Positions 1-64,000 of a stretch of 64,000 nt of DNA are shown piece by piece. The position numbers and the translations under genes are program-made. How positions within the stretch are numbered: position 1 is the stretch's first letter; each line of letters opens with the position of its first letter. The DNA lies in assembly GCA_014729505.1 (NCBI GenBank), contig WJJS01000015.1, positions 35,300-99,299 of the forward strand, given 5' to 3'. Under the pieces are notes generated by a model that made no database searches, had not been told where the DNA came from, and saw only the letters and a program-made list of their open reading frames with translations. The stretch is from Candidatus Woesearchaeota archaeon (GTDB lineage: Archaea; Nanobdellota; Nanobdellia; Woesearchaeales; ARS49).

Positions 1-901
1 TGTCATACTCTTTTACAGCGCAGATCTACTCATAGATGGCATTTCATCATACGCAGCAAAACTAGGATTAAGCGATGAGATCATAGGATTTGTTGTTGTA
101 GCACTGGCAGCATCAGTACCGGAAATGGTCACCTCAATAGGAGGAATCACGTCGGGAGAGCCAGGACTATTATTTGGCACGATCATAGGGGCGAACATGG
201 TACACATGGCACTGCTTGTGGGAGGACTAACGGTCGTAGCAAAGAAAATGAACATGCAGAGCAAACTGCTGCGACACAGCAATTGGTTTGTCTGGATGCT
301 CTTAATGCTGCCCTTTATCTTAGCAGCCGATGGATTGCTCAGCAGATCAGACGGCCTGATCCTCACAGCCGCGTTTGTCGTATACCTGGTAAGGCTCTGG
401 AAAAAAGAAGAGAAAAGCATGAAACTCAAAAAGACAGTGCGACTAGAACGCATCTGGAGGGATGCAGTCATCTTTCTTGGCGCACTTGCAGTACTCACAC
501 TTGCAGGGCAATTTCTCGTCTTTAGCGCGATCAATCTTTCAGACATCATCCAAATACCTGCGTATTTTATCGCGCTCACAGTAATCGCTGTGAGTTCAGC
601 GATGCCAGACTTCGCCGTAGGACTGCGCTCAGTGTTTCGAGGAGTACAAAAGATCGGACTTGGAGAAATCATCGGCAGCATGGTCGTCGAACTGCTATTA
701 TTTCTAGGAGTAATATCGATAATCCAACCAATACCTATTGAAGTGCCAAGTGTCCTCTCAGCATCGATCTTCTTAATCATAAGCATCACGATCACCATGT
801 ACTATTTGAAACTCAAAAGCATCACATGGAAGCATGGCATCGTGCTTCTCAGCTTGTACGCGTTGTTTGTGTTAAGCGAATTATATCAATTATTCTTTTA
901 G
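1..901 (+). CDS. Na+/Ca2+ exchanger (CaCA/YrbG-like) membrane protein, 5' end outside window
   Basis: Frame-2 translation from nt 2 is open and reads ...GLSDEIIGFVVVALAASVPEM... (alpha-1 repeat); alpha-2 repeat GEIIGSMVVELLLFLG follows; multi-TM; listed ORF 125..901 is the internal ATG. Confidence 0.7.
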   Translation, partial: VILFYSADLLIDGISSYAAKLGLSDEIIGFVVVALAASVPEMVTSIGGITSGEPGLLFGTIIGANMVHMALLVGGLTVVAKKMNMQSKLLRHSNWFVWMLLMLPFILAADGLLSRSDGLILTAAFVVYLVRLWKKEEKSMKLKKTVRLERIWRDAVIFLGALAVLTLAGQFLVFSAINLSDIIQIPAYFIALTVIAVSSAMPDFAVGLRSVFRGVQKIGLGEIIGSMVVELLLFLGVISIIQPIPIEVPSVLSASIFLIISITITMYYLKLKSITWKHGIVLLSLYALFVLSELYQLFF

Positions 902-939
902 AGACAACTCTTTTATAGCAGCCACACTATTTCAGATCC

Positions 940-1689
940 ATGATTTTAGTCGATGTACATACTCACTTGGATCATCCACGAATGATAACGGATGTGCAAC
1001 GTATTGTTGAGCGCGCACGAAAAGCAGGAGTCAAACGCATCATTAGCAACGGCAGCGAACCCGCTTCGAATCGAAAAGTCTTACAACTTGCAAAACAGTA
1101 TGATATTGTCCGCTGCGCTGTAGGAGCGTACCCCATTGACGCATTACAATTCGATCTCAACAAAGAAATAACTTCTTGGAGCAGATGCAAAGAAGACTTT
1201 GTTGCGCTTGGTGAAGTAGGACTTGATTATCTGTATGACAAAGAACGACAAGAAGAACAACGAGCCAATTTTGCAAAAATACTTGCAACAGCAAAAAAAT
1301 GGGACAAACCACTCATCGTCCATACGAGAAAAGCAGAAGAAGATTGTATCTCCATGATACTAGACTCGGGGATTGATCCGACAAAAACAATCCTTCACTG
1401 TTTTATGGGACGAAAAACACTTGTCAAGAAAGCTGCAGAGGCAGGAATGAACTTCAGCATTCCACCAATCATCTGTCGACTTGACCATTTCAAAATGGTT
1501 GTACGAGAAGTCAATATCAATCAATTATTTACTGAGACAGACGCGCCATTCTTAGGCCCTGATCGTGAGACGCGCAATGAACCGGCGTTTGTCAAAACAG
1601 TCATTGAAGAAATTGCAGCAATCAAAGGATTTGCACAAGAAGAAGTCGCAAACGCGATCTTTATGAATTATCAGCGCGTGTTTGAATAA
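940..1689 (+). CDS. tatD: TatD-family metal-dependent hydrolase/DNase
   Basis: N-terminal DVHTHLD, GEVGLDY and HTR motifs of the TatD/amidohydrolase fold. Confidence 0.85.
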   Translation: MILVDVHTHLDHPRMITDVQRIVERARKAGVKRIISNGSEPASNRKVLQLAKQYDIVRCAVGAYPIDALQFDLNKEITSWSRCKEDFVALGEVGLDYLYDKERQEEQRANFAKILATAKKWDKPLIVHTRKAEEDCISMILDSGIDPTKTILHCFMGRKTLVKKAAEAGMNFSIPPIICRLDHFKMVVREVNINQLFTETDAPFLGPDRETRNEPAFVKTVIEEIAAIKGFAQEEVANAIFMNYQRVFE

Positions 1690-1993
1690 CACGGTGTGAT
1701 AGCTCTTCAATATCGCTAAGCGAAGCGCCCTTCAATAACAATAATTCCGCAAGCTTATGCGTACTCTCCTTCCACGCCCCAAAATTAAAAATATAACTCT
1801 TAACCTGCACATCAATCTGTTCATTTTTCTGATTCCTGTTAAAAAAAATATCAAACGTATCAAAAGACATATGATCCCCATTATCCGTTAAGAATTTTCC
1901 AAGAGGAGAATCACGCTGATTGGCACAAGACACCATAATCTTTTCAAGCGCCTTTCGCGTGCGTGCCACTTCATCCATACGCAAAAAACACAA
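1661..1993 (-). CDS. hypothetical small protein
   Basis: 110-aa ORF filling the 410-bp gap between tatD and the true serS start; protein-like composition but no recognisable domain. Confidence 0.25.
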   Translation of the reverse strand: MCFLRMDEVARTRKALEKIMVSCANQRDSPLGKFLTDNGDHMSFDTFDIFFNRNQKNEQIDVQVKSYIFNFGAWKESTHKLAELLLLKGASLSDIEELSHRVIQTRADNS

Positions 1994-2100
1994 CTAACTC
2001 GTATAAAAGGTTTTTGAAAGTTGCAGACACGCTGCACAGACTAGCACAACACGCAAGACTCATACAAAAATATATAAACGAAGGTCAACCAAGAAGACAA

Positions 2101-3369
2101 ATGCTTGACATACATTATCTACGAGAACACGCACAAGAGGTCAAAGACAACCTCAAGAAGCGAAACGATCCGCAACTGCCGCCCATGGTAGATGAAGTGC
2201 TGGAACTCGACAAAGAATGGCGCGAAATCAAAAAAGAAGCAGATCAGCTTCGTCATGAACGCAACAAGATATCAAGCGAAATTAACAAAGCAGTAAAAGC
2301 AGGAAAACCAATCGATCAACTCAAGAAAAAAGCAAAAGACCTGCCAGAACAAATACAACACTACACAGAACAGATCACCGCTATCGAAAAGCACATGCGA
2401 GATCTTCTCCTGCGCATACCAAACATGCTGCACGACAGCGTACCCATAGGAACAGATGACTCTGATAACGAAGAAATCAAACGATGGGGGAAAACGCCAA
2501 CTCCCTCATTTCCACTCGTATCACACGCAGAACTGCTAGAACAACTCGGACAAGCAGATTTTGATAATGCGCGAAAAACATCAGGAGCAGGTTTTGTCTT
2601 CATACTCGACAAACTCGCAATGCTAGACCTGGCACTACAACGCTTTGCAATCGATCACTTACGCAACAAAGGATTCACACTCATCGCACCACCACTCATG
2701 ATGAGACGAGAAGCATACGAAGGAGTCACAGATCTCGGTGATTTTGAAAACGTCATGTACAAAATCGATAATGAAGACGAGTACCTGATCGCGACATCAG
2801 AACATCCCATCGCAGCACGACTCATGAACGACGTACTCGAAGAAAAAGAACTGCCACTCAAATTTGTCGGCGTCAGTCCCTGCTTTAGAAAAGAAATAGG
2901 CAGTCACGGCATCGATACAAAAGGATTGTTTCGCATGCACCAATTTAACAAAGTCGAACAATTCATCTTTTGCAAACCAGAACAATCATGGAAACTCCAC
3001 GAAGAACTTCAAAGGAACTCTGAAGAACTCTTTGAAGCTCTGGAGATTCCGTACCGTGTAGTCAACATTTGCACAGGAGACATAGGCATAGTCGCAGCAA
3101 AAAAATACGACATCGAAGCATGGTTTCCAAGAGAAGAAACATATCGGGAAGTCACGTCATGCTCAAACTGTACCTCATATCAGGCAGTACGGCTCAACAT
3201 TCGCTATCAAAAAGGCGAAGATCGCGAGTATATCCATACACTCAACAATACCGCCATTGCCACCTCTCGAGCACTGCGCGCGATAGTTGAACACTACCAA
3301 CAGCCTGATGGAACCATCAAGATACCAAAGGTCTTACAACCGTACTGCGGTTTTGATAAAATCGCATGA
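2101..3369 (+). CDS. serS: seryl-tRNA synthetase
   Basis: MLDIHYLRE... N-terminal coiled-coil arm followed by a class II core (motif 2/3 region ...FRKEIGSHGIDTKGLFRMHQFNKVE...); the ORF-track start at 1963 adds a non-SerRS extension, so the ATG at 2101 is preferred. Confidence 0.9.
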   Translation: MLDIHYLREHAQEVKDNLKKRNDPQLPPMVDEVLELDKEWREIKKEADQLRHERNKISSEINKAVKAGKPIDQLKKKAKDLPEQIQHYTEQITAIEKHMRDLLLRIPNMLHDSVPIGTDDSDNEEIKRWGKTPTPSFPLVSHAELLEQLGQADFDNARKTSGAGFVFILDKLAMLDLALQRFAIDHLRNKGFTLIAPPLMMRREAYEGVTDLGDFENVMYKIDNEDEYLIATSEHPIAARLMNDVLEEKELPLKFVGVSPCFRKEIGSHGIDTKGLFRMHQFNKVEQFIFCKPEQSWKLHEELQRNSEELFEALEIPYRVVNICTGDIGIVAAKKYDIEAWFPREETYREVTSCSNCTSYQAVRLNIRYQKGEDREYIHTLNNTAIATSRALRAIVEHYQQPDGTIKIPKVLQPYCGFDKIA

Positions 3370-3641
3370 GCATACACCCACTCGTTTGGATACTCGTAGG
3401 AACACTCGTCACCGGCATCTCCTGGTTTGTTGGTGACTCGCTCATTATCTTCTTTTATGTTGGAGTCGCTTTTTTTGCATGGGGACTCTTTTGGATACTA
3501 ATACGACGAATAACAGCACCAGAAAAAGCTCCGCGAGAAGGAGTACAACGACGAGCAAAACGTTTTGTCTGCTATCGATGCAAACAAGAAGTAGGACCAG
3601 TCACCCAGTACTGCCCACATTGCGGCGTACGCATACGTTAG
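3366..3641 (+). CDS. small membrane protein with C-terminal zinc ribbon
   Basis: Two TM helices then CYRC...CPHC; ATGA overlap with the serS stop (translational coupling). Confidence 0.4.
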   Translation: MSIHPLVWILVGTLVTGISWFVGDSLIIFFYVGVAFFAWGLFWILIRRITAPEKAPREGVQRRAKRFVCYRCKQEVGPVTQYCPHCGVRIR

Positions 3642-4228
3642 TCGAGAATCTGTTCTAAACCATAGTCGAATTCACGAAGCAAAGACAATGTCGTAAATAC
3701 GGGCAGGCCCTGCACTGCATGATAATCGCCCTCTATTTTCTCAATAAAATGAGCACCCAGTCCCTGATACGCATATGCGCCTGCCTTACCCATCGGTTCT
3801 CCAGTGGCAATATAGCGAGACATGAGTCGCGGACCAATAGTTCTAAAAGTAATATTTGCAAGACTTACGCTGCTTTTTGTGGCGCACACCCCTGCCACAG
3901 AGCAGCACACGGCAACACCCGTGTAAATGGTATGTGTTCGACCTGACAACAATTGCAACATTGCTAAGGCATCAGCGTTATTCTTTGGTTTACCGAGAAT
4001 AATCATACGCTCACTTACCACCGTATCTGCGCCGATCACTAAGGAACCTTCGTTTGCGCGAGCAACCTTCTCCGCCTTAGCAATAGCGAGTTTTACAACA
4101 TAGTCTGAAGGATACGTCGCAGGATAGGATCGCTCATCAATGCCACTCTCAACACAGCGAAAAGGAATCCCGGTCGTTTCCAAAAGTTCACGTTTCGGTC
4201 TTGAACCGGTTGCAAGAATAACATCCAT
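3638..4228 (-). CDS. maf: Maf-like nucleoside triphosphate pyrophosphatase
   Basis: MDVILATGSRPKRELL... N-terminus and overall Maf/Ham1-fold similarity; start taken at the internal Met (4228) rather than 4261. Confidence 0.8.
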   Translation of the reverse strand: MDVILATGSRPKRELLETTGIPFRCVESGIDERSYPATYPSDYVVKLAIAKAEKVARANEGSLVIGADTVVSERMIILGKPKNNADALAMLQLLSGRTHTIYTGVAVCCSVAGVCATKSSVSLANITFRTIGPRLMSRYIATGEPMGKAGAYAYQGLGAHFIEKIEGDYHAVQGLPVFTTLSLLREFDYGLEQILD

Positions 4229-4323
4229 GATCAGTACCGTCCTACAACTGCATATAATCATTTCGGGATTGTACAGGTACTATCACAACAAATATTATAT
4301 AGAACAAGAATAGGTATCTCCTT

Positions 4324-5394
4324 ATGAGCTATTTCAAAGACTTTCTTGGAGCGGACGAGTCTTTGTTTCGCAACGAAGACGCGCTCGATTTAGAATGGTT
4401 ACCAAAAGTCATACCCTATCGTGAAGAACAACAACAACATATCGCGACATGTATTAAACCCCTCCTTGCAAAACGCAACGGAAAAAACCTGTTTATCTAC
4501 GGAGATCCAGGAATAGGAAAAACAGCGGCAACACGCTCACTGCTTCGTGATCTTGAAGAAACGACAGACGAAGTGGAAGGAGTCTACATCAATTGCTGGC
4601 AAAAAAACACCAGTTACAAAGTCTGCGTAGAAATCTGTCATCTGCTCGGATACAAATTTACACAAAACAAGAACACCGAAGAAATCTTTGCAATCATCAA
4701 AAACATCGTCAACAAAAAAGCAGCAGTGTTCGTATTTGACGAAACAGACAAAATAGAAGACTTTGACTTTCTCTACAGTATACTCAACGATATCTATCGT
4801 AAAACAGTCATCGTCATCACCAACTACAAAGAATGGCTTGGCAGTCTTGAACCGCGCATACGCAGCCGTCTCATGCCAGACATGCTCGAATTCAAAAAAT
4901 ACAGCGTCAACGAAATAGAAGGCATACTCAAACAACGAATAGACTACGCCTTTGTGCCAGGAGTATGGACTGGGCCGCTTATACGGCGCATCGCAGAAAA
5001 AACAGCGACGGTAGGAGATATCCGTGCAGGCATATACCTCCTGCGACAAACAGGCATGCTCGCAGACAATGAGGGATCAAAAAAGATTACCAACGAACAT
5101 GTAGAAGCCACGCTTGCAAAACTCGACGAACAAGGCATACAAAAACCAATGGATCTCGATGAAGAATCGCGCAACATCTTAACAGTCATCAAAGAACTCA
5201 GTCCGCGAAAAATAGGAGACTTATTTAGCGCGTACAAAGAAAAAGGTGGCGGAGCAACATACAAAACCTTCCAAAGAAAGATTGCCAAACTCGAAAAAGC
5301 AAAACTTATTTCTACGAACAAGATCATTGGTGGCAAAGAAGGAACAACAACAGTGATCACGTATGGTCGAGCAAAAACGTTAAGCGATTTCTAA
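4324..5394 (+). CDS. cdc6: Orc1/Cdc6 replication initiator
   Basis: AAA+ Walker A GDPGIGKT, Walker B VFVFDETD, C-terminal winged-helix region; archaeal Orc1/Cdc6 length and layout. Confidence 0.9.
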   Translation: MSYFKDFLGADESLFRNEDALDLEWLPKVIPYREEQQQHIATCIKPLLAKRNGKNLFIYGDPGIGKTAATRSLLRDLEETTDEVEGVYINCWQKNTSYKVCVEICHLLGYKFTQNKNTEEIFAIIKNIVNKKAAVFVFDETDKIEDFDFLYSILNDIYRKTVIVITNYKEWLGSLEPRIRSRLMPDMLEFKKYSVNEIEGILKQRIDYAFVPGVWTGPLIRRIAEKTATVGDIRAGIYLLRQTGMLADNEGSKKITNEHVEATLAKLDEQGIQKPMDLDEESRNILTVIKELSPRKIGDLFSAYKEKGGGATYKTFQRKIAKLEKAKLISTNKIIGGKEGTTTVITYGRAKTLSDF

Positions 5395-5501
5395 GACCAC
5401 ATTTCAGATTTTCCATGAGTTGTTTGTGCAAAAGGAAATTCTCGCATCGCAAAACGCATCGCTTCAATTAACGCGCGCACATTTGCCGCGCCGTGCTATT
5501 G

Positions 5502-6026
5502 CTAAAAAGGAACATTATCGGGCTCGTCAAAATTCTCGTCAAGATCATACCACCCAAACACCTCTTCGCGGCACGGATCGACAAGATCTTGGCCAAAGTA
5601 CTCAAGCACGGTGTTACTTGGAGGCACCCATAACTCCAAAGATTGATAGCCTTCCATTAAACGATCCTGCATGATCTCGCGAAGAATAGAATCATAACGA
5701 AAGCGATACGATCCAAAAACACCGTCACGACCAGTACAGACGCGATCAAGAGCGCGATGCATTCGAGTACGTTTACAGTTAGACTTGCCCTGGCATTTGC
5801 TCCAGTCATTATACGCCGCTCTATACCAGTCAGGATTTTTATTTTCAACAGCGCGCACCATATGACCGGCGTACATCGGTTCTGGAGCTGGAATAAGGAC
5901 GACTTGCAATCGATTCTCGAGAAACTCGCGCTTGAGTTCGCGCGCTTCCTCGATAAAGAACTGATGCACCTCTACAGGTAATTCGCGCAAAGGACGCGTA
6001 TGGTCCCAAAGCTTTCCACGTTTCAC
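5502..6026 (-). CDS. hypothetical protein (Trp/His/Arg-rich)
   Basis: 174-aa ORF with a GTG start; no recognisable domain; same strand and frame as the next ORF but separated by in-frame stops. Confidence 0.4.
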   Translation of the reverse strand: MKRGKLWDHTRPLRELPVEVHQFFIEEARELKREFLENRLQVVLIPAPEPMYAGHMVRAVENKNPDWYRAAYNDWSKCQGKSNCKRTRMHRALDRVCTGRDGVFGSYRFRYDSILREIMQDRLMEGYQSLELWVPPSNTVLEYFGQDLVDPCREEVFGWYDLDENFDEPDNVPF

Positions 6027-6182
6027 TGCATACCCCCTCTGTACGATGGAGCCTGCAAATATCTTTTATCTTTTATGGTCAAAAAGAGGAAGAGTCACTA
6101 CTTACTAGAGTATACTCCAGTCATATTGTGTACGTGTCTAATTGACGTAGGGCGTTTTGCACTACTTTTTTCAAAGAGATAC

Positions 6183-6578
6183 TCACCAAAACAACTTATG
6201 AATTCTCGCAATAATACGCTGAGCTGCCCGCCGAGGAAAAGAGTACTGAGAGCGAAGAACAGGTCCGTTAGGACATTCAAGCTGGAGACTCGCGTATATG
6301 CAAGAGTGCTCATCAGCAGACACTCGTTGCTCGAGACTTTCTCTGTTATGGTGATACTGATGCCACTCCTCGTATTTGAGATGCTTACCCAGATAAGTCT
6401 CAGGGATTCTTGCATATACTGTGATAAGCGAAGTGTTATCGCCGCAGCGCAATTGCAGTCGCGTACAGGTCTTAGGTACTGGTTCTACTACAGTCACACA
6501 GGAATACTCGCGCAACGCATCAGTATCATCAGTGATCATCATTTCAAGGATGCCTTCAACATGAAATCTATTACGCAT
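6183..6578 (-). CDS. hypothetical Cys/His-rich protein
   Basis: 131-aa ORF; the overlapping + ORF 6000..6641 has non-protein-like composition, so the minus-strand ORF is preferred. Confidence 0.35.
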   Translation of the reverse strand: MRNRFHVEGILEMMITDDTDALREYSCVTVVEPVPKTCTRLQLRCGDNTSLITVYARIPETYLGKHLKYEEWHQYHHNRESLEQRVSADEHSCIYASLQLECPNGPVLRSQYSFPRRAAQRIIARIHKLFW

Positions 6579-6631
6579 ACCGTTTTTATGCTCGTCTCAC
6601 CTAAAAATATTTATATGCGAGACACTAGCCT

Positions 6632-7228
6632 TTGCGTATGAAAAAGAAGGTGACGCTCAAAGACCTAGATAAAAAAATATCTACGCTATTAAAAGAACAT
6701 AAAGAACTTCTCAAAGAACACAAAAAACTAGAAAAAACAGACGCCAAACTACTCCGGCAAGAAGAAAGCGAGCTCAGCGGTCTTGAAAAACTACAAAAAA
6801 TCCATGAAGACCTCTCAAGAGCAGTCAGTCCACACCCGCTACGAAGACTCACACTCAAAGATCTTGCGCAAGGAACGATAGGAGCATTCTTTGGAGTGCT
6901 TGCACATTTCACCTTCTTTTACGGAGTAAAAGTGGCACACCAGATTTCAGTAACACGCGCCATTCTGCTCTTTCCACTCTCATTAGTTGTTGGGGCGATC
7001 TTTTTGTATGCCACAGGATTTCGAAAAGTACCAAAACGATTTTTATGGTACCTGCCTGTACGATTATTTGCCCTGCAACTCATCGCAATACTCATGGCTA
7101 TTCTCGTACTAGCAATCTTTGAACCAGAATTCGGTCATAACATCGCAGACAGTTTTAAAGCAGTAGCAACAGTCAGTCTTATAGGACTCCTGGGAGCCAT
7201 CACTGCAGATCTCATAGGTAAAGAATAA
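6632..7228 (+). CDS. coiled-coil / multi-TM membrane protein
   Basis: Lys/Glu-rich coiled-coil N-terminus followed by 4 predicted TM helices. Confidence 0.5.
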   Translation: MRMKKKVTLKDLDKKISTLLKEHKELLKEHKKLEKTDAKLLRQEESELSGLEKLQKIHEDLSRAVSPHPLRRLTLKDLAQGTIGAFFGVLAHFTFFYGVKVAHQISVTRAILLFPLSLVVGAIFLYATGFRKVPKRFLWYLPVRLFALQLIAILMAILVLAIFEPEFGHNIADSFKAVATVSLIGLLGAITADLIGKE

Positions 7229-7668
7229 TGGCAAAAAAACAAACAAACGCACAAATCGTAGCACAATATGAAGAACTCAAAATGAAATCACTCGATCGTT
7301 TTGAAGTCCAGCTCGCACATGATATTCTCGATCACGATTATGAGGATATGCAAGTGCTTTTTACTATCACACTTATCAAGCTGGAAGGAGCAGAAGATAT
7401 AGAAGGAATTATAGAACTCCTCGACACAGAACGACCTTTTTGTACTACAATACAAAAACCCATTCTTGACAAACAAAAAAGACTGTTCAAAGAACTGGCA
7501 AGCGCAATGAAAGAAGCGATACGCATACTTAGTAGCAAACACTTCAAAGACACAGACACCTCAAAAATCGATCCACTTGTCAGACGAATGCACGATCTTT
7601 TAGAAGAACTGCAAGTAACCTCTCAAGAACTGCTGCGAGCCACTGGTCAAAAAATACGAGCAGCATAA
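7228..7668 (+). CDS. hypothetical soluble protein
   Basis: 146 aa; TAATG overlap with the upstream gene (coupled). Confidence 0.45.
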   Translation: MAKKQTNAQIVAQYEELKMKSLDRFEVQLAHDILDHDYEDMQVLFTITLIKLEGAEDIEGIIELLDTERPFCTTIQKPILDKQKRLFKELASAMKEAIRILSSKHFKDTDTSKIDPLVRRMHDLLEELQVTSQELLRATGQKIRAA

Positions 7669-7999
7669 CGCGCACCAACCACTGGACACGCGACCTCGTA
7701 ATACATAATACTTCTCCAAGAGTACTAGTGCATGAGGTGATGCACATGCAAACATACAAACCAGCAGTTATCCAACGATTGTTTCTTAAACAAATACGAA
7801 ACCTTACCAAGTACAATACTGTTTATATCGCGCCGCAAGACGACGAGGACCTGTACACGGATGAAGGTATAGATGCGGCGCTTGACGAACACCAAGTCAG
7901 CTCGAGAGAAGCAGGAGTGATGCGCGGTTATCTCGCTGCCTTATAATTTATATTTTTCTTTGCATAAAACCTTTTATATCGTCACCACTTGGTATCTTC

Positions 8000-8554
8000 A
8001 TGCAGATTATTACAAAAGGGGAGTATAAACAGAAGCGAGAACGACTTATTCAACAAATAGCGCAGGGCGCGCTTTTTATTTTTCCTTCAGACACGATTTA
8101 TCGCGTAGGATGCGATGCAACAAACTCACAAGCAGTCAAACAATTACGCGCGCTTAAGAAAACAACCATGCCATTCTCAGTTATTGCGCCATCAAAACAA
8201 TGGATACGACAACATTGTATCGTTAATGAAGAAGGAGAAGAAGCACTGGATCTCTTGCCCGACCGATATGTCCTCATCATGGATCTTCGCAATAAAAACG
8301 CCATCTCACAACATGTAACAAACGGTTTAGACGCAGTAGGTGTGCGAATACCGCGCAATTGGACACAGGAAATAGCCACACTCCTCAACAGACCGCTAGT
8401 TACGACCACCGCAAACGTTGCAGGAGGCTCACCAATGACCTCTCTTGACAACATACCGTCAGCACTACGTAAAAAAATCACCTTTTGCCTTGACGGAGGC
8501 GAAATACCACTACGATCAATAAATGTTATAGATCTTAGAAAAAATCAAGCTTAA
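8000..8554 (+). CDS. tsaC: L-threonylcarbamoyladenylate synthase (Sua5/YrdC/TsaC family)
   Basis: YrdC-fold signature (FPSDTIYRVGCDA ... TTTANVAGG). Confidence 0.8.
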   Translation: MQIITKGEYKQKRERLIQQIAQGALFIFPSDTIYRVGCDATNSQAVKQLRALKKTTMPFSVIAPSKQWIRQHCIVNEEGEEALDLLPDRYVLIMDLRNKNAISQHVTNGLDAVGVRIPRNWTQEIATLLNRPLVTTTANVAGGSPMTSLDNIPSALRKKITFCLDGGEIPLRSINVIDLRKNQA

Positions 8555-8810
8555 ACGCCGGTTGAGGAGAAGGTTCATCATCATCCTTTTTATCAACCTG
8601 ATCAAAAAACGTAGCCATACTACCTTCCTGACGATCCTCCATTTGACGCCGTTGTTCAAGATTACGAAAATCACGTTCATTAACCATCAACTGCAAAAAA
8701 CGAATAACCTTTCTCAAATCCTCTTTTGAATCACTTTCCGTATCAATAGTAAGCTTCATCTCTTTTGCCAAAGGGAAGCGGTCTACCATAAAAATATTTC
8801 GACTATCCAA
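8535..8810 (-). CDS. hypothetical small acidic protein
   Basis: 91-aa ORF immediately downstream of, and overlapping, the secreted protein gene. Confidence 0.3.
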   Translation of the reverse strand: MDSRNIFMVDRFPLAKEMKLTIDTESDSKEDLRKVIRFLQLMVNERDFRNLEQRRQMEDRQEGSMATFFDQVDKKDDDEPSPQPAFKLDFF

Positions 8811-9468
8811 ACCAGGAATAAAACAAACCGCGAATAGAAAGACTCACGCGCTGCCACCAGGACGCTTCCACTGTTGTGGGAACCGCTTCAAGAATACGCG
8901 TCACATTACCTTCTGCATCCTCATAACGCACAGTAATACTTGCAGGAGTATGCAAATCACTGCCTTTTAACGTAATAGTGAACTGTTCATGCTCCACCTC
9001 TTGTGGTGCAAACAATAATTGAGAACCGCGCAACCAGACCGTCACATTACGAGGCTCAGTATACGACACCTGCTCAAGAATAAAACTAACCTGAAACTCT
9101 TCATCATATCCAACCTTTTCAGGCGCTGTCAGATTCTTGAGCACGAGCTTAGGCATATCAAAATGCGAAAGAAAAATCTCTGCCTGCGCAGTTTTGCCAT
9201 CTCCAGAGGCATGCAAAGGAAACGTGTAAGAACCAAGAGGAATATCTTGAAGAGTAAACGTGATTGTCCGCGTCCCAAAGGGAGGAAGATCCACTGATTG
9301 ACACTCTCCATCAATGCAAACCTCCGTTGTAAACGAGTAATTGCGAGCACTCATAATATCACACCAGACCGTTGCAGGAGCCTGAGGTTCACACTCAATA
9401 CTGAACGGTTCAGACTGCGCAACAACCATGCCTGCAAGGATAACAAATACAAGCAAACCTCTTTTCAT
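8803..9468 (-). CDS. secreted protein with signal peptide and multiple N-glycosylation sequons
   Basis: MKRGLLVFVILAGMVVAQS signal peptide; several NxS/T sequons. Confidence 0.5.
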   Translation of the reverse strand: MKRGLLVFVILAGMVVAQSEPFSIECEPQAPATVWCDIMSARNYSFTTEVCIDGECQSVDLPPFGTRTITFTLQDIPLGSYTFPLHASGDGKTAQAEIFLSHFDMPKLVLKNLTAPEKVGYDEEFQVSFILEQVSYTEPRNVTVWLRGSQLLFAPQEVEHEQFTITLKGSDLHTPASITVRYEDAEGNVTRILEAVPTTVEASWWQRVSLSIRGLFYSWFG

Positions 9469-9725
9469 ATACTATAGAAAGAAGTTCTAGTATAAAACAT
9501 TGTCGCGATTTGGGCGGCGGAAAACCCGCCGCCATGAATCGCGCCCATGCGATCGGAGGTCATCATAAACGACACCTTCCTGAACCACTATCATACCTTT
9601 TTGCTGTAATGAAAGGGTCTGTAGAGCAGAAAGGACTAGCAGTTTAAGAATTTTATCATACAATGTCACACAAACATCATACTTTTTAGGGAAGATTTAA
9701 TAATCCTCAACTCCTCCTTTTTACC

Positions 9726-10565
9726 ATGAAAGAACGCGTCACCATCACGCTTGAAAAAGAGTTACTAACAGACCTTGATTCTCTGATCGGAAAAGATCAT
9801 CTCAAAAACCGTTCACACGCCATAGAAGAACTACTCAAAAAAGCACTAGGAAAACGCTGTGCAAAACGAGCACTCATACTCTGCGGAGGAAAAGGGACGC
9901 CATTACACCCAATCACTAAAGAAATTCCAAAATCACTCATACCAGTACACGGCAAACCATTAGCAGAACATCTCATAGAATTATTCAAAAAGTACGATGT
10001 TCGAGACATCATCTTAAGCGTAGGCCACAAAAAAGAACACATCATGCAACACTTTGGAGACGGCTCGCGCTTTGGCGTAACCATACGATACATCGAAGAA
10101 ACCACACCACTAGGCACTGCAGGATCTTTACTACTTGCAAAACACCTGTTTGAAGACACTTTTTTTGTCACCAACGGAGATGAACTCAAAAACCTAGACT
10201 TAGAACACTTCTACAACGAACACAAAAAAAACAGAAGCATAGCTACAGTAGCACTAACCACCGTTCGCGAACCCAGAGACTACGGCGTCGTCGACATGCA
10301 AGGATCGCGCATCGTCAGATTCTGCGAAAAACCAGCACCAGGAGAATCATCAAGCACCCTTATCAATTCAGGACTCTACATCCTCGAACCAGCAATACTC
10401 AACTACATCCAAGACGGATACTGCTCATTTGAAAAAACAGTCTTTCCCACAATCGCCAAAGAAGGACAACTCTACGGATACCTCTTCAGCGGACAATGGT
10501 ACGATATGGGAACAATAGATAATTATGAAAAAGCACTCAATGAATGGAAAGGAATTACTCAATAA
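9726..10565 (+). CDS. ribbon-helix-helix domain fused to a sugar-1-phosphate nucleotidyltransferase
   Basis: N-terminal RHH (MKERVTITLEKELLTDLDSLIGKDHLKNRSHAIEELLKKAL) then an NTP-transferase core (LILCGGKGTPLHPITKEIPKSLIPV ... TNGDEL). Confidence 0.75.
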   Translation: MKERVTITLEKELLTDLDSLIGKDHLKNRSHAIEELLKKALGKRCAKRALILCGGKGTPLHPITKEIPKSLIPVHGKPLAEHLIELFKKYDVRDIILSVGHKKEHIMQHFGDGSRFGVTIRYIEETTPLGTAGSLLLAKHLFEDTFFVTNGDELKNLDLEHFYNEHKKNRSIATVALTTVREPRDYGVVDMQGSRIVRFCEKPAPGESSSTLINSGLYILEPAILNYIQDGYCSFEKTVFPTIAKEGQLYGYLFSGQWYDMGTIDNYEKALNEWKGITQ

Positions 10566-10617
10566 CTGTTACATTCTCAGAGATACATTTAAAACACTAG
10601 TTTTCTAGCAACGAAGT

Positions 10618-10947
10618 ATGGAATTAGAGACTCTCAAACTCGCACTAGTGCATTGTTGGGGCAAAGACACCAGTTATCCTCCAATGGAACACTCCTGGTC
10701 CTCAAAGAATCCAGCCTATGGACAATGCTTTGCAACAGCACTGCTCGTTCACGATTATTATGGCGGACAACTACTCAAAGCAAAATTTGCAGACGGAACC
10801 GCACATTTCTGGAATACCGTTAATTCAAAAGAAATAGACTTGACAAAATCACAATTCAATAAACAACAGATTCCACAACCAACACTGCACAGCCGTCAAG
10901 AAATAGACGAAAACCCCCGATACAAAGAATATCACAAAAGATACTGA
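10618..10947 (+). CDS. hypothetical protein
   Basis: 109-aa ORF; no confident family assignment. Confidence 0.4.
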   Translation: MELETLKLALVHCWGKDTSYPPMEHSWSSKNPAYGQCFATALLVHDYYGGQLLKAKFADGTAHFWNTVNSKEIDLTKSQFNKQQIPQPTLHSRQEIDENPRYKEYHKRY

Positions 10948-11034
10948 TTATTGAAAAAAAGAGTGGAAGAGTATTTGCAACAATAATTACTACCCATACT
11001 ATTCGTCTTGTACTCCTGAGAACGAAGTTGAGAT

Positions 11035-11241
11035 GTCGGAGTCTGGATTTTCTCCAGGACAGCGTCAAGCAGAGCTTGACTGGCCCCGGTTCAAATCATT
11101 ATAACAGAAAAATTTGAGCGCTTATGCGCCCACAACGCCGTCGCCCGGATTTGAAACCAGGACAGCGTCAAGCAGAGCTTGACTGGTCCCGGTCCAAATC
11201 ATTATAACAGAAAAAGTGGTGACGCTCTCGCGTCATAGAAA
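11035..11241. repeat. two tandem ~105-bp units, each carrying a degenerate copy of the tRNA-Ser 3' end plus a conserved 56-bp core and a variable hairpin+T5
   Basis: 11138-11163 cgccgtcgcccggatttgaaaccagg matches the tRNA-Ser 3' end (11242-11266) for 20 nt then diverges; 11035-11058 is a more degraded copy; 56-bp cores 11059-11115 and 11160-11215 are near-identical (3 mismatches). Confidence 0.7.
11211..11235 (-). terminator. hairpin plus T5 tract immediately 3' of tRNA-Ser
   Basis: Minus-strand TGACGC-GAGA-GCGTCA hairpin followed by CCACTTTTT; a similar hairpin+T5 (GGGCGC ATAA GCGCTC + TTTTT) follows the second repeat unit. Confidence 0.4.
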
Positions 11242-11325
11242 CGCCGTCGCCCGGATTTGAACCGGGATATCCGTAAGGAAACCAGCTTAGCAGGCTGGCG
11301 CAGTACCAGGTTGTGCCACGACGGC
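11242..11325 (-). tRNA. tRNA-Ser (anticodon GCU), class II with long variable arm
   Basis: Manual fold: acceptor GCCGTCG/CGACGGC, D stem GCA/TGC, anticodon stem CCAGC/GCTGG with loop CTGCTAA, variable stem-loop TCC-TTAC-GGA, T arm CCCGG-TTCAAAT-CCGGG, discriminator G; no encoded CCA. Confidence 0.75.
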
Positions 11326-11404
11326 AATGTACGACAAAGAAAGACAAATGGTTTTAAAGTTTTCTACTCGATAGGTTTTTAAGTATTGATGACTTACTGA
11401 AGTT

Positions 11405-11677
11405 ATGGCAAAAAAGTCAAAACCGGACGCGACTCTTGCAATTGTAGGACTCATCTTTGGCAGTTTGAGCATCATGAGCTTTTTCTATCTTATGATTTCG
11501 CTGCCCTTTGGTATCACAGGACTCATACTCTCACTCATCCAACAACGACGGGAACCACACGGCATTGCAAAAGCAGGAATGATCGTGAGCATAATCGGAC
11601 TTGCAATAACAATACTCTTTCACATTGTTATGGTTCTCGCATACGTAGGACTCATAGCGTACGCTGCAACCAGTTAA
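11405..11677 (+). CDS. small membrane protein (2 TM)
   Basis: 90 aa with two hydrophobic helices. Confidence 0.45.
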   Translation: MAKKSKPDATLAIVGLIFGSLSIMSFFYLMISLPFGITGLILSLIQQRREPHGIAKAGMIVSIIGLAITILFHIVMVLAYVGLIAYAATS

Positions 11678-11742
11678 CACCGTTTTGTCACTTGGATACG
11701 CGTAAAATGTCACCATACTGCGGGACATACTGAAACAAAACC

Positions 11743-11750
11743 TATATAAA
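11743..11750 (+). promoter_or_regulatory. archaeal TATA box for initiator tRNA
   Basis: TATATAAA centred about 30 bp upstream of the tRNA 5' end, preceded by an A-rich BRE-like stretch. Confidence 0.5.
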
Positions 11751-11778
11751 GACCCCTCAAGTTTTCATACAGTATTCT

Positions 11779-11853
11779 AGCGGGGTGGGGCAGCCAGGAG
11801 TGCCCGGCGGGCTCATAACCCGCAGGTCGGTGGTTCAAATCCACTCCCCGCTA
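11779..11853 (+). tRNA. initiator tRNA-Met (CAU)
   Basis: A1:U72 acceptor pair (AGCGGGG/CCCCGCT), three consecutive G:C pairs in the anticodon stem (GCGGG/CCCGC), loop CTCATAA, T arm GGTGG-TTCAAAT-CCACT; archaeal initiator features. Confidence 0.85.
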
Positions 11854-11857
11854 TTTC

Positions 11858-12673
11858 ATGATGATATCAACTGCCGCGATTGAAAAGCAATCAAAATCGC
11901 AGCAATCAGAATCAGGATTCTTACTCACACAATTATGGCACGTACTTGCCACGCCGTTTCGACTCGTACTATTTGTCCTTGGCAAACGCACATTTGCAGA
12001 AGTTGCAACACCGGTAACAAACAGTGTCAGATTCTTTTTTGCACCGCGCTTTAGCATACTCATGAGTGCAGTACTCATCATTGTTTTTATCGCGAGCCTC
12101 TTTATCGATATCGTGCCATATCTTGCCTATCCAGCAGACCTGTTTAGCCTGCGTTTTTTTACCATTATCACCGCAGGATTCTTACATGCAGACCCTGCAC
12201 ACCTGTTTGGCAATGTCCTTGTCCTCTACATTTTTGGCAGAGTAGTAGAACGACGCATAGGAGCAACAAACACTGCACTCGTCTACTTTGGAGCGCTGAT
12301 CATTGCAGGACTATTCTCTGCGCTCATCAACATGGCCATAGGTGATAACACGCCAGGTCTTGGAGCAAGCGGCGCAATCATGGGTATCGTCGCAACTGCT
12401 ATGCTGCTCGATCCTTTCTACATTACTTACCAGTTAGGCATTCCTCTGCCGGTGATGATCATAGGATGGATAGCAATAGGAGCAGATGTTGCGGGTATAC
12501 TGAATCCAACAGAGGACGGCATAGGACACTTTGCACATTTAGGAGGATTTCTCTCCATAGCAATACTCGCGTTCTTTTTGAGCGGAGAAAACCGTTTACG
12601 ACTGCTCAAAGGACTCGTCGTCAACATCATTAGTCTTTTGATTGCAGGAATTCTGTTAGTGTTTGTTCTCTAA
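11858..12673 (+). CDS. rhomboid-family intramembrane serine protease
   Basis: GASGAIMG (catalytic Ser in GxSG) and HFAHLGG (catalytic His) within a 6-7 TM core. Confidence 0.8.
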   Translation: MMISTAAIEKQSKSQQSESGFLLTQLWHVLATPFRLVLFVLGKRTFAEVATPVTNSVRFFFAPRFSILMSAVLIIVFIASLFIDIVPYLAYPADLFSLRFFTIITAGFLHADPAHLFGNVLVLYIFGRVVERRIGATNTALVYFGALIIAGLFSALINMAIGDNTPGLGASGAIMGIVATAMLLDPFYITYQLGIPLPVMIIGWIAIGADVAGILNPTEDGIGHFAHLGGFLSIAILAFFLSGENRLRLLKGLVVNIISLLIAGILLVFVL

Positions 12674-13073
12674 ACTCTTCAGCCTTGCGCAAGTATTTCT
12701 TAAACACTTCGCGATACAACACTTGGGGCAAATCATCAACTTGTCGTGGAGTGATCCATCTATACTCAGAATGCTCATCAGAAATAACGACATTGTCAGA
12801 AGGACTTTGTGCCAAAAATACATGAGTATGACGAAACAAGTCCTCTGTTTTCACCTCAAAAAATTCAAGTTCATGAATGATCCTGACATCGAGCTGCGTT
12901 TCTTCTCTTACTTCGCGAAGAGCAGCCTTTACAGGATCTTCACCTGACTTTATCTTGCCACCAGGAACTTCCCATCCCTTAAGATGTGCTGCATTATCGT
13001 CGCGAGCTTTCCTGAGAATCAAATACCTATTACCAAAAAACACAAACACCTTCACCTGAAAAATCTTCTTCAT
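12630..13073 (-). CDS. NUDIX hydrolase
   Basis: Nudix box GGKIKSGEDPVKAALREVREETQL; start taken at the internal Met (MKKIF) giving an ATGA overlap with the upstream gene. Confidence 0.8.
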   Translation of the reverse strand: MKKIFQVKVFVFFGNRYLILRKARDDNAAHLKGWEVPGGKIKSGEDPVKAALREVREETQLDVRIIHELEFFEVKTEDLFRHTHVFLAQSPSDNVVISDEHSEYRWITPRQVDDLPQVLYREVFKKYLRKAEEFREQTLTEFLQSKD

Positions 13074-13414
13074 CGATGAGGACGACTCGTGTCCGTATGA
13101 AAAGAATGATGCACTTCCTTTAAGAGAGCGCGAAACGCGGCATGACAAGCCCTACTCAAATCAAAATCATGATGCTTATCCGTCTCAAAATCCCTTGAAG
13201 GACAAGACAAATGAATGTGCAACGAATACTTTTGCTGCGTTCCCTCCTTTTCATAACGCTTAACGTGCACAATAAGAGCGACAGTATTTTTTACAGCATG
13301 CTTAAGCTTTTCAAAATACTCCGTTGACAATGTGTTAACAACATTTTGCTCCTCAGGATCAAGAGCACTAACGCCAACAAACTGAATCCTATCACCTACA
13401 GGTCCTTTTTCCAT
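13070..13414 (-). CDS. possible ribosome hibernation factor (HPF/RaiA-like) small protein
   Basis: 114 aa; C-terminal half resembles the HPF/YfiA fold (VALIVHVKRYEKEGTQQKYSLHIHLS...DFDLSRACHAAFRALLKEV); assignment tentative. Confidence 0.3.
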   Translation of the reverse strand: MEKGPVGDRIQFVGVSALDPEEQNVVNTLSTEYFEKLKHAVKNTVALIVHVKRYEKEGTQQKYSLHIHLSCPSRDFETDKHHDFDLSRACHAAFRALLKEVHHSFHTDTSRPHR

Positions 13415-13446
13415 AACAGGCAGAAACCGCGATAACCATTTAAATC

Positions 13447-13929
13447 TTGCGCATACACAGAGAACAGATGAAAAAAAGATTAAGCAAATCAGACATCAAA
13501 GACCTTAACAGCACACTGGAAAACGAGTTTGGCCTTGAGTCTTTTTATTCAAAGAAAGACATCGTGGAACTTGAAGATTCAACATACATTCTCAAAAACG
13601 GACAACTACACTTTTTCTATCATGAACAACGACTCTTTCCAAGCCTAAAACTGCTACTCAAACAAGAATTTCTGAAACGGATTATCGTAGATATGGGCGC
13701 TGTACGCTTTGTAGCCAACGGAGCAGATATCATGAGGCCTGGTGTCACTCAAGCAGATGAAGATATCAAAGAGGACGAATGCGTTGTCATCATAGAAGAA
13801 ACGCATCACAAACCCTTGGCAGTGGGAATATCGCTATACGGCGGCAAAGAACTGCTTGCCATGAACACAGGAAAAGTAATACGTACCATCCACTACGTTG
13901 GGGATGCAATCTGGAATCACGACGAATGA
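13447..13929 (+). CDS. PUA-domain RNA-binding protein
   Basis: C-terminal PUA-like region (DMGAVRFVANGADIMRPGV ... VIRTIHYVGDAIW). Confidence 0.6.
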   Translation: MRIHREQMKKRLSKSDIKDLNSTLENEFGLESFYSKKDIVELEDSTYILKNGQLHFFYHEQRLFPSLKLLLKQEFLKRIIVDMGAVRFVANGADIMRPGVTQADEDIKEDECVVIIEETHHKPLAVGISLYGGKELLAMNTGKVIRTIHYVGDAIWNHDE

Positions 13930-14387
13930 ATCCGCCGTGTCTTTGGAACGTAATTTGACAACACGCCGTCTTTTAGATGCCCACAACCCATAAAATCAAT
14001 CGAAGATCCGACGAGATGTCTCACAATCTGAAAACCAGATCCTGAAGCGTCAAGTGGAAGATCCTGACCTCTGATCCAATGGTACGCCTGCTCATCAGAC
14101 AAGGTCACCACATTTTTTATTGCACGAGGTCCCAGCAATTGAGATCCTTCAATAGATAAGCGAACCTGCTCATCACGAACATTAGCAATGTACAAGCCAG
14201 CACTATTGATAATGCGCGCAGGTAATTCATCACATTCCCGTCGAAGAATGTAAATTTTCTTCTTTTCTGTAAGAATAACTGAAAACTCTTTGAGCAAATC
14301 ACTGAGTTTACAACCCCACTGTTTTTTCAAAAGTTCAAACATTTTTTTGGCATCCTTATTGTTGAGAATAGAAATCATATACCCCAT
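13917..14387 (-). CDS. NIP7-like (UPF0113) protein with C-terminal PUA-like domain
   Basis: N-terminal pattern (...KKMFELLKKQWGCKLSDLL...KKKIYILRREC...) resembles the Nip7 N-domain; overlaps the aIF5B 3' end by 13 nt (same strand). Confidence 0.5.
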   Translation of the reverse strand: MGYMISILNNKDAKKMFELLKKQWGCKLSDLLKEFSVILTEKKKIYILRRECDELPARIINSAGLYIANVRDEQVRLSIEGSQLLGPRAIKNVVTLSDEQAYHWIRGQDLPLDASGSGFQIVRHLVGSSIDFMGCGHLKDGVLSNYVPKTRRIHSS

Positions 14388-16123
14388 ACAGGATTTTCTT
14401 TTCGCATAATCTCTGCGATCTCTTTTAGAATCTCCTTTTCCTCCTCCTCGAGATATTTCTTAAACTCCTTATACGTTCGAAACTCACTCTCAGAAATTGC
14501 AGAATACAAAATATCTTCCTCATGAATTTGACGACCAACAGTCACATTAGGCAATGATGCTGCTACCTGCTTACCCTTTTCAGCTTTTTCAATATTTTTT
14601 TGATCGTGCTGAATACCCTTCATCGTGGTCAATTGAATACCGTCTTTGTTCATCAATGGCGTATTAGCAAATAACGTACCTGCAAGTACCTCGACGCCAA
14701 CAATAGCAGGATTGTTTTGACGAAAGACATACCCCTTAAGCAATTTTATCTTGCAAGGTTTAGTGATCTTATCAAGCTCTGCTAGTTGAATCTCCGTTCT
14801 TTTTTGCTCCTTCCACTTCTCATACTCTTCAATAAGTTTATAGATCACAGAATTGGTCAATGTCTTAACCGATTCTGAAACCACCCGAGCAGGAGGAATG
14901 TTAAATCCAAGAATAACGCCATCAAAGACATCCTTTTCTGCAGCAACCTCTGCATCAGCAATATCCTTTTTCGTAATAGGTCCAATAGTCGCACGACGAA
15001 TAGGAATATTCTGTTGTTTGAGCAACACCGATAATGCCTCAAGAGAGCCAAGACTGTCAGCCTTGATACTGATACCGCTAGAAGATGTTTCAATGAGAAT
15101 ATCTTGAACCTGAGCCTTAATGCTCTCTTTAACCTCGTCGAGAGCAGTCTTTACAACAACAACAGGCATGCCTGCAACGGCCTCCTCAATATCATTGGCA
15201 AGAATACGCACTCCAGTCGACGCGTGCACTTCAGTAATTGTGTTGAACTTTGCCTTTTCTCGCATTTCCTGCAAAGGACCGGGTTCAAAAAGACCCTTCA
15301 CCTTTGTGACGAGCGGTTCACCAACAGTGCCCACAACGATTGTATCTCCTCGACGAATCTTGCCTGCATACACAATGACATCCATCACCTTGCCAATGCC
15401 CTTTTGTTCCTTGATCTCCAAAATGGTTCCTTTACCAGGTTCGTCCGTCGAGGTTATCAAATTTTTTTCCAGAAATCGCTGAGCAAGACCTGCAAGCGTC
15501 ATAAGCAATTCGGGAATGCCTGCGCCAGTGCGAGCAGAAGTAGGAATGACAGCGATTTGAGACGTGTAATCACTAACGCGATCAAAACGCTCTGCTTGCA
15601 AACCAAGCTCATAGATCGCACCGATCAGTTCATACAACTTCGTCTCAAAACGAGCAAGAACAGCAGGATCCTGGCCATTAATTTTTGCAAGCAAAGGCCC
15701 GTCCTTTTCAGTCCACCCCTGAATAGTATCAATCTTATTAGCGACGATAACAAAAGGAGTCTTATATGATTTCAACACTTCGATAGACTCCAGCGTTTGC
15801 GGTTTAAGACCATCCATAATATCAACGACAAGAATGGCAATATCTGCGAGATTGCCACCGCGCTTACGCAAATTTGTAAACGCTGCATGACCAGGCGTAT
15901 CGATAAACAGAAGACCTGGAATAGTCAGTGTGATGCCAACCGTTTCAAGAAGAGCACCACATACTTTCTTAATAGTAGATAATGGAATAATACTGGCGCC
16001 AATCGCTTGAGTAATACCTCCTGCCTCGCGCGCAGCAACACCGCTGCCTCTAATAGTATCAAGAATGCTCGTTTTGCCATGGTCCACATGTCCCATGATC
16101 GTCACAATAGGTTGGCGGATCAT
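14375..16123 (-). CDS. infB: translation initiation factor aIF5B (IF2 homologue)
   Basis: G domain GHVDHGKT, DTPGH, NKID; four-domain aIF5B length (582 aa). Confidence 0.9.
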   Translation of the reverse strand: MIRQPIVTIMGHVDHGKTSILDTIRGSGVAAREAGGITQAIGASIIPLSTIKKVCGALLETVGITLTIPGLLFIDTPGHAAFTNLRKRGGNLADIAILVVDIMDGLKPQTLESIEVLKSYKTPFVIVANKIDTIQGWTEKDGPLLAKINGQDPAVLARFETKLYELIGAIYELGLQAERFDRVSDYTSQIAVIPTSARTGAGIPELLMTLAGLAQRFLEKNLITSTDEPGKGTILEIKEQKGIGKVMDVIVYAGKIRRGDTIVVGTVGEPLVTKVKGLFEPGPLQEMREKAKFNTITEVHASTGVRILANDIEEAVAGMPVVVVKTALDEVKESIKAQVQDILIETSSSGISIKADSLGSLEALSVLLKQQNIPIRRATIGPITKKDIADAEVAAEKDVFDGVILGFNIPPARVVSESVKTLTNSVIYKLIEEYEKWKEQKRTEIQLAELDKITKPCKIKLLKGYVFRQNNPAIVGVEVLAGTLFANTPLMNKDGIQLTTMKGIQHDQKNIEKAEKGKQVAASLPNVTVGRQIHEEDILYSAISESEFRTYKEFKKYLEEEEKEILKEIAEIMRKENPVWGI

Positions 16124-16227
16124 ACCATGACAGGTTTATCGTCGCTATTTAAATCATTCTACCAAAGCAGGTTTAATAGCGAATAACTACCATAATTCTT
16201 ATTAATCGCACCCTTTCGCCGCTTCCT

Positions 16228-17103
16228 ATGAGTAAGACAGGAAGTTTATTCGGATACCTAGTGCATACGATTCGTGCAGAAGTCATCAAGGTCAACGAGC
16301 ATCTACGAGAAGTGCACGCCGCATTTGCGCTTACTGACGATCAAGTTGCAAATTTGCGATTTTATCAAGGAGGAGCGGAACGAGCGCCCACGGGAACTGT
16401 TCCCGTAGAAGATACTGTGGTTCCCGACGAGTATCGGACGGGACGGCTCGTAGGACGTGTCTATCATCGAACGATCAATCCGCCCCTTTTTGCACAAAAC
16501 CAGCCTGGCGATGTGCGACAGAGAAAACTCGAATGGGTCGCAGAACACCTGGGGGCCATGCTTATGCACTACGCACGCGATGATACGGTTTTTCTTGATG
16601 GACTCATTGATGAGTATTCGACAGCACGGGATCCACAACTCTATGTTGAAGGATTTGGATCATACAGTATCGAAGATGAGACGCGCATACGGGAATACCT
16701 TCAGCAAGAAGGAATGCGAGAAGAATCAATACCTGCGCCGGGTGGCTTTGACATTATCCGAGACATACAGCAAGAAGAAAAAAAGGGGCCTGCAGGTGGC
16801 GAAGAATTAGCCAGACGAGAACAAGAACGGGCCATAGAAGAACGACTGGCCGACCTGCGAGGGCCAGAGTTTTCTAATCCTGTTGATATTTCCAGCAGCA
16901 TCGACATGGGAGACTACGCCGCCCACGAAGCAGGTTATGGTCTGCTTGGAAGTATAGCAAAGCGACGAGAACAAGACGCGTTTCTCATCGCTCTAGCACT
17001 CATGACGCAAAATGATATGGGGCCTAGTTATCGTACGATGGATAGTATCCTGCGAAGTTCCAAGACGGACGCTCTGGCAGCATTGGAAGTCATATTCTCA
17101 TAA
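16228..17103 (+). CDS. hypothetical protein
   Basis: 291 aa, Arg/Glu-rich; no recognisable domain. Confidence 0.4.
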   Translation: MSKTGSLFGYLVHTIRAEVIKVNEHLREVHAAFALTDDQVANLRFYQGGAERAPTGTVPVEDTVVPDEYRTGRLVGRVYHRTINPPLFAQNQPGDVRQRKLEWVAEHLGAMLMHYARDDTVFLDGLIDEYSTARDPQLYVEGFGSYSIEDETRIREYLQQEGMREESIPAPGGFDIIRDIQQEEKKGPAGGEELARREQERAIEERLADLRGPEFSNPVDISSSIDMGDYAAHEAGYGLLGSIAKRREQDAFLIALALMTQNDMGPSYRTMDSILRSSKTDALAALEVIFS

Positions 17104-17232
17104 TAGTACCTATGCACCCACTCCGAGAACTATAACTACTCTCGAATACTAACAATCCCGAAACCTTTAAATAGGGGTTGTGCGTGCAGGGTGGTAACAA
17201 ACACTGATTTATCAGTTTGGGGGGACAGAACA

Positions 17233-18225
17233 ATGAAGAACAGACGATTTGGATTGATCGCCGTCATGCTCTTACTCATCGCAGGACTCGCAGTCTCTGC
17301 GCAGGCATTTGACATTTCGATCACGAAAACTGAAATCAACGGAGTAGAAGTTTTTCCTGATAATTACGTCAGTCTCGACCTGGAAAAAGGCGGAGAACTG
17401 GAACTGGAAGTAGAATTTACCGCACTAGACGATCTCGATGATGTTGAAGTGCGCGCAGTCATACTCAGTTCCGAAGAGGACATCGAAGAGGTCCTCCCAC
17501 TCTTTGATGTGCGAGAAGACACCGAATACAAGAAAGAACTCACACTCGAACTTCCACGAGAAGTAGACGAAGACGAGTACAGAATCATGGTGATCATCTC
17601 GGACCGAGACGACGAAATCACTGAAACATACAACATCTACGTAAACAGCAGACGACACCTGCTGGCAATCGAAGATGTCATCCTACACCCATTTGGACGC
17701 GTCCAAGCAGGAGAATTTGTCCTAGCAAAAGTACGCCTAGAAAACTTCGGACAAAAGGATGAACGCAACGCTCGAATCATGGTAAGCATCCCAGAACTCG
17801 AGACCCAAGCAGTCACGTACATCAACGAGATAGAATTCGACGACCAAGCAGAAACAGAAGAACTATTGCTCATCATACCAGAATGTGCAGAAGAAAAACA
17901 GTATCGCATGAATATCGTCGTTGAATACAACGAAGGCAGGGACCATCTGACAGAAGAACGAACGATCTTTGTACGAGAAAACCCTGCTTGCAGTACTGAT
18001 CAAGAAGATGACGACGAACCAGCAGTAATCGTGCTTACACAAGACGGAGCAGACAATGCAGACGGTACAGAAGCGACAGGAGCCGCAGTAGCGGACGCTA
18101 GTGATAGTGAAGAAAGCTCCTGGACAGTACGAAACGTACTTGAAGTAGCCCTTCTTGCACTCGTCGTACTGCTTGTTATTGTCGGCTTGCTCATCGGCTT
18201 TATGAAACTGCGAAGCGACGACTAG
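17233..18225 (+). CDS. acidic cell-surface protein with signal peptide and C-terminal TM anchor
   Basis: MKNRRFGLIAVMLLLIAGLAVSAQA signal peptide; highly acidic body; C-terminal hydrophobic helix followed by KLRSDD; TATA-like CCTTTAAATA about 60 bp upstream. Confidence 0.55.
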   Translation: MKNRRFGLIAVMLLLIAGLAVSAQAFDISITKTEINGVEVFPDNYVSLDLEKGGELELEVEFTALDDLDDVEVRAVILSSEEDIEEVLPLFDVREDTEYKKELTLELPREVDEDEYRIMVIISDRDDEITETYNIYVNSRRHLLAIEDVILHPFGRVQAGEFVLAKVRLENFGQKDERNARIMVSIPELETQAVTYINEIEFDDQAETEELLLIIPECAEEKQYRMNIVVEYNEGRDHLTEERTIFVRENPACSTDQEDDDEPAVIVLTQDGADNADGTEATGAAVADASDSEESSWTVRNVLEVALLALVVLLVIVGLLIGFMKLRSDD

Positions 18226-18317
18226 TTGCTTCACTTTTTCCTTTTTTTCTTATCTTCTCCTTCTTAATGCGACTATCAACACATAATCTTTAAAAGCCAC
18301 CTGCTGTTTCCACGCGT

Positions 18318-20900
18318 ATGCAGAGCGAGAAAGAAATAAAAAAGATCTTCTACGAGAAGACTGATAAACATCCAGAACAATTCTATCCAGTACACACACT
18401 ACAAAAAAGAGGATTCACACGACACAAATGCACCTCCTGCGCACGCAATTACTGGCGCATACCAGAAGATGTTGAACAACGAGGACACAAAAAAAATACC
18501 TGCGGAGACATACAATGCCATGGAAGCTACTCTTTTGTTGGCAAGAGTCCCGCAACACGACAATTGAATTATGTTGAAGCTCTACAAGAGTATTTACGCA
18601 TCCACGAAAAACTAGGCTATACGCCAGTACAACGCTACCCGGTCGTTGCACGATGGAACCCGACCGTTGACTTTACCATTGCAGGCATAGCCTGCTTTCA
18701 ACCATATGTAGTAAGCGGAGAAGTAGATCCTCCGGCAAACCCCCTGGCCATGCCACAATTCTGCCTGCGCTTTAATGACATTGATAATGTAGGCATCACC
18801 GCAGCACATTACGTTGGATTTATCATGCTCGGTGAACAAACATTCGTACCGCCAAAAGAATATGATGTGAACAAATACATGGACGATCACCTCACCTGGC
18901 TAAACGAAGGACTGGGGCTGGATGACAAGTACCTCACGATCCACGAAGATTTCTGGGCAGGGGGAGGAAACTTTGGACCGAGCATGGAATTCTTCAGCGG
19001 CGGACTGGAACTATCAAACCAAGTCTACATGCAATACGAAATCACACCAGAAGGTTACCAAGAACTCGACATAAAAGTCCTCGACATGGGACAGGGACAT
19101 GAACGCATCCCCTGGTTTACACAAGGACTGCCCACAAGCTATGAAAGCACATTCCCGCCAGTAATGAAGAAACTGCGAGAACTCACAAAGATTCCCTTTG
19201 ACAACGACTTTATGACGAGATTTGCGCCGCTTGCAGGACAACTCAACACCGGAGAAGTCGATAATCTCGACGAAGCATGGAAGCGCATAGCACAAGAACT
19301 ACAGCTGACAGTTACTGACGTCAAAGCAAAAGTGTTACCAAACGCAGCACTGTACTCTGTAGCAGAGCACGCGCGAGCATTACTCTTTGCCCTTGCCGAC
19401 GGCGCATTACCCTCAAACACAGGAGGATATTACAATCTGCGCGTTATTCTCCGACGAGCATTAGGATTTATAGAACAGTATAGCTGGCAGTTCGACCTCT
19501 GCGACGTCTGCACATGGCACGCCGAGTACCTCAAACCACTCTTTCCAGATCTGCTAGAACAACTACCAAACGTGCAAAAAATCATCGAAGTAGAAAAACT
19601 CAAATATTACAGTACGCGAGAAAAAACAAAAGAACTCATCGCACAGCTCGTCACAAAACAAGTAACAACCGATGAACTAATAGAACTATACGACAGCAAA
19701 GGAATAAGTCCAGAAGAACTATCACGAGTAGCAAAGGAACAAGGAATAGAGATAACTGTTCCGGACAATTTCTATTCGCTTGTAGCAGCACGCCACGAAC
19801 AACACACCGCCATGCAAACAGTAAGAGAGGAAGAAATTCCTGTTGGAGATGTCCCAGCAACACAGGCACTCTATTTTGATGATTGGAAGAAAACAGAATT
19901 TGTCGCTCGGGTACTGGCAATTGTTGATCATTATGTGGTTCTTGATCAAACCGCATTTTATCCTGTCTCAGGGGGACAAGCAGCTGATAAAGGAATGCTC
20001 ATAGCGAATACAAAAAAAGGCGCCATTACTGCAAAAGTCAAAGACGTTATCAAACAGGGAAACCTTATCATTCACAAAATAGACACGGCGCTTCCGGTTG
20101 GAGGAGAAGTCAAAGGAACCATTGATTTTGAAAGACGAAAACAGTTAACACAACATCACACGACAACACACATCATTAACGCAGCAGCAAGACGAGTACT
20201 TGGAGATCACATCAATCAGGCAAGCGCGAGAAAAGATGTCGATCGAGCACACATAGATCTAACTCATTATCAAGGCGTCACTGAAGAAGAACTGCAACAG
20301 ATAGAAAACGAAGCAAACAAAATAGTTGCAGCAACAATCCCTATTCACAAAAGTTTTGTACCAAGAACGGAAGCAGAACAACGCTACGGTGTTCGCATCT
20401 ATCAAGGAGGCGTTGCTCCTGGAAAACTATTGCGCATAGTAAACATTGAAGGAGTGGATGTTGAAGCCTGTGGAGGAACACATCTCGATAATACCAAAGA
20501 GGCAGAACAGATAAAAATCATCAGCACAACAAAAGTCAAGGACGGCGTTATACGGCTCACGTTTTGTGCAGGAAAAGCAGCGAAACAAAAAGAAACACAG
20601 GAACACTCGCTCTTAATTGACATAGCAGCACTTCTTGAGGTAACGCCTGCACAAGTACCCGGCCGTGCAGAAGAACTGTTTACCAAATGGAAAAAAGCAC
20701 GAAAAGCAGTGAACAAAGACAAAAACATAGATCTCGCACAACTAGAACTGCAGTCAACACGAGAGGATACGGGAGACCTTCTTACACAAACCGCAGATCT
20801 TCTTAACACTCAACCAGAGCATGTACTCAACGTACTGCAACGATTTCTGCGAGAATTAGACGACTATAAACGAACACTATCATTACGAGACAAAGAGTGA
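18318..20900 (+). CDS. alaS: alanyl-tRNA synthetase (archaeal type)
   Basis: Archaeal AlaRS N-terminal catalytic domain; editing domain HxxxH (HTTTHIINAAA) and CGGTH motif; 860 aa. Confidence 0.9.
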   Translation: MQSEKEIKKIFYEKTDKHPEQFYPVHTLQKRGFTRHKCTSCARNYWRIPEDVEQRGHKKNTCGDIQCHGSYSFVGKSPATRQLNYVEALQEYLRIHEKLGYTPVQRYPVVARWNPTVDFTIAGIACFQPYVVSGEVDPPANPLAMPQFCLRFNDIDNVGITAAHYVGFIMLGEQTFVPPKEYDVNKYMDDHLTWLNEGLGLDDKYLTIHEDFWAGGGNFGPSMEFFSGGLELSNQVYMQYEITPEGYQELDIKVLDMGQGHERIPWFTQGLPTSYESTFPPVMKKLRELTKIPFDNDFMTRFAPLAGQLNTGEVDNLDEAWKRIAQELQLTVTDVKAKVLPNAALYSVAEHARALLFALADGALPSNTGGYYNLRVILRRALGFIEQYSWQFDLCDVCTWHAEYLKPLFPDLLEQLPNVQKIIEVEKLKYYSTREKTKELIAQLVTKQVTTDELIELYDSKGISPEELSRVAKEQGIEITVPDNFYSLVAARHEQHTAMQTVREEEIPVGDVPATQALYFDDWKKTEFVARVLAIVDHYVVLDQTAFYPVSGGQAADKGMLIANTKKGAITAKVKDVIKQGNLIIHKIDTALPVGGEVKGTIDFERRKQLTQHHTTTHIINAAARRVLGDHINQASARKDVDRAHIDLTHYQGVTEEELQQIENEANKIVAATIPIHKSFVPRTEAEQRYGVRIYQGGVAPGKLLRIVNIEGVDVEACGGTHLDNTKEAEQIKIISTTKVKDGVIRLTFCAGKAAKQKETQEHSLLIDIAALLEVTPAQVPGRAEELFTKWKKARKAVNKDKNIDLAQLELQSTREDTGDLLTQTADLLNTQPEHVLNVLQRFLRELDDYKRTLSLRDKE

Positions 20901-21038
20901 AAGCTTTTGCGAAGAACTCCAAGATATGCGATAATCTATTCACAGCCCCAATGCCAACCCCTATTTGTATATAGTCACTAACCTTTATATAGATGGACTT
21001 ATTTGAAGAGCATAGGATAAACTAAAAGAGGGTAGTGC

Positions 21039-22277
21039 ATGAGAGTATTGATGCTAGGGTGGGAGTTTCCGCCCTACAAAAGCGGCGGTCTGGGAACTGC
21101 GTGCTATGACTTAACAAAAGGTCTGTCAAACCAAGATGTACAAGTCACGTTTGTCATGCCAAAAACGCCAGAAGGTGCAAACGCAGAATTCGTCAAATTG
21201 GTAGGAGCTAACCAACTCACCGGAGATATTACGATCAATTTCTTTTCCACACTCTTACAACCGTACATGACACCAGAACAATACGACGCGGAATATACGT
21301 ATCACACTTCCAAGCAACCAAGTGACAAAGAATTGTACGGCGCAAACATGTACGCAGAAATAGAACGCTACAAAGCAGCCATCTGCAACATAATAAAAAC
21401 AGAACCTTTTGATATTATACATGCACATGATTGGATGACCTACGAAGCAGGAGTACTAGCCAAAGAACTATCAGGAAAACCACTCGTTATCCACCTGCAC
21501 GCCACAGAAGGTGATCGCACAGCAGGACACCCTAACACCTGGATTGCAGAAAAAGAAGCATACGGTTTTACACAAGCAGATCGTATTATCGCAAACAGTA
21601 ATTGGACAAAATCAAACATTATGAAAGAATATTCGGTTAACGCAGAAAAAATAAACGTCGTACACTGGGGGATACGACAAGACAATCCAGCGTACCGCCT
21701 TCGATTTCGCTCAGCACTAAACAAAAAAGACAAAATAGTACTCTCACTTGGACGCATTACCATACAAAAAGGCATAGACTATCTCGTACGCGCAGCAGCA
21801 CATGTAGTCAAACACGTGCCAAACGTCAAGTTTGTCATCGTCGGAAAAGGAGACAAACTCGGAGAAATCATAGGATTAGTCTCAGATCTTGGACTCTCAG
21901 ACAAATTCATCTTTCCAGGATGGCTCAAAGGAGCAGAAGTACATCAAGCATTTCAAATGGCAGACGTATTTGTCATGCCATCAGTCTCAGAACCATTTGG
22001 ACTTGTCGCTCTAGAAAGTCTCAAGAATAACACACCAATAATCATCAGCAAACAAAGCGGCGCCTCAGAAGTGGTACAAAATGCTCTTAAGGTCGATTTT
22101 TGGGACGTACACGCACTCGCAGACAAACTCGTCGGCGTACTCAAGTATCCCCAACTCCATGAAATACTTCAAAAACGAAGTTATCTTGAAGCATTCTCCT
22201 TTGATCTGGACACACCAGCAAAAAAATGCATTGAAATCTATGAATCAGTACTCGCAAAAAGGGAGGCGAAACTATGA
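21039..22277 (+). CDS. glgA: glycogen synthase-like glycosyltransferase (GT-B fold, GlgA-type)
   Basis: N-terminus MRVLMLGWEFPPYKSGGLGTACYDL typical of archaeal/bacterial glycogen/starch synthases; C-terminal GT1 region. Confidence 0.8.
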   Translation: MRVLMLGWEFPPYKSGGLGTACYDLTKGLSNQDVQVTFVMPKTPEGANAEFVKLVGANQLTGDITINFFSTLLQPYMTPEQYDAEYTYHTSKQPSDKELYGANMYAEIERYKAAICNIIKTEPFDIIHAHDWMTYEAGVLAKELSGKPLVIHLHATEGDRTAGHPNTWIAEKEAYGFTQADRIIANSNWTKSNIMKEYSVNAEKINVVHWGIRQDNPAYRLRFRSALNKKDKIVLSLGRITIQKGIDYLVRAAAHVVKHVPNVKFVIVGKGDKLGEIIGLVSDLGLSDKFIFPGWLKGAEVHQAFQMADVFVMPSVSEPFGLVALESLKNNTPIIISKQSGASEVVQNALKVDFWDVHALADKLVGVLKYPQLHEILQKRSYLEAFSFDLDTPAKKCIEIYESVLAKREAKL

Positions 22278-23476
22278 GAACATTATGCTGGTACTTCCAA
22301 GTGCACCAACCCTTTCGCCTGCGACACTATTCGCTCTTTGATATTGGGAATTCCCAAGATTATTTTGATGAACACAAGAATAGAGAAGTCATGAAAAAAG
22401 TCGCACAAAAATGCTATCTTCCAATGAACGCATTGCTGCTCAAACTTATACAACGACACGGTGACGCGTTTAACGTTTCCTTTAGCATCAGCGGCACAGC
22501 ACTCGACCAATTTGAACAATACGCTCCTGAAGTACTTGAAAGTTTCAAACAACTGGTTGCAACAGGCAATGTTGAACTGCTCTCAGAAACATACTATCAC
22601 TCGCTCTCATTTCTCTACGATAAAAAAGAATTCGACGAACAAGTAATAAAACACCGGACACGAATAAAAGAACTCTTCGACTATGAACCGACAGTGTTTC
22701 GCAACACAGAACTCATCTATAGTAACGAAGTAGCACAGCACGCCGCAGCAATGGGTTACAAAGCAATACTGGCGGAAGGAGCAGATCATGCACTGAACGG
22801 AAAAAGCCCAAATTATGTATACACTCCACAAGGAGCAGACATAAAACTCCTACTCAAAAATTATCAATTTAGCGATGATATAGCATTTCGATTCTCAAAC
22901 AAAGGATGGAAAGAACACCCGCTCACCGTCGAGAAATTCGCGGGGTGGCTTGATGCAGTCATGGGAGATTCAGTCAATCTCTTCATGGACTACGAAACAT
23001 TTGGCGAGCACCAATGGGAAGATACGGGCATCTTCAAGTTTATGGAGGCACTACCCTCAACGCTTCTACCACTGGGAACCCGGTTTATCACGCCCAACGA
23101 GCTAGCCACGACGCCACCCCGTGAAACACTCGATATCCCTTTTACCATGAGCTGGGCTGATGTCGAAAGAGATCTCTCAGCATGGTTGGGTAACAAAATG
23201 CAGCTTGATGCCATAGAACGATTATACGCACTCAAAGCAGGAGTGTTTAAGACCGGCAATCCTGCGTTGATCGAGACATGGCGAAAGCTTACAACGAGCG
23301 ATCATTTCTATTATATGTGTGTAAAATGGTTCTCTGATGGAGATGTCCATAAATATTTCAATCCCTACGACAGTCCATACGACGGATTTATCATTTTCAT
23401 GAATGTTCTCAATGACTTAGCCCTGCGTGTAGAGAACGCACAAGAAAAAACATGGCTTACGATAGGAGGTGACTAA
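22274..23476 (+). CDS. glycoside hydrolase family 57 (alpha-amylase / alpha-glucanotransferase-like)
   Basis: GH57 N-terminal signature WYFQVHQP; D-x-E-x-FG region (FMDYETFGEHQWE); ATGA overlap with glgA. Confidence 0.75.
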   Translation: MRTLCWYFQVHQPFRLRHYSLFDIGNSQDYFDEHKNREVMKKVAQKCYLPMNALLLKLIQRHGDAFNVSFSISGTALDQFEQYAPEVLESFKQLVATGNVELLSETYYHSLSFLYDKKEFDEQVIKHRTRIKELFDYEPTVFRNTELIYSNEVAQHAAAMGYKAILAEGADHALNGKSPNYVYTPQGADIKLLLKNYQFSDDIAFRFSNKGWKEHPLTVEKFAGWLDAVMGDSVNLFMDYETFGEHQWEDTGIFKFMEALPSTLLPLGTRFITPNELATTPPRETLDIPFTMSWADVERDLSAWLGNKMQLDAIERLYALKAGVFKTGNPALIETWRKLTTSDHFYYMCVKWFSDGDVHKYFNPYDSPYDGFIIFMNVLNDLALRVENAQEKTWLTIGGD

Positions 23477-23938
23477 ATGAGTTTGTTTCCAGAACGCAAA
23501 CTAGCCCGCTGCCCAGGCGGACAAGAATTTTTCGCCTATAACGGCGATCAGTACTCGAGCCTCTACGATCTTGCTCGAGGATTAGAACACATGGATGAGG
23601 GTGCCTTTGCACACCATGTCAACCACGAACGGAATGACTTTCACAATTGGGTGAAAGATGTGATAGGAGATGCCACGCTGGCTCACGGACTCCAGCATTT
23701 GCACACAAGAGAAAGCATGATGCGACGAGTCGTACTGCGCATTCGATTTCTAGAACTCATGAAAGATGCAGAAACCCGCGCACCAGTGACAAAAGTCAAA
23801 AAGAAAGAACCTGGCAAGAAAAGCACTGCAAAGAAAAAAACGGCAAAGAGCACAACAAAAAAACCAAAAAAGAAAACCACTACAAGCAAAGCAACAAAGA
23901 AAACGACAAAAAAAACAACAAAGAAGCGAAGGCGCTAG
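23477..23938 (+). CDS. hypothetical protein with C-terminal Lys-rich (histone H1-like) tail
   Basis: Globular N-terminal ~100 aa followed by a ~50-aa KKTxK-repeat tail; start overlaps the GH57 stop (coupled). Confidence 0.45.
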   Translation: MSLFPERKLARCPGGQEFFAYNGDQYSSLYDLARGLEHMDEGAFAHHVNHERNDFHNWVKDVIGDATLAHGLQHLHTRESMMRRVVLRIRFLELMKDAETRAPVTKVKKKEPGKKSTAKKKTAKSTTKKPKKKTTTSKATKKTTKKTTKKRRR

Positions 23939-24543
23939 AGAATCTTTGCCTTCCCTTCTCCCGCCAAAATTTGTGCGATTTCTGTAGGGATTACTGCAGC
24001 ATCGCCAGGTGAGAAAGGACCAAATTCGTTGAGATCAGTATCGATAAAAGTATCGACATCCTCAAGAAATTCAACTTTAGTACCCTGAGGAGTTTTCACT
24101 TTCTCTTTTGGTTCGCTCGTCCGTTCTTTAGCAGTAAGCAAGTCTTTAAGCGTTGATGAACGATACTGCTCAAGAACGCTCAACAAGGCATCAAAAAAAG
24201 GCTTTTCCCGCTTATGAATATGAGAAGTATCAACAACTGCGCTTTGAGTACGCACCATATTAACAGCCATATCAATAATTTTCTTTTCACGACGAGTATA
24301 AATATCTGAAAGAATCGCGCGCACGTTTTCAAGCTGTTTTTCAATTCTCCTCGTTTCCTTTTGAGAAAACACATCATTTTTGTCTTTGCTATCCCTGAGC
24401 ATCTTCTCCTTTTGAGCAAGATAATGTGCTATATCCTCAAAAAAAGCAGGATTGAGACGCTGCAATTCATCCTTATTCTTCTCACTACGCAAGAATTCAT
24501 AAATAGTCTCGTAGGTAATAACTGTGTTCTCCATTTCCCCCAT
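23935..24543 (-). CDS. GINS subunit (Gins51/Gins15-like)
   Basis: N-terminal alpha-helical A-domain (ITYETIYEFLRSEKNKDELQRLNPAFFEDIAHYL) and C-terminal small B-domain (KVEFLEDVDTFIDTDLNEFGPFSPGDAAVIPTEIAQILAGEG) match the archaeal Gins51 pattern. Confidence 0.5.
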   Translation of the reverse strand: MGEMENTVITYETIYEFLRSEKNKDELQRLNPAFFEDIAHYLAQKEKMLRDSKDKNDVFSQKETRRIEKQLENVRAILSDIYTRREKKIIDMAVNMVRTQSAVVDTSHIHKREKPFFDALLSVLEQYRSSTLKDLLTAKERTSEPKEKVKTPQGTKVEFLEDVDTFIDTDLNEFGPFSPGDAAVIPTEIAQILAGEGKAKIL

Positions 24544-24582
24544 AGCTTTTGAACGCGCGAGATATTTAAAGCTTGCGCGACT

Positions 24583-25221
24583 CTAAAACAGTTGTCGCAA
24601 CACATCAGTCGTATACATAACAATGGCTCGCGCCTGCTGCTCACTGGGTTGAAAGACAGCTTTTTTCTTATGCACCGCATGAATGCGCACCTGATTTATC
24701 AAATGAATCTGATTGGTAAGAGCAGGATCAAGCTCAACACCCTCTGCGACAAGTTTGGCAATCACATTACCAAGTCCAATACCCGGTGCTTTTTCCAACA
24801 AGTCCTTTCCTGTAGTTTCAAAATATTTACGATGCAGGGCAGTTTCAAGAATGCGAGCACATAAGATGATGGCAGAGCGAAAACAACTCGCGTCCAAACA
24901 ACGATTCAACTCCGCAAAATCTGCGTGCACTTCATCACGAATCTCGTAAGGTAAGGGTGGAAGACCTGCCTGTGCCGGCATCTCGATTGTTTCAAGAGAT
25001 TCCAAAACCACCTGTGGATCAGTCTTATCAAGCAACGACGAATACTCTGGAAGTTTCTCGCTTAAGCGTTTCAATCCCGCACGAATACGTCGAACAGTAG
25101 CAGCACGCTTCACCTTCACAAAATCATTAACCGGAGCCCTTCTTTCAACAAGATCACCTTCATCGGCAATGACACTAGAAAGATCGTCACGCAACTGCAT
25201 TACGAGTTTTCTTATGTCCAT
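24583..25221 (-). CDS. hypothetical protein, possible HEPN-like C-terminal domain
   Basis: C-terminal helical region with an Rx4H motif (RIHAVH) and a DUF4145-like pattern; tentative. Confidence 0.3.
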   Translation of the reverse strand: MDIRKLVMQLRDDLSSVIADEGDLVERRAPVNDFVKVKRAATVRRIRAGLKRLSEKLPEYSSLLDKTDPQVVLESLETIEMPAQAGLPPLPYEIRDEVHADFAELNRCLDASCFRSAIILCARILETALHRKYFETTGKDLLEKAPGIGLGNVIAKLVAEGVELDPALTNQIHLINQVRIHAVHKKKAVFQPSEQQARAIVMYTTDVLRQLF

Positions 25222-26402
25222 TGTGATAACCTGCTTTGTGGGGTTCCTAACAATTTACTTCTCTTGAAAAGACTTTCGATCTGCACGCCGAATTTTTTTC
25301 GAACAATATTTTGCACAAATTCTTGGGCAAGCGTGGACGTACTAAACACTACCGGTTTGTTTGACAAGGCCTGACGAGCAGCTTCTCTGGTCACCCAGAC
25401 ACCAAGAGGAGTAGTGTATTCATCAGTAATCATGCGAAGAACAAACACAGAAGCTTGACGACGAATCTTATGAAAATACTGTGCGAGCGCAAGACGAACA
25501 GAATAATACCCTCCAGCACACTGTTTGGCATAACCCTTTCGGCCAAAATGAGACTCGTAATCCGTCGAGTATTGCAAGCAGTCATTTTTACATCCGGGTA
25601 CGTACACCTCGAATAATTCGTACGAGAAAGGAAGAGGTGAGAAAATAAAAAAATAGTAATTTCCCATGTACTTGCCGATACATACCTGACACTCCGTGGT
25701 AGAAAAAGTTTTAATCTCTTCTAGCAACGGTTTTGCAAGAGTATCGTCTGTAGCAGTAATACTCCACCTCGTCGGGACAAGCTTACGATTTGCTTTAACA
25801 CCAAGAACACCAACACTCAAAATACGCGACAAATAATGCTCATCAAAACCCGCTCTACTCAAGTACTGCATAGAAGACGCAGCAGGACGATCAGAGTCAG
25901 AGACTACTTTATCAACTTTAGTGTGTGTTGAAGGATTTGACATCAGAATCGCTTTAGACACTGCGCCTTGAGGACCAAAAGGAGCGGCCGCCTGATTAAA
26001 AGTGAGAGCAGGAGCAGGAGCCTTTTTTAACGTGACCTCGACATCAACCGGTCTGCGAGCAAGAGCGATATCCTGAACGCGCTCCACTTGTCGAGAAGAA
26101 GAAGTAATGTGCGAGATTGCGCGAGCGTTTACCAGACTCCTGCGCAGACCAACCACGTCGGGAATAGCAAATTTTTGACGAACCCACGACGTAGGATCGT
26201 CATACACCCTTGTATTTTTCTTCTCAGGAACAGTCAGCATACCAACATTAACATGGGGATAACCATAATGACCAATAAAAGGAGCAGGACTTTCTGCCAC
26301 ATATTCTGCCTTCGGTTTCACTTTCGCGACTGCAGACATAGCTCTTAGAAACAAAGGACAAGAAGTATGTTCATGAGAGCCCTTACAGTACACACAATGC
26401 AT
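25212..26402 (-). CDS. Nre-like putative DNA-repair protein with C-terminal PIP-like motif
   Basis: N-terminal Cys/His cluster (MHCVYCKGSHEHTSC); about 400 aa; C-terminal QSRLSQWT resembles a PCNA-interacting box; start chosen at the internal Met (the ORF track extends to 26543). Confidence 0.35.
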   Translation of the reverse strand: MHCVYCKGSHEHTSCPLFLRAMSAVAKVKPKAEYVAESPAPFIGHYGYPHVNVGMLTVPEKKNTRVYDDPTSWVRQKFAIPDVVGLRRSLVNARAISHITSSSRQVERVQDIALARRPVDVEVTLKKAPAPALTFNQAAAPFGPQGAVSKAILMSNPSTHTKVDKVVSDSDRPAASSMQYLSRAGFDEHYLSRILSVGVLGVKANRKLVPTRWSITATDDTLAKPLLEEIKTFSTTECQVCIGKYMGNYYFFIFSPLPFSYELFEVYVPGCKNDCLQYSTDYESHFGRKGYAKQCAGGYYSVRLALAQYFHKIRRQASVFVLRMITDEYTTPLGVWVTREAARQALSNKPVVFSTSTLAQEFVQNIVRKKFGVQIESLFKRSKLLGTPQSRLSQWT

Positions 26403-26436
26403 ACGTGAAGTTTCGCATAAGGATATAAAAGCATTT

Positions 26437-26724
26437 ATGTCCGCAAGACTTAAAAGCAAACGAGAAGAAATTTCCTCCATGTATCGACTAGAACACTGCA
26501 CCACAAAAGCCGCGTTTAAAGCAGAACCAACGCAAAAGACCACACTAGATCTTGAAACACTGCGCCATAGCTACACCGTACTGCTTGATGCAGGACTGGT
26601 CATTGTACTGCGCATCAACAATACAGAAGTCATCACCCATTCATACGGCGAACTGCTCATCAAAACGGACGACAAAAACAAGGCAGAACACATTGCACAA
26701 ACAGTGTATACTCATAAAACATGA
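26437..26724 (+). CDS. hypothetical small protein upstream of the thiI-like gene
   Basis: 95 aa; ATGA overlap with the next gene. Confidence 0.25.
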   Translation: MSARLKSKREEISSMYRLEHCTTKAAFKAEPTQKTTLDLETLRHSYTVLLDAGLVIVLRINNTEVITHSYGELLIKTDDKNKAEHIAQTVYTHKT

Positions 26725-27344
26725 AAGCAATACTCTTACTCTCAGGAGGATTTGACAGCATCGTCGCATACGATATGCTGAAAAAATATTACGAGATAGA
26801 CGCGATACATTTCCACTACGCCCCCATTACGGACAAAAAAAGTACAGAAAAAGCACTCGCTCTTGCAAAGCACATCGGATTGTCAAGAGTACACGTTTGC
26901 GCCATCGCACCCGTAGAAGCAGAAATACTCAAGCATTGCGACAAAAAACACTTCTTTGTGCTCTCAAAACGAAGCATGATGCGCATTGCCGCACTCCTCG
27001 CAAAAGAATTGGGAGCAGAAGCACTGATAACAGGAGAAAGTCTGGGCCAAGTCGCAAGTCAAACACTACAACATCTTGCCATTATCGCAGATGCAGTACC
27101 GCTTCCAGTACTGCGACCATTGCTAACATGGAACAAGGAAGAAATCATTCAACACTCCCGACGAATAGGAACATACGATATTGCCAAAGGACCAGAAATG
27201 TGCAATATCCTCGGACCAAAACATCCCGCCACCAATGCAACACTGCGCGCCATACAACAACAGGAAAGAAATTTCGACAAAGAACAATTGGCACAAACGA
27301 GTTATCAGGAACGAGAACTCATTCTTCTACATCCTCCATTATAA
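26721..27344 (+). CDS. ThiI-like PP-loop ATP pyrophosphatase (stand-alone adenylation domain)
   Basis: PP-loop SGGFDS and the ThiI-type motif ITGESLGQVASQTL; no THUMP domain in this ORF. Confidence 0.65.
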   Translation: MKAILLLSGGFDSIVAYDMLKKYYEIDAIHFHYAPITDKKSTEKALALAKHIGLSRVHVCAIAPVEAEILKHCDKKHFFVLSKRSMMRIAALLAKELGAEALITGESLGQVASQTLQHLAIIADAVPLPVLRPLLTWNKEEIIQHSRRIGTYDIAKGPEMCNILGPKHPATNATLRAIQQQERNFDKEQLAQTSYQERELILLHPPL

Positions 27345-27786
27345 TACGTAACGAATGATCCTTACCACTACATTTCTTAAGGATTCTAAACGTATCAGTA
27401 TCCTCATCCTCTGACTGTTGCAACATTCTGTTTGTATACTCATCAGGATAACCAAACGCGTCATAGAGTTCACAATGATGCAAACCAAGAGCTCGCTCAA
27501 GAAGAGCCAAATGCTCTCTTGTTGGAGCCCTGCGACCACGCTCGTAGGACACCACATCGTAAAGAGTCAGACCAACTGAAGGATCAATCGTGCGGGCAAA
27601 TTCAACCAAATCACCAGGACCCATAGGACAACGCTGTCCGGCCCTAATCTTGATACGGCCCTCCTCAGTATACAAACTACGCGGAAAACGAGAAACAACA
27701 GAAAGACTTTTGCGATACTCTTGGATAAGGCGTCCTGCTTTACAATAATCAACGTCTTCTCTGACAGGACCTGCTATTGGATGCAT
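27319..27786 (-). CDS. XRE-family HTH protein
   Basis: Central helix-turn-helix (LTLYDVVSYERGRRAPTREHLALLERALGL). Confidence 0.4.
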   Translation of the reverse strand: MHPIAGPVREDVDYCKAGRLIQEYRKSLSVVSRFPRSLYTEEGRIKIRAGQRCPMGPGDLVEFARTIDPSVGLTLYDVVSYERGRRAPTREHLALLERALGLHHCELYDAFGYPDEYTNRMLQQSEDEDTDTFRILKKCSGKDHSLRIIMEDVEE

Positions 27787-27889
27787 ACCGCAGAATCGAC
27801 CCGTATCGCTTTAAAAGCTTTCTCCCACGATAAAAACGACACGAAAAGAGGACAAAACCTTTATAAAGGGGCGAGATCCTCGCACACGT

Positions 27890-28273
27890 ATGGGAGTTAA
27901 TCACCGAGCACGACAAGGACGTAAACCGTCAGGCGGACGCTATATATCCCGGCGCAGCAAGCGAGTCTTTGAACAAGGACGATTGCCAAGCGCCTCAACA
28001 GTAAGCGAAAACAATAAAGTAACAATGCTGCGCACAAGAGGCGCAAACAGCAAGGCCCGCGTTACGCGCGTCCATACAGTCAATCTCTTTGATACAACAG
28101 AAAAAAAGCACGTCAAAGCAACCGTAAACAAAGTCCTTGAAAACGCTGCAAACCGTCACTTCGTACGACAAAACATTATTACGCAAGGAGCGGTTATAGA
28201 AACTGATAAAGGAAAAGCCCGCGTTACGAGCAGACCAGGACAAGACGGCACGGTAAACGCTATACTTCTTTAA
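27890..28273 (+). CDS. rps8e: 30S ribosomal protein S8e
   Basis: RKPSGGR N-terminal signature and S8e length (127 aa). Confidence 0.85.
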   Translation: MGVNHRARQGRKPSGGRYISRRSKRVFEQGRLPSASTVSENNKVTMLRTRGANSKARVTRVHTVNLFDTTEKKHVKATVNKVLENAANRHFVRQNIITQGAVIETDKGKARVTSRPGQDGTVNAILL

Positions 28274-29904
28274 TCCTCTCTAAACAAGTCAGTAGCAAGA
28301 GCAGAACTTGGAGAGCGAACCACTTGCTCCAGTTTAATATGCGCATATCCAAGACGAGGTTTTTTCTTGCCAGACTGCACCAAATGCACAAGACCATTAT
28401 TTGTTCTCGTCACACCCTTATTTTCAGAGAGCACCTGATACGGATCACCAATAATAACCATCTTCGTACTGATACCGCCACGAGACATGATTCCCTCAAG
28501 CATATCGCGGGTAAACCCCTGTGCTTCATCAATAATCACATACTTATTGGAAATCGTGCGCCCACGCATATACGTTGGAGGTTGCACTTCAAACACTTCA
28601 CGATCCTTTAAACGCTGAATCTGATCCTTAATCTTTTGCAGAGGAACACCTTCAGTACGAAAAATGACAGAGAGCAGATCTTCAGCGGGCTGAGCCCAGG
28701 GCGCCATTTTATCCTTTTCCTTACCCGGCAAATACCCGATATCGCCACCAAGAGTTGCCAAAGAACGCACATACACCACGCCGGAAAACAATCCCTGCTG
28801 TGCCTGATACAATCCTGCAAGAAGCCCAAGATACGTTTTTCCAGTGCCGGCACGACCAATAACTGACAAATGCAGCACATCAGGATTAAGAGCGAGTTCC
28901 ATAAACGCTTTTTGTTCACGATTCAATTCCCAGCTCGTATTAAACGGCAGGTTCACAACCGACTGACGGCCGTTGCCTTTTCGCAGCGTGTTTTGCATTT
29001 TCCAATAATGCGGCGATCCTCTCATAGCAGCACCATCAGCACTCACAAATCCAGTGTATTCTCTATCAGTACCTGTGGCATGCAAAATAACTGCCTGATG
29101 AGGAAAGATATCTCTTGTGACCAGACCAGTAACCCTGTCGAGAGGAATAACTGCCGCATCAACAGATTGAGAAGTGCCGCCATTACCCCGAGCAGCCAAA
29201 CAACTCTTAATCGCATCAAGTTGCTCACTGGATACTTCAACACGCTGAATACCCGTCCACAATTCTCCAAGACGACCAGCACTTTCAAAACGGAACTCTT
29301 CGGCCAGCAAATCAAGCTCGAGCGCCTGAGTTCGCGCGCTAAGATCATTTGACACAAAAATGACACGGGCAAGTCCTGCAAGTTCTTGTTGTGCGCGCAG
29401 AGCGCTCAAAACAATTTTCGTATCCGCATTAGCCTGCAAACGATCTGTTATATCAATTCCGTACTGTTCGCGATCAAGTCGCGCAATCTCATCAGTATAC
29501 CAGGATTTAAACACGACACCGCCTTGAGGACGAACAATACCGCTGCGCAAACATTGAGCATCTTCAAGACCTTTGCGAACGATTTCTTCGATTTCCTGCT
29601 GAGAGCGAAGAGCATTACGGCGAGGCTCCCAGTCCTTGCGATCATTGGCTTTCACAGAGTCGAGTTCCCGCTGCACGATATTGCTCAGTCCCACAACGTT
29701 TGCGCCCGGCGTTTGTGCAGGAGTACCGTCCAGAGAACCACGCAGCTCGCCGAGCAAAATGCGCAAGGCGCGGGGATTTAAACAGAGCACGTTAGTATCC
29801 GGAAAGAAGACCTGTACAGGCCCGCTACCGGCTTTAAGGCTTTTGATTTTGTCTCTCACGGCCTGCCAGTCAGTAGCTAAGAGATTCTTCATAGCACAGA
29901 GCAC
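28270..29904 (-). CDS. PhoH2-like protein: N-terminal PIN domain fused to a PhoH-family ATPase
   Basis: Walker A GRAGTGKT, Walker B VIIDEAQ, C-terminal PhoH region; the N-terminal ~150 aa are PIN-like; 544 aa. Confidence 0.8.
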   Translation of the reverse strand: MLCAMKNLLATDWQAVRDKIKSLKAGSGPVQVFFPDTNVLCLNPRALRILLGELRGSLDGTPAQTPGANVVGLSNIVQRELDSVKANDRKDWEPRRNALRSQQEIEEIVRKGLEDAQCLRSGIVRPQGGVVFKSWYTDEIARLDREQYGIDITDRLQANADTKIVLSALRAQQELAGLARVIFVSNDLSARTQALELDLLAEEFRFESAGRLGELWTGIQRVEVSSEQLDAIKSCLAARGNGGTSQSVDAAVIPLDRVTGLVTRDIFPHQAVILHATGTDREYTGFVSADGAAMRGSPHYWKMQNTLRKGNGRQSVVNLPFNTSWELNREQKAFMELALNPDVLHLSVIGRAGTGKTYLGLLAGLYQAQQGLFSGVVYVRSLATLGGDIGYLPGKEKDKMAPWAQPAEDLLSVIFRTEGVPLQKIKDQIQRLKDREVFEVQPPTYMRGRTISNKYVIIDEAQGFTRDMLEGIMSRGGISTKMVIIGDPYQVLSENKGVTRTNNGLVHLVQSGKKKPRLGYAHIKLEQVVRSPSSALATDLFRED

Positions 29905-30100
29905 CAGCGCGTGCTTATTAATGACATCTGTAATATATTCTGTATATTACAATTATATTCTCACGCGTACGCTTTATAAATGCCCATTTATTGTAATGGT
30001 ATTGTTGGCCATTCCTTCCTAGTGCCTAGCTTACTCGAACTTCAGAAACGACTCATAAGTGTCACTAAATAGTAGTTAATATTCGAAAGATTTAAATAGG

Positions 30101-30994
30101 GTGTTTTCCAAGAGTAGACACATGTATCAAAGAAAGGTGACATCAGTACAACACGTACGATCAGTTGCGATCACAAGCCTTTGTTACGTGGCAACGATCG
30201 CACTACTCTCCCTCCTACTCGTGGAGCATATCGCCTTGGTATTTCTCGGTATGCTCCCCTTTTTACTACATCTCTTTATCAACTTTATCCCCTTTCCAAA
30301 AAAGACCTCGCTACGTATGTGGGCGAGTGCTCCACTTGGCGCACTTGCGCTTTACGCAGTATGGGCGGCAGGTATCCTACCAACAATTAACAACATGGAC
30401 GGGCCTGCAGTCACCGTACTCAACCTCCTCTTTTCTTACGCAGCAAACGGACTAGCACTATTTGCACTGCGCATGCCAGCACGAGTCAAAGTCAAGACCC
30501 GAAAAGAAATCATAGAAGTACCGAAAATAGAAACGAAATACGTGCGCCTGCCCAGCAACGATCAACAATATCAAAAAGAAATAGCGCGCTTACGCACACA
30601 ACTTGCACAACAAGAAACAGTAGAAACATCACTACGAAGCATAGAAGACAAATGCAAATCAATAAATTTTGTGATCGGCAGAGTCTACAGTGACAAAAAT
30701 GGCGGCAGCAAAGAACTGCGCAACACACTTCGCATTGACCGCGAACTCTACAATACCTTTTCAGCATTGACACAAAACCTCGCCGCAGAAGAAGTGCCAA
30801 AGTTACGAAGAGTACTTGGACGATTGCACACCGCTTTACACCGTTTAAAACGTCCGGAAAGCGAACTGATTACAGGGGGTCGACAAGACAGCGTGATCAC
30901 TATTTTAACACAGGACAAAGACCCGGTGCAAGATTACTTTACAGAAGCAACAGAGATTACCTCACGATTACTCAAACAGTTTAGACACAGGTGA
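30101..30994 (+). CDS. membrane protein with C-terminal coiled coil
   Basis: 4 TM helices then a helical/coiled region. Confidence 0.45.
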   Translation: MFSKSRHMYQRKVTSVQHVRSVAITSLCYVATIALLSLLLVEHIALVFLGMLPFLLHLFINFIPFPKKTSLRMWASAPLGALALYAVWAAGILPTINNMDGPAVTVLNLLFSYAANGLALFALRMPARVKVKTRKEIIEVPKIETKYVRLPSNDQQYQKEIARLRTQLAQQETVETSLRSIEDKCKSINFVIGRVYSDKNGGSKELRNTLRIDRELYNTFSALTQNLAAEEVPKLRRVLGRLHTALHRLKRPESELITGGRQDSVITILTQDKDPVQDYFTEATEITSRLLKQFRHR

Positions 30995-31995
30995 CAACAA
31001 TGACAACAATCATATGGTTTGAACACATGTACCAGCCGGCGTGGAACAACAACGCGTACGGCACTTGGGATCCACAACGAATGATACAGGAATGTTATCG
31101 GCCGAATGCCAAACTCATGAAAAAACTCGGTGTCAAAATCAATATGAACATCACCCAAACGATGTATGACTTCTTCAAAGAGAACCATGCACTCGATGTC
31201 TTGGAAATATACAAAGAACTCGGCGCGCAAATAGAATACGTCGGATCAACAGCGCATCACATTCTAGCTATCGATCAATTCGCGCGAGTACTGCCTGCAG
31301 AAATCGAACAACAACATACTTTCATTGAACACTATTTTGGTCAATCGCCAACAACATTCTTCCCACCCGAAATGGCAATTGACAACACTACAGAAACGAC
31401 AGCAAAGAACGCAGGTTACAAAGGATTGATCGTCTCGGGCGGTAAGCCAAACTTTGCCACCTATGAAACAACAGGAGTCTTTGAAAACCAGATAAAGATA
31501 TTTCCACACCACAACAACTTGTCAGGACAATTCGCGTTTCCCGTCAACGGCTTTAGCAGCGATCACGATTTGCAACGCGTCATCGACACTGTAGAACAAT
31601 GCACACTTCCAGTACTATTCGCATTTGATCATGAAAGTTTTGGAGGATACCATAATCCGAACGTCCTCGCCATGAAAAAACGCTTCTTTGAAACAGGAAA
31701 AGAACGAGGATGGAACTTTGTGCACTTTTCGGACTTACTCGATAGTAAATCATATGGTCGTGTCACATTGCAACCAACAACATGGGTAGGTAGTTACGGC
31801 AAATGGGACAAAATGCCAGAGAGAAGCGCAGTAATTACCAAAGCACTTGCAAGCATGACCATGCACAACCAACAATATCTGCGAAAATGGGTGCTGCCTA
31901 GCTGTCATTTACACGTAGATTACGCAACAGACTTATTCTGGAACTATGTGAGAAAAGCACAAATTCCCGCACTGACCGTCAACGCGCAGGACTGA
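30991..31995 (+). CDS. GH57-like / polysaccharide-processing family protein (divergent second copy)
   Basis: N-terminal IWFEHMYQPAW resembles the GH57 HQP motif and FDHESFG parallels the DYETFG region of the upstream GH57; tentative. Confidence 0.4.
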   Translation: MTTMTTIIWFEHMYQPAWNNNAYGTWDPQRMIQECYRPNAKLMKKLGVKINMNITQTMYDFFKENHALDVLEIYKELGAQIEYVGSTAHHILAIDQFARVLPAEIEQQHTFIEHYFGQSPTTFFPPEMAIDNTTETTAKNAGYKGLIVSGGKPNFATYETTGVFENQIKIFPHHNNLSGQFAFPVNGFSSDHDLQRVIDTVEQCTLPVLFAFDHESFGGYHNPNVLAMKKRFFETGKERGWNFVHFSDLLDSKSYGRVTLQPTTWVGSYGKWDKMPERSAVITKALASMTMHNQQYLRKWVLPSCHLHVDYATDLFWNYVRKAQIPALTVNAQD

Positions 31996-32157
31996 AACAT
32001 ATGAAACGTCACTCCATCATTGCACAGCACATACTTCTCTTAACGAAGTCCAGACCCTCTTCGTGCAGCAAAGCCGAAACAACTGTTCGATTACCGGAGT
32101 TTCGCCAATGTTCTGCTGCCAAAACCATTAAATACTTCTTTTCCTCTTTTCCCATAT

Positions 32158-32715
32158 ATGGCTCTATCAAGCATACTGCTCGTGGTGGTGATTATTGCAG
32201 TACTTGTCGGCCTGTTTTTTCTCTACAAAATCGTCACTAAACTCATACGCATTATCATGACCATAGTGCTTGTAGGACTCATAATCGCTGCAGGAATAGG
32301 AGCGTACAGCAGTGCCACCTCATTTTCAGATGCACATCGCCTGTTTCTCTTCACAGAAAACAATACTACACTTGTAGCATTTGAAAAAATGGACGACAAT
32401 AGCAGCGCACTTCTTGACATCCCAAGCAGTACCAGTGCATACGAGTACATCATCACGGTAACACCGCAGGCCTTAGCACATCTCACAGAAGTACAGTTTG
32501 GAGGTGAAGGACGTACTTACAAAGAGATGCTGGAAGTTATCAAAGGCGAGGACAAAAGACGAGCAAGCCTTGCATTTATAGAAACATATGACACTGCAAA
32601 CAAAGGATTATGGATCATCAGACAAATGAAAAAGAGCACGATTGCCGTACAACCATCGCCCTTTGCATTCAGACTCGGCACATGGATGCCAGATTTCGTG
32701 CTCGGGAGCGACTAA
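32158..32715 (+). CDS. membrane protein
   Basis: Two N-terminal TM helices plus a globular region. Confidence 0.4.
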   Translation: MALSSILLVVVIIAVLVGLFFLYKIVTKLIRIIMTIVLVGLIIAAGIGAYSSATSFSDAHRLFLFTENNTTLVAFEKMDDNSSALLDIPSSTSAYEYIITVTPQALAHLTEVQFGGEGRTYKEMLEVIKGEDKRRASLAFIETYDTANKGLWIIRQMKKSTIAVQPSPFAFRLGTWMPDFVLGSD

Positions 32716-33039
32716 ATGGGAATACTCAATAAGATCATGTTTTGGAAAAAAGACGAAGACGAATTCACATTGGACGAACCGGACACTGAAGAAGTGGGTC
32801 CGCCAAAAGACGCCGTACCGCCACCACCAGGCCCGTCGGGAAGCGATCCGATAGTACAACCCATCAAAGAAGCAACACCGCCCCCCGCATTAAGTCCCTC
32901 TGCAGACATGCAACCATCACACTCTGGCAAAAGCCTTGAAAAAGATGTACAAATCATGCAAGCAAAACTCGATTCCATCAATGCAAAACTCGATGCCGTT
33001 CTTTCGCGAATAGAACGCATAGAAAGCAAACGCATATGA
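32716..33039 (+). CDS. Pro-rich / coiled-coil small protein
   Basis: PPPPGPSG linker and C-terminal coiled coil; tightly coupled to the neighbouring genes. Confidence 0.35.
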   Translation: MGILNKIMFWKKDEDEFTLDEPDTEEVGPPKDAVPPPPGPSGSDPIVQPIKEATPPPALSPSADMQPSHSGKSLEKDVQIMQAKLDSINAKLDAVLSRIERIESKRI

Positions 33040-33485
33040 AGCATTCGAGACTTTTTTTTCTTCTTACTGTTCTCATTCTCCTCCTCGATCAGATCACAAA
33101 ATGGATAGTGAGAAGCAGTTTAACAATGGGAGAAAGCATCCCGTTACTGCCGGGAGTCCTGCACTTTACGCGCATACATAATACCGGAGCAGCTTTTGGA
33201 CTGTTACAACACTATACAACAGTACTTATAGTCATCAGTTTTATCGTCTTGATCTTTTTTGTCTATGCCTACCGCGATATCGTAGGACAACAATCAACAA
33301 GCATCTTTGGTGCGCTCATCCTTGCAGGAGCACTCGGTAATCTCATAGACCGATTATTCTTTGGCTATGTCACGGATTTTATTGACTTTCTCATATGGCC
33401 GGCATTCAATATTGCAGATACCGCACTGACTGTGGGAGGAATCAGCGTCGTCGCTTTGTACTTGTTCACCAAAACACTTAAATAA
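33036..33485 (+). CDS. lspA: lipoprotein signal peptidase (signal peptidase II)
   Basis: LspA motifs NTGAAFG, GNLIDR, FNIADTA across 4 TM helices. Confidence 0.8.
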   Translation: MKHSRLFFLLTVLILLLDQITKWIVRSSLTMGESIPLLPGVLHFTRIHNTGAAFGLLQHYTTVLIVISFIVLIFFVYAYRDIVGQQSTSIFGALILAGALGNLIDRLFFGYVTDFIDFLIWPAFNIADTALTVGGISVVALYLFTKTLK

Positions 33486-33511
33486 GCTATACCCTTTCCT
33501 GTCGACGAGAG

Positions 33512-33817
33512 GTGAACAATATTTCCTTAGACCTGTTTTCCATCGTGTATGGCAGCACACAGTTTGCCACTGCACTTCTAGCTCTTGTTGCCATACTCTT
33601 ATCACTTGTCCTTTTTGCACGAGCAAAGCAGGATGCCGCATGGAAACTACTGGCTGTAGGATTCATTCTCTTTGGCATACGCGCGGTCATCGGCGCTTTG
33701 GAAACATTCTCCATTACCAGTGCCCCAGTACTATATGAACTCTCCTTGACAGGAGCATTACTCTTTTTAACAATCGCAGTAGTAGCAAGAATCGCCACAA
33801 AGGGGGCGAGACTATGA
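33512..33817 (+). CDS. small membrane protein
   Basis: 3 TM helices. Confidence 0.3.
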   Translation: MNNISLDLFSIVYGSTQFATALLALVAILLSLVLFARAKQDAAWKLLAVGFILFGIRAVIGALETFSITSAPVLYELSLTGALLFLTIAVVARIATKGARL

Positions 33818-34101
33818 ATCTTGATACTGCATTACTTACTGCCGCACCATTTTTTCACCTGATGCTATTCTTCCTTCTAGGAGGGGTATTCATCGTTCTC
33901 TTGACTTTACGCAAGGAAAAAGAGGTGCTACTGCCGTGGAAAGTCATCTTCGCGGCAGTACTCCTCCTCTTAGTAGAACTCGCCCTAGGCATTGCAGCAG
34001 GGTACAGTGGCAGCATTATCGTCGTACGAGGATTTCTCGACCTTCTTGCAAGCACACTGTTTATCTACGCCATACTCGTACAACTAGAATTACTTCGATA
34101 A
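33814..34101 (+). CDS. small membrane protein
   Basis: 3 TM helices; ATGA-coupled to the previous gene. Confidence 0.3.
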   Translation: MNLDTALLTAAPFFHLMLFFLLGGVFIVLLTLRKEKEVLLPWKVIFAAVLLLLVELALGIAAGYSGSIIVVRGFLDLLASTLFIYAILVQLELLR

Positions 34102-34386
34102 AGGTATTCTCGTATATTTTTTACAACCCGTACAAAAAATAACGACCTTACCATTCTGCACCCTGACACGCGCATTCTTGCCAGGCACGAGATACGCGTA
34201 ACAATGTTTGCAAAACTTACGCTTTAACGCCCGCGGAATACGCACCTTAAAACGCATAGCAATCTTTCGAGCAAGACTGACATAACGCGTAGACAGCGCA
34301 GGATCAATAGAAAACACTTCTGCAGCTAGCTCAAACAATTCATGAATACGCTTTCTAGCAATACGCTTAAACGCCTGTTTTGCCAT
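34090..34386 (-). CDS. rnp4: RNase P protein component 4 (Rpp21/Rpr2)
   Basis: N-terminal helical region (IARKRIHELFELAAE) plus C-terminal zinc ribbon CKHC...CTGC. Confidence 0.7.
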   Translation of the reverse strand: MAKQAFKRIARKRIHELFELAAEVFSIDPALSTRYVSLARKIAMRFKVRIPRALKRKFCKHCYAYLVPGKNARVRVQNGKVVIFCTGCKKYTRIPLSK

Positions 34387-34420
34387 AAGACCTATAAATG
34401 ACGAGTGCTATAAAAGCTCT

Positions 34421-35629
34421 ATGTTTCGATTTTTGAAGAAATGGCTGGCAAAACCAGAACACATCGCCTGGGAAGACCTAGAACAGGAACTGCAAAATAG
34501 GGTACAAGAAAAAGAAAAAGAATTCAAAAAACATATTGAAGAACTGAATGTCATGCTCACAACACAAGTGGAACACACCACAAGTCAATGCAGTGAATTT
34601 CTCAAAAAAACACTACACAATGACAAAATCACAAAGCGAGAAAAACAATTCATGCAAGGAAACCGCGAAGCATATGTTAAAGCACTCACGCAATACGTCC
34701 ATCAATTACCCGTATTTTCCCGCCAGAACTTTTTTAACCAAATACAAGAATACAAAGAAAAAAGCACACAATTGGCAGAAAAAGTACAACGACCAAAACA
34801 AATACTCTCACATTTCTTTGCACGAGAACTACGAGAAATAGAAGCGCCGCTAAAAACAGTAGCAGAACAACTGCAACGCATAGAGCACTACTATACTACA
34901 TCACAACTTCAAAGTACTACAGAATTACTTAAGGATCTCAAAACATATGCTGCACAGGTACAAGAAAAAAAGAAAACAACCGAAGCACTAACAAAAAAAA
35001 GAGCAGAATATTCAACACTGCAAAAACGAAAAGAAAAAATCGATGAAAAAATGCAACAATTACGCGACGGAGCCCGACTTAGACAGGCAAAACAAGAGAT
35101 CACACAATTAAAAAAAAGAGTGCAAGATATTCAAGAACAAATAACAGATCTTTTCGCATCGCTTCGCAGTCCTCTAAAAAAATATGCAAAGCAATACCGC
35201 CGGCCACTGGCAGCACAATACAGTCAAGACTCATTAGAAGCACTTTCACAGGATATGGATCTGCGCATAAATACTGTCTTAAAAGAATGCAATGATGCTC
35301 TACATTCTCTTGATCTAAAGCCAGACAAGCTACAGAAAGCACAACAAGCATTCAATGAGGTAACACCCTCCTTACTGTCAACACTACAGCAACAACACGC
35401 ACTGACAACAAAAAGATACGAACAAGCATTACAAGAGCTTCGAGAACATCCAGACATGGTCACACTACAAGATCTCAAAGAGCAACTGGCAATGACAGAA
35501 GATGCGATTACTGCAGTACAGCATGAAATAACCAGTCATGAAAAACAATTACAATCATTTGCCCCAGAATCATTGCACCACTCCATTATCAGACGGGCAC
35601 GAGAACGACTTCGCATAGTTGTTACTTAA
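34421..35629 (+). CDS. long coiled-coil protein
   Basis: 402 aa, almost entirely heptad-like Lys/Glu/Gln-rich helices. Confidence 0.45.
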   Translation: MFRFLKKWLAKPEHIAWEDLEQELQNRVQEKEKEFKKHIEELNVMLTTQVEHTTSQCSEFLKKTLHNDKITKREKQFMQGNREAYVKALTQYVHQLPVFSRQNFFNQIQEYKEKSTQLAEKVQRPKQILSHFFARELREIEAPLKTVAEQLQRIEHYYTTSQLQSTTELLKDLKTYAAQVQEKKKTTEALTKKRAEYSTLQKRKEKIDEKMQQLRDGARLRQAKQEITQLKKRVQDIQEQITDLFASLRSPLKKYAKQYRRPLAAQYSQDSLEALSQDMDLRINTVLKECNDALHSLDLKPDKLQKAQQAFNEVTPSLLSTLQQQHALTTKRYEQALQELREHPDMVTLQDLKEQLAMTEDAITAVQHEITSHEKQLQSFAPESLHHSIIRRARERLRIVVT

Positions 35630-36857
35630 TTTTTTTGCTGCGACGAAGCGCTGTTACTGCAGGCAGTTCAAGACCTGCAACAAGTGTTAAAGCTGCACCG
35701 CCGCCGGTACTCATGAAATCGATGTTTTTAGCAAGACGTAAACGATGTACTGCTGTAGCACTGTCACCGCCGCCAATCACACTAAATGTTTTACTCTTTG
35801 CAATAACCCTACTAATCTGATTTGTCGCCTTTGAAAATTTCGAAACTTCATACCATCCAAGAGGACCATTCCAAAAAAGCGTTTTGGAGCTCTTAACACT
35901 CTTTGAAAAAAGTTCGACTGTTTGAGGACCAACATCAAAACCTGCATGAGTACTCGGAATAGCTGACGAAGAGACAATTACCGCTCTGGAATTCTTATCT
36001 TTAGCAGCAACTACATCAGGAGCAAGAATAATTTTGCCAGGATATGATTGTAGCAACCGACGAGCAAGATCAATCTTATCATCCTCTACAGGGCTCTTAC
36101 CAACAGAACCACCTTGAGCTTTAACAAAAGTAAACAGCATTGCACCGCCAATCAGCACTTTATCAGCTGACTTGAGCAGAGCCTTAAGCACGTCAATCTT
36201 TGAATACACCTTTGCACCACCCAATAACGCGACAAACGGACGTTTAGGCCTGTTTAGCAAAGAACCGAGAACGTCAAGCTCTTCAATTAATCGCAAACCT
36301 GCAAGACCTGGCAAGAATTGAGGAACGCCCACCATAGATGCATGCTTTCGATGACAATTACTAAACGCCTCATTAACATACGCCTGCGCAAGTTGTGACA
36401 ACTGCTTTGCAAAAAGTTTGTCATTAGCTTTCTCCTCAGGATAAAAACGAACATTCTCCAACATGAGGATATCCTTTGGTCCGAGTTTTTGCACTTCCAA
36501 AAGTGTGTGAGCACCAATACAATCAGTTGTATGAAACACTCTCGTCTTGATCAGTTCTGACAATCGCGCTGCGAGCTTTGCTGTTCTGAACCGCTTCTCA
36601 CGATTTTTAGGACGTCCCAAATGCGTCAATAACAAAATCCTGCAGTTCTTTTTTCGCAAATAGGAAATAGTAGGAATCGCGGCACGAATACGATAGTCAG
36701 AAACAAGACGTCCCTTATCATCGAGTGGTTCGTTAAAATCAACACGAACAAGAACGGTTTTGTTCTTCACATTCGCATTAGCAATAGATGTACAATCCAT
36801 CTGAGGACCTCCTTTACTCACTTGATGTGCGCAACCTTTTAAATCTTTTTTTTCCAA
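35622..36857 (-). CDS. pgk: phosphoglycerate kinase
   Basis: VLVRVDFNEPLD N-terminal motif and full PGK length; true start probably the internal Met at 36800. Confidence 0.9.
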   Translation of the reverse strand: MEKKDLKGCAHQVSKGGPQMDCTSIANANVKNKTVLVRVDFNEPLDDKGRLVSDYRIRAAIPTISYLRKKNCRILLLTHLGRPKNREKRFRTAKLAARLSELIKTRVFHTTDCIGAHTLLEVQKLGPKDILMLENVRFYPEEKANDKLFAKQLSQLAQAYVNEAFSNCHRKHASMVGVPQFLPGLAGLRLIEELDVLGSLLNRPKRPFVALLGGAKVYSKIDVLKALLKSADKVLIGGAMLFTFVKAQGGSVGKSPVEDDKIDLARRLLQSYPGKIILAPDVVAAKDKNSRAVIVSSSAIPSTHAGFDVGPQTVELFSKSVKSSKTLFWNGPLGWYEVSKFSKATNQISRVIAKSKTFSVIGGGDSATAVHRLRLAKNIDFMSTGGGAALTLVAGLELPAVTALRRSKKIK

Positions 36858-36890
36858 ACACTTAAATAGAATGCTTTTGAAAAGCGCAGT

Positions 36891-37940
36891 ATGTCATTTC
36901 AAGGTACTGCACTGCGCGTTGTTGCCGCAGAAAAAATAGAACAACAACCTCTCACCATATCCCGCATTCCCGAAAACCACGTCCTCGTCTCTCCAGTACT
37001 TGCAGGGATCTGCCAATCAGATCTTCGCTATTATTTTGGCAGACGATCACCAGAAGTACTTAAAAAAAAATATCCACTCGCATTACTACATGAAGGAGTG
37101 TGTAAAGTAGAAGAAGCAACAGCGCAATTTGACAAAGGAGAATTAGTTGTTCTTATACCAAATATTCCATGCACTGTTCATCAGGGAGACAACTGTTATT
37201 CATGCACACACGGACTGCCGGAAAATTTCTGCCAAAATGTGCGATTCATGTCAAGCAGTGTAGACGGCATGACACAATCTCTTTTCGTACAACATTCCAG
37301 TTGTCTTGCACGCATCCCAGAACACGTAAGCAAAGAATGCGCAGTCCTCGCAGAATTATTATCAGTCAGCCACTGCGCACTGCAAGCACAAAAAGTAAAA
37401 AGCACTGACCGCGTTATAATCTTTGGTGCCGGACCAACAGGATATCTCTGTGCCAACTTTTTCTCATCATTTTATGGAATTACCAAAGATCGCTTATACC
37501 TCGCAGACATACAAAAAGATAGGTTACAACGAGCACAAGATTTTGCGCAAACACTAGTAATTGGACAAGACACTTTGCCAAGAAATGTTGATCTGGCAGT
37601 AGAATGTGTTGGACGACACCACGCAGCAAAAGCAATAAAGACCGCACAGGAATGCCTGCGAGTGCAGGGAACCCTATTATTGCTTGGCGTAAGCGAAGAA
37701 CCACTCCCCATAGCTACACGACCACTCCTTGAAAAAGGAATACGAATGGTAGGTTCGACGAGAAGCGGACGCAAAGATTTCCCGCCCGTGCTTGAACTCA
37801 TGACTGATGAACAATTCTCACAACGCATACTGCGCATACTTGACGAGAAACGTTTTACCGCAACAAAAGAAGGACTGACAAACGCTTTTACCTATGCAGA
37901 TCAAGGACGAGGAACAAAAGTACTACTAACGTGGACTTAA
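36891..37940 (+). CDS. Zn-dependent medium-chain dehydrogenase/reductase (threonine/sorbitol/alcohol dehydrogenase-like)
   Basis: GICQSDLRYY (GxCxSDxH-like catalytic Zn motif), a structural-Zn Cys cluster, and a Rossmann GAGPTG. Confidence 0.75.
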   Translation: MSFQGTALRVVAAEKIEQQPLTISRIPENHVLVSPVLAGICQSDLRYYFGRRSPEVLKKKYPLALLHEGVCKVEEATAQFDKGELVVLIPNIPCTVHQGDNCYSCTHGLPENFCQNVRFMSSSVDGMTQSLFVQHSSCLARIPEHVSKECAVLAELLSVSHCALQAQKVKSTDRVIIFGAGPTGYLCANFFSSFYGITKDRLYLADIQKDRLQRAQDFAQTLVIGQDTLPRNVDLAVECVGRHHAAKAIKTAQECLRVQGTLLLLGVSEEPLPIATRPLLEKGIRMVGSTRSGRKDFPPVLELMTDEQFSQRILRILDEKRFTATKEGLTNAFTYADQGRGTKVLLTWT

Positions 37941-37995
37941 GTGAAGGCCTGCGTTCTCTATGTCACCTCACTCCTTTTTTTTCAAAACACACATC

Positions 37996-38550
37996 TTAAC
38001 GCCATGAAGAAATAACTTTCCAATTCTTTGCAAGAAATTCCACAAGCGCATAATACGCTTCAAGCGTTGCAACAACCATGGTCCAAAAAACAATAACATA
38101 CATGTATTGAGCAATAAAAGAAGAATAGGGAGCCAAAGCAAAAAGAGCAGAAGCAATAATAATCGTGATCACTTGCAAGCCAAACTTAATCTTGCCACTC
38201 CATTCAGATTTAAGAATAACCCCCTCTGCCTTGACCATACTGCGAATGCCAGTCACCAGATAATCACGAAAGAGCATAAGTATAACAAGCCACATAGGAA
38301 TAATTCCCAAATCCCCGAGAGTAATTAAGGAAAAGGCAACAAGGATCTTATCAACAAACTGGTCATAAAATGCACCAAACTTTGTTTGCAAACCCCTCTT
38401 TCGAGCAATATATCCATCGAGAAAATCAGTAACCCACGCGAGAATAACCAGAAAGGGAACAACCATTCTTGTCAACGGAATATACAAAAAAATCACAATA
38501 AGCGGTACAAGAAGCAAACGAATAGTAACCAGCGTATTAGGAATATTCAT
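37996..38550 (-). CDS. CDP-alcohol phosphatidyltransferase
   Basis: Signature DFLDGYIARKRGLQTKFGAFYDQFVDKI (D-G-x2-AR-x8-G-x3-D-x3-D). Confidence 0.8.
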   Translation of the reverse strand: MNIPNTLVTIRLLLVPLIVIFLYIPLTRMVVPFLVILAWVTDFLDGYIARKRGLQTKFGAFYDQFVDKILVAFSLITLGDLGIIPMWLVILMLFRDYLVTGIRSMVKAEGVILKSEWSGKIKFGLQVITIIIASALFALAPYSSFIAQYMYVIVFWTMVVATLEAYYALVEFLAKNWKVISSWR

Positions 38551-38603
38551 ATTCTGCGTGCAAAGAGAGAATCTTTATATACATTTCTACGTTTTTTTGA
38601 CAT

Positions 38604-39131
38604 ATGCTCATCTTACAACTCCTCTACTTTATGCTTCCAGCATATTTTGCAAATATGGCACCGGTCTTTGCACGACAGCATCTCGAATGGCTCAATATAC
38701 CACTCGACGGAGGAAAAAAATGGAGAGGAAAACCCATTTTGGGATCACACAAAACGCTACGAGGAGTAGTTAGTGGAGTAGTGGTCGGAGTTGTTGTAGC
38801 TGCCGTACAGTATCTTTTGCTTCCAATTACAGGATGGTTGTCGCTGTATTCTTATGAGCACTGGATACTACTAGGACTTGCACTGTCTTTTGGAGCGCTA
38901 CTGGGTGATATACTCAAGAGTTTTTTCAAACGACAAATCGGCGTAAAAAGTGGCAAAGCATGGGTTCCCTTCGATCAAATAGACTATGCTGTTGGAGCAC
39001 TTGCGATAGGCGCACTCGTGTACTTTCCAGGATGGTTGAATGCTCTATACATAGTCCTACTCAGCGTCACATTACATTTTATCGTCAACGCGATAGGCTT
39101 TGCCCTTGGCATACGAAAACAGATATTATGA
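38604..39131 (+). CDS. carS: CDP-archaeol synthase-like (CarS/DUF46 family) membrane protein
   Basis: 175 aa, 5 TM; N-terminal LPAYFANMAPVF ... ILGSHKTLRG pattern of CarS. Confidence 0.6.
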   Translation: MLILQLLYFMLPAYFANMAPVFARQHLEWLNIPLDGGKKWRGKPILGSHKTLRGVVSGVVVGVVVAAVQYLLLPITGWLSLYSYEHWILLGLALSFGALLGDILKSFFKRQIGVKSGKAWVPFDQIDYAVGALAIGALVYFPGWLNALYIVLLSVTLHFIVNAIGFALGIRKQIL

Positions 39132-39682
39132 AAGAACTGTTTCGAAAACTCTTCCACATGCTCGTCGGACTACTGCTCATAGCAGGTTATTTTTTAGCAC
39201 AACAATGGATAAGTCTCACCGCAATCTATTACCTTCTTTTTGTTGGTATGACTAGCAGTTTAGTTATTGACGCTGTTCTCGCGCATCTAAACTGGTCAGC
39301 ACCGGGCTACAAACAATTACAACGACAACATGAACGCAACGGTATTCATAGCAACAGTTATTTCCTTCTTGGAACACTGCTCTCATTTATCATGTTTGAA
39401 CAGCACATCGCACTTGCAGCAATACTGATGCTTATCTTTGGCGATGCATTAGCAGCACTCGTCGGCAAACGATGGGGAACACCATTTCTTGGCCAAAAAA
39501 GCATAGAAGGAAGTCTAACCATGTTTGTCGTCAGCCTGATCGTAGGTTTATTTGTTGTCGAATCACTGCCCGTCGTCTTTATTATGGCAATAACAGCAAT
39601 GATTGCAGAGCGTTTTTCCGGATCTCTTGATGATAACGTGATGATACCATTATTTGCAGGACTTACAGGATCACTACTCTAA
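39128..39682 (+). CDS. CTP-transferase family 1 membrane protein (CdsA/dolichol-kinase-like)
   Basis: C-terminal motif LIFGDALAALVGKRWGTPFLG..KSIEGSLTMF typical of the CdsA/Sec59 family; start taken at MKELF (39128) overlapping the carS stop. Confidence 0.55.
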   Translation: MKELFRKLFHMLVGLLLIAGYFLAQQWISLTAIYYLLFVGMTSSLVIDAVLAHLNWSAPGYKQLQRQHERNGIHSNSYFLLGTLLSFIMFEQHIALAAILMLIFGDALAALVGKRWGTPFLGQKSIEGSLTMFVVSLIVGLFVVESLPVVFIMAITAMIAERFSGSLDDNVMIPLFAGLTGSLL

Positions 39683-40182
39683 AACACAAACCATGACACG
39701 AAAGCGATGAGCACCAAGAGCGTCATAGAAAGAAAAACGCTTCTAATACCAGTTCTTTGAAACAATAAAGATCCTGTTGGAAATCCAAGAAGAAACGCAA
39801 GCGACGCAACCATCTGCAATTGTCCGACGCGATAACCTGCTAAAAGGGCTGCGCCTAGTAATCCGTACAAGACGTATTGGCTCGGCGATCCTTCATGACA
39901 AAGCCAACACAACGGAGACGAGACATTCTTGAAGTGCAGGAGTGCCACAAGCAGTACCAGCACACCGATAATACCGCTTGTCACGATTGTCGACAAGAAA
40001 CCAGACAAAAACACCCAGGCAATGAGCAGCACGAAAATTTCTTGACTGAACTGCAAAAACACCCGTGCATGAACAAGTTCTTCCTTAGCCCATTTTCCAA
40101 CGAGAAAACCAAGAAGAAGACCGACTGATGAAATAACACTGAGAGCAAGATAGACCATTATTCCCATTGAGAATGACCCCAC
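39679..40182 (-). CDS. membrane protein
   Basis: 5 TM helices. Confidence 0.35.
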   Translation of the reverse strand: MGSFSMGIMVYLALSVISSVGLLLGFLVGKWAKEELVHARVFLQFSQEIFVLLIAWVFLSGFLSTIVTSGIIGVLVLLVALLHFKNVSSPLCWLCHEGSPSQYVLYGLLGAALLAGYRVGQLQMVASLAFLLGFPTGSLLFQRTGIRSVFLSMTLLVLIAFVSWFVF

Positions 40183-40409
40183 TGAATAAGCAAATCGACA
40201 CCAAGACGTTCGACTTCAAGCGGGATGTCGCAAGCACCATAACACGAGCCAAGCCAAATAATGATCTGAGCAGATGTATGAGCAGTGAGATGATCATAGA
40301 TTTCACCAGCTCGAGGCTTAAGACCGTCAGGTAATTGAATACAAACTGTTTTAGCCTTCTCATCGATTATGCGCTTCACTACACGATCCAGTTCCAAATC
40401 ATAATGCAT
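40158..40409 (-). pseudogene. dph2: N-terminal fragment of diphthamide synthesis protein Dph2 (83 aa; truncated)
   Basis: YDLELDRVVKRIIDEKAKTVCIQLPDGLK...GSCYGACDI...GHS matches the Dph2 N-terminus; the ORF stops after GHSQWE; the remaining ~250 aa including the Fe-S cysteines are absent, and the downstream ORF is an unrelated membrane protein in another frame. Confidence 0.45.
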
Positions 40410-40444
40410 ACGTTCTGCTGAGAAAAAAAGGTATAAAAAGATAA

Positions 40445-40556
40445 CGCCCCCGGCAGGATTTGAACCTGCGACCTGACGGTCTCTTTCAAAGCTTGCTTAG
40501 AGCAACAAGCGAAGCAAGATAACAGCCGTCCGCTCTAACCACTGAGCCACAGGGGC
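40445..40556 (-). tRNA. tRNA-Asn (GUU) with a 39-nt intron at the 37/38 position
   Basis: Manual fold: acceptor GCCCCTG/CGGGGGC, D arm GCTCAGTGGTTAGAGC, anticodon stem GACGG/CCGTC, loop CTGTTA|intron|A, T arm GCAGG-TTCAAAT-CCTGC; intron lies at plus 40481-40519. Confidence 0.8.
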
Positions 40557-40768
40557 ATGATCGCTTGAGCAAGTCAGAGATTTATAAACGTTTCGCGACA
40601 AGTCAGGCGGTGACTGCGCTTTTTGTCAGCTCTTGTTACAGACATCGCTGCATTATGCGCGACGCGCACCTGTTAGCACTTATTGCTACCATGTGCACTG
40701 CCCTGAAATGCGCCAGCTCCTTTGGAGTTGCACAATCCTTAAATAACGCGCTTGTCTTTTTTTGCGTT

Positions 40769-41371
40769 ATGAAAGTGAAGCTAAAGCACCTCGTTGCGTT
40801 AGGGATTTTGATCATTGCCGCCTATCTTGCTTACTGGTATACGATTCCAAGCTATCCAGATATTATTACCCCAAAACCGGATTTTGGCAATCCTGACTCG
40901 CCCATAAAAATCATTGAGTTTTCAGATCTGCAATGTCCTGCATGCGCTCAAGCCCATCCTATTGCAATACAACTACTCGAAGAATACGGAGATGACATCA
41001 GCTTTCAATTCTACCATTTTCCGCTGCGCAGCATACACGCATACGCCCAAAAAGCTGCAGAAGGTGCAGAATGCGCCAATGATCAAGGCATGATGAAAGA
41101 ATATATCGACGCAGCATTCAAAAATAACAACCGATTATCGACAAGCGATCTTAAACTCTATGCGAGCGCACTAGGTATGGACGACACCTTCAATGATTGT
41201 CTTGACAGCGGGGCAAAAGCAGCGCTAGTTGAAAGTGATTACCGAGTCGGCATTTCAAAAGGAGTAAAAGCAACGCCAACATTTTTCATCAATGATGAGA
41301 AAGTTGAACAAGTCACACTGCAGTCTCTAAGAACAAGAATCGAAATGTTACTTGCAAGTGCTAACGCCTAG
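40769..41371 (+). CDS. DsbA-like thiol:disulfide oxidoreductase with N-terminal TM anchor
   Basis: CPAC active site in a thioredoxin fold preceded by one TM helix; start taken at MKVKLKH (40769), since the ORF-track extension to 40565 abuts the tRNA. Confidence 0.7.
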   Translation: MKVKLKHLVALGILIIAAYLAYWYTIPSYPDIITPKPDFGNPDSPIKIIEFSDLQCPACAQAHPIAIQLLEEYGDDISFQFYHFPLRSIHAYAQKAAEGAECANDQGMMKEYIDAAFKNNNRLSTSDLKLYASALGMDDTFNDCLDSGAKAALVESDYRVGISKGVKATPTFFINDEKVEQVTLQSLRTRIEMLLASANA

Positions 41372-41474
41372 TAAATATCACAAGGAATTATCGAGTTAAA
41401 AGAACATTTTTTATACGATAATTTGAAGTCGAAGGCAAACTTTTTCTAAAAGTTTGATCAAAAGAAGTGAGTAT

Positions 41475-41491
41475 GGGGACTTGTAGTCCCC
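41475..41491 (-). terminator. hairpin immediately 3' of tRNA-Ile
   Basis: GGGGACT-TGT-AGTCCCC perfect 7-bp stem. Confidence 0.35.
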
Positions 41492-41500
41492 AACGCTCTA

Positions 41501-41574
41501 TGGGCCCGCGAAGATTTGAACTCCGGACCTCACGATTATCAGTCGTGCGCTCCACCAGGCTAAGCTACGGGCCC
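41501..41574 (-). tRNA. tRNA-Ile (GAU)
   Basis: Acceptor GGGCCCG/CGGGCCC, anticodon stem CACGA/TCGTG, loop CTGATAA, T arm CGGAG-TTCAAAT-CTTCG, discriminator A. Confidence 0.85.
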
Positions 41575-41614
41575 GCAGGACAAAGGCGAGCGTGCCGTGT
41601 TATAAAGTTTTTGG

Positions 41615-42433
41615 TTACTCGTCATACACGGTCCTATCATTGTCGTCGAGCGCCACAGTTCTAGCAAGCTCTTTGTTAATACTAAACTCTTTTCCAAGAT
41701 CGGGTAACGAAAACGAAGAGAGACGGGCAACCACTCTTTCAATAACCTTTATTTTTGCTGCGCGGCGCACGGTACGCTTTGAATCATCACCAATATTTTC
41801 CAAGCGATTATCGCTGATAATCAGAACTGCACAAGCGCGCACACCAATATCCTCTGCGCGCGCATACAACGCTGCCACTTCCATCTCCAGACTATCAGGA
41901 TTAATTTTTTTATAGAACGGATTATTGTGAGGAAGCTGCAAGGTCACCGCAGGAACAGTAATATTAACGCCCTTATGCAGCGGGATGTGGTCCCGCAAAC
42001 AATCATACACCTTGTTCAGTAACTCCTTATCAGGCCGATCAACATGACGATCAGGAGTAATTGCATGATACAACCCGTGGAAATGAAACGCTTCAACAGG
42101 CAACACAACAGAACCGACAGGCACGTCATGAAAACCAAACGCGTACCCAATGAAAATAATGTTACGACAACCCCCATCATGCATCTCAGTCATCACATCA
42201 ACAACAGCAGGAGCGCCATACACGTTACTGACAAGCGGATAATACTTTCCATCCTTTTTGACCAAATGACCATGATACACTGCATCTTTTGAAGAAACAA
42301 CCTCATCAAAAAATCCAAGTACCTGTTGTTCAAACTCCGGCGAATTCGTCCCGGCAAGAATAATACCGACATCTTCAAAACTGTCCTTTCCAAATAATGA
42401 TTTTGCCCACGTTCCCATAACGAAAGCACTCAC
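41615..42433 (-). CDS. nucleoside phosphorylase family protein (PNP/UDP/MTAP-like)
   Basis: C-terminal EMEVAALYARAEDIGVRACAVLIISD matches the PNP_UDP_1 family pattern. Confidence 0.55.
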   Translation of the reverse strand: MSAFVMGTWAKSLFGKDSFEDVGIILAGTNSPEFEQQVLGFFDEVVSSKDAVYHGHLVKKDGKYYPLVSNVYGAPAVVDVMTEMHDGGCRNIIFIGYAFGFHDVPVGSVVLPVEAFHFHGLYHAITPDRHVDRPDKELLNKVYDCLRDHIPLHKGVNITVPAVTLQLPHNNPFYKKINPDSLEMEVAALYARAEDIGVRACAVLIISDNRLENIGDDSKRTVRRAAKIKVIERVVARLSSFSLPDLGKEFSINKELARTVALDDNDRTVYDE

Positions 42434-42505
42434 AATACCTGTATAAAAAGTTTATGACCTGAGGGCGTAACTGGACATGCGCCCATAAGGTTTAAAAGCT
42501 AACAA

Positions 42506-44011
42506 TTGATGTGTGAGCATATGATTTCAACGATAGCTGCGCCGACGACAGATCCAGTACTCAATCTTGCACTTGACACGGTGCGACAAGGAAAACAAGC
42601 GCTCGTCTTTGTAAACACCAAGCGATCGGCAGAAAAAGTAGCTGAAGAGATCAGTAAAAGAATTGAAGGCAAAGCATACAACGCACTAGCAGAAAAAGTT
42701 CTTGGAGCATTGTCAAAACCAACAAAACAATGCAAACGATTAGCTGCAATCATCAAAAAAGGAGTGGCCTTTCACCACGCAGGACTTGCCAGTGCGCAAA
42801 AACACCTGATAGAAGACACTTTCCGTGAAGGAAAAGTCAGCATTATTTGTTGCACACCGACATTGGCTGCAGGACTCAACCTACCAGCGTACCGCGCTAT
42901 CATACGAGATCTTAAACGATATGCAGGACGATTTGGCATGCGATTTATTCCCGTCCTTGAATACCACCAAATGGCAGGGCGGGCAGGACGACCTGGCTAT
43001 GATGATCACGGCGAAGCAATTATTGTTGCCACTGCACAAGCAGAAGCAGACGACATCTATGACGAATATATTTGCGGCGAACCTGAAAACATCCAATCAA
43101 AACTCAACGTTGAACCGGTCATGCGCACGTATTTATTATCACTTATCTCGTCAAAAATCATCCAAACGGATGATCAAATACTTGATTTTTTCAAAGATAC
43201 GTTTTGGGCATACCAGTACGAAGATATGGCACGACTCGAGGACACCATATACAAAACATTATCTGTATTGTTGAAATGGCAGTTCTTACTTGAACAAGAC
43301 GGGAAATACCGCGCAACAGCAATCGGACACCGCGTAGCACAACTCTATCTCGACCCGCTAACCGCACATCATATCGTCAAAGGCATCAAACGATCACCAA
43401 CAGTAGCACTGCGACCAGTGAGCTTTATACAACTCGTCTGTCACACCAATGAAATGTGGCCATTACTCTCAGTGAAATCAAAAGAATACGAACTAGTACA
43501 ACAAAAAGTAGTTGAATGGGAAAACCAATTACTTGACAAAGAACCAAGCATGTTTGAACTCGATTACGAAGACTGGCTTAAAAGCATCAAGACAAGCCTG
43601 CTCTTTTTGGACTGGATCGATGAGCACAGCGAAAACTATCTCCTCGAAACCTACAATGTTCGACCGGGAGAACTCAAAGCAAAACTAGACAAAGCAGAAT
43701 GGTTATTGTATGGCATGTCGGAACTCTCCATACTCCTTGATCGCCACGATCTCGTGTCTCACATTAGCAAAGTACGCATACGACTCAAAAACGGCGTGCG
43801 AGAAGAACTGTTGCCATTATTAAAACTCAAAGGAGTGGGACGCGTACGAGCACGACAACTCTTTAGACACGGAATAAAAATTCCATCAGATCTGATCAAA
43901 GCAAAAGCCACGCTTCCCCGACTCTTAGGACCAAAAATAGCCAAGAACTTATTATCGCAATTAGGACATGAAATGGATACAAACACAGGACGGCTCGCTG
44001 ACTTTACATAG
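42506..44011 (+). CDS. Hel308/Ski2-type helicase, C-terminal half only (RecA2, winged helix, ratchet, HhH domains)
   Basis: Helicase motifs IV-VI (FHHAGL, QMAGRAGR) followed by WH/ratchet and a C-terminal HhH region; no Walker A/DEAH RecA1 domain, and only 72 bp of non-coding DNA lie upstream. Confidence 0.75.
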   Translation: MMCEHMISTIAAPTTDPVLNLALDTVRQGKQALVFVNTKRSAEKVAEEISKRIEGKAYNALAEKVLGALSKPTKQCKRLAAIIKKGVAFHHAGLASAQKHLIEDTFREGKVSIICCTPTLAAGLNLPAYRAIIRDLKRYAGRFGMRFIPVLEYHQMAGRAGRPGYDDHGEAIIVATAQAEADDIYDEYICGEPENIQSKLNVEPVMRTYLLSLISSKIIQTDDQILDFFKDTFWAYQYEDMARLEDTIYKTLSVLLKWQFLLEQDGKYRATAIGHRVAQLYLDPLTAHHIVKGIKRSPTVALRPVSFIQLVCHTNEMWPLLSVKSKEYELVQQKVVEWENQLLDKEPSMFELDYEDWLKSIKTSLLFLDWIDEHSENYLLETYNVRPGELKAKLDKAEWLLYGMSELSILLDRHDLVSHISKVRIRLKNGVREELLPLLKLKGVGRVRARQLFRHGIKIPSDLIKAKATLPRLLGPKIAKNLLSQLGHEMDTNTGRLADFT

Positions 44012-44600
44012 CGAACAATACGACGAGACTTTGCATTCTTTAAGTGGTGCAAAAGAAGAAGCCATAAAAAAATACGTCGAGCCATGCATGATTTCAGGTC
44101 ACACAAACATTACTATTCTTGATATTTGTTTTGGTCTTGGGTACAATAGCGCAGCAGCACTTGATGCAAGACGTGCAGGTAAGACAAGCATTGTAGCGAT
44201 TGAAAACGATGAGACTATCCTGCAACAAGTCCTCAACATGGACTATCCTTTTTCAAGTCACGAAATGCTCTGTCACGCTATACGACAAGGATCATATGAG
44301 GATCAACACGTATCCCTACAACTTGTAGTAGGCGATGTCCGATCAGTGGTACCAACATTACCATGTACTTTTGATGCTGTCTTTTTCGATCCGTTCTCGC
44401 CAAAAAAATGTCCAGAACTATGGACAACAACACTGTTTGCTCAGGTTTTTCGCGTCATGAAACCGGGAGCAGTACTGGCAACATACAGTTGTGCGCGCAG
44501 CGTACGAGAAGCGATGATCAGTGCAGGATTTCACGTACGCGACGGTCCATGTGTTGGACGAAAAAGTCCGGCAACCATAGCAATTAAACCCAGTGAGTAA
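43968..44600 (+). CDS. SAM-dependent methyltransferase, MnmC-like (DUF752)
   Basis: FFDPFSPKKCPELW motif characteristic of the MnmC methyltransferase domain. Confidence 0.5.
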   Translation: MKWIQTQDGSLTLHSEQYDETLHSLSGAKEEAIKKYVEPCMISGHTNITILDICFGLGYNSAAALDARRAGKTSIVAIENDETILQQVLNMDYPFSSHEMLCHAIRQGSYEDQHVSLQLVVGDVRSVVPTLPCTFDAVFFDPFSPKKCPELWTTTLFAQVFRVMKPGAVLATYSCARSVREAMISAGFHVRDGPCVGRKSPATIAIKPSE

Positions 44601-44766
44601 CACAGCACAAGACAATACTCAAGGCAGAAACGTTTATATACAGGTTTTTTGGTCAGTAATACACGCTGGAGTACAATCTTGACGTGACGGCAACTCTTTA
44701 TGTTATCCGAACAGATGGTCTTCGGTTCTCAAGGCGCGGTTGCTCACGACCGTGCTTATCACACAC

Positions 44767-44858
44767 GCCCGAGTAGTATAGTCTGGATAGTACGCACGGT
44801 TGCGGAAGAATACTTTTGCAAAATCCGTGTAACCGGGGTTCGAATCCTCGCTCGGGCA
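44767..44858 (+). tRNA. tRNA-Arg (GCG) with an 18-nt intron at 37/38
   Basis: Acceptor GCCCGAG/CTCGGGC, anticodon stem CACGG/CCGTG, loop TTGCGG|intron 44806-44823|T, T arm CGGGG-TTCGAAT-CCTCG, discriminator A. Confidence 0.7.
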
Positions 44859-45100
44859 TGTTTTACTTGTTAGATTTTCTTTGTTTTTCTATGGCTCGTC
44901 TTCGAACCCGGGTTCGTCACCTCGAAATCTGGGATTTCGCGGACCTCGAACACCTGTGGTGTTCAAGGAATCCTCGCTCGGGCATACTTACATTGCCTTT
45001 TGGGCTTTGTTTTGTTTTTCTATGGCTCGTCTTCGAACCCGGGTTCGTCACCTCGAAATCTGCGATTTCGCGAACCTGTTAGGCTGGAGAAAACACCAAT
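44859..45100. repeat. two tandem ~130-bp units downstream of tRNA-Arg, each with a ~70-bp conserved core (palindrome CGAACCCGGGTTCG plus a 7-bp-stem hairpin) and a partial copy of the tRNA-Arg 3' end
   Basis: Cores 44880-44945 and 45006-45075 differ at 2 positions; 44967-44983 gaatcctcgctcgggca duplicates the tRNA 3' end (44842-44858); hairpins CGAAATC-TGG-GATTTCG (44921-44938) and CGAAATC-TGC-GATTTCG (45051-45068). Confidence 0.7.
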
Positions 45101-45106
45101 ACAAAA

Positions 45107-46861
45107 TTAGGATCTGCCGCGCTGTTTGTTGTACAATTCTTCGACAAGATCAAGATCAGAACTATCCTCCACGCCGCGATCCGCACGCAACGCGAGAAAA
45201 CGAGGAAAACGCAACGCATAACCACTGGAATACGTAGGTGACTTTTGGATTTCCTCATACGCCACCTCGATGACGACAGAAGGATTCACTACCACTTCTT
45301 TACCGGTCTCTTTAACAATGAGAGGTTTGAGCAATTCAGTCATCTCTGCAAACGAAAAACCCTCCTCAGGCTTTTCCTTTAGACCCGTTGCTACACGTCC
45401 AATCTCAACAAGATCCCCATTGGCATTGCGCACAGCAATACGAAAACTACTAATCCAATGAGCGCGCTTACCCTCGCCCCATTCGCCACCGACAATAACA
45501 ACATCAAGCGTTTCCATCACAGGCTTAAGTTTTACACCATACCCTACGCGTTTGCCGGGCTTATACATTCCCTCGATGTTTTTAATCATTAACCCCTCAT
45601 TACCACTCTTTAACGATTCCTTGTAAAAATCATCAATCTTTTTTGCATCATCAGTGACAAGCTGATCAATCACACGAATCAAGGGTTTGTTCACCACAAC
45701 CTTAAGGAGTTTTTTGCGACGCTTCTCAAACGATTCTTTGATCAACGTTTTACCATCGAGATACATTAGATCGAACATGTTCAGTTCCACAGGCAATTTC
45801 TTAGCAAGCTCTTCAATATCATACTTACGTTTAATACGCTGAGAAATATTTTGAAACGGCAAATACTTGCCGGTCTTGACACTAAAACCGACCGCTTCAG
45901 AATCAATAATACAAGAAGAAACCTTAATGTTTTTTTTCACTAACGCAATGAGTTCAGGAAATTGCTTGGATACCTCTTCAAGACGACGAGTAAACATCCA
46001 CACCTTATCAGCATTTTTATGAATCTGCAAACGAAAACCATCAAACTTATACTCACAAGCAGCAGGACTACCAACCGTTTTCAACGCCTCTTCAATAGTC
46101 TCTGCCTTCGGATACAACATCACTTTAATAGGTTTACCCGGTGTAAGCTCAATAGAACTAAGACCTTTGCGACCTTTCTTTTCTAGTAATTCAGCAATCT
46201 TTGCAAAATCATTAGTCAAATTATACGCCTCTTCAACTTCATCAACGGCCTGCGCGTAATCTTTTCGATCAGTACCAAAGACAAGAGCATTCTTCTCCTT
46301 GTCATAAGACACCTGTATTTCCTTTGACAAATACGCCCAGACAATCGCATCACGCATCACCCCCTCGCCAAGACCAGTGCGCATATCACCAATGACCGTA
46401 CGCACCAAATACTTCGCTTCCAAAGGGCTGGCACTGGACAACAGTTCAGCAATAATCTTTACCTTACGATCAACAGTACCCTGACCTTCAAGCTCTGCAA
46501 GCTTTTCAAGATTCTTCTGCACTTTATCAACAGTAAGTGATTGTGAAAACAGTGTTGATTGAGTCTTCTTCTTAGTTAACTCTTCAGCAACCTCGCCAAT
46601 ATCGCCAAGCTTTTTCCAACGCATCTCAATCTTGGCAATGGATTCTCCTGTGCTCACACTCAATGCCTTAAGCAACAAACGGGAAGCCACGCCCATTTTA
46701 CGAGAATCCCAATCAGGAAACACCTTACCCTCAATAAGATAAATAATATGACAACCGCCCTTATGAGACTGCAAAAACTCGCCGACAAGAACAGTCTTTT
46801 CAAGACGTTTAGACGTCTTCTCAAGAGACGCATAGAGTTTTACAAGATCAAGATAGTCCAT
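45107..46861 (-). CDS. lig: ATP-dependent DNA ligase
   Basis: Adenylation motif KxDGxR (EYKFDGFRLQIHK), OB and DNA-binding domains; start at the internal Met (46861), since the ORF-track N-terminal extension is hydrophobic and non-ligase. Confidence 0.9.
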   Translation of the reverse strand: MDYLDLVKLYASLEKTSKRLEKTVLVGEFLQSHKGGCHIIYLIEGKVFPDWDSRKMGVASRLLLKALSVSTGESIAKIEMRWKKLGDIGEVAEELTKKKTQSTLFSQSLTVDKVQKNLEKLAELEGQGTVDRKVKIIAELLSSASPLEAKYLVRTVIGDMRTGLGEGVMRDAIVWAYLSKEIQVSYDKEKNALVFGTDRKDYAQAVDEVEEAYNLTNDFAKIAELLEKKGRKGLSSIELTPGKPIKVMLYPKAETIEEALKTVGSPAACEYKFDGFRLQIHKNADKVWMFTRRLEEVSKQFPELIALVKKNIKVSSCIIDSEAVGFSVKTGKYLPFQNISQRIKRKYDIEELAKKLPVELNMFDLMYLDGKTLIKESFEKRRKKLLKVVVNKPLIRVIDQLVTDDAKKIDDFYKESLKSGNEGLMIKNIEGMYKPGKRVGYGVKLKPVMETLDVVIVGGEWGEGKRAHWISSFRIAVRNANGDLVEIGRVATGLKEKPEEGFSFAEMTELLKPLIVKETGKEVVVNPSVVIEVAYEEIQKSPTYSSGYALRFPRFLALRADRGVEDSSDLDLVEELYNKQRGRS

Positions 46862-46913
46862 AATCGCTAACAATAATGATTTGTTAATAAGAGTTGTTGT
46901 TTGAAGAGTTGTC

Positions 46914-48473
46914 TTGATAGCAAAAGTTATTATAGTTGTCAGTCCCCTTAAGAAAAAAATGTTGCACAAAAGAGGTAGAACACAACATACTGCAGGAATA
47001 CTGTTCTTGTTTATCATCGTGCTAGCGGCAAATGCCGTCATAGCGTTTCATGGTTCTGAATGTACTACTTTGAGAGATTGTCCAACGTATTGTGTGCAAA
47101 ACATCATTTACGAAGAACCGTCCTGTGTTGAAGGGTATTGCGAATACCATGTTCGCCAGTGTCCTGATAACGAATATTGTTATGTAGAATCCTACTGGCC
47201 AACTGCAGTATACCCGGATCAGGCCCGAACAATTGGAGGACAGCCCTTTTTAAGCGCAACAGAAGCTACTTTTGCATGCAAACCTAAAACAGGAACCACT
47301 TGCGGCAATTTTCGCCTGAATGAGGGCGAAGAATGCGATCCTCCATCCGGATTAGGACAATCCGCTCAATGTGTCATCACTTTAGCAGATCAAGAATTTG
47401 TTGATGAGTACTATGATCAAAAGATGAGCTACACTGATAGCGTGGTATTAGCGCGAATGCAACATTACGGGTGTAATGATCAATGCAAATGCTTCGCTTT
47501 TTTCTGTGGTGACGAAATCGTATCAGATTTTCACACCGCTCCCTCGCCTAAGTACAGAGACGAACCATGGTACGATGAGGGCCTTGAGAAGGATATTGAT
47601 AATGAAGAATGCGACCCTCCGGGAACTCCCCACCCTACAAATCCATCACTGCGCTGTGATGCATACTGTCAATGGAATGAAATCGGTCAAGAATCAGTTC
47701 CGCCTGAATGTCATCGTAACGAAGACTGCGCAAAACGATTTCCTGCTAGGTGCAAAAACGAATTAGAGCTCACCATTCCCTGGTGTAAGGACAGTACATG
47801 CACACAAGGAATCTATGAATGTGATGATGATCAGGAATGCAGAAATGAACCAGAACCGGGATGTTATATCAGAGAATCGCGACCAGCAGAAGAACCTGCA
47901 ACAGAAACAACTTCTGCCTTCCCGCAAACAGTTGAAAAATTACAAAAAGCAATGAAAAACAATACCAAATTTTCTTACCGCGGCATAGAACTGCCCAAAG
48001 GAAACTATCAATTTATTATCACAGACAATGCTGCGTTCGTCGAAAGAAAGTATGCGCTTGACATCACAGAGACAAGCCTGTTATTAACCACCGGTCCTCG
48101 ATCCACTACTCTGGTAACCTCCTCAAAAGACGCGCAGCACGTTCTTGATCTCCTCAATGAAGAATCGTACTTTGTCGCAGCAACATTTGCACAACGGCAC
48201 TTTATACAGAATTCGCCACGTCTGGTCGACAATATAGAGGCAGCAATAACGCGAACACTATCTGCAAACCTCGAACGCCATCAAAACTCAATACTCAGAG
48301 CTCAAGACGTTCGCAATCAGGAACTCCCGCTAGCAAGCGCGGCGATAGAACAAACTACGAGTTTCATAAGAACTGCATTTACTCCCGTTCTCGCTCTGCC
48401 TGATCTTATTAGTAACATTCGCGAACAAATCCAATTACCTGCATCCTTAAGAGGGACTCATGAAATCATCTAA
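46914..48473 (+). CDS. secreted cysteine-rich protein with repeated GEECDPP motifs
   Basis: N-terminal hydrophobic signal/anchor; about 40 Cys; two ...EECDPP... repeats resembling the myxococcal cysteine-rich repeat. Confidence 0.5.
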   Translation: MIAKVIIVVSPLKKKMLHKRGRTQHTAGILFLFIIVLAANAVIAFHGSECTTLRDCPTYCVQNIIYEEPSCVEGYCEYHVRQCPDNEYCYVESYWPTAVYPDQARTIGGQPFLSATEATFACKPKTGTTCGNFRLNEGEECDPPSGLGQSAQCVITLADQEFVDEYYDQKMSYTDSVVLARMQHYGCNDQCKCFAFFCGDEIVSDFHTAPSPKYRDEPWYDEGLEKDIDNEECDPPGTPHPTNPSLRCDAYCQWNEIGQESVPPECHRNEDCAKRFPARCKNELELTIPWCKDSTCTQGIYECDDDQECRNEPEPGCYIRESRPAEEPATETTSAFPQTVEKLQKAMKNNTKFSYRGIELPKGNYQFIITDNAAFVERKYALDITETSLLLTTGPRSTTLVTSSKDAQHVLDLLNEESYFVAATFAQRHFIQNSPRLVDNIEAAITRTLSANLERHQNSILRAQDVRNQELPLASAAIEQTTSFIRTAFTPVLALPDLISNIREQIQLPASLRGTHEII

Positions 48474-49137
48474 TATACTCTTTGAACCATACCGACGTTT
48501 TGGTCACACCTTTACCATAGCTTTGCTGCTTTGTTTTGGAATAGTATTTTTTACTTTAGCAGAAGGAGCGCGATTCGCTTCGTATCTCGGGGTGATTCAG
48601 GACACGGTAGTATCAATTATTGTTCAAACAGTATTACTACTTGGAGGAATGCTGTTTTTCATATACTTTCTAGGATTGCTCTTTGCACCTACGCGCAGAC
48701 ATAAGAACAGCATATCCGAGACAGGCGTAAAACTATTTTTTGTTATTTCTATCTATCTCGTCATGTACTCTCTGGCTTTCTTCATTCCAACGATTGCAGG
48801 AACCATCTTTCGATGGATACTCCTCGCATTTTTACTGGTGTTTTTACCCTACATACTGCTGCGCGTCACTACCGGACGCTTTATGGACGCTTTTGCGTAT
48901 GGTACTCTTTTTTCAGGCATTACTAAAAAGTATTTCCTCACATGGCTACAACTCATTCCACTTCTTGGGCTCTACTGTGGTATTCTTGCCGGATTAAGCG
49001 CATTGCTGTTGCGAATACCTGTGGGTCAAACAATGTTTATTGCAGTCTATGCTGTCGGCATATTTCTTTGTTGTGTGTTAATCAGTGCAGGACTCCTCTC
49101 TGCAGTAGCATTGTTGCGGACTGCAAAACACCACTAA
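48460..49137 (+). CDS. polytopic membrane protein
   Basis: 6 TM helices. Confidence 0.4.
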   Translation: MKSSNILFEPYRRFGHTFTIALLLCFGIVFFTLAEGARFASYLGVIQDTVVSIIVQTVLLLGGMLFFIYFLGLLFAPTRRHKNSISETGVKLFFVISIYLVMYSLAFFIPTIAGTIFRWILLAFLLVFLPYILLRVTTGRFMDAFAYGTLFSGITKKYFLTWLQLIPLLGLYCGILAGLSALLLRIPVGQTMFIAVYAVGIFLCCVLISAGLLSAVALLRTAKHH

Positions 49138-49156
49138 TCAGGAAACTGTTTTATAC

Positions 49157-49789
49157 TTGCGATTCTTTCTCTTTGTTATGGATCTGTATAGAGTTATTGA
49201 AAAGAGGAGAAGTGTGCGGGCATTTATGCCAGATGAAATAGAATTTGACAAGATCGCAAACATCATCGAAGCGGCACGTCACGCGCCAAGCGCAGGCAAC
49301 CTCCAAGCATGGAAGTTCATAGTCATTTGGGAGGAAAAAACGCGACACGCTATTGCAGAACTCTGTGTGCGACAGGAATGGATAGCACAAGCGCCGGTAC
49401 TTATTGTAGTGTGTGCAGAACTCGAAGCGGAAAAAGAATTCTACGGTCAGCGAGGAGAATTATACGCACTGCAAAGCGCAGCAGCAGCAACTGAGCACCT
49501 CCTGCTGGCTGCAACAAAAGAAGGATTAGGCTCTTGTTGGGTTGGAGCGTTTCAAGAAGGACAAGTCTCGCGATTACTCGAGATTCCAGACAAAGCACGA
49601 CCTACAGCCATCATTGCACTGGGCTATCACGAAGGCGGAGTTGCCCCTATGGTCAAGAAAAAAGTAGAGGATATTACTTTCTTTCACAAATGGGGCAATC
49701 GCACAAGCGATCTTATAGCCAAAAAGCATGAATATTATAAGTACTTAGAGAAGATACTACAGAAAGGAAAAGCATTGCTTTCCAAATAA
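49157..49789 (+). CDS. nitroreductase-family flavoprotein
   Basis: RRSVRAF...PSAGNLQAWKF nitroreductase signature. Confidence 0.8.
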   Translation: MRFFLFVMDLYRVIEKRRSVRAFMPDEIEFDKIANIIEAARHAPSAGNLQAWKFIVIWEEKTRHAIAELCVRQEWIAQAPVLIVVCAELEAEKEFYGQRGELYALQSAAAATEHLLLAATKEGLGSCWVGAFQEGQVSRLLEIPDKARPTAIIALGYHEGGVAPMVKKKVEDITFFHKWGNRTSDLIAKKHEYYKYLEKILQKGKALLSK

Positions 49790-49833
49790 AAAATAGACGA
49801 TATCTTTAAAAATGCTGTTCTAGACGCACTCCT

Positions 49834-50313
49834 ATGAGTGTAGGACTTCAACGAGATCTAATAGACATTGTCTCCTTTTCTGCAAACCCTTTATCTGAAG
49901 AGGCAAAACCGCTTGTCAAAAAGTTTTTGCAATATGCAGGGCTTCGCACACCCGAATACCAAGAATCAATGAAAGGAGTGTGGGCCCGGCTCCTTGTAGA
50001 AGGATGTACAATGTGTGAAAGAGCAAAAGTCACGTATTTCAACCTAGGATCTCATGATACTGCAACTGAGTATGTGCGACCAATAGTAATGGATCATTTC
50101 GCCGTCTTTGATATCTGCATACTCGAACCAGCACAAGTTGTCTATTCGCATGTTCGCGCCACACAACCACTCATGAGAGAATTGCAGCGAGTGGATCGTT
50201 TAGAACGGTACAGTGCAAGTGTACTCAGTGTTAATCTGTGCGACGCCACCTTGAAGAAAGGTGCAACAGCAATTAGTGACATTCACCGCGCATGGAACGA
50301 AAAATCGCGCTAG
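49834..50313 (+). CDS. hypothetical protein
   Basis: 159 aa, no recognisable domain. Confidence 0.35.
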   Translation: MSVGLQRDLIDIVSFSANPLSEEAKPLVKKFLQYAGLRTPEYQESMKGVWARLLVEGCTMCERAKVTYFNLGSHDTATEYVRPIVMDHFAVFDICILEPAQVVYSHVRATQPLMRELQRVDRLERYSASVLSVNLCDATLKKGATAISDIHRAWNEKSR

Positions 50314-50612
50314 TTTTGCAAAAAAGAGTTATTTCTCGTCGGGAAAATACAACAATTATGTAGTCTTACCTCTATGTTAAACAATAATTAAGCTTAAATA
50401 CTAGAAATGATTACCAAAGAAATTAAGGTTACGAGTTTTGGCGAACTCGTTTTGGTTGGTAATTTGACTGAAAGTTTCTGATTGGCGTCAGACTTTCATT
50501 GGCACCGGTCACGTTTGTTGGCGCAAACAAGACCGAACTGGTTCTAAGAGAGTAGGGAGTAAACGTTCCTAATAAACATTTCGGTAGTGTAAACTACAAA
50601 AGACAACCAAAA

Positions 50613-50618
50613 GGGGGG
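50613..50618 (+). promoter_or_regulatory. strong Shine-Dalgarno (GGGGGG) for ftsZ
   Basis: G6 tract 8 nt upstream of the ATG at 50627, at the end of a ~300-nt leader. Confidence 0.4.
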
Positions 50619-50626
50619 TTAAAACA

Positions 50627-51688
50627 ATGGATTTTTTCCTGGAAAAGGCAAAAGAACAACAACTAAATTTCGGAGCACAAGAAGTGGGCCGAGCAAATAT
50701 TAAAGTAATCGGATCAGGCGGATCCGGCAACAACATGGTCACCTGGCTGTACAAGCGAGGGATCAAAGGCGCCGAAATACTGGCGTGCAATACAGACACG
50801 CAACACCTGAACATTTCTGAAGCTGATAAAAAATTCCTTATTGGAAAAGATATCACACGAGGACTGGGATGCGGTGGTTTTCCAGAAAAAGGAAAAGACT
50901 CTGCAGTAGAAAGTATCAACGAAATCAAAGAACTACTCAAACCATCAGACATGGTCTTTGTCTGTGCAGGCATGGGAGGCGGTACAGGAACGGGAAGTGC
51001 CCCAGTGATAGCACAAGTCGCCCGCGATCTTGGAGCAATAGTTGTAGGAGTAGTAACCATGCCCTTTACGATCGAACGTGCACGCCTTGAAAAAGCAGAG
51101 TTTGGACTAGATGCGCTGCGCAGAACAACAGACACGGTCATAACAATCGACAACAATCGCTTGGTCAAAATAGCAGGCAATCTGCCTATCCAACAAGCGT
51201 TTGCTGTAGCAAACGAACTCATCGCGACAATGATCAAAGGCATCGTAGAAACGATCAGCATGCCAAGCCTGGTCAACCTCGACTTTGCAGATGTCCATGC
51301 GATCATGAAAAACGGAGGCATCGCTGCTATCGGCGTAGGCACTTCAGACACTGCAAACCGCGTACCAGAAGCAGTCAAAGGAGCATTAGAAAACCCACTG
51401 CTTGACATTGACTACAATGGAGCGACCGGAGCACTCATCCATGTCTGGGGAGGTACAGATCTCACGCTTGACGAAATCAACCAAGCAGGAGAGCTCGTCA
51501 CCGACAAATTAGACGAGGATGCCAATGTGATCTGGGGAGCACGCGTCAGCGAGGACATGAACGGCAAACTCATGGTGATGACAATAGTTACCGGAGTCAA
51601 CACGCCGTTTGCGTACACAAAACGCGGCCTTGTCCAGGAACGAAAAACGTACAACGACGAGTTGGGCATAGAATTGCTCAACGACTAA
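50627..51688 (+). CDS. ftsZ: cell division GTPase FtsZ
   Basis: Tubulin signature GGGTGTG and full FtsZ architecture. Confidence 0.92.
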   Translation: MDFFLEKAKEQQLNFGAQEVGRANIKVIGSGGSGNNMVTWLYKRGIKGAEILACNTDTQHLNISEADKKFLIGKDITRGLGCGGFPEKGKDSAVESINEIKELLKPSDMVFVCAGMGGGTGTGSAPVIAQVARDLGAIVVGVVTMPFTIERARLEKAEFGLDALRRTTDTVITIDNNRLVKIAGNLPIQQAFAVANELIATMIKGIVETISMPSLVNLDFADVHAIMKNGGIAAIGVGTSDTANRVPEAVKGALENPLLDIDYNGATGALIHVWGGTDLTLDEINQAGELVTDKLDEDANVIWGARVSEDMNGKLMVMTIVTGVNTPFAYTKRGLVQERKTYNDELGIELLND

Positions 51689-51762
51689 GGCTCACCACCA
51701 CGGTGTATTCTCGCCTTTCCTGATACCACCCCCAAACCCTTAGGAAAGGCAACGCCCCTTCC

Positions 51763-52206
51763 TTGCCCCCGCATGGAAGGGCTCTTTTTACTATGGTAGC
51801 CGAGACAGAACTTTTGGGACGCGCACTTTTAGCAGTAGGAGTTGGCGCGCTCATCGGACTTGAGCGAGAAATACGACGAAGTCCTGCAGGACTGCGAACA
51901 CATACCCTGGTCTGTTTGGGATCCGCACTTTTTACTATTGCCTCAATTACTATTGGCGGCAACGCAGACATTTCCCGCATCGCAGGACAAGTAGCAGTAG
52001 GTATAGGATTTCTCGGTGGCGGCGTGATCTTCAAACTCAAAGACAGAGTCGTAGGTCTTACCACTGCAGCAGATTTATGGGTGGTTGCAGCACTAGGACT
52101 TCTCATAGGCATTGGACAGTACCTGCTGGTCTTTGTCTCACTCGCACTCGTATTGTTCCTCCTCATAGGCGGCGCGTTTCTTGAAAAAAAAGGTTTGCAC
52201 ACATGA
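51763..52206 (+). CDS. MgtC/SapB family membrane protein
   Basis: GLEREIRRSPAGLRTHTLVCLGSA and GLTTAADLW motifs. Confidence 0.75.
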   Translation: MPPHGRALFTMVAETELLGRALLAVGVGALIGLEREIRRSPAGLRTHTLVCLGSALFTIASITIGGNADISRIAGQVAVGIGFLGGGVIFKLKDRVVGLTTAADLWVVAALGLLIGIGQYLLVFVSLALVLFLLIGGAFLEKKGLHT

Positions 52207-52967
52207 GTCTGGCATTCATAGGACTAGGACTAGCAACAGAACAAGACGTAAGCACAGGAGCACTTGAACTCATACAAAAAGCAGACGTTCTCTACCTAGA
52301 AACATATACTTCTGTTCTGCAATGTAGTATCAAAGACCTGGAGAAATTTTATGGTCATGATATTATCAAAGCAGACCGAGAACTCGTTGAGCAACGAGCA
52401 GAAGACACGATACTCCACGATGCGAAAACACAACAAGTCTGCTTTCTAGTCATCGGCGACGTGTTCAGCGCAACTACGCATCTGGATCTCTATCGTCGCG
52501 CAAAAGAACTCCGCATACCAATCAGCGTCCATCATAATGCCTCCGTGCTGACAGCCGTGGGCGCCACTGGATTACAACTCTACAAATTTGGCAAAGTCAC
52601 CTCAATCCCCCTAGAACATGAACAGGTGACCACTCCCTACGAATATCTAGGCCAGAACAAATCCATTGGTGCCCACACGCTGTTTCTCCTCGATCTTCGA
52701 CCAGATGAGAACCGATTTCTTTTGATTCGTGAAGCAATAGAGTACCTCTTACAACAAGAATCAAAACAGAAAAAAGGATTGCTCACCAAGAAAACCAAGG
52801 CAATAGGTTGTGCCCGGTTGGGAAGCAAGGACGCAGTGATACACTATGGAACACTTGAAGCATTGACAAGACAAGAATTTGGCAACGCACCATATTGTCT
52901 CATCATTCCAGGAGTTTTGCACTTCATGGAAGAAGAAACACTACAACTCTATACTATCAGACAATGA
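52203..52967 (+). CDS. dph5: diphthine synthase (tetrapyrrole-methylase superfamily)
   Basis: MSLAFIGLGL... N-terminus; typical Dph5 length and motifs; ATGA-coupled to the MgtC gene. Confidence 0.85.
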   Translation: MSLAFIGLGLATEQDVSTGALELIQKADVLYLETYTSVLQCSIKDLEKFYGHDIIKADRELVEQRAEDTILHDAKTQQVCFLVIGDVFSATTHLDLYRRAKELRIPISVHHNASVLTAVGATGLQLYKFGKVTSIPLEHEQVTTPYEYLGQNKSIGAHTLFLLDLRPDENRFLLIREAIEYLLQQESKQKKGLLTKKTKAIGCARLGSKDAVIHYGTLEALTRQEFGNAPYCLIIPGVLHFMEEETLQLYTIRQ

Positions 52968-52986
52968 AAACCAACTATAAGGAAAT

Positions 52987-54057
52987 ATGCACATGGCCGC
53001 ACTAGACTGCTTACAGAAATCCATTGAACACGTCGAACTCCTCCTACACTGGTTTGCCACATCACATTTTAGCGGCCAATTACGAGATCTTCTCGAAGAT
53101 TATCAGCGCGATGCGCAAGCAATAGAAGAAAGCGGTGCTTCAGAAGACGAACAATTTGATGATCTAGTAGCACTTGAAGAAAGTGTGCAAATCCATTCCA
53201 AAGAATTTGATTATTCATCAGGACTCCATCGATTACAAGTAGTAGCCGGACAAGTCCTCACCTGTATACAAGATATTTTGACCTCGCTAACAGGTTCTAC
53301 TGTTGCACATCCTACTATTCCAGGACTTCACGAACCACGAACAACAGTTGAAGACAGAATAACACTTGTTAAAAAAGAATGTAGCGAAGAATTTCAAAAA
53401 GCAGAGAACGCCGCGCGCACGATCGCGTCATACACTCCTTCGATCATTACTGCACTAGACAATCAACGATTCAAAGAAGCACAAGATCTCACCCTTGCGT
53501 GCCGCCAGATAGTACAAGACATCATCACCTCTCTTACCCGCGTGCTAGCACTATTACGCTCCCTTCTCAGCGGAGTAACGTACAAATACTACAAACATAG
53601 CTATTACTGGACGTATGATAGTGCGTATGCGACAGAATTGCAAGAAGGCCATGTGCTTAGGGGAGTACTCAATGTTGTACACGCCGTCCAAACAAAAATA
53701 GCAGAAATGCTTGATGAGGGAAAACCGCTACCTGATAACGCGTTTCAACTCTCCATGCGAACAGGAACAATAGAACAAACAAGTGGCGGACTTATGATGG
53801 GAAGACAGGATGCAGGCAAACATACACGAATACTGTTTTACTGTTACAGAAAACCACACACATCCGTAATCGACATTCGATTCTGTGAATACATCGGACA
53901 CGATACTCATAACGAAGGAGTAGCAAAAAATAAAGGACGTTATGCAGATCTCATCAATGGCCTGCTCGCCAGAAACACATATGGAGCGATTCATCACGAA
54001 GACAAGGATTTTAACGAGACCTGGATATATTGTGCAACGGTGGCAGATATCCTCTGA
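52987..54057 (+). CDS. hypothetical protein
   Basis: 356 aa, helical, no recognisable domain. Confidence 0.35.
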   Translation: MHMAALDCLQKSIEHVELLLHWFATSHFSGQLRDLLEDYQRDAQAIEESGASEDEQFDDLVALEESVQIHSKEFDYSSGLHRLQVVAGQVLTCIQDILTSLTGSTVAHPTIPGLHEPRTTVEDRITLVKKECSEEFQKAENAARTIASYTPSIITALDNQRFKEAQDLTLACRQIVQDIITSLTRVLALLRSLLSGVTYKYYKHSYYWTYDSAYATELQEGHVLRGVLNVVHAVQTKIAEMLDEGKPLPDNAFQLSMRTGTIEQTSGGLMMGRQDAGKHTRILFYCYRKPHTSVIDIRFCEYIGHDTHNEGVAKNKGRYADLINGLLARNTYGAIHHEDKDFNETWIYCATVADIL

Positions 54058-54547
54058 AAAAATACTTCGTACGCTCACAAATATCTGCAACATTCCAAGA
54101 AGTCACATCAAGTGCACAAGGCTCCAACAACCATGAAGAACTTTCATAAGGATCCTGACTGTTATCCTCTAGCGAATACAGCATCAAACGATCCTTCTTT
54201 CGCGCAATAGTAAGAGCTGCCTGAGGTCCCTGAACACTAATGGAATCCTCAACATAACGGTTCTCAGTCATGTGCACAAGATCTAGAAAAAGACGCTCTG
54301 GGACTCTGCCCTCGCGAAGCATAGTAACTACGTCGTCACATAAAAACTCATGTCTTGCATACGCGTTAGGAACGCCATGAACAGTACTGGAGTACGTCAG
54401 AGAAGGAGCGCAATCATGTATTTTATTCAATGATAAGGAAAAAGGATCCGCAGAGCCGTGAGTATCTGTACGAGATTCGCCGCACGACGCCCTCAAACGC
54501 GCATACACTGCGCTCACCACCTCATCTTGAAAAAAGATGTCCCCCAT
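54011..54547 (-). CDS. hypothetical protein
   Basis: 178 aa; its 3' end overlaps the previous gene by 47 bp. Confidence 0.3.
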   Translation of the reverse strand: MGDIFFQDEVVSAVYARLRASCGESRTDTHGSADPFSLSLNKIHDCAPSLTYSSTVHGVPNAYARHEFLCDDVVTMLREGRVPERLFLDLVHMTENRYVEDSISVQGPQAALTIARKKDRLMLYSLEDNSQDPYESSSWLLEPCALDVTSWNVADICERTKYFFRGYLPPLHNISRSR

Positions 54548-54611
54548 ACCGTTTTTGTGCTCTCATCCCTTTTAAGACTTACGGACACCTGCGACAATGA
54601 CAAGAAGAATA

Positions 54612-54619
54612 TTTATAAA
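54612..54619 (+). promoter_or_regulatory. TATA box upstream of the tRNA-Gln leader / pseudo-tRNA
   Basis: TTTATAAA about 29 bp upstream of 54645; no comparable TATA directly upstream of the intact tRNA-Gln. Confidence 0.45.
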
Positions 54620-54644
54620 GGACGCAAGGGTTTTTTCGCACAAC

Positions 54645-54739
54645 AGTCCCGTAGTGTAGTGGTCCTGCGCAAATCTGCGATTTGCTGGTCTCGCCTCGCA
54701 AGCTCGGCAAGAAATCATCAGGCACTTCATTACAACAAC
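54645..54739 (+). pseudogene. truncated duplicate of the tRNA-Gln 5' part with a 47-nt insertion carrying a GCAAATC-TGC-GATTTGC hairpin (likely leader of the tRNA-Gln transcript)
   Basis: 54645-54664 is identical to tRNA-Gln positions 1-20 (plus 4 upstream nt); after the insert, AATCATCAGGCACTT matches tRNA-Gln 21-35 with 1 mismatch; no T arm or 3' acceptor. Confidence 0.6.
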
Positions 54740-54812
54740 AGTCCCGTAGTGTAGTGGTCAATCATCTGGCACTTTGGATGCTAGGACGGCGGTTCGAATC
54801 CGCCCGGGACTA
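54740..54812 (+). tRNA. tRNA-Gln (UUG)
   Basis: Acceptor AGTCCCG/CGGGACT, anticodon stem TGGCA/TGCTA, loop CTTTGGA, T arm GGCGG-TTCGAAT-CCGCC, discriminator A. Confidence 0.75.
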
Positions 54813-54827
54813 TCTCGAGGTGACATC

Positions 54828-55535
54828 ATGACTGACATATATTCTCTAAAAGTTCAGGCACAACACTGCGACGCAACGATTCTACTCAACGGATTTCCAG
54901 TTGTTCGAGGAAACGTAGGTGCAGGAGGATACCCGATAAACCCTTATCTGGCCGGAGACAACACGCTAGAAGTCACACTACAAGCAAGAGGGCAAGGAGC
55001 ACATTTTTCTGGAGGAATCAACATCGCACAAAAAGGAGGTGTCGTGAGTACAGACCGTCAACAAAGCGATTTGATGAACTTTTCATTCTCCAAAGAACTT
55101 GAAAAGGGACCATTGACAAAGACGTTTACTTTCACTAGCACAGGAGCAAACTTTAGCAACCGACTCGTTAGCGCCCCGATACTTGAAGACAAGAACGCGT
55201 TACTTGATTATGCAATGAACGTCCAAAAAGCAATACTCGACAAAGACAAAGAAGCACTGCAAAGACACATGAAAACAAAAATGCTAGACTATGCAAAAGC
55301 GTTTGGAGTGCCTGACGAACACATGCTACAAGAACTCGACAACTTTATTCACATGATGTTTCAAGAAAAGCCAATCCTCTTTACAAGAGAACAAGTGAAG
55401 GCGACGCCGTGGTGTGACAAACGCATCTGGGAACTCAAAGTCACACCTGACAACGCACTTTTGCGCACAAAAGAAGGATGGACCATGCCTGTCTTTGTAG
55501 GTCTTGTTGACGGAAAGATTACCATCGTACGTTAG
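54828..55535 (+). CDS. hypothetical protein
   Basis: 235 aa from the MTDIYS start; the ORF-track start at 54774 would overlap the tRNA. Confidence 0.4.
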   Translation: MTDIYSLKVQAQHCDATILLNGFPVVRGNVGAGGYPINPYLAGDNTLEVTLQARGQGAHFSGGINIAQKGGVVSTDRQQSDLMNFSFSKELEKGPLTKTFTFTSTGANFSNRLVSAPILEDKNALLDYAMNVQKAILDKDKEALQRHMKTKMLDYAKAFGVPDEHMLQELDNFIHMMFQEKPILFTREQVKATPWCDKRIWELKVTPDNALLRTKEGWTMPVFVGLVDGKITIVR

Positions 55536-55602
55536 GAAAATTCAGGCAGTATGTTGATCAATAAAAGAGTTTGCGCACCAAAGATGTTACACACTTCGCG
55601 CA

Positions 55603-56262
55603 TTACACTTTTTTTTGCAGTGCAAGAATAGCTTCCATCGTTTTGACCATATCCTCCTGTTGCACATAAATCAAAAATTCGGGAGGAACAATAATCATAT
55701 CTTCAATATTAATCTGCTGAATCGCAATTTCGCTTGCAATCTTTGCAAGAATGCCCTTTTGCTTGACTATCCGTTCATCAAAGACCACATTAATCTCTGC
55801 GAGATGTTCATTTCTTTTTTCAATATGTTTAGCAGGAATTACCTTCAACACTTCTTTCAGGTGGCTGTCTTCAACAATGATTTTAATCCAGCGCGACGCT
55901 TTACTTACGCGCACAAAATCCTTATCAGCACTCATATCAAGGACGCGAGCAACATATTTCTCCGCGCGACGATTAAGAGTTAGTGAAGTAACATTATTCT
56001 TGGACAGAATCTTTGCCTGATCAAACATACGATGAAATTTTTGTTCCATCGTAGAGGGTTTGCGTTCCTTGACATACCGGCGAATCGCAGAAATAATCGA
56101 ATCAATACTTCCCCTGACCTTCTTTTTTGTCATCAAGTAACGCGCAAGAGCGCGAATATTGATAATGTCTCGTGCAAGATCAGTCTTTATCGTCGCGTCT
56201 GCATCAATATGATTCCACACCGTTTTAGTAATGCTATTATTGCCCATGACTTGCGTACACAA
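55603..56262 (-). CDS. hypothetical protein (possible C-terminal ACT-like fold)
   Basis: 219 aa; no confident assignment. Confidence 0.35.
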   Translation of the reverse strand: MCTQVMGNNSITKTVWNHIDADATIKTDLARDIINIRALARYLMTKKKVRGSIDSIISAIRRYVKERKPSTMEQKFHRMFDQAKILSKNNVTSLTLNRRAEKYVARVLDMSADKDFVRVSKASRWIKIIVEDSHLKEVLKVIPAKHIEKRNEHLAEINVVFDERIVKQKGILAKIASEIAIQQINIEDMIIVPPEFLIYVQQEDMVKTMEAILALQKKV

Positions 56263-56450
56263 CGGTCAAAATGACATATTTGTGTAATGTTTCTCTCTAA
56301 ATGAATAATATGTGCCACAAACTTTATAAGTGTATGGGTTATCCTAGGCGATAATGGCGAATATGCTGAATACCAAGATTTACGTCTTTTGGTAGTCAGC
56401 GTGCTCTTTCTCCCGCCGCACGCAAATAAGGGGGAGAGAGCAGTAGGTGA

Positions 56451-56990
56451 GTGACAATGGAATATGACGCGGTTGAAATGGAAAACATGATGAAAGAAGG
56501 AATGCGCGAAGTCTACGTGGGTCGCGACGGCACCATGAGCAAAATTGCAGATACTTCCTATACACCACTGAACCGATCCTACTGGGGTCCTCGAAGAGAT
56601 ACCACACTACTCTGTTCAGTAGCAAAAGATACTAATGAACACCACATCACGCTACGATTCTTTGGCGCAGGACGCAATCCTGACAGAACCAAGGAACTCA
56701 CACAACTTGTGCGAACAGAAATGGGAAGCATACTGCCATGCCGCTCGAGAGGATTAGTCACTGCGTATGACGATAACGGTGGTTATGTATGCAATGATGA
56801 AAGAGGAAGGCCCGATGCGGTACAAGTCCGTGCAATAGTACACAACAATAACTCAAACACGCTTGAACTCTCCGTTAAAGGAGTGTATGGAGCACAGGAA
56901 CTAGAAGGTCCAGTACGAAGAATCATGCAAGGCATGCTCGCCATGCGAGAAGGACCAGAAAAAGAACTACCCCGAGGAGGATACTTCTAA
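56451..56990 (+). CDS. hypothetical protein
   Basis: 179 aa; TAATG overlap with the next ORF. Confidence 0.35.
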   Translation: MTMEYDAVEMENMMKEGMREVYVGRDGTMSKIADTSYTPLNRSYWGPRRDTTLLCSVAKDTNEHHITLRFFGAGRNPDRTKELTQLVRTEMGSILPCRSRGLVTAYDDNGGYVCNDERGRPDAVQVRAIVHNNNSNTLELSVKGVYGAQELEGPVRRIMQGMLAMREGPEKELPRGGYF

Positions 56991-58084
56991 TGCACACAAC
57001 ACCACTATCTGTCAAATCAGAATACGGAAGTGCAGAATGGTTGCGAGAAGAGACAGAAAAAGTACGATCGCGACTGGGATTACCACCACAAGATACACAT
57101 GCACTGCTAGAAGACGAACAGCTCAAAGAAGTCCTGCTACGCCAGCACCAACATCGAAGTCGCGTAGAACAAGAAGAACGACAACTCATGCATTATCGTG
57201 CAGAAGATGTCAATCACTGCGCTCGACAAGTCTGGGGCCGACGAGAACTACAACGTCTGGGGGTAATTAACGGAGCAGCAGACAGACTCTTAGCCAACCA
57301 AGAACTCCTGCACGCACTCACGCATCAAGATGCACACAAGCGCTACGCACCAACAGCCAGAGAGCGAGGAGGATTTGTGTTTGGACTTGGATACGTCAGA
57401 CGATTCATCGATGACGAACTACGATCCTACAGAGCAGAACAACAAACGCCCCAAGTAGCAAACGGCATCTGTGACCTCGATCACCTGTTATGCGTGTCAG
57501 GAATGATGCTTGCAGGAATGAACCCTGATGCGGTCCTCGAAGGTCAACGCTGCGGTTCACCAGCAATGGACCGTCGGCGTTTTGGCCTTGAACGTTCAGC
57601 AGACGGTTATCATTTACAATCCACAGCAACAAAACGACAGTATCATCTACGACGAGAAAAAAAGAAAATGGTGTTTACCCATCAATCAGTGCATCCCGTC
57701 GTGTATGAAAAAACAGTCAGTGAATTTCGCGATGGTCCACGATTACGACCATTAACGCTCGTACCATCAGGAGCCAGTCAGCACCAAGTGGCAACATTCA
57801 TGCACAAAGCAGGACAGCATCTGACAAGAGAGCCGCGAGAATCAGTAGACAATGTGCGTGTCAACGGATCAACAATGGAATATGACCAGCATTTCTGGAT
57901 CGACAGAGATGAACTACACGATCTGGACTCCTCGGGCTGTGCAACACAAGCAGAAGTATTTGACGATCCGGAAAACAGATTCTACACGGCACACGTGACG
58001 CTGCGAGCAAAAGAATGCATGGAAAACCATACGCCAACACTGACATACCTGCTCACCGTGACCGTCGGAAAACGAACACTATAA
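56990..58084 (+). CDS. hypothetical protein (Arg/His/Gln-rich)
   Basis: 364 aa, no recognisable domain; composition atypical for the window. Confidence 0.4.
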   Translation: MHTTPLSVKSEYGSAEWLREETEKVRSRLGLPPQDTHALLEDEQLKEVLLRQHQHRSRVEQEERQLMHYRAEDVNHCARQVWGRRELQRLGVINGAADRLLANQELLHALTHQDAHKRYAPTARERGGFVFGLGYVRRFIDDELRSYRAEQQTPQVANGICDLDHLLCVSGMMLAGMNPDAVLEGQRCGSPAMDRRRFGLERSADGYHLQSTATKRQYHLRREKKKMVFTHQSVHPVVYEKTVSEFRDGPRLRPLTLVPSGASQHQVATFMHKAGQHLTREPRESVDNVRVNGSTMEYDQHFWIDRDELHDLDSSGCATQAEVFDDPENRFYTAHVTLRAKECMENHTPTLTYLLTVTVGKRTL

Positions 58085-58091
58085 ATTTTTT

Positions 58092-58898
58092 TTATTTCAA
58101 TTCACACACTTTACATTGTTCAGCAATCTTCTTTGCCTTTTGAAACGCGATACCCAGCAACGTTGCCAGTTGTTCGGGTGATTTTCCATGAATATCGCTA
58201 AGCAACAACACCTCTTTTTTTATACATCGTTCCAATAAATCAGGCGTTATACCGCGCAACATCGTAATAGGATACGCTTTATACTTCTCAATGTTTGACT
58301 GCAAACTATCATCCTTTGGATAACTCCAACCAAGCAAACGCAGACCAACACTCTTTGCATACCTTGTAGAATGGCCAGAGAATTTAGTGTTTGTTGCAAG
58401 CATAGGTTTGGTAAACTCCTTTTTTACATCAAGAAAACGAGCATACACATACAACGGAGTCTGAATATGAATAGTCAAATGCTCCTTACTCTTATGCTTA
58501 CACTCGACCATCAACACCTGAGAACCCTTCTTTGCCTTCACATCGATCTCATGGGTTACTGCCTTACCATGCGAAGTAACATTTCGACGACACTCAAAAC
58601 CCTGAAAGACTAAAATGCGCTCAATAAGAGCTTCAAAAGGAAAACCACTCCTGCCAAAACGATACAAGGCACCCTTCAAATCATACTTTGGAGCAACAAT
58701 GGGCTGCAATTTTCTAAACTCGCGAAACGCAAGACCAAAGAGTTCCTTTGTCGTCATACCATTATAGATCTTTTTGCGAACAAGAGCCTTAATCTGTTCA
58801 ATAGTATGCTTATCAGCACCTGCCCTCTTCAACGACTTCGCTAACTTTTTCTCGTCATATTTCTCCTTTGAACCATCGCCCTTAATGATGTATGTCAT
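58092..58898 (-). CDS. ATP-cone domain fused to an Mrr-like PD-(D/E)xK restriction-endonuclease domain
   Basis: N-terminal ATP-cone (MTYIIKGDGSKEKYDEKKLAKSL...); nuclease core HEIDVKAKKGSQVLMVECKHK (D...E-x-K). Confidence 0.65.
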   Translation of the reverse strand: MTYIIKGDGSKEKYDEKKLAKSLKRAGADKHTIEQIKALVRKKIYNGMTTKELFGLAFREFRKLQPIVAPKYDLKGALYRFGRSGFPFEALIERILVFQGFECRRNVTSHGKAVTHEIDVKAKKGSQVLMVECKHKSKEHLTIHIQTPLYVYARFLDVKKEFTKPMLATNTKFSGHSTRYAKSVGLRLLGWSYPKDDSLQSNIEKYKAYPITMLRGITPDLLERCIKKEVLLLSDIHGKSPEQLATLLGIAFQKAKKIAEQCKVCELK

Positions 58899-59803
58899 TG
58901 TTTGCCTCCGTAATAAAATTCAGACCAAATAAGATAATGATCGCTAACCTCGTCAGTAACAGAAGAATCCACGCCGCTACGAGCAAAACGCGGAACTGTT
59001 CGCTCACTAATGATCATCTGATCATAGGTACAGTCCGTTTTTGAGACGGTAGTATCAGCACGATCAGGAATCAACCAATACTGCGCACGCAACGCAGGGG
59101 CCTCATCCTCGTCAAGATACGAACAATCAGCATTGAGATCGCCAGCAATAATCACATGCTCATGAGTCTGCAATTCATTATTGAAAAAATACGCAAGACC
59201 GGCCAGTTCATTGACATTATCTGAAGGACTTGTATGAGCAGTCAACATGCGAAAAGTAAAATCCTCGACTTGAAACGTTGCAGCAAAAGGCTGGCGCTGC
59301 ATACGCCCAGTATCTTGAGGTGACGTATCACAAGTTTGTCCCAGCTCTTTATCATCATCAAGAAGTCCTGCAGAACCAACAAGAGATACCATGTCACGAT
59401 CATAGATGATCGCATAACGCTCATCCTTTACCTGAGGACTCATGAGAATAGAATAATTCCTGTTGCCAAGATGCGTTTGCAAGGCTTTTGTGACGAGTTC
59501 ACACTTAGGACCGGGACAGGCGTCCTGATTACGAGAGCACCCTTCATCAATCAATTCATCAACATTACTAATCTCTTGTAAAACGACAATGTCATACTGA
59601 CCGATACGCTTGGCAATATCGCTCATTACCATATCATTGCCTGCCTTTTTTTGCCCGAAATTCTCAATATTCCACGACGCGATAGAGATTGTAGGCCTCG
59701 AATCTTGCATACCGGTAACCCATCCAGTGATCTGCGGTTTAAAAGTTACAAAGGCAGTGCCAAGTACAAGCAACAATAATACAATACTACGAAGTTTCAC
59801 CAT
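58895..59803 (-). CDS. secreted endonuclease/exonuclease/phosphatase (EEP, DNase I-like) family nuclease
   Basis: Signal/anchor MVKLRSIVLLLLVLGTAFV; EEP motifs SWNIENFG, VVLQEI, GDLNAD, SDHYLIWSEF; ATGA overlap with the downstream ATP-cone/Mrr gene. Confidence 0.75.
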   Translation of the reverse strand: MVKLRSIVLLLLVLGTAFVTFKPQITGWVTGMQDSRPTISIASWNIENFGQKKAGNDMVMSDIAKRIGQYDIVVLQEISNVDELIDEGCSRNQDACPGPKCELVTKALQTHLGNRNYSILMSPQVKDERYAIIYDRDMVSLVGSAGLLDDDKELGQTCDTSPQDTGRMQRQPFAATFQVEDFTFRMLTAHTSPSDNVNELAGLAYFFNNELQTHEHVIIAGDLNADCSYLDEDEAPALRAQYWLIPDRADTTVSKTDCTYDQMIISERTVPRFARSGVDSSVTDEVSDHYLIWSEFYYGGKQ

Positions 59804-59865
59804 TTTTTACTGTCAAAAGCAAGAGTACCATCACATTTAAAAATATTGGTAACGCCAAAGACTAT

Positions 59866-60381
59866 ATGGCACACGTCATCCTCGATTTAGAATCACTTAA
59901 AGCACTAGCGACAAAAAGCCGCCTAGCTATACTCAAACAATTACAACAACGGCGACATACCGCTTCAGAACTCGCAAAAGAAATGGGACTGCGCGTACCC
60001 ACTGTTAGAGAACACCTTACAAGTCTGGCCCGAGCACAACTTATACAGCGACACGATGAAGGACATAAATGGAAATATTATTCGCTCACGACAAAAGGAC
60101 GAGCCATCGTAGAACCACAAGAACGACGATTCAGTATCGCGCTAGCAACATTTATCATCGGCGCACTGGGATTCGTGTTCTCCATTAGCGCAGCAATAAC
60201 AAACAGAATCGCAGAAGACGGCGTGCAAAGTCCGGAACTGATGGATGCAGGTGTACGCGCACTGCAAGCAACACCGGTGCTCAGTCACAACGCACCAAGC
60301 TATACCTTCATCTTACTTAGCGCGATACTCTTTTGTGGAGTAATCATTATATCACTTCTAGGACTACGCCGACGTTCATAA
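59866..60381 (+). CDS. ArsR-family HTH regulator with C-terminal TM segments
   Basis: Winged HTH (SRLAILKQLQQRRHTASELAKEMGLRVPTVREHLTSL) followed by two hydrophobic helices. Confidence 0.65.
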   Translation: MAHVILDLESLKALATKSRLAILKQLQQRRHTASELAKEMGLRVPTVREHLTSLARAQLIQRHDEGHKWKYYSLTTKGRAIVEPQERRFSIALATFIIGALGFVFSISAAITNRIAEDGVQSPELMDAGVRALQATPVLSHNAPSYTFILLSAILFCGVIIISLLGLRRRS

Positions 60382-60412
60382 GTCTTTTATAGTGAAAAAG
60401 AAATAAGAAGGT

Positions 60413-61339
60413 ATGGCACGAACTGTTACCATTGTCATAAGCACGTCTTTACTCTTGCTTCTAGCAAGCCAGGTAACGCTCTTTTACCTGTTCTATGAAT
60501 TTGACAAGGACACTACTGCGAGATTTTCAACAATGCTTGCCAATGATCAACTCCTAGAACAAGGAATAGAAGATCTCAACACTCATATCGCAAGTACCAC
60601 ACAACAATTAGAAACAGCAATACTGAACACGCGCCAGGACCTCGGTGAGCAACTAATAAGCGTACAGCAAGAACTTGAAACAAGTACCGCCGCGTTTGCA
60701 CAAGATATTGCCGCTCTTGAACAAAGCCAGGCACAAACAAAAGCAAGCCTACAGGATTCAATACGAAACCTGCAATTGTCCAACCAGGATTTCAGCGGCA
60801 CCATACAAGACGTCCTGCCAAGCGTGGTCAGCGTGCTGACAGACGAAAGTCAGGGCAGCGGCGTTATTGTAGACAGAGAAGGACTAGTACTGACGAATTA
60901 TCATGTCATCGAAGACGCTACTATGATACGCGTGGTAACCGTTGAAGGGGATGTGTTAGGAGTAGACGTGCTAGGCTTTGCAGACAAACGAGATCTTGCA
61001 GTACTACACATACGAGGAGACCGAAGATGGGATGCACTCGATTTTGCAGACGACACGTTTGTAGGACAAAACGTTATTGCCATAGGCAATCCAGGAGGAC
61101 TGGGATTTAGCGTAACGGAAGGTATAATAAGCAGTACTAACAGAATCTTTGACGGATTGCACTTTGTGCAGATCTCAAATCCTATCAATCCGGGAAACAG
61201 CGGAGGACCACTCGTCAACATCGAAGGAGACATCGTAGGCATCAATACCCTCAAAATAGAAGGATTTGAAGGAGTTGGTTTTGCCATTCCAGCAACAGAT
61301 GCAGAAAATATCCTTGCACAAGCAAAAGAGTTGATATGA
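60413..61339 (+). CDS. membrane-anchored trypsin-like serine protease (HtrA/S1C-like, no PDZ)
   Basis: Catalytic triad contexts TNYHVI, DLAVLHI, GNSGGPL; N-terminal TM plus coiled coil. Confidence 0.75.
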   Translation: MARTVTIVISTSLLLLLASQVTLFYLFYEFDKDTTARFSTMLANDQLLEQGIEDLNTHIASTTQQLETAILNTRQDLGEQLISVQQELETSTAAFAQDIAALEQSQAQTKASLQDSIRNLQLSNQDFSGTIQDVLPSVVSVLTDESQGSGVIVDREGLVLTNYHVIEDATMIRVVTVEGDVLGVDVLGFADKRDLAVLHIRGDRRWDALDFADDTFVGQNVIAIGNPGGLGFSVTEGIISSTNRIFDGLHFVQISNPINPGNSGGPLVNIEGDIVGINTLKIEGFEGVGFAIPATDAENILAQAKELI

Positions 61340-61460
61340 AAAAAAAATACGGAAACGTCATCGCCATTGTAGTCGCACTCCTCGCTATCATAGCCGTTGC
61401 GATACTACTCAGCTTCGTCCTTTAGAAAGCATTATATAGTTTGGAGTTGCATAACGGCGT

Positions 61461-61706
61461 ATGTTCAAAAGAGGGGATCCATCAACAGTCTTTCTCTTAC
61501 TCGCAGTAGGATTACTGCTTCTCGGCGGAGTATACTTATCAATTTTGTCAAGCAGTGGGAATGACATCACGGGAGCTGCAGGACAAACAACAGAAAGCTG
61601 TTCCACGTGCATGGTATGCACAGCACAACCAGGAATCTGCATTTCATTATTCGTACTCGTAACCTGCATTGCAGGCATAGTCGTAATAGAATTTACACGA
61701 TCATAG
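61461..61706 (+). CDS. small membrane protein
   Basis: 81 aa, 2 TM helices. Confidence 0.3.
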   Translation: MFKRGDPSTVFLLLAVGLLLLGGVYLSILSSSGNDITGAAGQTTESCSTCMVCTAQPGICISLFVLVTCIAGIVVIEFTRS

Positions 61707-61747
61707 GACGCAAGCTATATATACTACTCTCTCTTTATCGTAGCGAT

Positions 61748-64000
61748 ATGGTGATAAAAAAAGGGGCGACTATAGTTCTCTTCCTTTTATTTTGTAGTCT
61801 GGCAATGACTGCAGGCGCAATAGAAGTTGCCGATGAAGCGGCATGCGCAGGCACACCAGACCCCTCACAATATACGTATCCAGACAATTCAGGAGCGTGT
61901 TACCAAGCAGTACTTGCAAAAGCAAGCGATGCAGTCAAATGCTATTGCGCTGCAACAGGAAAATGCAGCGTGCCACGCTGTTCTTGTGCAACAAAACGAT
62001 CAACAGACGGGCATTTAAACATTGAATATGCCGAAAGTGATTTAGACGTTATAAAAGAATGCACTGGCAACCCTGCAGCAACAGGACTGTCAAGCCTCTT
62101 TGGAGCAGGCGACACGTTTATCGCTGATGACAGCACTGCAGGAGTACTCATCACTGATCCAGCACTCTGCGGCAACGGTGTCATAGATCCAGGAGAATCA
62201 TGCGATCCTAACAAAGCACCAACAGGATGCAGTGAACTACGCATCTGTGGCACACCAGCAGACCCGCGACCATGCAGGTGCACCTGTGATTATGAACGCA
62301 ACGCTGCAGGACAAGTCGTCAAAAAAAGCACAGGCGCCATAGGGGATCCCTGCAAAGGACGAGCAGCAGCAAACAAAGAATGGACATTCGACGAAGCATC
62401 ATGCACGTGCAAAGAAGTCTGTCAGGATAATCCACCAGTATCATTTACTCAAGCCAGTTGTCGCGCACAACATACGAGCAAAACAAAATGGAACGAAGAT
62501 ACCTGTGCATGCCTCTTCTGCGGCGACGGCACATACACTACAGATCCAGACGTGAGCTGTGACACCGTAGCAGGCACGGACCCGGTTGGCGCATTTGCCT
62601 GTTCGTACAAAGAAGAATGTAACGCACTGACATGCGGATGCGATTTCTGCACTGACGGCGTCAAAGCCTCATTACTCGCCGATTGTCAAATAGAAGCCTT
62701 CATTGAAGATATAGATCTCATGATGGATCCAGGAAACTGGCTATATGATTACCGCATACCAGGAAGAAATCCTGCACTACATCATAAACGAGTCAATTTC
62801 GCATCCTTGAAGATTGCAAATGATTGTAGCAAATGCACCTGGTCATACATCATCACCAATCCACCGCGCCCACCACCAGGATGGATGCCGCCAGGAGGAT
62901 GGCCCATTCCTTTACCACCACCATGGCTTGGACCCGCACCACTCAATATTACATCAACAAACGTGACCCCTGTCAATGCAACACCGCCCAACATGACAGG
63001 AAATATCAGACCAGTAAACGTGACACCACCAAACGGTACAGGGGGAGTCATCTTTACTGACACGGACGGCGATACCATTTACGATTTTGCAGACAATTGC
63101 GTTCTCATACCAAACGCGCAACAAGAAGACTGGGATCTCGACGGTATTGGAGATGTGTGCGACAATTGTATATATTTTTTGAACCCAACACAAGCAGATA
63201 CAGACACTGATACGTACGGCGATGCATGCGACCTCTGCCCGACAGAAGATGATCGCATCGATACAAACGGCAATGGTGTTCCAGACTGTCTAGAAGGGCC
63301 ATCACCGCCGCCAACACCATGGTGTACTGACGCAGACAATGACGGACTCTACGTCTATACCGCAACAGGCAACGCGACTATGCCGCCAGGAGCAAGCTTC
63401 AGTTGCGCAGTACAAGGACATTACGACTGTGATGATACAGACCCATTACAAACAAGCGAGTTTTTACCAGAAGCATGCGACGGTTACGACAATAATTGCA
63501 ACGGACTCGTCGATGACGGACTAGGCAATCTCACGTGCGGACAAGGCATTTTTGAAAACACCGTACCGGCATGCGTGAATGGACAAGCACAACTCTGCAC
63601 ACCAAAAGATGCATGCCCCAATGACCCGCAACGCGATGCAGATCAAGACGGCATCTGTGGCGACGTCGATAATTGCCCGCTCATAGGAAATCCCAGTCAA
63701 GCAGATGACGATAATGACGGCATAGGAAATGCATGCGATAACAATACCATCGTCAATACACCTACCTGCGGCAGTGTCACCGTTACCAGTCCATCAGGAT
63801 CCATAGGAATCAATTGTCCAACAGGATCTGGAGGGTCCCGACGGGGAGGATCAGTAACAGTAAGCAATATCACTGTTGGTTATCCAGAACTTAGCGTCGA
63901 GATCAGCTGTTTAAAAACGATCATCAGCACACCATATATCTGTGTTGAAGAAGGACTGAACAGTATCACATATACGCAAATCCTGCCAGGAGACGAAGAG
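61748..64000 (+). CDS. large secreted cysteine-rich surface protein with myxococcal-type Cys-rich repeats and thrombospondin type-3-like Ca-binding repeats; 3' end outside window (not in ORF track)
   Basis: Manually translated frame 2 is open from the ATG at 61748 to the window end (>750 codons): signal peptide MVIKKGATIVLFLLFCSLAMTAGA; CGNGVIDPGESCDPN repeat; TSP3-like DTDGDTIYDFADNC..DLDGIGDVCDNC, DTDTDTYGDACDLC, DADQDGICGDVDNCP, DDDNDGIGNACDN; the minus-strand ORFs listed inside it are antisense artefacts. Confidence 0.7.
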   Translation, partial: MVIKKGATIVLFLLFCSLAMTAGAIEVADEAACAGTPDPSQYTYPDNSGACYQAVLAKASDAVKCYCAATGKCSVPRCSCATKRSTDGHLNIEYAESDLDVIKECTGNPAATGLSSLFGAGDTFIADDSTAGVLITDPALCGNGVIDPGESCDPNKAPTGCSELRICGTPADPRPCRCTCDYERNAAGQVVKKSTGAIGDPCKGRAAANKEWTFDEASCTCKEVCQDNPPVSFTQASCRAQHTSKTKWNEDTCACLFCGDGTYTTDPDVSCDTVAGTDPVGAFACSYKEECNALTCGCDFCTDGVKASLLADCQIEAFIEDIDLMMDPGNWLYDYRIPGRNPALHHKRVNFASLKIANDCSKCTWSYIITNPPRPPPGWMPPGGWPIPLPPPWLGPAPLNITSTNVTPVNATPPNMTGNIRPVNVTPPNGTGGVIFTDTDGDTIYDFADNCVLIPNAQQEDWDLDGIGDVCDNCIYFLNPTQADTDTDTYGDACDLCPTEDDRIDTNGNGVPDCLEGPSPPPTPWCTDADNDGLYVYTATGNATMPPGASFSCAVQGHYDCDDTDPLQTSEFLPEACDGYDNNCNGLVDDGLGNLTCGQGIFENTVPACVNGQAQLCTPKDACPNDPQRDADQDGICGDVDNCPLIGNPSQADDDNDGIGNACDNNTIVNTPTCGSVTVTSPSGSIGINCPTGSGGSRRGGSVTVSNITVGYPELSVEISCLKTIISTPYICVEEGLNSITYTQILPGDEE

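Follow-up and report, generated by a model that had tools for sequence, protein, structure and literature searches.

Why is the tRNA-Ser(GCU) gene of this woesearchaeotal genome, that of a tiny symbiotic DPANN archaeon, followed by partial copies of its own 3' end? A preliminary description of the window, i.e. the whole 64-kb stretch of DNA analysed here, had read the sequence behind the gene as two tandem units, each re-copying the tRNA 3' end, and had attributed them to serial integration. Such units could be traces of recombination, products of local copying, parts of an RNA or an error of assembly, and these explanations are weighed below.

The repeat search recovered both units. The tRNA gene has the acceptor stem GCCGTCG/CGACGGC, the T-arm CCCGG-TTCAAAT-CCGGG and no encoded CCA, and 3' of it lie two units of ~105 bases, in each of which a variable hairpin with T5 is followed by a 59-nt core and then by a repeated tRNA 3' end (Table 1). 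The exact repeat TTCAAATCCGGGCGACGGCGTT (22 nt) occurs at 11240-11261 and 11134-11155, at a spacing of 106, and spans T54 of the T-loop to G73 plus two trailer bases (TT); a first copy had indeed been noted, with the bounds 11138-11163 and a length of 20 nt that do not hold. This copy starts with an imperfect T-stem 5' strand (CCTGG) and one extra T, and its T-loop is 8 nt long. The second copy is the more degraded, as had been described (16/27 positions agree with the tRNA end when aligned in the unit's register, binomial p ~7e-4, compared to 22/22 for copy 1); it can nevertheless be folded into a small hairpin resembling a T-arm, and has no TTC. The similarity to the tRNA end, on which the whole description depended, is far above chance.

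The cores, direct repeats at a spacing of 103, are near-identical as first reported, with bounds and length (59 nt) that replace the 56 bp given earlier for 11160-11215 and 11059-11115. Core copy 1 is composed, in order, of TTTTTCTGTTATAAT, an inverted T-arm GATTTGGACCGGG (11200-11188), the hairpin GTCAAGC-TCT-GCTTGAC (11183-11167), GCTGT and CCTGG. Core copy 2 carries the inverted T-arm GATTTGAACCGGG (11097-11085), complementary to the tRNA at 13/13 positions, and its hairpin at 11080-11064. These inverted segments, which the preliminary description had missed, are the reverse complement of the T-stem 5' strand and T-loop of the tRNA (13-14 nt, 93-100% complementary, p ~0.01 against shuffles), and because the core contains one, the unit is predicted to fold into a long two-storey hairpin (z = -5.4). 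Sub-patterns of the core occur at two sites only in the 64 kb, a result equalled in 0/100 shuffles. The hairpin segments do differ between the units, as had been noted: trailers 1 and 2 are unrelated and not alignable, the sequence of trailer 1 is found only in unit 1, and each trailer is a stable hairpin followed by T5 (predicted folds of -9.3 kcal/mol, z -3.7, and -11.1 kcal/mol, z -4.1, respectively). An ORF at 10856-11068 gave no Pfam match.

Table 1 Positions of the tRNA genes, units and partial tRNA copies in the window
Feature	Position	Strand	Evidence or content
Intact tRNA-Ser(GCU)	11242..11325	-	ARAGORN; Rfam RF00005, 55.7 bits
Trailer 1, terminator-like	11211..11241	-	Hairpin TGACGC-GAGA-GCGTCA (11235-11220), then T5 (11215-11211)
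Core copy 1, 59 nt	11157..11215	-	Direct-repeat search
tRNA 3'-end copy 1	11134..11161	-	Direct-repeat search
Trailer 2	11108..11133	-	Hairpin GGGCGC-ATAA-GCGCTC (11131-11116), then T5 (11112-11108)
Core copy 2	11054..11112	-	57/59 identical to core copy 1; direct-repeat search
Degraded tRNA-end copy 2	11032..11058	-	CCTGG-AGAAAAT-CCAGA-CTCCGACA
Intron-containing tRNA, probably Arg-GCG	44767-44858	+	Rfam
Whole Arg locus with 3' flanking units	44767..45085	+	
Arg unit 1	44859-44985	+	Inverted and direct T-arm half
tRNA-Gln	54740-54812	+	ARAGORN; 5'-side copy, locus 54641..54812

Several simpler readings were rejected. The period of 106 nt is near the 84 nt of the tRNA plus a spacer, as would fit decayed whole copies of tRNA-Ser; this was discarded because the cores are unlike the 5' part of the tRNA (p = 0.41 and 0.17) and because the period is not related to tRNA length in other lineages. 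Simple slippage duplication calls for likeness over the whole length, while here the cores are 97% and the 22-mer 100% identical and the trailers cannot be aligned. A CRISPR array would have to consist of a ~85-nt, partly tRNA-derived repeat in 2 units with no cas domains, and the sole CRISPR-DR match in Rfam, at another place in the window, scores far below threshold. Coding sequence also holds a GCCGTCG-like match (62530), which was dismissed as chance.

A search for the same architecture at other tRNAs, suggested in the preliminary description, found it at two more in the window. In unit 1 behind the probable tRNA-Arg, two hairpins are inserted at T-loop position 57/58, and 18 nt of the unit (44968-44985) repeat the tRNA end exactly. 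Unit 2 is partial; blocks 44880-44946 and 45011-45077 are 97% identical although the trailers of the two units are unrelated, as at tRNA-Ser. At tRNA-Gln the copy is on the 5' side, 95 nt upstream, with 24 exact nucleotides (54641-54664) comprising 4 leader bases and tRNA positions 1-20, to the D-loop; a TATA-like box lies ahead of this distal copy, and the insert contains the hairpin GCAAATC-TGC-GATTTGC (54669-54685). The Gln insert and the hairpin of Arg unit 2, ~10 kb apart, have a 13-nt hairpin apex in common (0.15 expected). Apart from this apex and the repeats themselves, no donor sequences for the inserts were found within the window.

The phenomenon extends to relatives. Flanking tRNA-end copies were found at 10/21 distinct related DPANN tRNA-Ser loci and at 6/22 other tRNAs that had not been used for selection, against a chance expectation of ~0.004 per tRNA; between a quarter and a half of the sampled tRNAs of Woesearchaeota and Nanoarchaeota have mini-duplications beside them. 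Copies on the 5' side are present at L002, L006 and L032, in addition to the Gln gene of the window. The copied block starts at different points depending on the locus (tRNA positions ~46, 54, 58 or 60-66), and the duplicated length ranges from 8 to 27 nt. In three lineages the sequence immediately upstream of each copy is a hairpin and then CGCTG(T), and Ser and Arg units from different lineages have pairs of hairpins inserted precisely at T-loop position 57/58. Since a metagenome-assembled genome is the source of the window, and short tandem repeats can be put together wrongly, an artefact had to be considered. Independent assemblies made in different projects nevertheless have the same architecture (L003, L014, L020, L034, L028 and L031), and since the trailers differ, the units are not an identical repeat that was collapsed or expanded. 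We consider an artefact extremely improbable.

Near-identical genomes reveal polymorphism of the units. Among genomes ~98% identical, L034 differs from L003, L020 and L014 by one 65-nt unit, and at tRNA-Ala(CGC) an empty and a filled site are seen in L014 and L003, the inserts terminating with 13 nt and 8 nt copied from the gene end. Between L003 and L014 a hairpin has been swapped wholesale, and between L013 and L021 the flank changes exactly after the distal copy. L011 has a hybrid tRNA, in which the 5' acceptor strand GCCACCG has 2 mismatches to the proximal CGACGGC and pairs perfectly with the distal CGGTGGC; in L013 and L021, fragments of an older tRNA of the L011 type flank a complete second tRNA-Ser. 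The earlier proposal of insertion and loss at the DNA level thus finds its counterpart in relatives, in the presence or absence of units, the empty site and the hybrid tRNA with its displaced original end. A conserved, non-mobile trailer, which would have spoken against that proposal, is not what the sole syntenic relative exhibits: L006, with SerRS nearby, has no units. No close relative with this exact locus was found in the collections searched. Homologues of the YunG-like neighbour of the locus are only 49% identical, and those of the rhomboid protein ≤56%, on contigs (L037-L042) without the tRNA-Met / tRNA-Ser neighbourhood.

The best explanation, to which we give about an even chance, is that the units are att-type partial duplications, i.e. 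footprints of repeated recombination at the tRNA 3' end and not RNA genes. A donor segment of DNA that has a version of the region from the T-loop to the 3' end, and after it a terminator hairpin and T5 of its own, would recombine with the tRNA gene in or near the T-arm. The tRNA body would keep a complete 3' end, while the incoming DNA, with the 59-nt core as its conserved right end, would displace the previous end outward to a position behind this core. At least two such events would be needed, in what we infer to be this order; later on, exchange between the direct repeats could add or remove units, and related copies could supply replacement hairpin segments. The agent may be a site-specific recombinase whose gene lies elsewhere, the alternative being a homology-anchored insertion of foreign DNA. 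The hairpin and T5 modules probably define tRNA terminators, and supplying the terminator would be the only function of the units.

The boundaries of the copies are those expected of integration. Archaeal and bacterial integrases target tRNA genes in the T stem-loop or at the 3' end and restore an intact gene (PMC8371274), pTN3-type integrases target the 5' half (PMC8371274), and for pT26-2-type integrases tRNA-Ser(GCU) and tRNA-Ser(UGA) are documented targets (PMC8371274; bioRxiv 10.1101/2022.07.05.498093). The block from T54 to the gene end, together with the 5' copies, matches these habits (PMC8371274) and so supports recombination scars. The block begins in the T-loop and ends just beyond the gene, as attachment-site repeats do, and in this respect the preliminary description of a classic integration footprint was right; the direct repeat from loop to end is accompanied by one intact gene. 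The layout is also that of tandem accretion, with two units and the 59-nt core directly upstream of each copy, each copy being a putative att site. The argument that a gradient of decay records serial integration is inconsistent in itself. The two cores are 97% identical whereas the adjoining distal end is only 59% identical to the tRNA end, and equal times of neutral drift cannot apply to both. The variable start of the copied block argues against one recombinase with one crossover point. Simple serial integration does not explain why the copied block varies in length, why a CGCTG(T) motif is conserved at the junctions or why the T-arm has an inverted copy.

The enzyme and the element are both missing from the sequences searched. 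No integrase, transposase, Y1 transposase or phage-like protein was detected with Pfam and PHROG among the ~60 ORFs of the window, in agreement with the earlier observation that no integrase is present, and none was found among 71 neighbours of related loci or among the 10 genes next to units, these being housekeeping genes. The segment bounded by the repeats neither contains nor adjoins a recombinase, and between the repeats only ~80 bp intervenes, without gene-bearing foreign DNA. The tRNA-Ser and tRNA-Arg end sequences, which would serve as attP on a virus, were not found in viral contigs, and no virus or plasmid with the site was found. The core, for which a wider search had been suggested, was sought as the pattern AGTCAAGCNNNGCTTGACGCTGTCC in genome, viral and metagenome collections (the source MAG is not among them) without a match, so that there is no evidence of a multi-copy or mobile core; the mobility of 'miniature elements' of ~105 bp, as first envisaged, is conjecture.

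The nearest precedent is provided by Dehalococcoides and its tandem ssrA islands, where insertion in the T-loop creates 20-bp gene-end repeats, every repeat has immediately upstream of it a conserved motif derived from the element, and some islands are non-autonomous, 'cis-mobilizable' and formed by accretion (PMC3146451). A stable RNA gene, tandem segments, 3'-end repeats of ~20 bp and an upstream motif are alike in the two systems. The ssrA islands, however, are several kb to tens of kb in size and carry genes, including a serine recombinase (dsiB) overlapping attL, whereas the segments described here (60-130 bp) are ~100 times smaller and gene-free, with no recombinase in 64 kb, and occur at many different tRNAs and also on the 5' side. 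SSV-, pNOB8-, pTN3- and pT26-2-type integration also leaves one complete and one partial tRNA copy as direct repeats, as here; archaeal integrative elements differ in that the described cases comprise 9-23 kb of foreign DNA, an integrase gene included, and have repeats that are typically ~40-50 bp. The inserts measure only ~60-130 bp and are organised alike in every case, which is not how remnants of kb-sized elements after random deletion would look. Tandem units of ~100 bp that lack genes and combine paired hairpins with inverted copies of the T-arm did not turn up in the literature searched.

The scar model assigns no role to the inverted T-arm copies or to the hairpin pairs at 57/58. A rival explanation does without mobile DNA: slippage or template switching at a break or at a fork stalled by the structured tRNA end would copy nearby sequence in direct and inverted orientation, and unequal exchange and REP-like palindrome turnover would shape the array. 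This would account for direct and inverted T-arm copies that match their own tRNA at both Ser and Arg, for palindromic junctions at fragment edges (TGAACCGG-T-CCCGGTTCA at L003 and L028, CCTGGAAAG-TAA-TTTCCAGG at L032), for the variability of the duplicated length and for the lack of a recombinase in the window ORFs and at related loci. Palindrome families are moreover genome-specific, e.g. a TCGGNAA..TTNCCGA cluster at L014:540-625 belongs to the family of the hairpin in its Ser unit. Extragenic palindromes of the REP/BIME type are mobilised by RAYT/Y1 transposases in bacteria, and REPs are not known to duplicate the end of a neighbouring gene. The likeness lies in short imperfect palindromes, genome-specific families and intergenic clusters at gene ends, and in a similarly fast turnover (L014:540-625; the hairpin swap of L003 and L014). 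The hairpins of the window, by contrast, are not one large family (2-3 copies per type in 64 kb), and Y1_Tnp has no match there; the palindrome family in L014 is clearer. One case that speaks against local copying is L011, where a resident tRNA body has a foreign-type 3' end and which is therefore not a product of it. At Ser and Arg, unrelated trailers beside 97% identical cores do not fit uniform tandem duplication, and the apex common to the Arg and Gln inserts and the CGCTG(T) junction motif common to three lineages also count against local copying. On balance we find local duplication unlikely.

Could the distal copies be used as alternative or spare 3' exons, joined by the archaeal splicing endonuclease and a ligase? 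Split tRNAs and broad-specificity endonucleases are reported in DPANN (PMC3239211, PMC5829648); in L011 the 5' acceptor strand matches the distal 3' end only, and the inner tRNA of L013 is flanked by a 12-bp leader/trailer helix. Strict and relaxed scans of the window, L003, L008, L011, L013 and L028 nevertheless found no bulge-helix-bulge (BHB) motif giving a continuous T-arm, and L031 offered one marginal 2-bp candidate that gave a wrong junction; the strict scan also passes over canonical introns with 2-bp inner helices, and the relaxed scans do not exhaust very relaxed motifs. Copy 1 has its T-loop of 8 nt and copy 2 is without TTC, and the spliced product would in any event equal the tRNA of the intact gene. 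A split or multi-exon tRNA was rejected also in that the fragment is not needed next to an intact tRNA-Ser(GCU). Spare exons are, in our judgement, very unlikely. The Caldiarchaeum model (Sugahara et al. 2012, PMC3293823), in which integration of a mobile element disrupts a tRNA gene, is a further point of comparison. Strain heterogeneity, a fragment beside an intact tRNA and an interrupted tRNA recall L013 and L021. The 1.8-kb insert of Caldiarchaeum, however, encodes a recombinase and its outcome was intron gain, while here there is no recombinase, no BHB at the junctions and no evidence of fragment use.

The remaining rival takes the units to be functional RNA: the hairpin and U5 would end the tRNA transcript, the T-arm hairpin or antisense would act on processing, on tRNA-binding enzymes or on termination, and selection would preserve the fold while the sequence changes. 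Folded as RNA, as the preliminary description had proposed, the units are indeed more stable than shuffled sequences (z -3.2 to -5.4). Hairpins differ and yet stay paired (L003 vs. L014, L011 vs. L013, unit 1 vs. unit 2 of L028), and the minimum free energy fold of the whole locus pairs the tRNA's own T-arm with the first inverted copy. In L003 and L028 no T-run separates the tRNA from the units, which would therefore be co-transcribed with it. A weaker hint is that stem mismatches are mostly G-T on the tRNA strand (~7 G-T vs. 2 C-A). DNA-level processes, however, predict perfect palindromes equally, units vary in presence between near-identical genomes and are absent at the syntenic tRNA-Ser(GCU) of L006, and the last unit of every array is truncated or degenerate. 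In an Rfam search at E <= 10 only the tRNA was matched and nothing in the units. The promoter-like TTATAAT would, by archaeal TATA-to-start spacing, start transcription inside the hairpin, for which reason an independent small-RNA gene was also rejected as the main reading. A structured trailer or small RNA seems rather improbable.

Beyond recombination scars, it is possible, as a tentative suggestion, that DPANN archaea harbour an undescribed class of miniature insertions at tRNA loops and ends: gene-free, hairpin-rich, 60-130 bp long, duplicating the displaced tRNA segment on the 3' or 5' side of many isoacceptors with a conserved junction grammar, and mobilised or generated by an enzyme that is not encoded nearby. 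The grammar would comprise the inverted and direct T-arm halves, the hairpin pairs at 57/58 and the hairpin-CGCTG(T) before the copy.

Partial tRNA copies are a standard marker for delimiting integrated viruses and plasmids, and here the same signature is found without an element. If the units are scars, tRNA ends in these tiny genomes are often replaced, as the mismatched hybrid acceptor stem of L011 illustrates, and island finders based on tRNA repeats will mis-call such loci. Annotation is affected as well, as tRNA finders may report the fragments. The origin of archaeal tRNA introns and split tRNAs is still debated. If the units are small mobile or self-generated modules, they would provide a concrete route, at the level of populations, to mosaic, nested and fragmented tRNA genes; and if miniature insertions of the kind suggested above exist, they would be the process behind such genes and offer a live view of the origin of disrupted or split tRNA genes.

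The intact tRNA-Ser(GCU) gene is followed on its 3' side by two tandem units of about 105 nt, each composed of a hairpin with a T5 run, a 59-nt core and a copy of the tRNA 3' end (table). This confirms the preliminary description, with slightly shifted coordinates. The repeat finder returned the pair of cores and a pair of 22-nt exact repeats, which starts at T54 in the T-loop of tRNA-Ser and ends 2 nt past its discriminator base; core sub-patterns occur only twice in the 64 kb, a count that none of the shuffles attained. The similarity to the tRNA end is above chance for the degraded copy as well, which is identical to the tRNA-Ser end at 16 of 27 positions in the register set by the unit (p ~7e-4). 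Both cores also contain the reverse complement of the T-stem 5' strand and T-loop of the tRNA (13-14 nt, 93-100% complementary), a feature that had been missed. The cores were also compared with tRNA-Ser as decayed tRNA 5' parts, and this was rejected on sequence. A short motif, CGCTG(T), lies between hairpin and tRNA-end copy in both units and at junctions in related archaeal loci fetched from other genomes and metagenomes (L003, L014 and L026); it follows a hairpin in three independent lineages, at Ser, Ala and another tRNA.

Coordinates of tRNA genes, tandem units and associated features in the window and in related loci (L)
Feature	Position	Strand	Source or remark
tRNA-Ser(GCU), intact	11325-11242	minus	ARAGORN; Rfam 55.7 bits
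Unit 1 trailer, hairpin TGACGC-GAGA-GCGTCA + T5	11241-11211	minus	
Unit 1 core, 59 nt	11215-11157	minus	repeat finder
Unit 1 copy of tRNA 3' end	11161-11134	minus	
Unit 2 trailer, other hairpin GGGCGC-ATAA-GCGCTC + T5	11133-11108	minus	
Unit 2 core, 57/59 identical to unit 1 core	11112-11054	minus	repeat finder
Unit 2 degraded tRNA-end copy	11058-11032	minus	
CGCTG(T)	11062-11066; 11162-11166	minus	
tRNA, probably Arg(GCG), intron-containing, + two tandem units	44767-45085 (tRNA 44767-44858)	plus	missed by ARAGORN
tRNA-Gln + upstream copy	54641-54812 (tRNA 54740-54812)	plus	
tRNA-Ile hairpin pair	41436-41492	minus	
SerRS and Orc1/Cdc6	1963-5394 (1963-3369; 4324-5394)	plus	
Nested tRNA-Ser(UGA)	L013:1840-2120	minus	
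Nested tRNA-Ser(UGA)	L021:1195-1470	plus	
tRNA-Ser 5' fragment	L032:9273-9400	plus	
tRNA-Ala(CGC), empty site	L014:820-1000	plus	
tRNA-Ala(CGC), filled site	L003:7400-7700	minus	
Palindromes at gene end	L014:540-625	plus	

The units are predicted to form a stable RNA fold. A whole unit (z = -5.4) folds into a long two-storey hairpin because the inverted and direct T-arm copies combine with the hairpin GTCAAGC-TCT-GCTTGAC between them, and when the whole locus is folded (MFE), the T-arm of tRNA-Ser itself is paired with the first inverted copy. Since the units fold so well, and the hairpins of relatives stay paired while their sequence changes, a role as terminator or structured trailer is conceivable; a functional structured trailer RNA as the explanation of the units we consider unlikely. 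Rfam, even at E <= 10, matches the tRNA and nothing else. That the distal ends are alternative exons joined to the tRNA body is highly improbable. Strict and relaxed scans for bulge-helix-bulge (BHB) motifs in the window and six related loci gave no site pair through which a distal end could be joined to the tRNA body, a negative that is not absolute, since introns whose inner helices are very short escape the strict scan; in addition, the T-loop of copy 1 is 8 nt long, and the TTC is gone from copy 2.

The window is from a DPANN archaeon: a YunG-like protein encoded near tRNA-Ser is 100% identical to one of a 'Candidatus Woesearchaeota archaeon' MAG, and the gene content comprises aIF5B, Orc1/Cdc6, SerRS and intron-containing tRNAs missed by ARAGORN. 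Two other tRNAs of the window show the same kind of pattern. The two units of the probable tRNA-Arg have a common 67-nt block (97% identity), unit 2 being truncated, and contain inverted and direct T-arm halves, with a pair of hairpins set into the T-loop at position 57/58; unit 1 ends with an 18-nt exact copy of its own tRNA end. At tRNA-Gln, a 24-nt exact copy of the leader and positions 1-20 lies 95 nt upstream, preceded by a TATA-like box, and the primary transcript would therefore carry a pseudo-5' end. The Gln insert and the Arg unit-2 hairpin have a 13-nt palindromic hairpin apex in common, and AAATCNNNGATTT occurs three times in the window (0.15 expected), always at Arg/Gln tRNA flanks. 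Two perfect hairpins, TGGGGACT-ACA-AGTCCCCA and CAAACTTTT-AGA-AAAAGTTTG, stand 8 nt downstream of tRNA-Ile with no tRNA-end copy alongside; in this genome, such pairs may be the common form of tRNA trailer. SerRS and Orc1/Cdc6 lie 6-9 kb from tRNA-Ser(GCU), SerRS is near this tRNA in the relative L006 too, and a replication origin may lie nearby.

Scanning species-representative genomes and JGI metagenomes with the 20-nt tRNA-Ser end yielded 27 archaeal loci; these represent 20 distinct tRNA-Ser loci in addition to the window, almost all of them from Woesearchaeota/Nanoarchaeota. Partial tRNA copies were found within about 60-130 nt at 10 of the 21 distinct loci (window included): 3' copies in the window, the near-identical group L003/L014/L020/L034, L028, L031, L008 and L011, 5' copies in L002, L006 and L032, and both in L013/L021. 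Of 22 tRNAs that played no part in the retrieval, six are accompanied within 300 nt by a 14-nt copy of their own end (chance ~0.004 per tRNA). L031 has a 105-nt period and has TTTTTCTGT in common with the window. A recurrent order is seen in L003, L028 and the window Arg unit, namely inverted then direct T-arm half, two hairpins lodged precisely between T-loop positions 57 and 58, then the remainder of the T-arm followed by the 3' strand of the acceptor, the whole folding into three consecutive hairpins. Just upstream of its intact gene, L032 has a tRNA-Ser 5' fragment with two D-loop hairpins, ending in a palindromic junction made of the anticodon loop, CCTGGAAAG-TAA-TTTCCAGG.

Near-identical genomes differ at these sites. 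One 65-nt unit is the exact difference among four ~98%-identical assemblies, L034 being without it. The tRNA-Ala(CGC) site is empty in L014 and filled in L003 by two inserts, ending in 13-nt and 8-nt gene-end copies; where aligned around tRNA-Ser, the two genomes are ~98% identical, the tRNA-Ala flanks looking more diverged by eye. Both L003 tRNA-Ala genes have similar inserts, TCACGT(T)AGTGAGGACC..., and the T-stem closing pair of tRNA-Ala differs between L003 and L014. Between otherwise identical flanks, one hairpin differs at 10 of 23 positions in these two genomes and still forms a perfect 9-bp stem, the replacing sequence belonging to a palindrome family with a cluster elsewhere in L014. 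Four or five consecutive REP/BIME-like palindromes of the family TCGGNAA...TTNCCGA stand at a gene end of L014, and the hairpin in its tRNA-Ser unit is a member. L013 and L021 are identical as far as the distal copy and unrelated beyond.

The most telling evidence for a dynamic process at the DNA level is the hybrid tRNA of L011, whose acceptor strand GCCACCG has two mismatches to the adjoining 3' end CGACGGC and matches perfectly the displaced downstream copy CGGTGGC. In L013/L021, the 5' (positions 1-47) and 3' (T-arm and acceptor) fragments of an older tRNA-Ser(UGA) enclose another, complete tRNA-Ser(UGA), whose leader and trailer are perfectly complementary over 12 bp (AAAAAATTCGCC / GGCGAATTTTTT). 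Hybrid and fragments are the expected product of inserting DNA with a foreign tRNA end. Copying in place cannot yield such arrangements. As an explanation of the units, local slippage or template switching without a recombinase appears unlikely.

The preliminary description suggested serial integration at tRNA-Ser. With evenly balanced confidence, we regard the units as att-type footprints left where DNA recombined repeatedly at the end of the tRNA, fresh end in and old end out, with array turnover. Each event would deliver a new 3' end and terminator to the tRNA gene and displace the previous 3' end outward, and the arrays would later be altered by unequal recombination and hairpin replacement. 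This is the best explanation and fits the turnover in relatives, but several observations tell against it. No integrase, Y1 transposase or phage-like protein was found among ~60 window ORFs (Pfam or PHROGs), no recombinase adjoins the related loci, where the neighbours are housekeeping genes, and the tRNA-end site was not found on viral contigs. The core had no match outside its two window copies in genome, viral and metagenome collections. The inserted DNA is tiny with the same organisation each time, and the tRNA position at which the copied block starts varies between loci, both misfits with integration, which likewise gives no account of the CGCTG(T) motif or of the T-arm copies in inverted orientation. 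Greater degradation of older copies holds for the distal tRNA end (59% identical) but not for the adjoining core 2, still 97% identical to core 1. On these identities, simple neutral decay cannot account for the pattern unless homogenisation or selection acted on the cores, or the distal 'copy' had never been more than a T-arm-like pseudo-site.

Integrases of archaea and bacteria use the T stem-loop or the 3' end of a tRNA gene, those of pTN3 type its 5' half, and always leave the gene whole; their recorded targets include tRNA-Ser(GCU) and tRNA-Ser(UGA) (PMC8371274); described archaeal integrations enclose 9-23 kb (bioRxiv 10.1101/2022.07.05.498093). The closest architecture is that of the Dehalococcoides ssrA locus, where tandem islands, some non-autonomous, are inserted in the T-loop, each bounded by a 20-bp gene-end repeat with a conserved element-derived motif directly upstream (PMC3146451). 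The window units have the same grammar, but are about one hundred times smaller and come with no recombinase. For Caldiarchaeum, the disruption of tRNA genes by integrations of this kind was proposed by Sugahara et al. (PMC3293823), and L013/L021 resemble a miniature version. Tandem tRNA-end units are widespread in DPANN; in the literature searched, we came across no account of such ~100-bp units from these archaea.

Follow-up and report, generated by a model that had tools for sequence, protein, structure and literature searches.

A gene for lipoprotein signal peptidase (LspA) sits in a conserved and co-diverging gene cluster that is specific to DPANN archaea, as we found by comparing a 64-kb stretch of a Woesearchaeota contig (hereafter the window) with related loci. 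The window ORF at 33036..33485 (+ strand; ATG start, 149 aa) is an intact, full-length LspA, i.e. a signal peptidase II of MEROPS family A8, of the type known from bacteria. Going by its sequence and surroundings, it probably encodes a catalytically competent enzyme that a DPANN ancestor (Woesearchaeota / GTDB Nanoarchaeota) acquired long ago, most likely from Bacteria, and that has since been inherited vertically within an archaea-specific operon. We also favour, to much the same degree, a role for this predicted enzyme as a signal peptidase II acting on exported lipobox proteins.

The identity of the gene is secure. The original prediction had recognised an LspA here from three motifs, and all three are present in the translation (NTGAAFG, residues 49-55; GNLIDR, 101-106; FNIADTA, 124-130), which begins MKHSRLFFLL and has family and structure matches far beyond chance. 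In a Pfam scan, the ORF matched PF01252 (Peptidase_A8) over positions 2-141 of the 142 in the model, hence over its full length (E=3e-37; 128.4 bits, cutoff 25), and it scored 103.2 bits against the NCBIfam equivalog TIGR00077 (lspA; cutoff 73.95). The structures matched were 6ryo (3.6e-23), 9emz (8e-20) and 5dir (1.1e-19), and the protein is identical to GenBank MBD3319013.1, 'signal peptidase II [Candidatus Woesearchaeota archaeon]', whose contig measures 100,137 bp. A crude hydropathy scan places four hydrophobic segments, starting at residues 6, 52, 90 and 126. The first aspartate motif, absent from the original motif list, is also there, as VTDFI (D114). Both D114 and D128 (FNIAD) line up with the matching aspartates of 6ryo and 9emz, and we take these residues, of the VxDF and FNxAD motifs, to be the catalytic dyad of the P. 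aeruginosa and S. aureus structures.

Conservation was assessed in an alignment of 200 LspA sequences, of which 19 form an archaeal group (10 of them verified as archaeal by their gene context) and 181 lie outside it; this comparison set is mostly bacterial, with 73 sequences from named bacterial loci and the rest unlabelled database matches. D114 and D128 are kept in every one of the 19 and of the 181. The window protein also has D18, Q19, K22, N49, G51, F54, G55, G98, G101, N102, D105 and R106, and at columns that are at least 90% conserved in the 181 it departs only by S129 to T and I131 to L. Across the archaeal group, D18, K22, G51, N102, D105, R106, D114, F124, N125 and D128 are present in 19/19 and N49 in 18/19. 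Clade-specific signature residues are few and weak in this alignment, the chief one being A53G: position 53 of NxGAAFG is Gly in about half of the archaeal group and in none of the 181 comparison sequences. Set against the bacterial enzymes of known structure (5DIR from P. aeruginosa, 6RYO from S. aureus, and 9EMZ), the window LspA is thus homologous over the same length, similar in size, and alike in its four segments and all of its motifs. It differs in that identity to bacterial LspA reaches at most 54%, in that half of its archaeal group has Gly for the near-invariant Ala53, and in that the gene itself is archaeal, has neither ileS nor lgt linked to it and is apparently co-translated with a small protein specific to archaea.

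That the gene belongs to an archaeal genome is clear from its flanks, and here the original description of an otherwise archaeal context holds. In a Pfam scan of about 70 ORFs, the window was found to encode Cdc6/Orc1, aIF5B, Gins51, Nre, ribosomal protein S8e, the RNase P subunit Rpp21, an ATP-dependent DNA ligase and archaeal helicase domain 4 (a Hel308-type helicase); FtsZ is encoded as well. S8e lies 4.8 kb upstream of lspA and Rpp21 600 nt downstream in convergent orientation, such that archaeal markers flank the gene on both sides at 0.6-5 kb on a single contig. The upstream gene is GF342_03820, from the same MAG as MBD3319013.1. Two further proteins named in the original prediction fared differently. 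The DsbA-like CPAC oxidoreductase at 40769-41371 is as described, with Thioredoxin_4/DSBA domains, the CPAC motif and an N-terminal TM anchor (probable start at 40769; no lipobox). The ORF at 13070-13414, proposed to be HPF-like, runs on the minus strand; neither Pfam nor NCBIfam lends it support, and we have dropped that identification.

Could the gene nonetheless be a recent horizontal acquisition, or a piece of bacterial DNA that was wrongly assembled or binned with an archaeal contig? The one observation that points this way is the bacterial source of the top database match, at 54% identity. Compared with 73 window genes, however, lspA lies within one standard deviation by GC (0.422, z=-0.72), GC3 (0.440, z=+0.85) and codon log-likelihood (z=-0.18), and GC content is even across the window; the comparison of GC and codon usage suggested in the original prediction thus gave no foreign signal. 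This native composition makes contamination, chimerism or recent transfer very unlikely. Moreover, the start codon of lspA overlaps an archaea-specific upstream gene, archaeal markers stand on both flanks, the same arrangement is repeated in 12 further independent archaeal assemblies, and the nearest relative among 5.8 billion proteins is no closer than that 54%. We therefore consider a recent transfer or an assembly artefact effectively refuted, and its probability very slight indeed.

The gene order around lspA is compact. The 162-nt gap that follows an upstream GH57-like gene is the sole sizeable intergenic space before the cluster, and reading the sequence there reveals an A/T-rich, TATA-like element at 32127..32137 (+; ATTAAATA, with AAAACC before it), some 25 nt ahead of the gene that opens the cluster; this could be an archaeal promoter for a near-leaderless transcript. 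The first gene (32158..32715, +) encodes a membrane-anchored protein of 185 aa, hereafter the TM protein, and the second (32716..33039, +) a small soluble protein of 107 aa with an FWKK motif and a coiled coil, defined from alignment A2 and its HMM. The junctions were read directly: the TM protein and the small protein meet as TAA/ATG, and the small protein and LspA overlap in ATGA. That these three genes abut or overlap suggests that they are translated jointly. Two genes for small membrane proteins follow, one of 101 aa (33512..33817, +), which starts 26 nt after LspA, and one of 95 aa with three hydrophobic segments (33814..34101, +), which overlaps the former by 4 nt and ends the same-strand run, being convergent with Rpp21. 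The 101-aa gene is probably on the same transcript as LspA. It had no significant Pfam or NCBIfam family match, and its weak similarities to an LspA subfamily model (E=0.017) and to an Lgt HMM (E=2.8) were discarded as noise from hydrophobic composition. Homologues of both were found solely in the Woesearchaeota locus L008, that of the 101-aa protein 2 kb downstream of LspA (E=7e-15) and that of the 95-aa protein at E=2e-7. The linkage of the 101-aa gene to LspA is thus weakly conserved.

The three-gene core, on the other hand, recurs. The order shared by the archaeal loci is TM protein (~220-260 aa), small protein (~105-145 aa) and LspA, usually with overlapping stops and starts. By HMM, the small protein is found directly upstream of LspA in 13/13 archaeal loci and in 0/74 bacterial lspA loci; the TM protein is found in 10/13 archaeal LspA loci, or 11/14 if a locus that ends before LspA (L088) is counted, and again in 0/74 bacterial ones, where an ileS-lspA-lgt arrangement is seen instead. 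Amongst the exceptions, L010 retains just a 76-aa hairpin remnant of the TM protein, and L013 and L083 lack it. Four members picked down the list of matches to the TM family gave a similar view: in P0124 the TM protein, small protein and LspA are followed by eIF-1A; in P0200 S8e lies upstream of the same three genes; in P0250, on a 1.0-Mb contig, the trio occurs with eIF-1A and a diphthamide synthase; and in P0150 the contig stops just past the small-protein gene. The wider synteny is also recurrent: S8e is found upstream, a gene for an HhH-GPD glycosylase closely precedes the cluster, eIF-1A lies downstream of it, and the archaeal neighbours across loci include eIF-1A, S8e, diphthamide synthase, LSM and HhH-GPD proteins. 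Pairwise identity matrices of LspA correlate with those of the TM protein (Mantel r=0.73, p=2e-4) and of the small protein (r=0.34, p=0.016), and LspA and its neighbours have therefore diverged together.

The search for relatives places this cluster in a broader setting. Amongst 5.8 billion clustered proteins, the closest relative of the window LspA was a protein (P0014; 54% identity) whose context is bacterial, namely ftsQA ... ileS-dksA-lspA-lgt-rluD ... mreBCD. This ileS-(dksA-like)-lspA-lgt-rluD cluster was seen in L001, an uncultured bacterium, and none of the neighbours in it occur in the archaeal loci, where the order runs (S8e ...) HhH-GPD glycosylase, TM protein, small protein, LspA, ... 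eIF-1A. Named matches outside the archaea come from Omnitrophota, Chloroflexota, Clostridia and others, the closest at 47-54% identity. When one genome per GTDB species was scanned, seven archaeal MAGs were present among the best 80 loci. Three carry the label Woesearchaeota (L003, L004 and L008; 44-52% identity), one 'uncultured archaeon' (L013) and three 'uncultured Methanosarcinales' (L009, L010 and L044). The last label is doubtful, since L010 is the sister of the Woesearchaeote L008 with 96% bootstrap support.

We built a neighbour-joining tree of 203 LspA sequences (144 columns, 200 bootstraps). The window LspA falls within a group of 19 members, of which 10 are context-verified as archaeal and the rest are unlabelled metagenomic sequences, with no named bacterium; two of the unnamed metagenomic matches in this group have archaeal contexts (eIF-1A, S8e, an archaeal ATPase). 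The LspA of L009, L086 and L089 form a trio apart from it. Over the 200 bootstraps, the smallest labelled clade around the window LspA held archaeal sequences alone 106 times, a mixture 67 times and bacterial ones alone 27 times, and the highest pairwise identity was to a bacterial sequence (0.52, versus at most 0.47 for the archaeal copies). In this bootstrapped distance tree, monophyly of archaeal LspA is poorly supported and not resolved, as might be expected for a membrane protein of 149 aa with identities of about 40-50%. With a tree this weak, the common descent of the archaeal copies was made to rest on synteny and co-divergence. The placement in a native archaeal clade that the original prediction had named as evidence against transfer is thus seen in the gene order, and weakly in the tree by itself.

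What, then, is the origin of archaeal LspA? Since the nearest named relatives outside the archaea are bacterial, horizontal transfer from Bacteria is plausible as its ultimate origin, and one or two ancient acquisitions from Bacteria would be the most economical account. The DPANN-only neighbours and the co-divergence indicate that this acquisition is old and was followed by vertical inheritance, rather than recent. Of the bacterial-to-archaeal transfer originally proposed, the bacterial source thus stands as plausible, whereas an isolated or recent event does not fit with the native composition, the archaeal gene order and the co-divergence. A view of one or two acquisitions agrees with that of Harris & Goldman (2021), who recorded 82 archaeal LspA hits, all in uncultured or unclassified taxa, and put them down to a few gene transfers (PMC7987157).

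The two partner proteins matched no Pfam or NCBIfam model. The TM protein has two N-terminal hydrophobic segments with a K/R-rich loop between them, followed by an alpha/beta domain. Word-indexed homologue searches, with the whole protein or its soluble domain, returned three proteins each, and exhaustive HMMER searching was needed to uncover the family, which numbers 691 representatives when clustered at 50%. Of these, 273 reach E<=1e-10, and nearly all are full length. The only near-invariant residues are D52 and P178, and a K-x-GNI-x-IYPET motif also stands out. The window copy is short and divergent, lacking an internal stretch of ~50 aa and the K-x-GNI-x-IYPET motif, with QPSP in place of YPET; with the protein truncated and its motif missing, the module may be partly degenerate here. 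An AlphaFold2 model of the window protein built on a 123-sequence alignment reached a pLDDT of 95.7 (a 3-sequence alignment gave 47 and was unusable) and predicts an N-terminal helical region at residues 2-58 and then a compact alpha/beta domain. By the positive-inside rule, this domain would face outward, on the side of the LspA active site. Foldseek comparisons of the modelled fold with LytR-CpsA-Psr (LCP) phosphotransferases and SCP2 sterol-carrier domains gave E-values that are not significant. LCP enzymes bind pyrophosphate through conserved arginines. The TM family lacks these arginines and any sequence similarity to LCP proteins, and with no Pfam LCP match and 8% identity, we rejected an assignment as an LCP enzyme. 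Given a marginal fold resemblance to lipid-binding domains and the missing arginines, a lipid- or substrate-handling domain is possible, and we go no further than that.

The small protein comprises an N-terminal, amphipathic FWKKKE-like motif, a variable Pro/Glu/Gly-rich linker and a conserved C-terminal helix, as seen in alignment A2. The pattern of the helix can be written as AKLDxIxAxLDxxxxRIExIE or, in a longer form, as KD-x-Q-x-x-x-AKLD-x-IKA-x-LD-x-INQRL-x-x-x-ER. There is no hydrophobic segment, and the protein is presumably cytoplasmic or peripherally membrane-bound.

If LspA works on lipoproteins in these archaea, which enzyme attaches the lipid? We searched for lgt with an HMM made from nine bacterial Lgt proteins encoded beside lspA, all of which it recovers at E<1e-90. 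No lgt was found in the 64-kb window (best E=1.5), and none was significant in the 13 other archaeal loci (about 130 kb; best E=0.057, 6 bits), giving about 195 kb of archaeal sequence searched in all. Multi-TM ORFs with no family assignment are present in the window, such as one with seven hydrophobic segments (48460-49137). It is conceivable that the full bacterial pathway operates, with lgt elsewhere in the genome and LspA acting on Lgt-modified proteins. Indeed, in bacteria lgt is often not adjacent to lspA: it lies within a few kb in 9/74 loci, and 64/74 are without it nearby. DPANN genomes also carry many bacterial-type genes, and a CDP-alcohol phosphatidyltransferase at 37996-38550 in the window falls just over the bacterial pgsA equivalog cutoff (110.3 versus 109.1 bits). 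The head-group lipid that serves Lgt as donor is a product of PgsA. This match does not discriminate, however, since archaeal relatives of PgsA make archaetidyl lipids. Considering also that no lgt turned up in about 195 kb from these lineages, and that surveys of RefSeq and arCOG genomes report Lgt to be absent from archaea (PMC13251419, PMC12462473), we regard a complete Lgt-LspA pathway as improbable.

Lipobox substrates were sought with a heuristic that demands a charged N-region, a hydrophobic core and [LVIFMA][ASTVIGL][GAS]C, with the Cys at position 14-40. Among the real genes of the 64-kb window it gave no credible candidate, and the four or five exported proteins encoded there have ordinary signal peptides or TM anchors. 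In related archaea, candidates lie less than 3 kb from LspA: a protein at 3455-3895 (- strand) of L004 (MKKIILIGILFMMIFLVTGC/K) and an ice-binding protein at 1681-2646 of L086 (...LLLLAVAC/A). By this one heuristic, lipobox density is alike in archaeal and bacterial sequence (3 per 195 kb and 11 per 759 kb, respectively). The original prediction had held that the lack of any lgt homologue or lipobox proteins would suggest a non-canonical role; neither was found in the window and no lgt in the archaeal loci, whilst L004 and L086 do provide plausible lipobox proteins.

A non-canonical role of this kind would have LspA active as an aspartyl intramembrane protease but repurposed for unlipidated signal peptides or other small membrane-anchored precursors, with the partner proteins setting its substrates or regulation. 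Several of our observations could be read in this manner, from the want of lgt near 13 archaeal copies (compared with the 9/74 bacterial loci that have it) and of lipobox genes in the window, to the obligatory new partners that are missing from 74 bacterial loci, the Gly53 seen in roughly half of the archaeal sequences and in 0/181 comparison sequences, and the small exported paralogues that form arrays immediately after LspA in L008 and L010. These paralogues, however, have no cysteine at the expected site. Every active-site and substrate-cradle residue of the bacterial enzyme is kept, textbook lipobox proteins occur beside LspA in related archaea, and lipoproteins are predicted to abound in DPANN (PMC12462473), all of which speak against repurposing. 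We judge it rather unlikely.

Our preferred reading remains that of a signal peptidase II for exported lipobox proteins, and it can be set beside recent work on archaeal lipoproteins. Predictions find lipobox proteins to be prevalent amongst DPANN, and their lipidation is ascribed to AliA/AliB, which show no detectable sequence relation to Lgt (Hong et al. 2025, PMC12462473), and the archaeal modification is a diphytanylglyceryl group on Cys+1 (PMC13251419). The AliA/AliB system of Haloferax volcanii (arCOG02177/02178), also reported in DPANN (PMC12462473), handles the same class of substrate, and its downstream signal peptidase step is the one that LspA performs in bacteria; AliA/AliB are unrelated in sequence to LspA, and Haloferax has no LspA homologue. 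The same paper states that the archaeal lipoprotein signal peptidase is unidentified.

On this basis, we picture an operon that would run from the TATA-like box through the TM protein (32158-32715), the small protein (32716-33039) and LspA (33036-33485) to the two small membrane proteins. LspA would be a protein of the cytoplasmic membrane whose aspartate dyad lies close to the outer leaflet. Like its bacterial counterpart, it would free exported lipobox proteins of their signal peptides by cleaving immediately ahead of the lipid-modified cysteine. With no lgt seen near any archaeal copy, the lipid probably does not come from Lgt, and would be attached by another enzyme, for example one of the AliA/AliB type giving diphytanylglyceryl-Cys. 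The two conserved partners would act together with LspA, and the TM protein may handle lipid or substrate on the outer face. A more specific version of this scheme would make LspA without Lgt the archaeal lipoprotein signal peptidase for proteins lipidated by AliA/AliB-like or other enzymes, working as a three-protein module in which the TM protein and the FWKK/coiled-coil protein are archaea-specific factors that fit a bacterial enzyme to the archaeal membrane. Attractive as it may be, we hold this only as a tentative possibility.

The presence of LspA in archaea contradicts reviews and recent papers, including the 2025 study of AliA/AliB, which deny archaea any homologue of signal peptidase II or Lgt (PMC6098224, PMC7613921, PMC12462473). 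Its mere presence is not new, since the gene was annotated automatically and archaeal LspA in MAGs had been mentioned, and ascribed to transfer, in 2021 (PMC7987157); the enzyme itself is also ordinary. In the searchable literature, we found no description of its strict linkage to two uncharacterised archaeal protein families, nor of the evidence for its long vertical inheritance or the apparent want of a nearby lgt.

To conclude, one widespread group of uncultured archaea keeps an intact LspA under purifying selection, in a conserved operon of its own. The gene can be cloned as a specific candidate for the maturation of lipoproteins in some archaea at least, and it offers a natural test of an intriguing question: can LspA act on cysteines that carry ether lipids? 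Two uncharacterised protein families, meanwhile, become approachable through their strict linkage to a known enzyme.

Within the window, the gene for lipoprotein signal peptidase (LspA) lies 4.5 kb from a CDP-alcohol phosphatidyltransferase gene (37996-38550, minus strand), whose product barely exceeds the cutoff of the bacterial pgsA equivalog model TIGR00560 (110.3 bits against 109.1), whilst the model for archaetidylinositol-phosphate synthase gives it a lower score of 56 bits. The product of PgsA is the donor lipid of bacterial Lgt, the lipoprotein lipidation enzyme. A gene of the CDP-alcohol phosphatidyltransferase superfamily stands directly upstream of the LspA cluster, in divergent orientation, in the related archaeal locus L090 (4312-4947, minus strand), which is carried on a single contig of 1,007,146 bp (ENA ERZ27247363 k141_3083672), probably a near-complete DPANN genome. 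Only one Lgt-sized polytopic membrane protein without an assigned function is encoded in the window: a protein of 225 aa with about seven hydrophobic segments (48460-49137, plus strand), for which no Pfam or NCBIfam family was found.

The DsbA-like oxidoreductase of the original prediction is borne out. Encoded by the open reading frame at 40565-41371 (plus strand), in which translation probably begins with the Met at 40769, it has a thioredoxin fold and a CPAC motif, and one TM segment anchors it at the N-terminus. Its top NCBIfam match is a bacterial family of thioredoxin-like (seleno)lipoproteins (E=1e-16, under the cutoff), and the window protein carries no lipobox. The suggestion of a possible HPF-like protein at 13070-13414, on the other hand, found no backing: this 114-aa open reading frame on the minus strand, where stop codons interrupt the plus-strand frame, matches neither ribosome hibernation factors nor anything else in Pfam or NCBIfam at E<=0.001.

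Directly 3' of LspA, two of the related loci carry arrays of small-protein paralogues (L008, 6536-8270; L010, 6624-11089), each with 3 to 7 members of about 125-195 aa that have no Pfam family. Their N-termini are nearly identical (M..E..KGIALAILGIVAVIAIIGLVLMF) and resemble signal peptides of class III (the pilin type); cysteine is absent from the lipobox position. The LspA of L010 and that of the Woesearchaeote L008 are sisters with 96% bootstrap support. L010 itself, along with L009 and L044, comes from GTDB representative MAGs titled 'uncultured Methanosarcinales archaeon' (CAYGYR01, CAYHOF01 and CAZGIN01, respectively), labels that are probably wrong: all three bear the DPANN-type LspA cluster, and the ribosomal protein S8e of L044 is 50% identical to that of the window. 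L009 has an unusual GC content of 57%.

For the phosphoglycerate kinase of the window (35622-36857, minus strand), the top-scoring NCBIfam model is that of the bifunctional PGK/TIM of bacteria (Thermotoga type; E=2e-130, over the PGK portion alone), and the kinase may represent a further bacterial-type gene on this archaeal contig; adjoining it is a 402-aa coiled-coil protein without a family (34421-35629). A glycosyltransferase of the GT4/GT5 type, resembling glycogen or starch synthase, is followed by a GH57 enzyme (21039-23476, plus strand), and a second GH57-like paralogue, divergent in sequence (E=2e-8 between the two), sits just upstream of the LspA cluster (30991-31995, plus strand). 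Together, these GT4/GT5 and GH57 genes look like a small set for alpha-glucan metabolism in a DPANN genome.

Finally, the LspA-associated membrane protein of the window (32158-32715, plus strand) is a divergent and shortened member of its family, with 185 aa where 220-265 aa are typical, and with STIAVQPSP in place of the conserved GNIxIYPET. Perhaps the role of this protein has been relaxed in this genome, while LspA and the small protein of the cluster remain intact.

Follow-up and report, generated by a model that had tools for sequence, protein, structure and literature searches.

A short Dph2-like open reading frame in a Woesearchaeota genome as the probable N-terminal subunit gene of a split Dph2

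The stretch of DNA analysed here, called the window throughout, comprises 64,000 nucleotides of a Woesearchaeota contig and carries on its minus strand a short open reading frame (ORF) that we call dph2-N. This ORF extends from an ATG at 40409 to a TAA at 40158, and its predicted 83-aa product (MHYDLELDRVVKRIIDEKAKTVCIQLPDGLKPRAGEIYDHLTAHTSAQIIIWLGSCYGACDIPLEVERLGVDLLIQWGHSQWE) includes the motif QLPDGLK, a Cys60-Asp61 pair whose cysteine represents the first ligand of a [4Fe-4S] cluster, and the pair Gly78-His79. The protein, encoded on a contig of 100 kb, has been deposited as MBD3319024.1 (locus tag GF342_03885) with the label ‘hypothetical protein’. We annotate the feature (40158..40409, minus strand) as the probable gene for the N-terminal subunit of a split Dph2, which is a 2-(3-amino-3-carboxypropyl)histidine synthase.

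Archaeal Dph2 is normally a single chain of about 330 amino acids that carries three cysteines, one in each domain, and its [4Fe-4S] cluster cleaves SAM and transfers the 3-amino-3-carboxypropyl (ACP) group to a histidine of EF-2. In the Dph2 of Pyrococcus horikoshii, the cluster ligands are Cys59, Cys163 and Cys287 (PMC11048331). The dph2-N protein holds the first of these ligands (Cys60), and the other two are absent. An earlier note on this DNA, made from the sequence alone, had proposed that roughly 80 residues match the Dph2 N-terminus up to the GHS motif, and profile, alignment and fold comparisons all bear this out. The Pfam profile PF01866 (Diphthamide_syn) matches over its positions 1-56 of 302 (E 7e-12, 45.7 bits against a cutoff of 33.2), and TIGR00322 (Dph1/Dph2 domain) matches over positions 1-81 of 320 (E 1e-20, 74.1 bits against a cutoff of 35). 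The full-length equivalog TIGR03682 (arCOG04112) remains below its cutoff, with 60.4 bits against 202.8 and coverage of positions 1-64 of 308 only. Residues 7-84 of the Methanobrevibacter smithii protein (6q2d) align with dph2-N, including CxGACD and GHS (E 3.5e-13), as do residues 8-84 of the Dph2 from Candidatus Methanoperedens. An AlphaFold model built from 45 relatives (pLDDT 86) predicts a helix (7-16), a strand (21-25), a second helix (28-44), a second strand (48-52), the cysteine loop and a third strand (73-76). When this model was compared with the PDB, the best 15 matches were all Dph2 (TM scores 0.74-0.85, rmsd 1.6-3.6 Å), there was no superposition beyond Dph2, and further matches had E values above 0.07. 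The predicted product is a fragment-sized subunit and not a complete chain with the three domains of Dph2.

Upstream of dph2-N lies a tRNA-Asn(GTT) gene (40444-40557, minus strand) with a 39-nt intron at the canonical 37/38 site, which was missed by the default tRNA scan and found by Rfam (59.9 bits) and by the intron mode of ARAGORN. It ends 35 nt before the dph2-N gene, and within this spacer we read a TATA-box-like element, TTTTTATA (40432..40439, minus strand). The centre of the element lies some 26 nt before the ATG, which suggests that dph2-N has its own promoter and is expressed from a leaderless or near-leaderless mRNA.

The reading frame stops 4 residues past GHS, so that the protein ends with GHSQWE. 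As the earlier note had correctly observed, an unrelated ORF for a membrane protein follows in a different frame. This small gene (39679..40167, minus strand) encodes a hydrophobic protein of 162 aa, counted from the ATG at 40167, with about four predicted transmembrane segments that bears no resemblance to Dph2. The first 10 nt of this gene are also the last 10 nt of dph2-N, and its ATG lies inside the penultimate codon, for Trp, of dph2-N (CA ATG GGA ATA A). The two genes are probably co-transcribed and translationally coupled. Further downstream, a convergent plus-strand gene ends at 39682, and hence there is no room behind dph2-N for the missing 250 or so residues. Nor is there a second Dph2-like sequence in the six frames of the 64-kb window, where neither a profile built from 10 full-length Dph2 proteins nor one of C-terminal halves from DPANN archaea matched anything but dph2-N. 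Pfam scans of about 75 window ORFs likewise returned no second match to PF01866. A tblastn search of the window with an approximate P. horikoshii Dph2 query missed even dph2-N, and HMMs made from real sequences were used instead.

The window also contains dph5 (52203..52967, plus strand), the gene for diphthine synthase, which carries out step 2 of diphthamide synthesis. The earlier note had described Dph5 as full length, and the equivalog TIGR00522 agrees, matching at 254.7 bits (cutoff 114.3) over positions 2-252 of 258. The presence of this intact gene argues that the organism still carries out step 1. The window holds no gene for EF-2 or Dph6.

Stand-alone relatives of dph2-N are abundant. 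Of the 1,639 protein clusters that a search of 5.8 billion proteins yielded, the best 120 are all 82-102 aa long and 65-77% identical to the query, with source names, where given, of Woesearchaeota or Nanoarchaeota. An exhaustive search of representatives at 50% identity gave 588 matches, among which short proteins rank highest and the first full-length Dph2 (46-48% identity) does not appear until about rank 52. A scan of one genome per species gave at least 532 matches, and the best 80 loci are almost all from metagenome-assembled genomes of Woesearchaeota or Nanoarchaeota. The stand-alone N-terminal ORF is intact in each of the 85 species-level loci compared, where it encodes 79-125 aa and stops 1-18 residues past the GHx motif. 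All 85 carry the GH motif, and a regular expression recovered the Cys-Asp/Glu pair in 81 of them. When 144 unique N-terminal pieces (81 of the window's type, referred to below as type B, and 63 of a second type, A) were aligned, Cys60-Asp61 proved to be invariant, and the positions that are invariant in both types are Q25, P27, G29, K31, T45, W52, G58, C60, D61, P63, D72, G78 and H79. Judged from these sequences, dph2-N is a conserved gene and not a decaying remnant.

Homologues of the membrane protein are found directly downstream of the N-terminal gene in 24 of the 85 loci, usually overlapping its stop codon (jackhmmer E 1e-13 to 1e-45). Besides the window's copy (39679-40167, minus strand), the family is present at L001 (10249-10650), L003 (10249-10638) and 21 other loci. 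Its members are 108-170 aa long with 3-6 predicted transmembrane segments, and their genes as a rule begin within the final codons of dph2-N. Two motifs are conserved, which appear in the window's protein as KEEL..G..YF and G[FL]P[TA]G[ST]L and across the family as A-K-E-E-L-x-x-G-x-K-Y-F and G-[FL]-P-[TA]-G-[ST]-L, and no Pfam or NCBIfam family matched the protein. In other loci the downstream gene encodes an EamA-like transporter, a NUDIX-like protein, a DHH/RecJ-like protein, malic enzyme or another product. We read the membrane neighbour as conserved synteny within a subclade and not as a functional partnership. The tRNA-Asn gene precedes the N-terminal gene in 7 other loci.

The remainder of Dph2 also exists as a separate gene in this part of the archaeal tree. 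With a full-length profile, we found ORFs that cover Dph2 positions of about 90-315 and adjoin the N-terminal gene at L072, L074 and L076, and another such ORF 2 kb downstream of the N-terminal gene at L089. All four are in a frame different from that of the N-terminal gene and have their own ATG, which at L076 lies inside the last Trp codon of the N-terminal gene. Further C-terminal genes lie near N-terminal genes at L091, L093, L097, L100 and L103. On TIGR00322 (320 positions), the N-terminal piece covers 1-81 and the C-terminal piece 90-315, and thus the two are complementary and do not overlap. The C-terminal pieces begin with a strand-like MKTxFLEA, which matches the ‘V/I-x-Y/F-I-E-A’ segment that follows GHS in full-length Dph2, and the family keeps the LGC and ACPR motifs with the second and third cluster ligands. 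A profile of the four ORFs matched at least 4,989 proteins, and the best 120 of these are all stand-alone proteins of 226-269 aa. Where source names are given among the matches listed, they are Woesearchaeota or Nanoarchaeota, and some entries are labelled ‘2-(3-amino-3-carboxypropyl)histidine synthase subunit’. When the C-terminal parts of canonical Dph2 (A2) served as the query, almost only full-length proteins were returned. Two short C-terminal candidates were discarded: P0375 results from a wrongly called start in an ORF of 341 codons, and the contig of P0355 ends inside the gene. We found no pair of N- and C-terminal genes within one NCBI accession block and no C-terminal gene in viral contigs.

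Comparison of two sets of loci (L105-L184, L072, L074, L076, L089 and L091-L104 versus L001-L090) separates two architectures. The N-terminal piece of type A ends with GHN...W, whereas that of type B, to which the window belongs, ends with GHSxW, and the two form separate sequence clusters. In all five loci that were looked up, and in all 62 metagenome loci whose upstream sequence exceeds about 700 nt, the N-terminal gene lies just upstream of the C-terminal gene on the same strand. The gap between the two genes is 100 nt or less in 46 of these 62, and in 15 of them one unrelated small gene lies between. Wherever the context of a C-terminal gene was inspected, its N-terminal partner is of type A. 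For type B, no C-terminal gene was detected within 10 kb on either side of 76 species loci or of L001-L007, or in the 64-kb window. These searches relied on profiles and DNA patterns from type-A or canonical sequences and on the best 80-120 matches, and are biased against divergent C-terminal genes; the metagenome scan used patterns specific for type A (Y[IV]GDG[KRM]FH and similar) and returned only type-A loci. The missing type-B C-terminal gene may thus be an artefact of the queries and of the number of matches considered. Genes for CarS and a CDP-alcohol phosphatidyltransferase lie beside the N-terminal genes of both types, and from this shared neighbourhood we conclude that types A and B are positional orthologues that descend from the same ancestral locus. 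None of the loci examined has two N-terminal genes.

The small gene that separates the two dph2 genes at about one-quarter of type-A loci encodes a soluble protein of 93-260 aa from one of several families, and its stop and start codons often overlap those of its neighbours. Such insertions are present at L093 (9480-10004), L115, L118, L123, L139, L161, L162, L171, L176, L178, L181 and L184, and the junction between the two halves of dph2 seems to be a hotspot for gene insertion.

Gene fission of this kind has been described before. Narrowe et al. (2018, Genome Biol Evol, PMC6143161) reported split Dph1/2 from several lineages of DPANN archaea, Woesearchaeota among them, and Dombrowski et al. 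(2019, PMC6349945) list Parvarchaeota, Pacearchaeota, Woesearchaeota and Altiarchaeota. In the nanoarchaeote Nst1, the split DPH2 corresponds to genes 222 and 440 (Podar et al. 2013, PMC3655853). The distance between these two gene numbers indicates that the halves of Nst1 dph2 are dispersed. The window's dph2-N is the N-terminal gene of the published arrangement and differs from it in nothing essential. The short ORF is therefore explained by a gene fission already known in DPANN archaea and is in this sense ordinary. The earlier note had thought that a dph2 which is split or being lost would be notable, and this expectation falls away with these publications. In those parts of the three papers that were available, there is no mention of the exact break point 1-18 residues after GH[ST], of adjacent versus dispersed architectures, or of the recurrent coupling to a gene for a small membrane protein.

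We consider it likely that dph2-N encodes one subunit, the N-terminal one, of a split Dph2 whose partner gene lies elsewhere in the genome. That the window's own genome has a C-terminal partner is something we infer from its relatives, and the indirect case for a type-B partner draws on the invariant positions shared by types A and B, their positional orthology, the intact Dph5 and the dispersed halves in Nst1. In the scheme that we propose, dph2 of Woesearchaeota and Nanoarchaeota is broken just past the GH[ST] motif, such that the 83-aa product would contribute the first cysteine ligand together with the beta-alpha-beta-beta unit that opens the chain, and a separate product of about 230-255 aa would supply the rest of Dph2 with the GC and ACPR cysteines. 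The two chains would form a non-covalent complex bridged by the [4Fe-4S] cluster, and the working enzyme would probably be a dimer of heterodimers. Radical SAM-type cleavage should then permit ACP transfer to the EF-2 histidine, after which Dph5 would methylate the product. Because the model of dph2-N shows three strands only and MKTxFLEA resembles the segment after GHS, we suspect that the first strand of the C-terminal piece completes the N-terminal sheet. In the sister lineage, of type A, the two dph2 genes are still adjacent, whereas in the window's lineage, of type B, the C-terminal gene would have left the locus and should lie elsewhere in the genome.

Several other explanations deserve consideration. 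It is conceivable, though we think it unlikely, that the type-B C-terminal gene was lost and not moved, and that the 83-aa protein was kept for another job, possibly together with the membrane protein. The failure to find a type-B C-terminal gene in the window, near the species loci or in the metagenome scan would agree with this, but the bias of those searches is exactly of the type that would hide a divergent gene. In the 24 loci mentioned, the membrane ORF directly adjoins the N-terminal gene or overlaps it, yet this ORF is missing from most loci, and no fusion of the N-terminal piece with a membrane protein was seen among 26 mid-length representatives (125-300 aa) scanned. Type B has extra conserved cysteines at positions 23 and 56 that might hint at a separate function; however, canonical Dph2 has Cys56 as well, and many type-A pieces have Cys23. 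Moreover, the pattern of constraint equals that of type-A pieces with a partner next door, an Fe-S ligand and a GH motif have no obvious role alone, and Dph5 is intact. Slightly less likely still, in our estimation, is the bolder proposal that type-B Woesearchaeota have no C-terminal Dph2 gene anywhere in the genome, and that an orphan 83-aa domain with an Fe-S ligand is under strong selection with an unrecognised partner, such as the membrane protein, or complements a component supplied by a host. We find it likelier than such outright absence that adjacent versus dispersed halves are the mark of one ancient relocation event, which could serve as a clade marker.

We give somewhat less credence again to the idea that dph2-N is a duplicated N-terminal remnant in a genome that has a full-length dph2 or a type-A pair elsewhere; a second intact dph2 was among the options raised in the earlier note. 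Types A and B do form separate sequence clusters, as paralogues would, but their common neighbourhood of CarS and CDP-alcohol phosphatidyltransferase genes marks them as positional orthologues, and no locus carries two N-terminal genes. Furthermore, a redundant remnant would not be expected to keep 65-77% identity and invariant catalytic residues across hundreds of lineages. It is hardly credible that a recent frameshift, deletion or sequencing indel shortened a normal dph2, even though the bare fact of a truncation in a metagenome-assembled genome might bring this to mind. No Dph2-like residues follow the stop of the N-terminal ORF in any frame, and the space downstream is filled by a conserved membrane gene and the convergent gene. 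Since the short ORF recurs in more than 1,600 protein clusters and, intact, in 85 species-level assemblies that are independent of one another, we rule out a recent pseudogene, and the assembly frameshift that the earlier note had asked about fails on the same grounds. The same record decides between the two halves of that note's suggestion of a gene ‘split or undergoing loss’: the large conserved family of stand-alone N-terminal genes and the C-terminal genes of the clade support a split, and the 85 loci with the same stop position speak against loss. The short dph2-N is thus no sign that diphthamide is being lost in this lineage.

The split Dph2 preferred here can be set beside several known systems. 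The canonical archaeal homodimers (P. horikoshii 3LZD, M. smithii 6Q2D and Ca. Methanoperedens 6BXM) share 31-37% identity with dph2-N over residues of about 7-84 in structure-based alignments, and they have in common with it the fold of the first beta-alpha-beta-beta unit, the Cys-Asp cluster ligand and the GH motif. However, each canonical chain of about 330 aa has all three cysteine ligands, whereas the dph2-N protein has only the first. The eukaryotic Dph1-Dph2 heterodimer likewise performs step 1 of diphthamide synthesis with two different polypeptides of one family, but its subunits are full-length paralogues with a cluster each and not complementary fragments of one chain. A closer parallel is provided by the split genes of Nanoarchaeota, such as those for reverse gyrase, alanyl-tRNA synthetase and others, which also reflect fission in reduced DPANN genomes and whose halves are often dispersed and presumed to reassemble as proteins (PMC6349945, PMC3655853). 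Those genes encode other proteins, whereas the fission of dph2 is common to a very large, non-thermophilic clade.

These results have some practical consequences. PF01866/Dph2 is used as a single-copy archaeal marker, and in DPANN genomes the split gene looks truncated, duplicated or missing, a pitfall that Narrowe et al. (PMC6143161) had already pointed out. The annotation of MBD3319024.1 should be changed to ‘Dph2 N-terminal subunit’. If confirmed on complete genomes, the two dph2 architectures, with halves adjacent or with the C-terminal gene absent from the locus, could help DPANN phylogenomics.

Some other genes of the window merit brief mention. An ORF of 356 aa (52987-54057, plus strand) starts 20 nt after dph5, matches no Pfam family significantly and does not resemble the Dph2 profiles. 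A tRNA-Arg(GCG) gene with an 18-nt intron (44767-44858, plus strand; Rfam 49.2 bits) was missed by the default tRNA scan. A Hel308-type helicase of 501 aa (42506-44011, plus strand) matches the Hel308 models only over positions of about 222-710 of 739 (Helicase_C, HTH_61, domain 4 and HHH) and lacks the first RecA-like domain that carries the ATP-binding motifs, and no DEAD-type domain was found in any window ORF. Helicases of 488-511 aa with the same architecture recur at L005, L006, L007 and L091, and this looks like a second split or N-terminally shortened gene in the lineage. Finally, in a 207-aa protein (26721-27344, plus strand) the ThiI/PP-loop domain (PF02568, positions 5-195 of 197) is the only ThiI-associated domain that matched, and this protein may be another reduced or split enzyme.

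What the first reader, a model, noticed from the sequence alone, without database searches (positions are those of the whole stretch)
42506..44011. Stand-alone C-terminal half of a Hel308/Ski2-type helicase with no RecA1 domain
The ORF begins at helicase motif IV (FHHAGL, QMAGRAGR) and carries WH, ratchet and HhH domains. The ATP-binding RecA1 domain (Walker A, DEAH) is absent, and only 72 bp of non-coding DNA separate it from the divergent upstream gene. Either the gene is split, as in some nanoarchaeal genomes, with the N-terminal half encoded elsewhere, or it is a decaying pseudogene.
Basis: partly seen in the sequence, partly recalled or inferred. Interest (0 to 1): 0.55.

Follow-up and report, generated by a model that had tools for sequence, protein, structure and literature searches.

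The report
C-terminal subunit of two-piece Hel308 helicase
This gene is the intact, conserved back two-thirds of a Hel308 DNA-repair helicase that a large group of tiny DPANN archaea (Woesearchaeota) encode as two separate genes, with the ATP-binding front third encoded elsewhere; it is not a decaying pseudogene.

Summary
The ORF at 42506/42521–44011 encodes Hel308 domains 2–5 (RecA2 with motifs IV–VI, winged helix, ratchet, HhH) and no RecA1. A divergent phosphorylase gene lies 72 bp upstream.

It is not a pseudogene or a frameshift. All 120 closest database relatives are 459–556 aa with the same architecture, and the catalytic motifs are invariant. A TATA box sits about 30 nt before the ATG in roughly 38 of 54 relatives, including the window.

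A matching family of 219–228 aa RecA1-only proteins exists in the same taxa. On one Hel308 profile the N-half covers positions 1–217 and this ORF covers 223–710. Each half forms a single clade with a shared full-length sister, which points to one ancient fission.

The two genes are never within 10 kb of each other, and each keeps its own conserved neighbourhood. No intein is present at the seam.

Best reading: this is the C-subunit of a non-covalently assembled two-subunit Hel308.

Weak point: I could not show the partner in this genome. The only co-occurrence evidence is one exact N/C pair sharing two sequencing runs.

I found no published description of this split. Interest is moderate.

The parts
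42521..44011 (+). Gene for the C-terminal subunit of a split Hel308/Hjm helicase. It is 496 aa from ATG 42521. Alternative starts are TTG 42506 (501 aa) and ATG 42509 (500 aa, the NCBI call MBD3319027.1).
   Evidence: ORF. Pfam domains. PDB matches Hjm 2zj2 (E=2.4e-93) and Hel308 2p6r/2va8. NCBIfam NF002654 positions 223-710. AlphaFold pLDDT 84 and Foldseek top hits Hjm/Hel308. Start at 42521 is inferred from relatives' N-termini and the TATA box at -30.
42491..42497 (+). TATA-box-like element TTTAAAA, 30 nt upstream of ATG 42521. It is the probable promoter of a leaderless transcript.
   Evidence: A TATA-like motif lies at -27 to -31 in about 38 of 54 stand-alone C-half loci. Sequence checked. 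Function is inferred from archaeal promoter architecture and was not tested.
42578..42997 (+). RecA2 domain (Helicase_C). It carries motif IV (42596-42634), IVa (42770-42787), V (42854-42889), the hairpin region (42911-42961) and motif VI with the arginine fingers (42968-42997).
   Evidence: The motifs are invariant or nearly so in 25 C-halves.
43064..43288 (+). Winged-helix domain (HTH_61).
   Evidence: E=5.6e-5, just under the Pfam cut-off. The region aligns to Hjm.
43421..43795 (+). Ratchet domain (archaeal helicase domain 4).
   Evidence: E=1e-30. pLDDT is above 90 in the model.
43814..43963 (+). C-terminal helix-hairpin-helix domain (domain 5).
   Evidence: HHH_5, E=1.1e-4. GxGRVRAR is conserved.
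41615..42433 (-). Context: divergent upstream gene, a PNP_UDP_1 phosphorylase. It has its own TATA box (42442-42447, read on the - strand) 29 nt before ATG 42418. It rules out an upstream RecA1 exon.
41501..41574 (-). Context: tRNA-Ile(GAT). In several relatives this tRNA lies directly upstream of the C-half gene.
   Evidence: Relatives L001, L028, L036 and L044.
43968..44600 (+). Context: Methyltransf_30 gene that overlaps the C-half's 3' end by 44 nt. It is a recurrent downstream neighbour in relatives.
   Evidence: Relatives L002, L026, L110 and others.
44767..44858 (+). Context: intron-containing tRNA, probably Arg(GCG). It matches the tRNA-Arg(GCG) that follows the C-half in about 9 relatives.
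   Evidence: Rfam 49.2 bits. Synteny. The anticodon was read by eye and is unverified.
45107..47041 (-). Context: ATP-dependent DNA ligase, a recurrent neighbour of the C-half gene.
   Evidence: window, L001, L002, L005, L026, L031, L033. In L182 it occurs together with UvrABC.

Best explanation
The ORF is the C-terminal subunit (most of RecA2, plus the winged helix, ratchet and HhH domains) of a Hel308/Hjm-type DNA helicase.

In a large clade of Woesearchaeota one ancient fission split this helicase into two independently transcribed genes. The partner is a ~220 aa protein that carries RecA1 (Q motif and motifs I-III) plus the first beta-hairpin beyond it. It is encoded at a distant, separately conserved locus next to FtsY, prefoldin and PRPP synthetase.

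Inferred mechanism:
- The two proteins associate non-covalently.
- The N-subunit's terminal hairpin and RecA1 dock onto the C-subunit and rebuild the ATP site. Walker A/B come from one chain and the motif VI arginine fingers from the other.
- This also rebuilds the ring that Hel308 closes around single-stranded DNA.
- The complex then acts as a 3'-5' repair and fork-restart helicase.

Shown: the domain content, the conservation, the complementary N-half family, the exact tiling, the single origin, the separate promoters and the absence of an intein.

Inferred: the physical assembly, the activity, and the presence of the partner in this genome.
For: 1. Conservation. All 120 best hits are 459-556 aa, lack PF00270, and are 51-70% identical. 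About 53 of 80 reference-genome loci have the same short form, including the complete genomes CP060218.1 and OZ242164.1.

2. Partner family. A profile of full-length N-parts retrieves 115 stand-alone proteins of 219-244 aa among its 120 best hits. They are named DEAD/DEAH box helicase from Woesearchaeota or Nanoarchaeota. All RecA1 motifs are invariant, and the proteins share a sharply conserved end...WRPVKLxxGxYxxxExEF.

3. Tiling. On NF002654 the N-half covers positions 1-217 (291 bits) and the window ORF covers 223-710 (478 bits). The full-length sister covers 21-711 (725 bits).

4. Single origin. In NJ trees all 70 sampled N-halves form one pure clade, and 69 of 70 sampled C-halves form another. 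The one exception is a gene truncated by a contig end. The full-length protein P0288 is in the sister group in both trees.

5. Break site. In the AlphaFold model of the full-length sister (pLDDT 88), the break falls in the loop at 218-224, after the hairpin at 205-217.

6. Independent leaderless promoters are present for both halves.

7. Co-occurrence. The exact N-half P0195 and the exact C-half P0353 share runs ERR10503189 and ERR10503192. Their contigs are each other's best composition match.

8. Fold and sequence are closest to Hjm/Hel308.
Against: The N-half was not found in this window. The rest of this genome could not be searched, because the protein is not in the contig index.

No assembly was found in which both halves were seen together, despite look-ups and accession comparisons. 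The run-level co-occurrence could reflect two co-occurring populations. The composition match is only marginally better than matches to other low-GC loci.

Assembly of the two proteins and helicase activity are untested. The C-half alone scores below the NCBIfam equivalog cut-offs, although the full-length DPANN sister does too.
Confidence: 0.85

Rival explanations
1. Stand-alone C-half with a function of its own. It would act as a RecA2-WH-ratchet-HhH DNA-binding or adaptor protein that works without a RecA1 partner. The ~220 aa RecA1 family would then belong to other genomes or serve another partner.
For: The two genes are never linked: no N-half lies within 10 kb of any of ~54 C-half loci, and the reverse also holds. 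The two have different conserved neighbourhoods. Co-occurrence in one genome is not directly shown.
Against: Motifs IV, V and VI, including the arginine fingers, are invariant. They only make sense at a RecA1-RecA2 ATP site. The two families abut to within 5 profile positions. They share taxonomy, the single-clade pattern and a sister lineage. One exact pair shares sequencing runs.
Confidence: 0.07
2. The two halves are joined covalently, either by a split intein (as in the Nanoarchaeum DNA polymerase) or by RNA trans-splicing.
For: Inteins do occur in this gene in some relatives: L064 has a LAGLIDADG intein inside RecA2. DPANN archaea trans-splice tRNA halves.
Against: There are no spare residues. 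220 + 496-500 aa equals the full-length 702-732 aa. The window ORF and the N-halves give no intein Pfam hit. N-halves stop 1-3 residues after the conserved EF. Both mRNAs appear to be leaderless with a TATA box at -30, which leaves no 5' leader for RNA joining.
Confidence: 0.03
3. Decaying pseudogene remnant of a full-length Hel308.
For: RecA1 is absent and nothing related lies nearby.
Against: The frame is intact over 500 aa. The boundaries are identical in thousands of homologues at 51-70% identity. Motifs are invariant and the promoter is conserved.
Confidence: 0.01
4. Sequencing or assembly artefact: a frameshift or misassembly hides the N-terminal domain.
For: This is a MAG-derived contig.
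Against: The upstream DNA is a divergent phosphorylase gene plus a ~100 bp double promoter, and no frame shows RecA1 similarity. The same gene boundary occurs in more than 50 independent assemblies, including closed genomes.
Confidence: 0.01

Closest known systems
Archaeal Hel308 / Hjm helicase (PDB 2p6r, 2va8, 2zj2; NCBIfam NF040935, NF002654)
   Same: Domains 2-5 are present in the same order. Motifs IV-VI, the ratchet and the HhH are present. These are the best sequence and fold matches. Neighbourhoods with DNA ligase or UvrABC fit a repair role.
   Different: The single ~700 aa polypeptide is replaced by two gene products. RecA1 and the first hairpin beyond it sit on a separate ~220 aa protein encoded elsewhere.
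Split protein genes of Nanoarchaeum equitans / Nst1: reverse gyrase NEQ318/434 and 'large helicase-related protein' NEQ003/409
   Same: These are DPANN archaea. An information-processing enzyme is encoded as two distant ORFs that must assemble after translation. The splits are lineage-specific and derived. The split reverse gyrase was studied biochemically by Capp et al. 2010, a paper I know only as a reference cited in PMC3491384.
   Different: A different gene is involved: Hel308 is not in the published list. The lineage is also different (mesophilic Woesearchaeota). The break lies just after the first hairpin following RecA1, not between whole enzymatic modules.
Split diphthamide synthase Dph1/2 in Woesearchaeota, Pacearchaeota and others
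   Same: It is another conserved gene fission reported in the same taxa. Fragments of 84-86 aa are visible in the relatives' loci L001 and L002.
   Different: The enzyme is unrelated. It is cited only as evidence that fissions persist in this lineage.
Split-intein DNA polymerase of N. equitans (from my own knowledge; the split itself is listed)
   Same: Two distant half-genes encode a replication or repair enzyme.
   Different: There the halves carry intein fragments and are ligated. Here no intein sequence lies at the seam.

Membership tests
Hel308/Hjm (Ski2-like archaeal DNA helicase) | RecA2 domain with motifs IV, IVa, V and VI | tested here: met
Hel308/Hjm (Ski2-like archaeal DNA helicase) | Winged helix, ratchet (domain 4) and HhH (domain 5) following RecA2 | tested here: met
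   Pfam. Alignment to Hjm residues 229-678. Foldseek E=1.4e-31.
Hel308/Hjm (Ski2-like archaeal DNA helicase) | RecA1 domain (Q motif, Walker A, DExH, SAT) in the same polypeptide | tested here: not met
   No DEAD domain in the ORF, upstream of it, or elsewhere in the window. It is supplied in relatives by a separate ~220 aa protein.
Hel308/Hjm (Ski2-like archaeal DNA helicase) | Score above the NCBIfam equivalog cut-off | tested here: not met
   478 bits against a cut-off of 887 for NF002654. The full-length DPANN sister (725 bits) is also below it.
Hel308/Hjm (Ski2-like archaeal DNA helicase) | ATP-dependent 3'-5' DNA unwinding | not testable with these tools
   This needs biochemistry on the co-expressed halves.
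Naturally split (fissioned) protein gene of DPANN archaea | Two ORFs that together tile the single-gene homologue without overlap or a large gap | tested here: met
   Profile positions 1-217 plus 223-710. Lengths of 220 + ~500 aa against 702-732 aa.
Naturally split (fissioned) protein gene of DPANN archaea | Both halves encoded in the same genome | tested here: inconclusive
   An exact N/C pair shares two sequencing runs and has the best-matching composition. No single assembly was shown to hold both, and this genome was not searchable.
Naturally split (fissioned) protein gene of DPANN archaea | Both halves conserved under selection, with a lineage-specific single origin | tested here: met
Naturally split (fissioned) protein gene of DPANN archaea | Halves transcribed independently | tested here: met
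   A TATA-like box lies about 30 nt upstream of both gene types, and the loci are unlinked. This is a sequence signal only, with no expression data.
Split-intein / trans-spliced protein | Intein N- and C-fragments at the seam | tested here: not met
   No intein domains and no extra length.
Pseudogene | Disrupted frame, lost motifs and lack of conservation among relatives | tested here: not met

The most novel reading that the evidence does not exclude
The fission is more than tolerated damage. It turned Hel308 into a regulated two-subunit motor. The ATP site exists only when two separately transcribed proteins meet, so the cell (or a host-dependent life cycle) can control helicase activity through subunit supply. 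Alternatively, the small RecA1 subunit or the DNA-binding C-subunit may have additional partners or solo roles. That would explain why the split has been kept, with unlinked genes, across a whole order-level clade.
Probability: 0.1. Interest if true: 0.7.

Novelty: new variant of a known kind. Interest (0 to 1): 0.45.

Why it matters
Hel308 is close to universal in archaea and is the model for the human HELQ and POLQ helicase domains.

A natural, anciently fixed two-piece version has practical uses. It separates RecA1 from RecA2 and the ratchet, so it offers a ready-made system for studying how the two motor domains communicate.

It adds a widespread, mesophilic example to the short list of DPANN gene fissions.

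It also affects annotation. Thousands of database entries named 'helicase-related protein', 'hypothetical protein' or '220-aa DEAD/DEAH box helicase' are really two halves of one enzyme. Surveys that discard 'partial' sequences will wrongly score Woesearchaeota as lacking Hel308.

Tried and rejected
1. A Walker A + DExH regex scan of the window was too strict for Hel308's PTxxGKT. I replaced it with tblastn using 13 real N-halves.

2. PRPP-synthetase-like genes lie next to both halves, which suggested a shared ancestral locus or a duplication. They are paralogues at 30-37% identity, so I dropped the idea.

3. I tried to link the N and C loci by DNA overlap and by contig-length coincidences: P0104/P0185 at 2,708 bp and P0122/P0209 at 7,538 bp. 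Both were chance.

4. I compared GenBank accession neighbourhoods for N- and C-halves and found no pair from one assembly.

5. I paired a near-consensus C-profile search with the N-profile search. No contig was shared.

6. Scans of viral contigs for both halves found only distant giant-virus helicases.

7. The window protein is not in the contig index, so I could not walk along its contig.

8. A test for overlapping ends between the co-occurring N and C Logan contigs was negative.

9. The one stand-alone C-half outside the split clade (P0263) proved to be a full-length gene cut by its contig end.

10. I did not use the metagenome scan or the representative-protein search. I estimated their chance of giving same-contig evidence as low.

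Full report
**Observation.**
The ORF is real. It runs from 42506 (TTG) or 42509 (ATG) to 44011 on the + strand and is 501/500 aa. Pfam finds Helicase_C (residues 25-164), a winged helix (HTH_61, 187-261), archaeal helicase domain 4 (306-430, E=1e-30) and HHH_5 (437-486). It finds no DEAD or ResIII domain. Motifs IV, IVa, V and VI are all present. The gene upstream (41615-42433, - strand) is a divergent PNP_UDP_1 phosphorylase, and 72 bp separate the two longest ORFs. tblastn with 13 real Hel308 N-halves finds nothing in the 64 kb window, and the three upstream frames show no remnant.

**Not a pseudogene or an artefact.**
The identical protein is NCBI MBD3319027.1, 'hypothetical protein GF342_03910 [Candidatus Woesearchaeota archaeon]'. 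All 120 best database hits are 459-556 aa and lack PF00270. They cover 90-100% of the query at 51-70% identity and come from Woesearchaeota or Nanoarchaeota. A scan of reference genomes gave 80 loci. About 53 carry the same short form, including the complete genomes CP060218.1 and OZ242164.1 and a 1.3 Mb contig. Other DPANN (some Woesearchaeota, plus Pacearchaeota and Aenigmatarchaeota) and non-DPANN archaea carry an uninterrupted gene of 702-732 aa. In an alignment of 25 short forms the catalytic motifs are invariant or nearly so.

**The missing half exists as its own gene family.**
I built a profile from the N-terminal 223 residues of eight full-length DPANN proteins. It retrieved 5,197 proteins. 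Of the best 120, 115 are stand-alone proteins of 219-244 aa with only the DEAD domain, named 'DEAD/DEAH box helicase' from Woesearchaeota or Nanoarchaeota. They are very conserved (77% mean column identity). The Q motif, TPTASGKT, DE(I/V)H and SAT are invariant. All of them stop within a few residues of the same ...WRPVKLxxGxYxxxExEF end.

Against the 739-position NCBIfam Hel308-type model NF002654:
- the N-half P0197 covers positions 1-217 (291 bits);
- the window ORF covers positions 223-710 (478 bits);
- the full-length sister covers positions 21-711 (725 bits).

So the two families tile one helicase with a five-position seam and no spare length. That also leaves no room for split-intein fragments, and none are detected.

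**Where the break lies.**
The AlphaFold model of the full-length sister P0245 (pLDDT 88, pTM 0.84) shows a beta-hairpin at residues 205-212 and 215-217, a loop at 218-224, then the helix and strand of motif IV. N-halves end at the end of the hairpin and C-halves begin in the loop. From published Hel308 structures I infer that this hairpin belongs structurally to domain 2, so the N-subunit would complete the RecA2 fold in trans. I did not verify that from coordinates. The C-half alone models well (pLDDT 84). Its best matches are Hjm and Hel308 by fold (Foldseek E=1e-31 to 1e-29) and by sequence (2zj2, E=2.4e-93, chain residues 229-678).

**One ancient fission.**
In NJ trees that mix stand-alone halves with the matching parts of full-length proteins, all 70 sampled N-halves form one pure clade. 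69 of 70 sampled C-halves, including the window's, form another. The full-length protein P0288 lies in the sister group in both trees. The single exception, P0263, is a full-length gene cut off by its contig end. These are distance trees and therefore indicative only.

**Genomic organisation.**
The halves are unlinked. No N-half lies within 10 kb of any C-half locus. No C-half lies in the flanks (3-10 kb fetched) of the seven distinct N-half neighbourhoods examined.

- N-half position. In five of the seven neighbourhoods, from groundwater, aquifer and marine lineages, the order is (PAC2, enolase, His_Phos, GalT), N-half, then a convergent FtsY/SRP54, prefoldin, PRPP synthetase and ScpA.
- C-half position. 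It sits in a different recurrent setting: tRNA-Ile or tRNA-Asn upstream; Methyltransf_30 and/or a PRPP-synthetase paralogue and tRNA-Arg(GCG) downstream; DNA ligase nearby; and in one case UvrABC.
- The window follows the C-half pattern: tRNA-Ile (41501-41574), phosphorylase, C-half, Methyltransf_30, an intron-containing tRNA (44767-44858) and ligase (45107-47041).
- Of the N-locus marker genes, only Gins51 is in the window.

**Independent transcription.**
In about 38 of 54 C-half loci a TATA-like box lies 27-31 nt before the predicted ATG. In the window it is TTTAAAA at 42491-42497, 30 nt before ATG 42521. That ATG also matches the N-terminus of the closest relative, P0002. The true start is therefore probably 42521 (496 aa), on a leaderless mRNA. 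The N-half genes show the same signal. A transcript that starts at its own ATG has no leader for RNA-level joining.

**Do both halves occur in one genome?**
This is the weak point. The window's own genome could not be searched, because the protein is absent from the contig index. Look-ups and accession comparisons found no assembly in which both were seen.

The best evidence is one pair. The exact N-half P0195 and the exact C-half P0353 each occur only on six contigs of Logan assemblies from one run series. Both runs shown for the N-half (ERR10503189 and ERR10503192) are among the six that carry the C-half. The C contig is the best non-self tetranucleotide match of the N contigs among 80 loci (r=0.88-0.89). 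Other low-GC loci come close, so this is only supportive. The contig ends do not overlap.

**Mechanism (inferred).**
Two subunits assemble after translation. Walker A/B and motifs Ia-III come from the N-subunit. Motifs IV-VI (including the arginine fingers), the strand-separating hairpin region, the ratchet and the HhH come from the C-subunit. Together they rebuild the ATP site and the DNA-encircling ring of Hel308, a 3'-5' repair and fork-restart helicase. The invariance of motif VI in a protein that lacks its own Walker A is the strongest internal argument that a partner is used.

**Comparison and novelty.**
The published split genes of Nanoarchaeum and Nst1 include reverse gyrase and a 'large helicase-related protein' but not Hel308. 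The DPANN review lists reverse gyrase, tRNA synthetases and Dph1/2. A 2024 survey of archaeal Ski2-like helicases removed 53 'partial' sequences and does not mention a split. Full-text searches for Hel308 together with Woesearchaeota returned nothing. The library is incomplete, so absence is not proof.

I rate this as a new variant of a known kind: a known helicase in a known type of genome oddity, with an unusual break position and wide, ancient conservation. Interest is moderate at 0.45.

Noticed in passing
window 44767-44858 (+): An intron-containing tRNA (Rfam 49.2 bits, ~21 nt insertion in the anticodon loop) that ARAGORN missed. By eye the anticodon is GCG (Arg). That matches the tRNA-Arg(GCG) found downstream of the C-half in about 9 relatives.
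   Followed up: partly
window 44843-45077: A tandem duplication of a ~131 nt unit. The tRNA's 3' end (AATCCTCGCTCGGGCA) recurs at 44969-44984. An 81 nt repeat (44866-44946 and 44997-45077, 90% identical) holds the perfect palindrome CGAACCCGGGTTCG. There is no Rfam hit. It could be an integration scar, a terminator pair or a small RNA.
   Followed up: partly
window 42419-42520: A divergent promoter region. TATA-like boxes lie 29-30 nt before internal ATGs of both flanking genes (42442-42447 for the phosphorylase ATG at 42418; 42491-42497 for the helicase ATG at 42521). The longest-ORF starts (GTG 42433, TTG 42506) are therefore probably too long, and both mRNAs are probably leaderless.
   Followed up: partly
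L064:271-3450 (also L062, L068): Some Woesearchaeal C-half genes are ~1,050 aa because a full-size intein (Intein_splicing + LAGLIDADG_3, residues ~184-660) is inserted in the RecA2 domain. So the already split helicase subunit also hosts an intein in some lineages.
   Followed up: partly
L073:4880-6835 (also L075, L076): These C-halves are ~620-650 aa. They have an extra ~85-100 aa between the winged helix (ending at 314) and domain 4 (starting at 445). Pfam gives no hit for the insert.
   Followed up: no
L001:5830-6090 and L002:8221-8475: Short ORFs of 84-86 aa hit Diphthamide_syn. This fits the split Dph1/2 reported for Woesearchaeota, a second gene fission in the same genomes.
   Followed up: no
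L002:13556-15088 (GCA_019322895.1): A complete bacterial-type sigma-70 gene (regions 1.1, 1.2, 2, 3 and 4; 510 aa) lies inside a 697 kb Woesearchaeal contig. It could be horizontal transfer or a chimeric assembly.
   Followed up: no
L182:2181-11153: In one population the C-half gene lies next to uvrB-uvrC-uvrA, an RNase H-like gene and DNA ligase. DNA ligase also lies within a few kb in the window and in at least six other relatives. This is a DNA-repair neighbourhood.
   Followed up: partly
L182-L187 starts; L180/L181 ends: All six Logan contigs with C-half P0353 begin exactly 92 nt upstream of the gene. Both shown contigs with N-half P0195 end exactly 1,349 nt downstream of theirs. These are reproducible assembly breakpoints (repeats or strain variation) next to both half-genes. 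The ends do not overlap each other.
   Followed up: partly
record titles (e.g. L004, L005, L007, L029): Many reference MAGs that carry this Woesearchaeal gene are titled 'uncultured Methanosarcinales archaeon' or 'Parcubacteria group bacterium'. The taxonomic labels in the source records are probably wrong.
   Followed up: no
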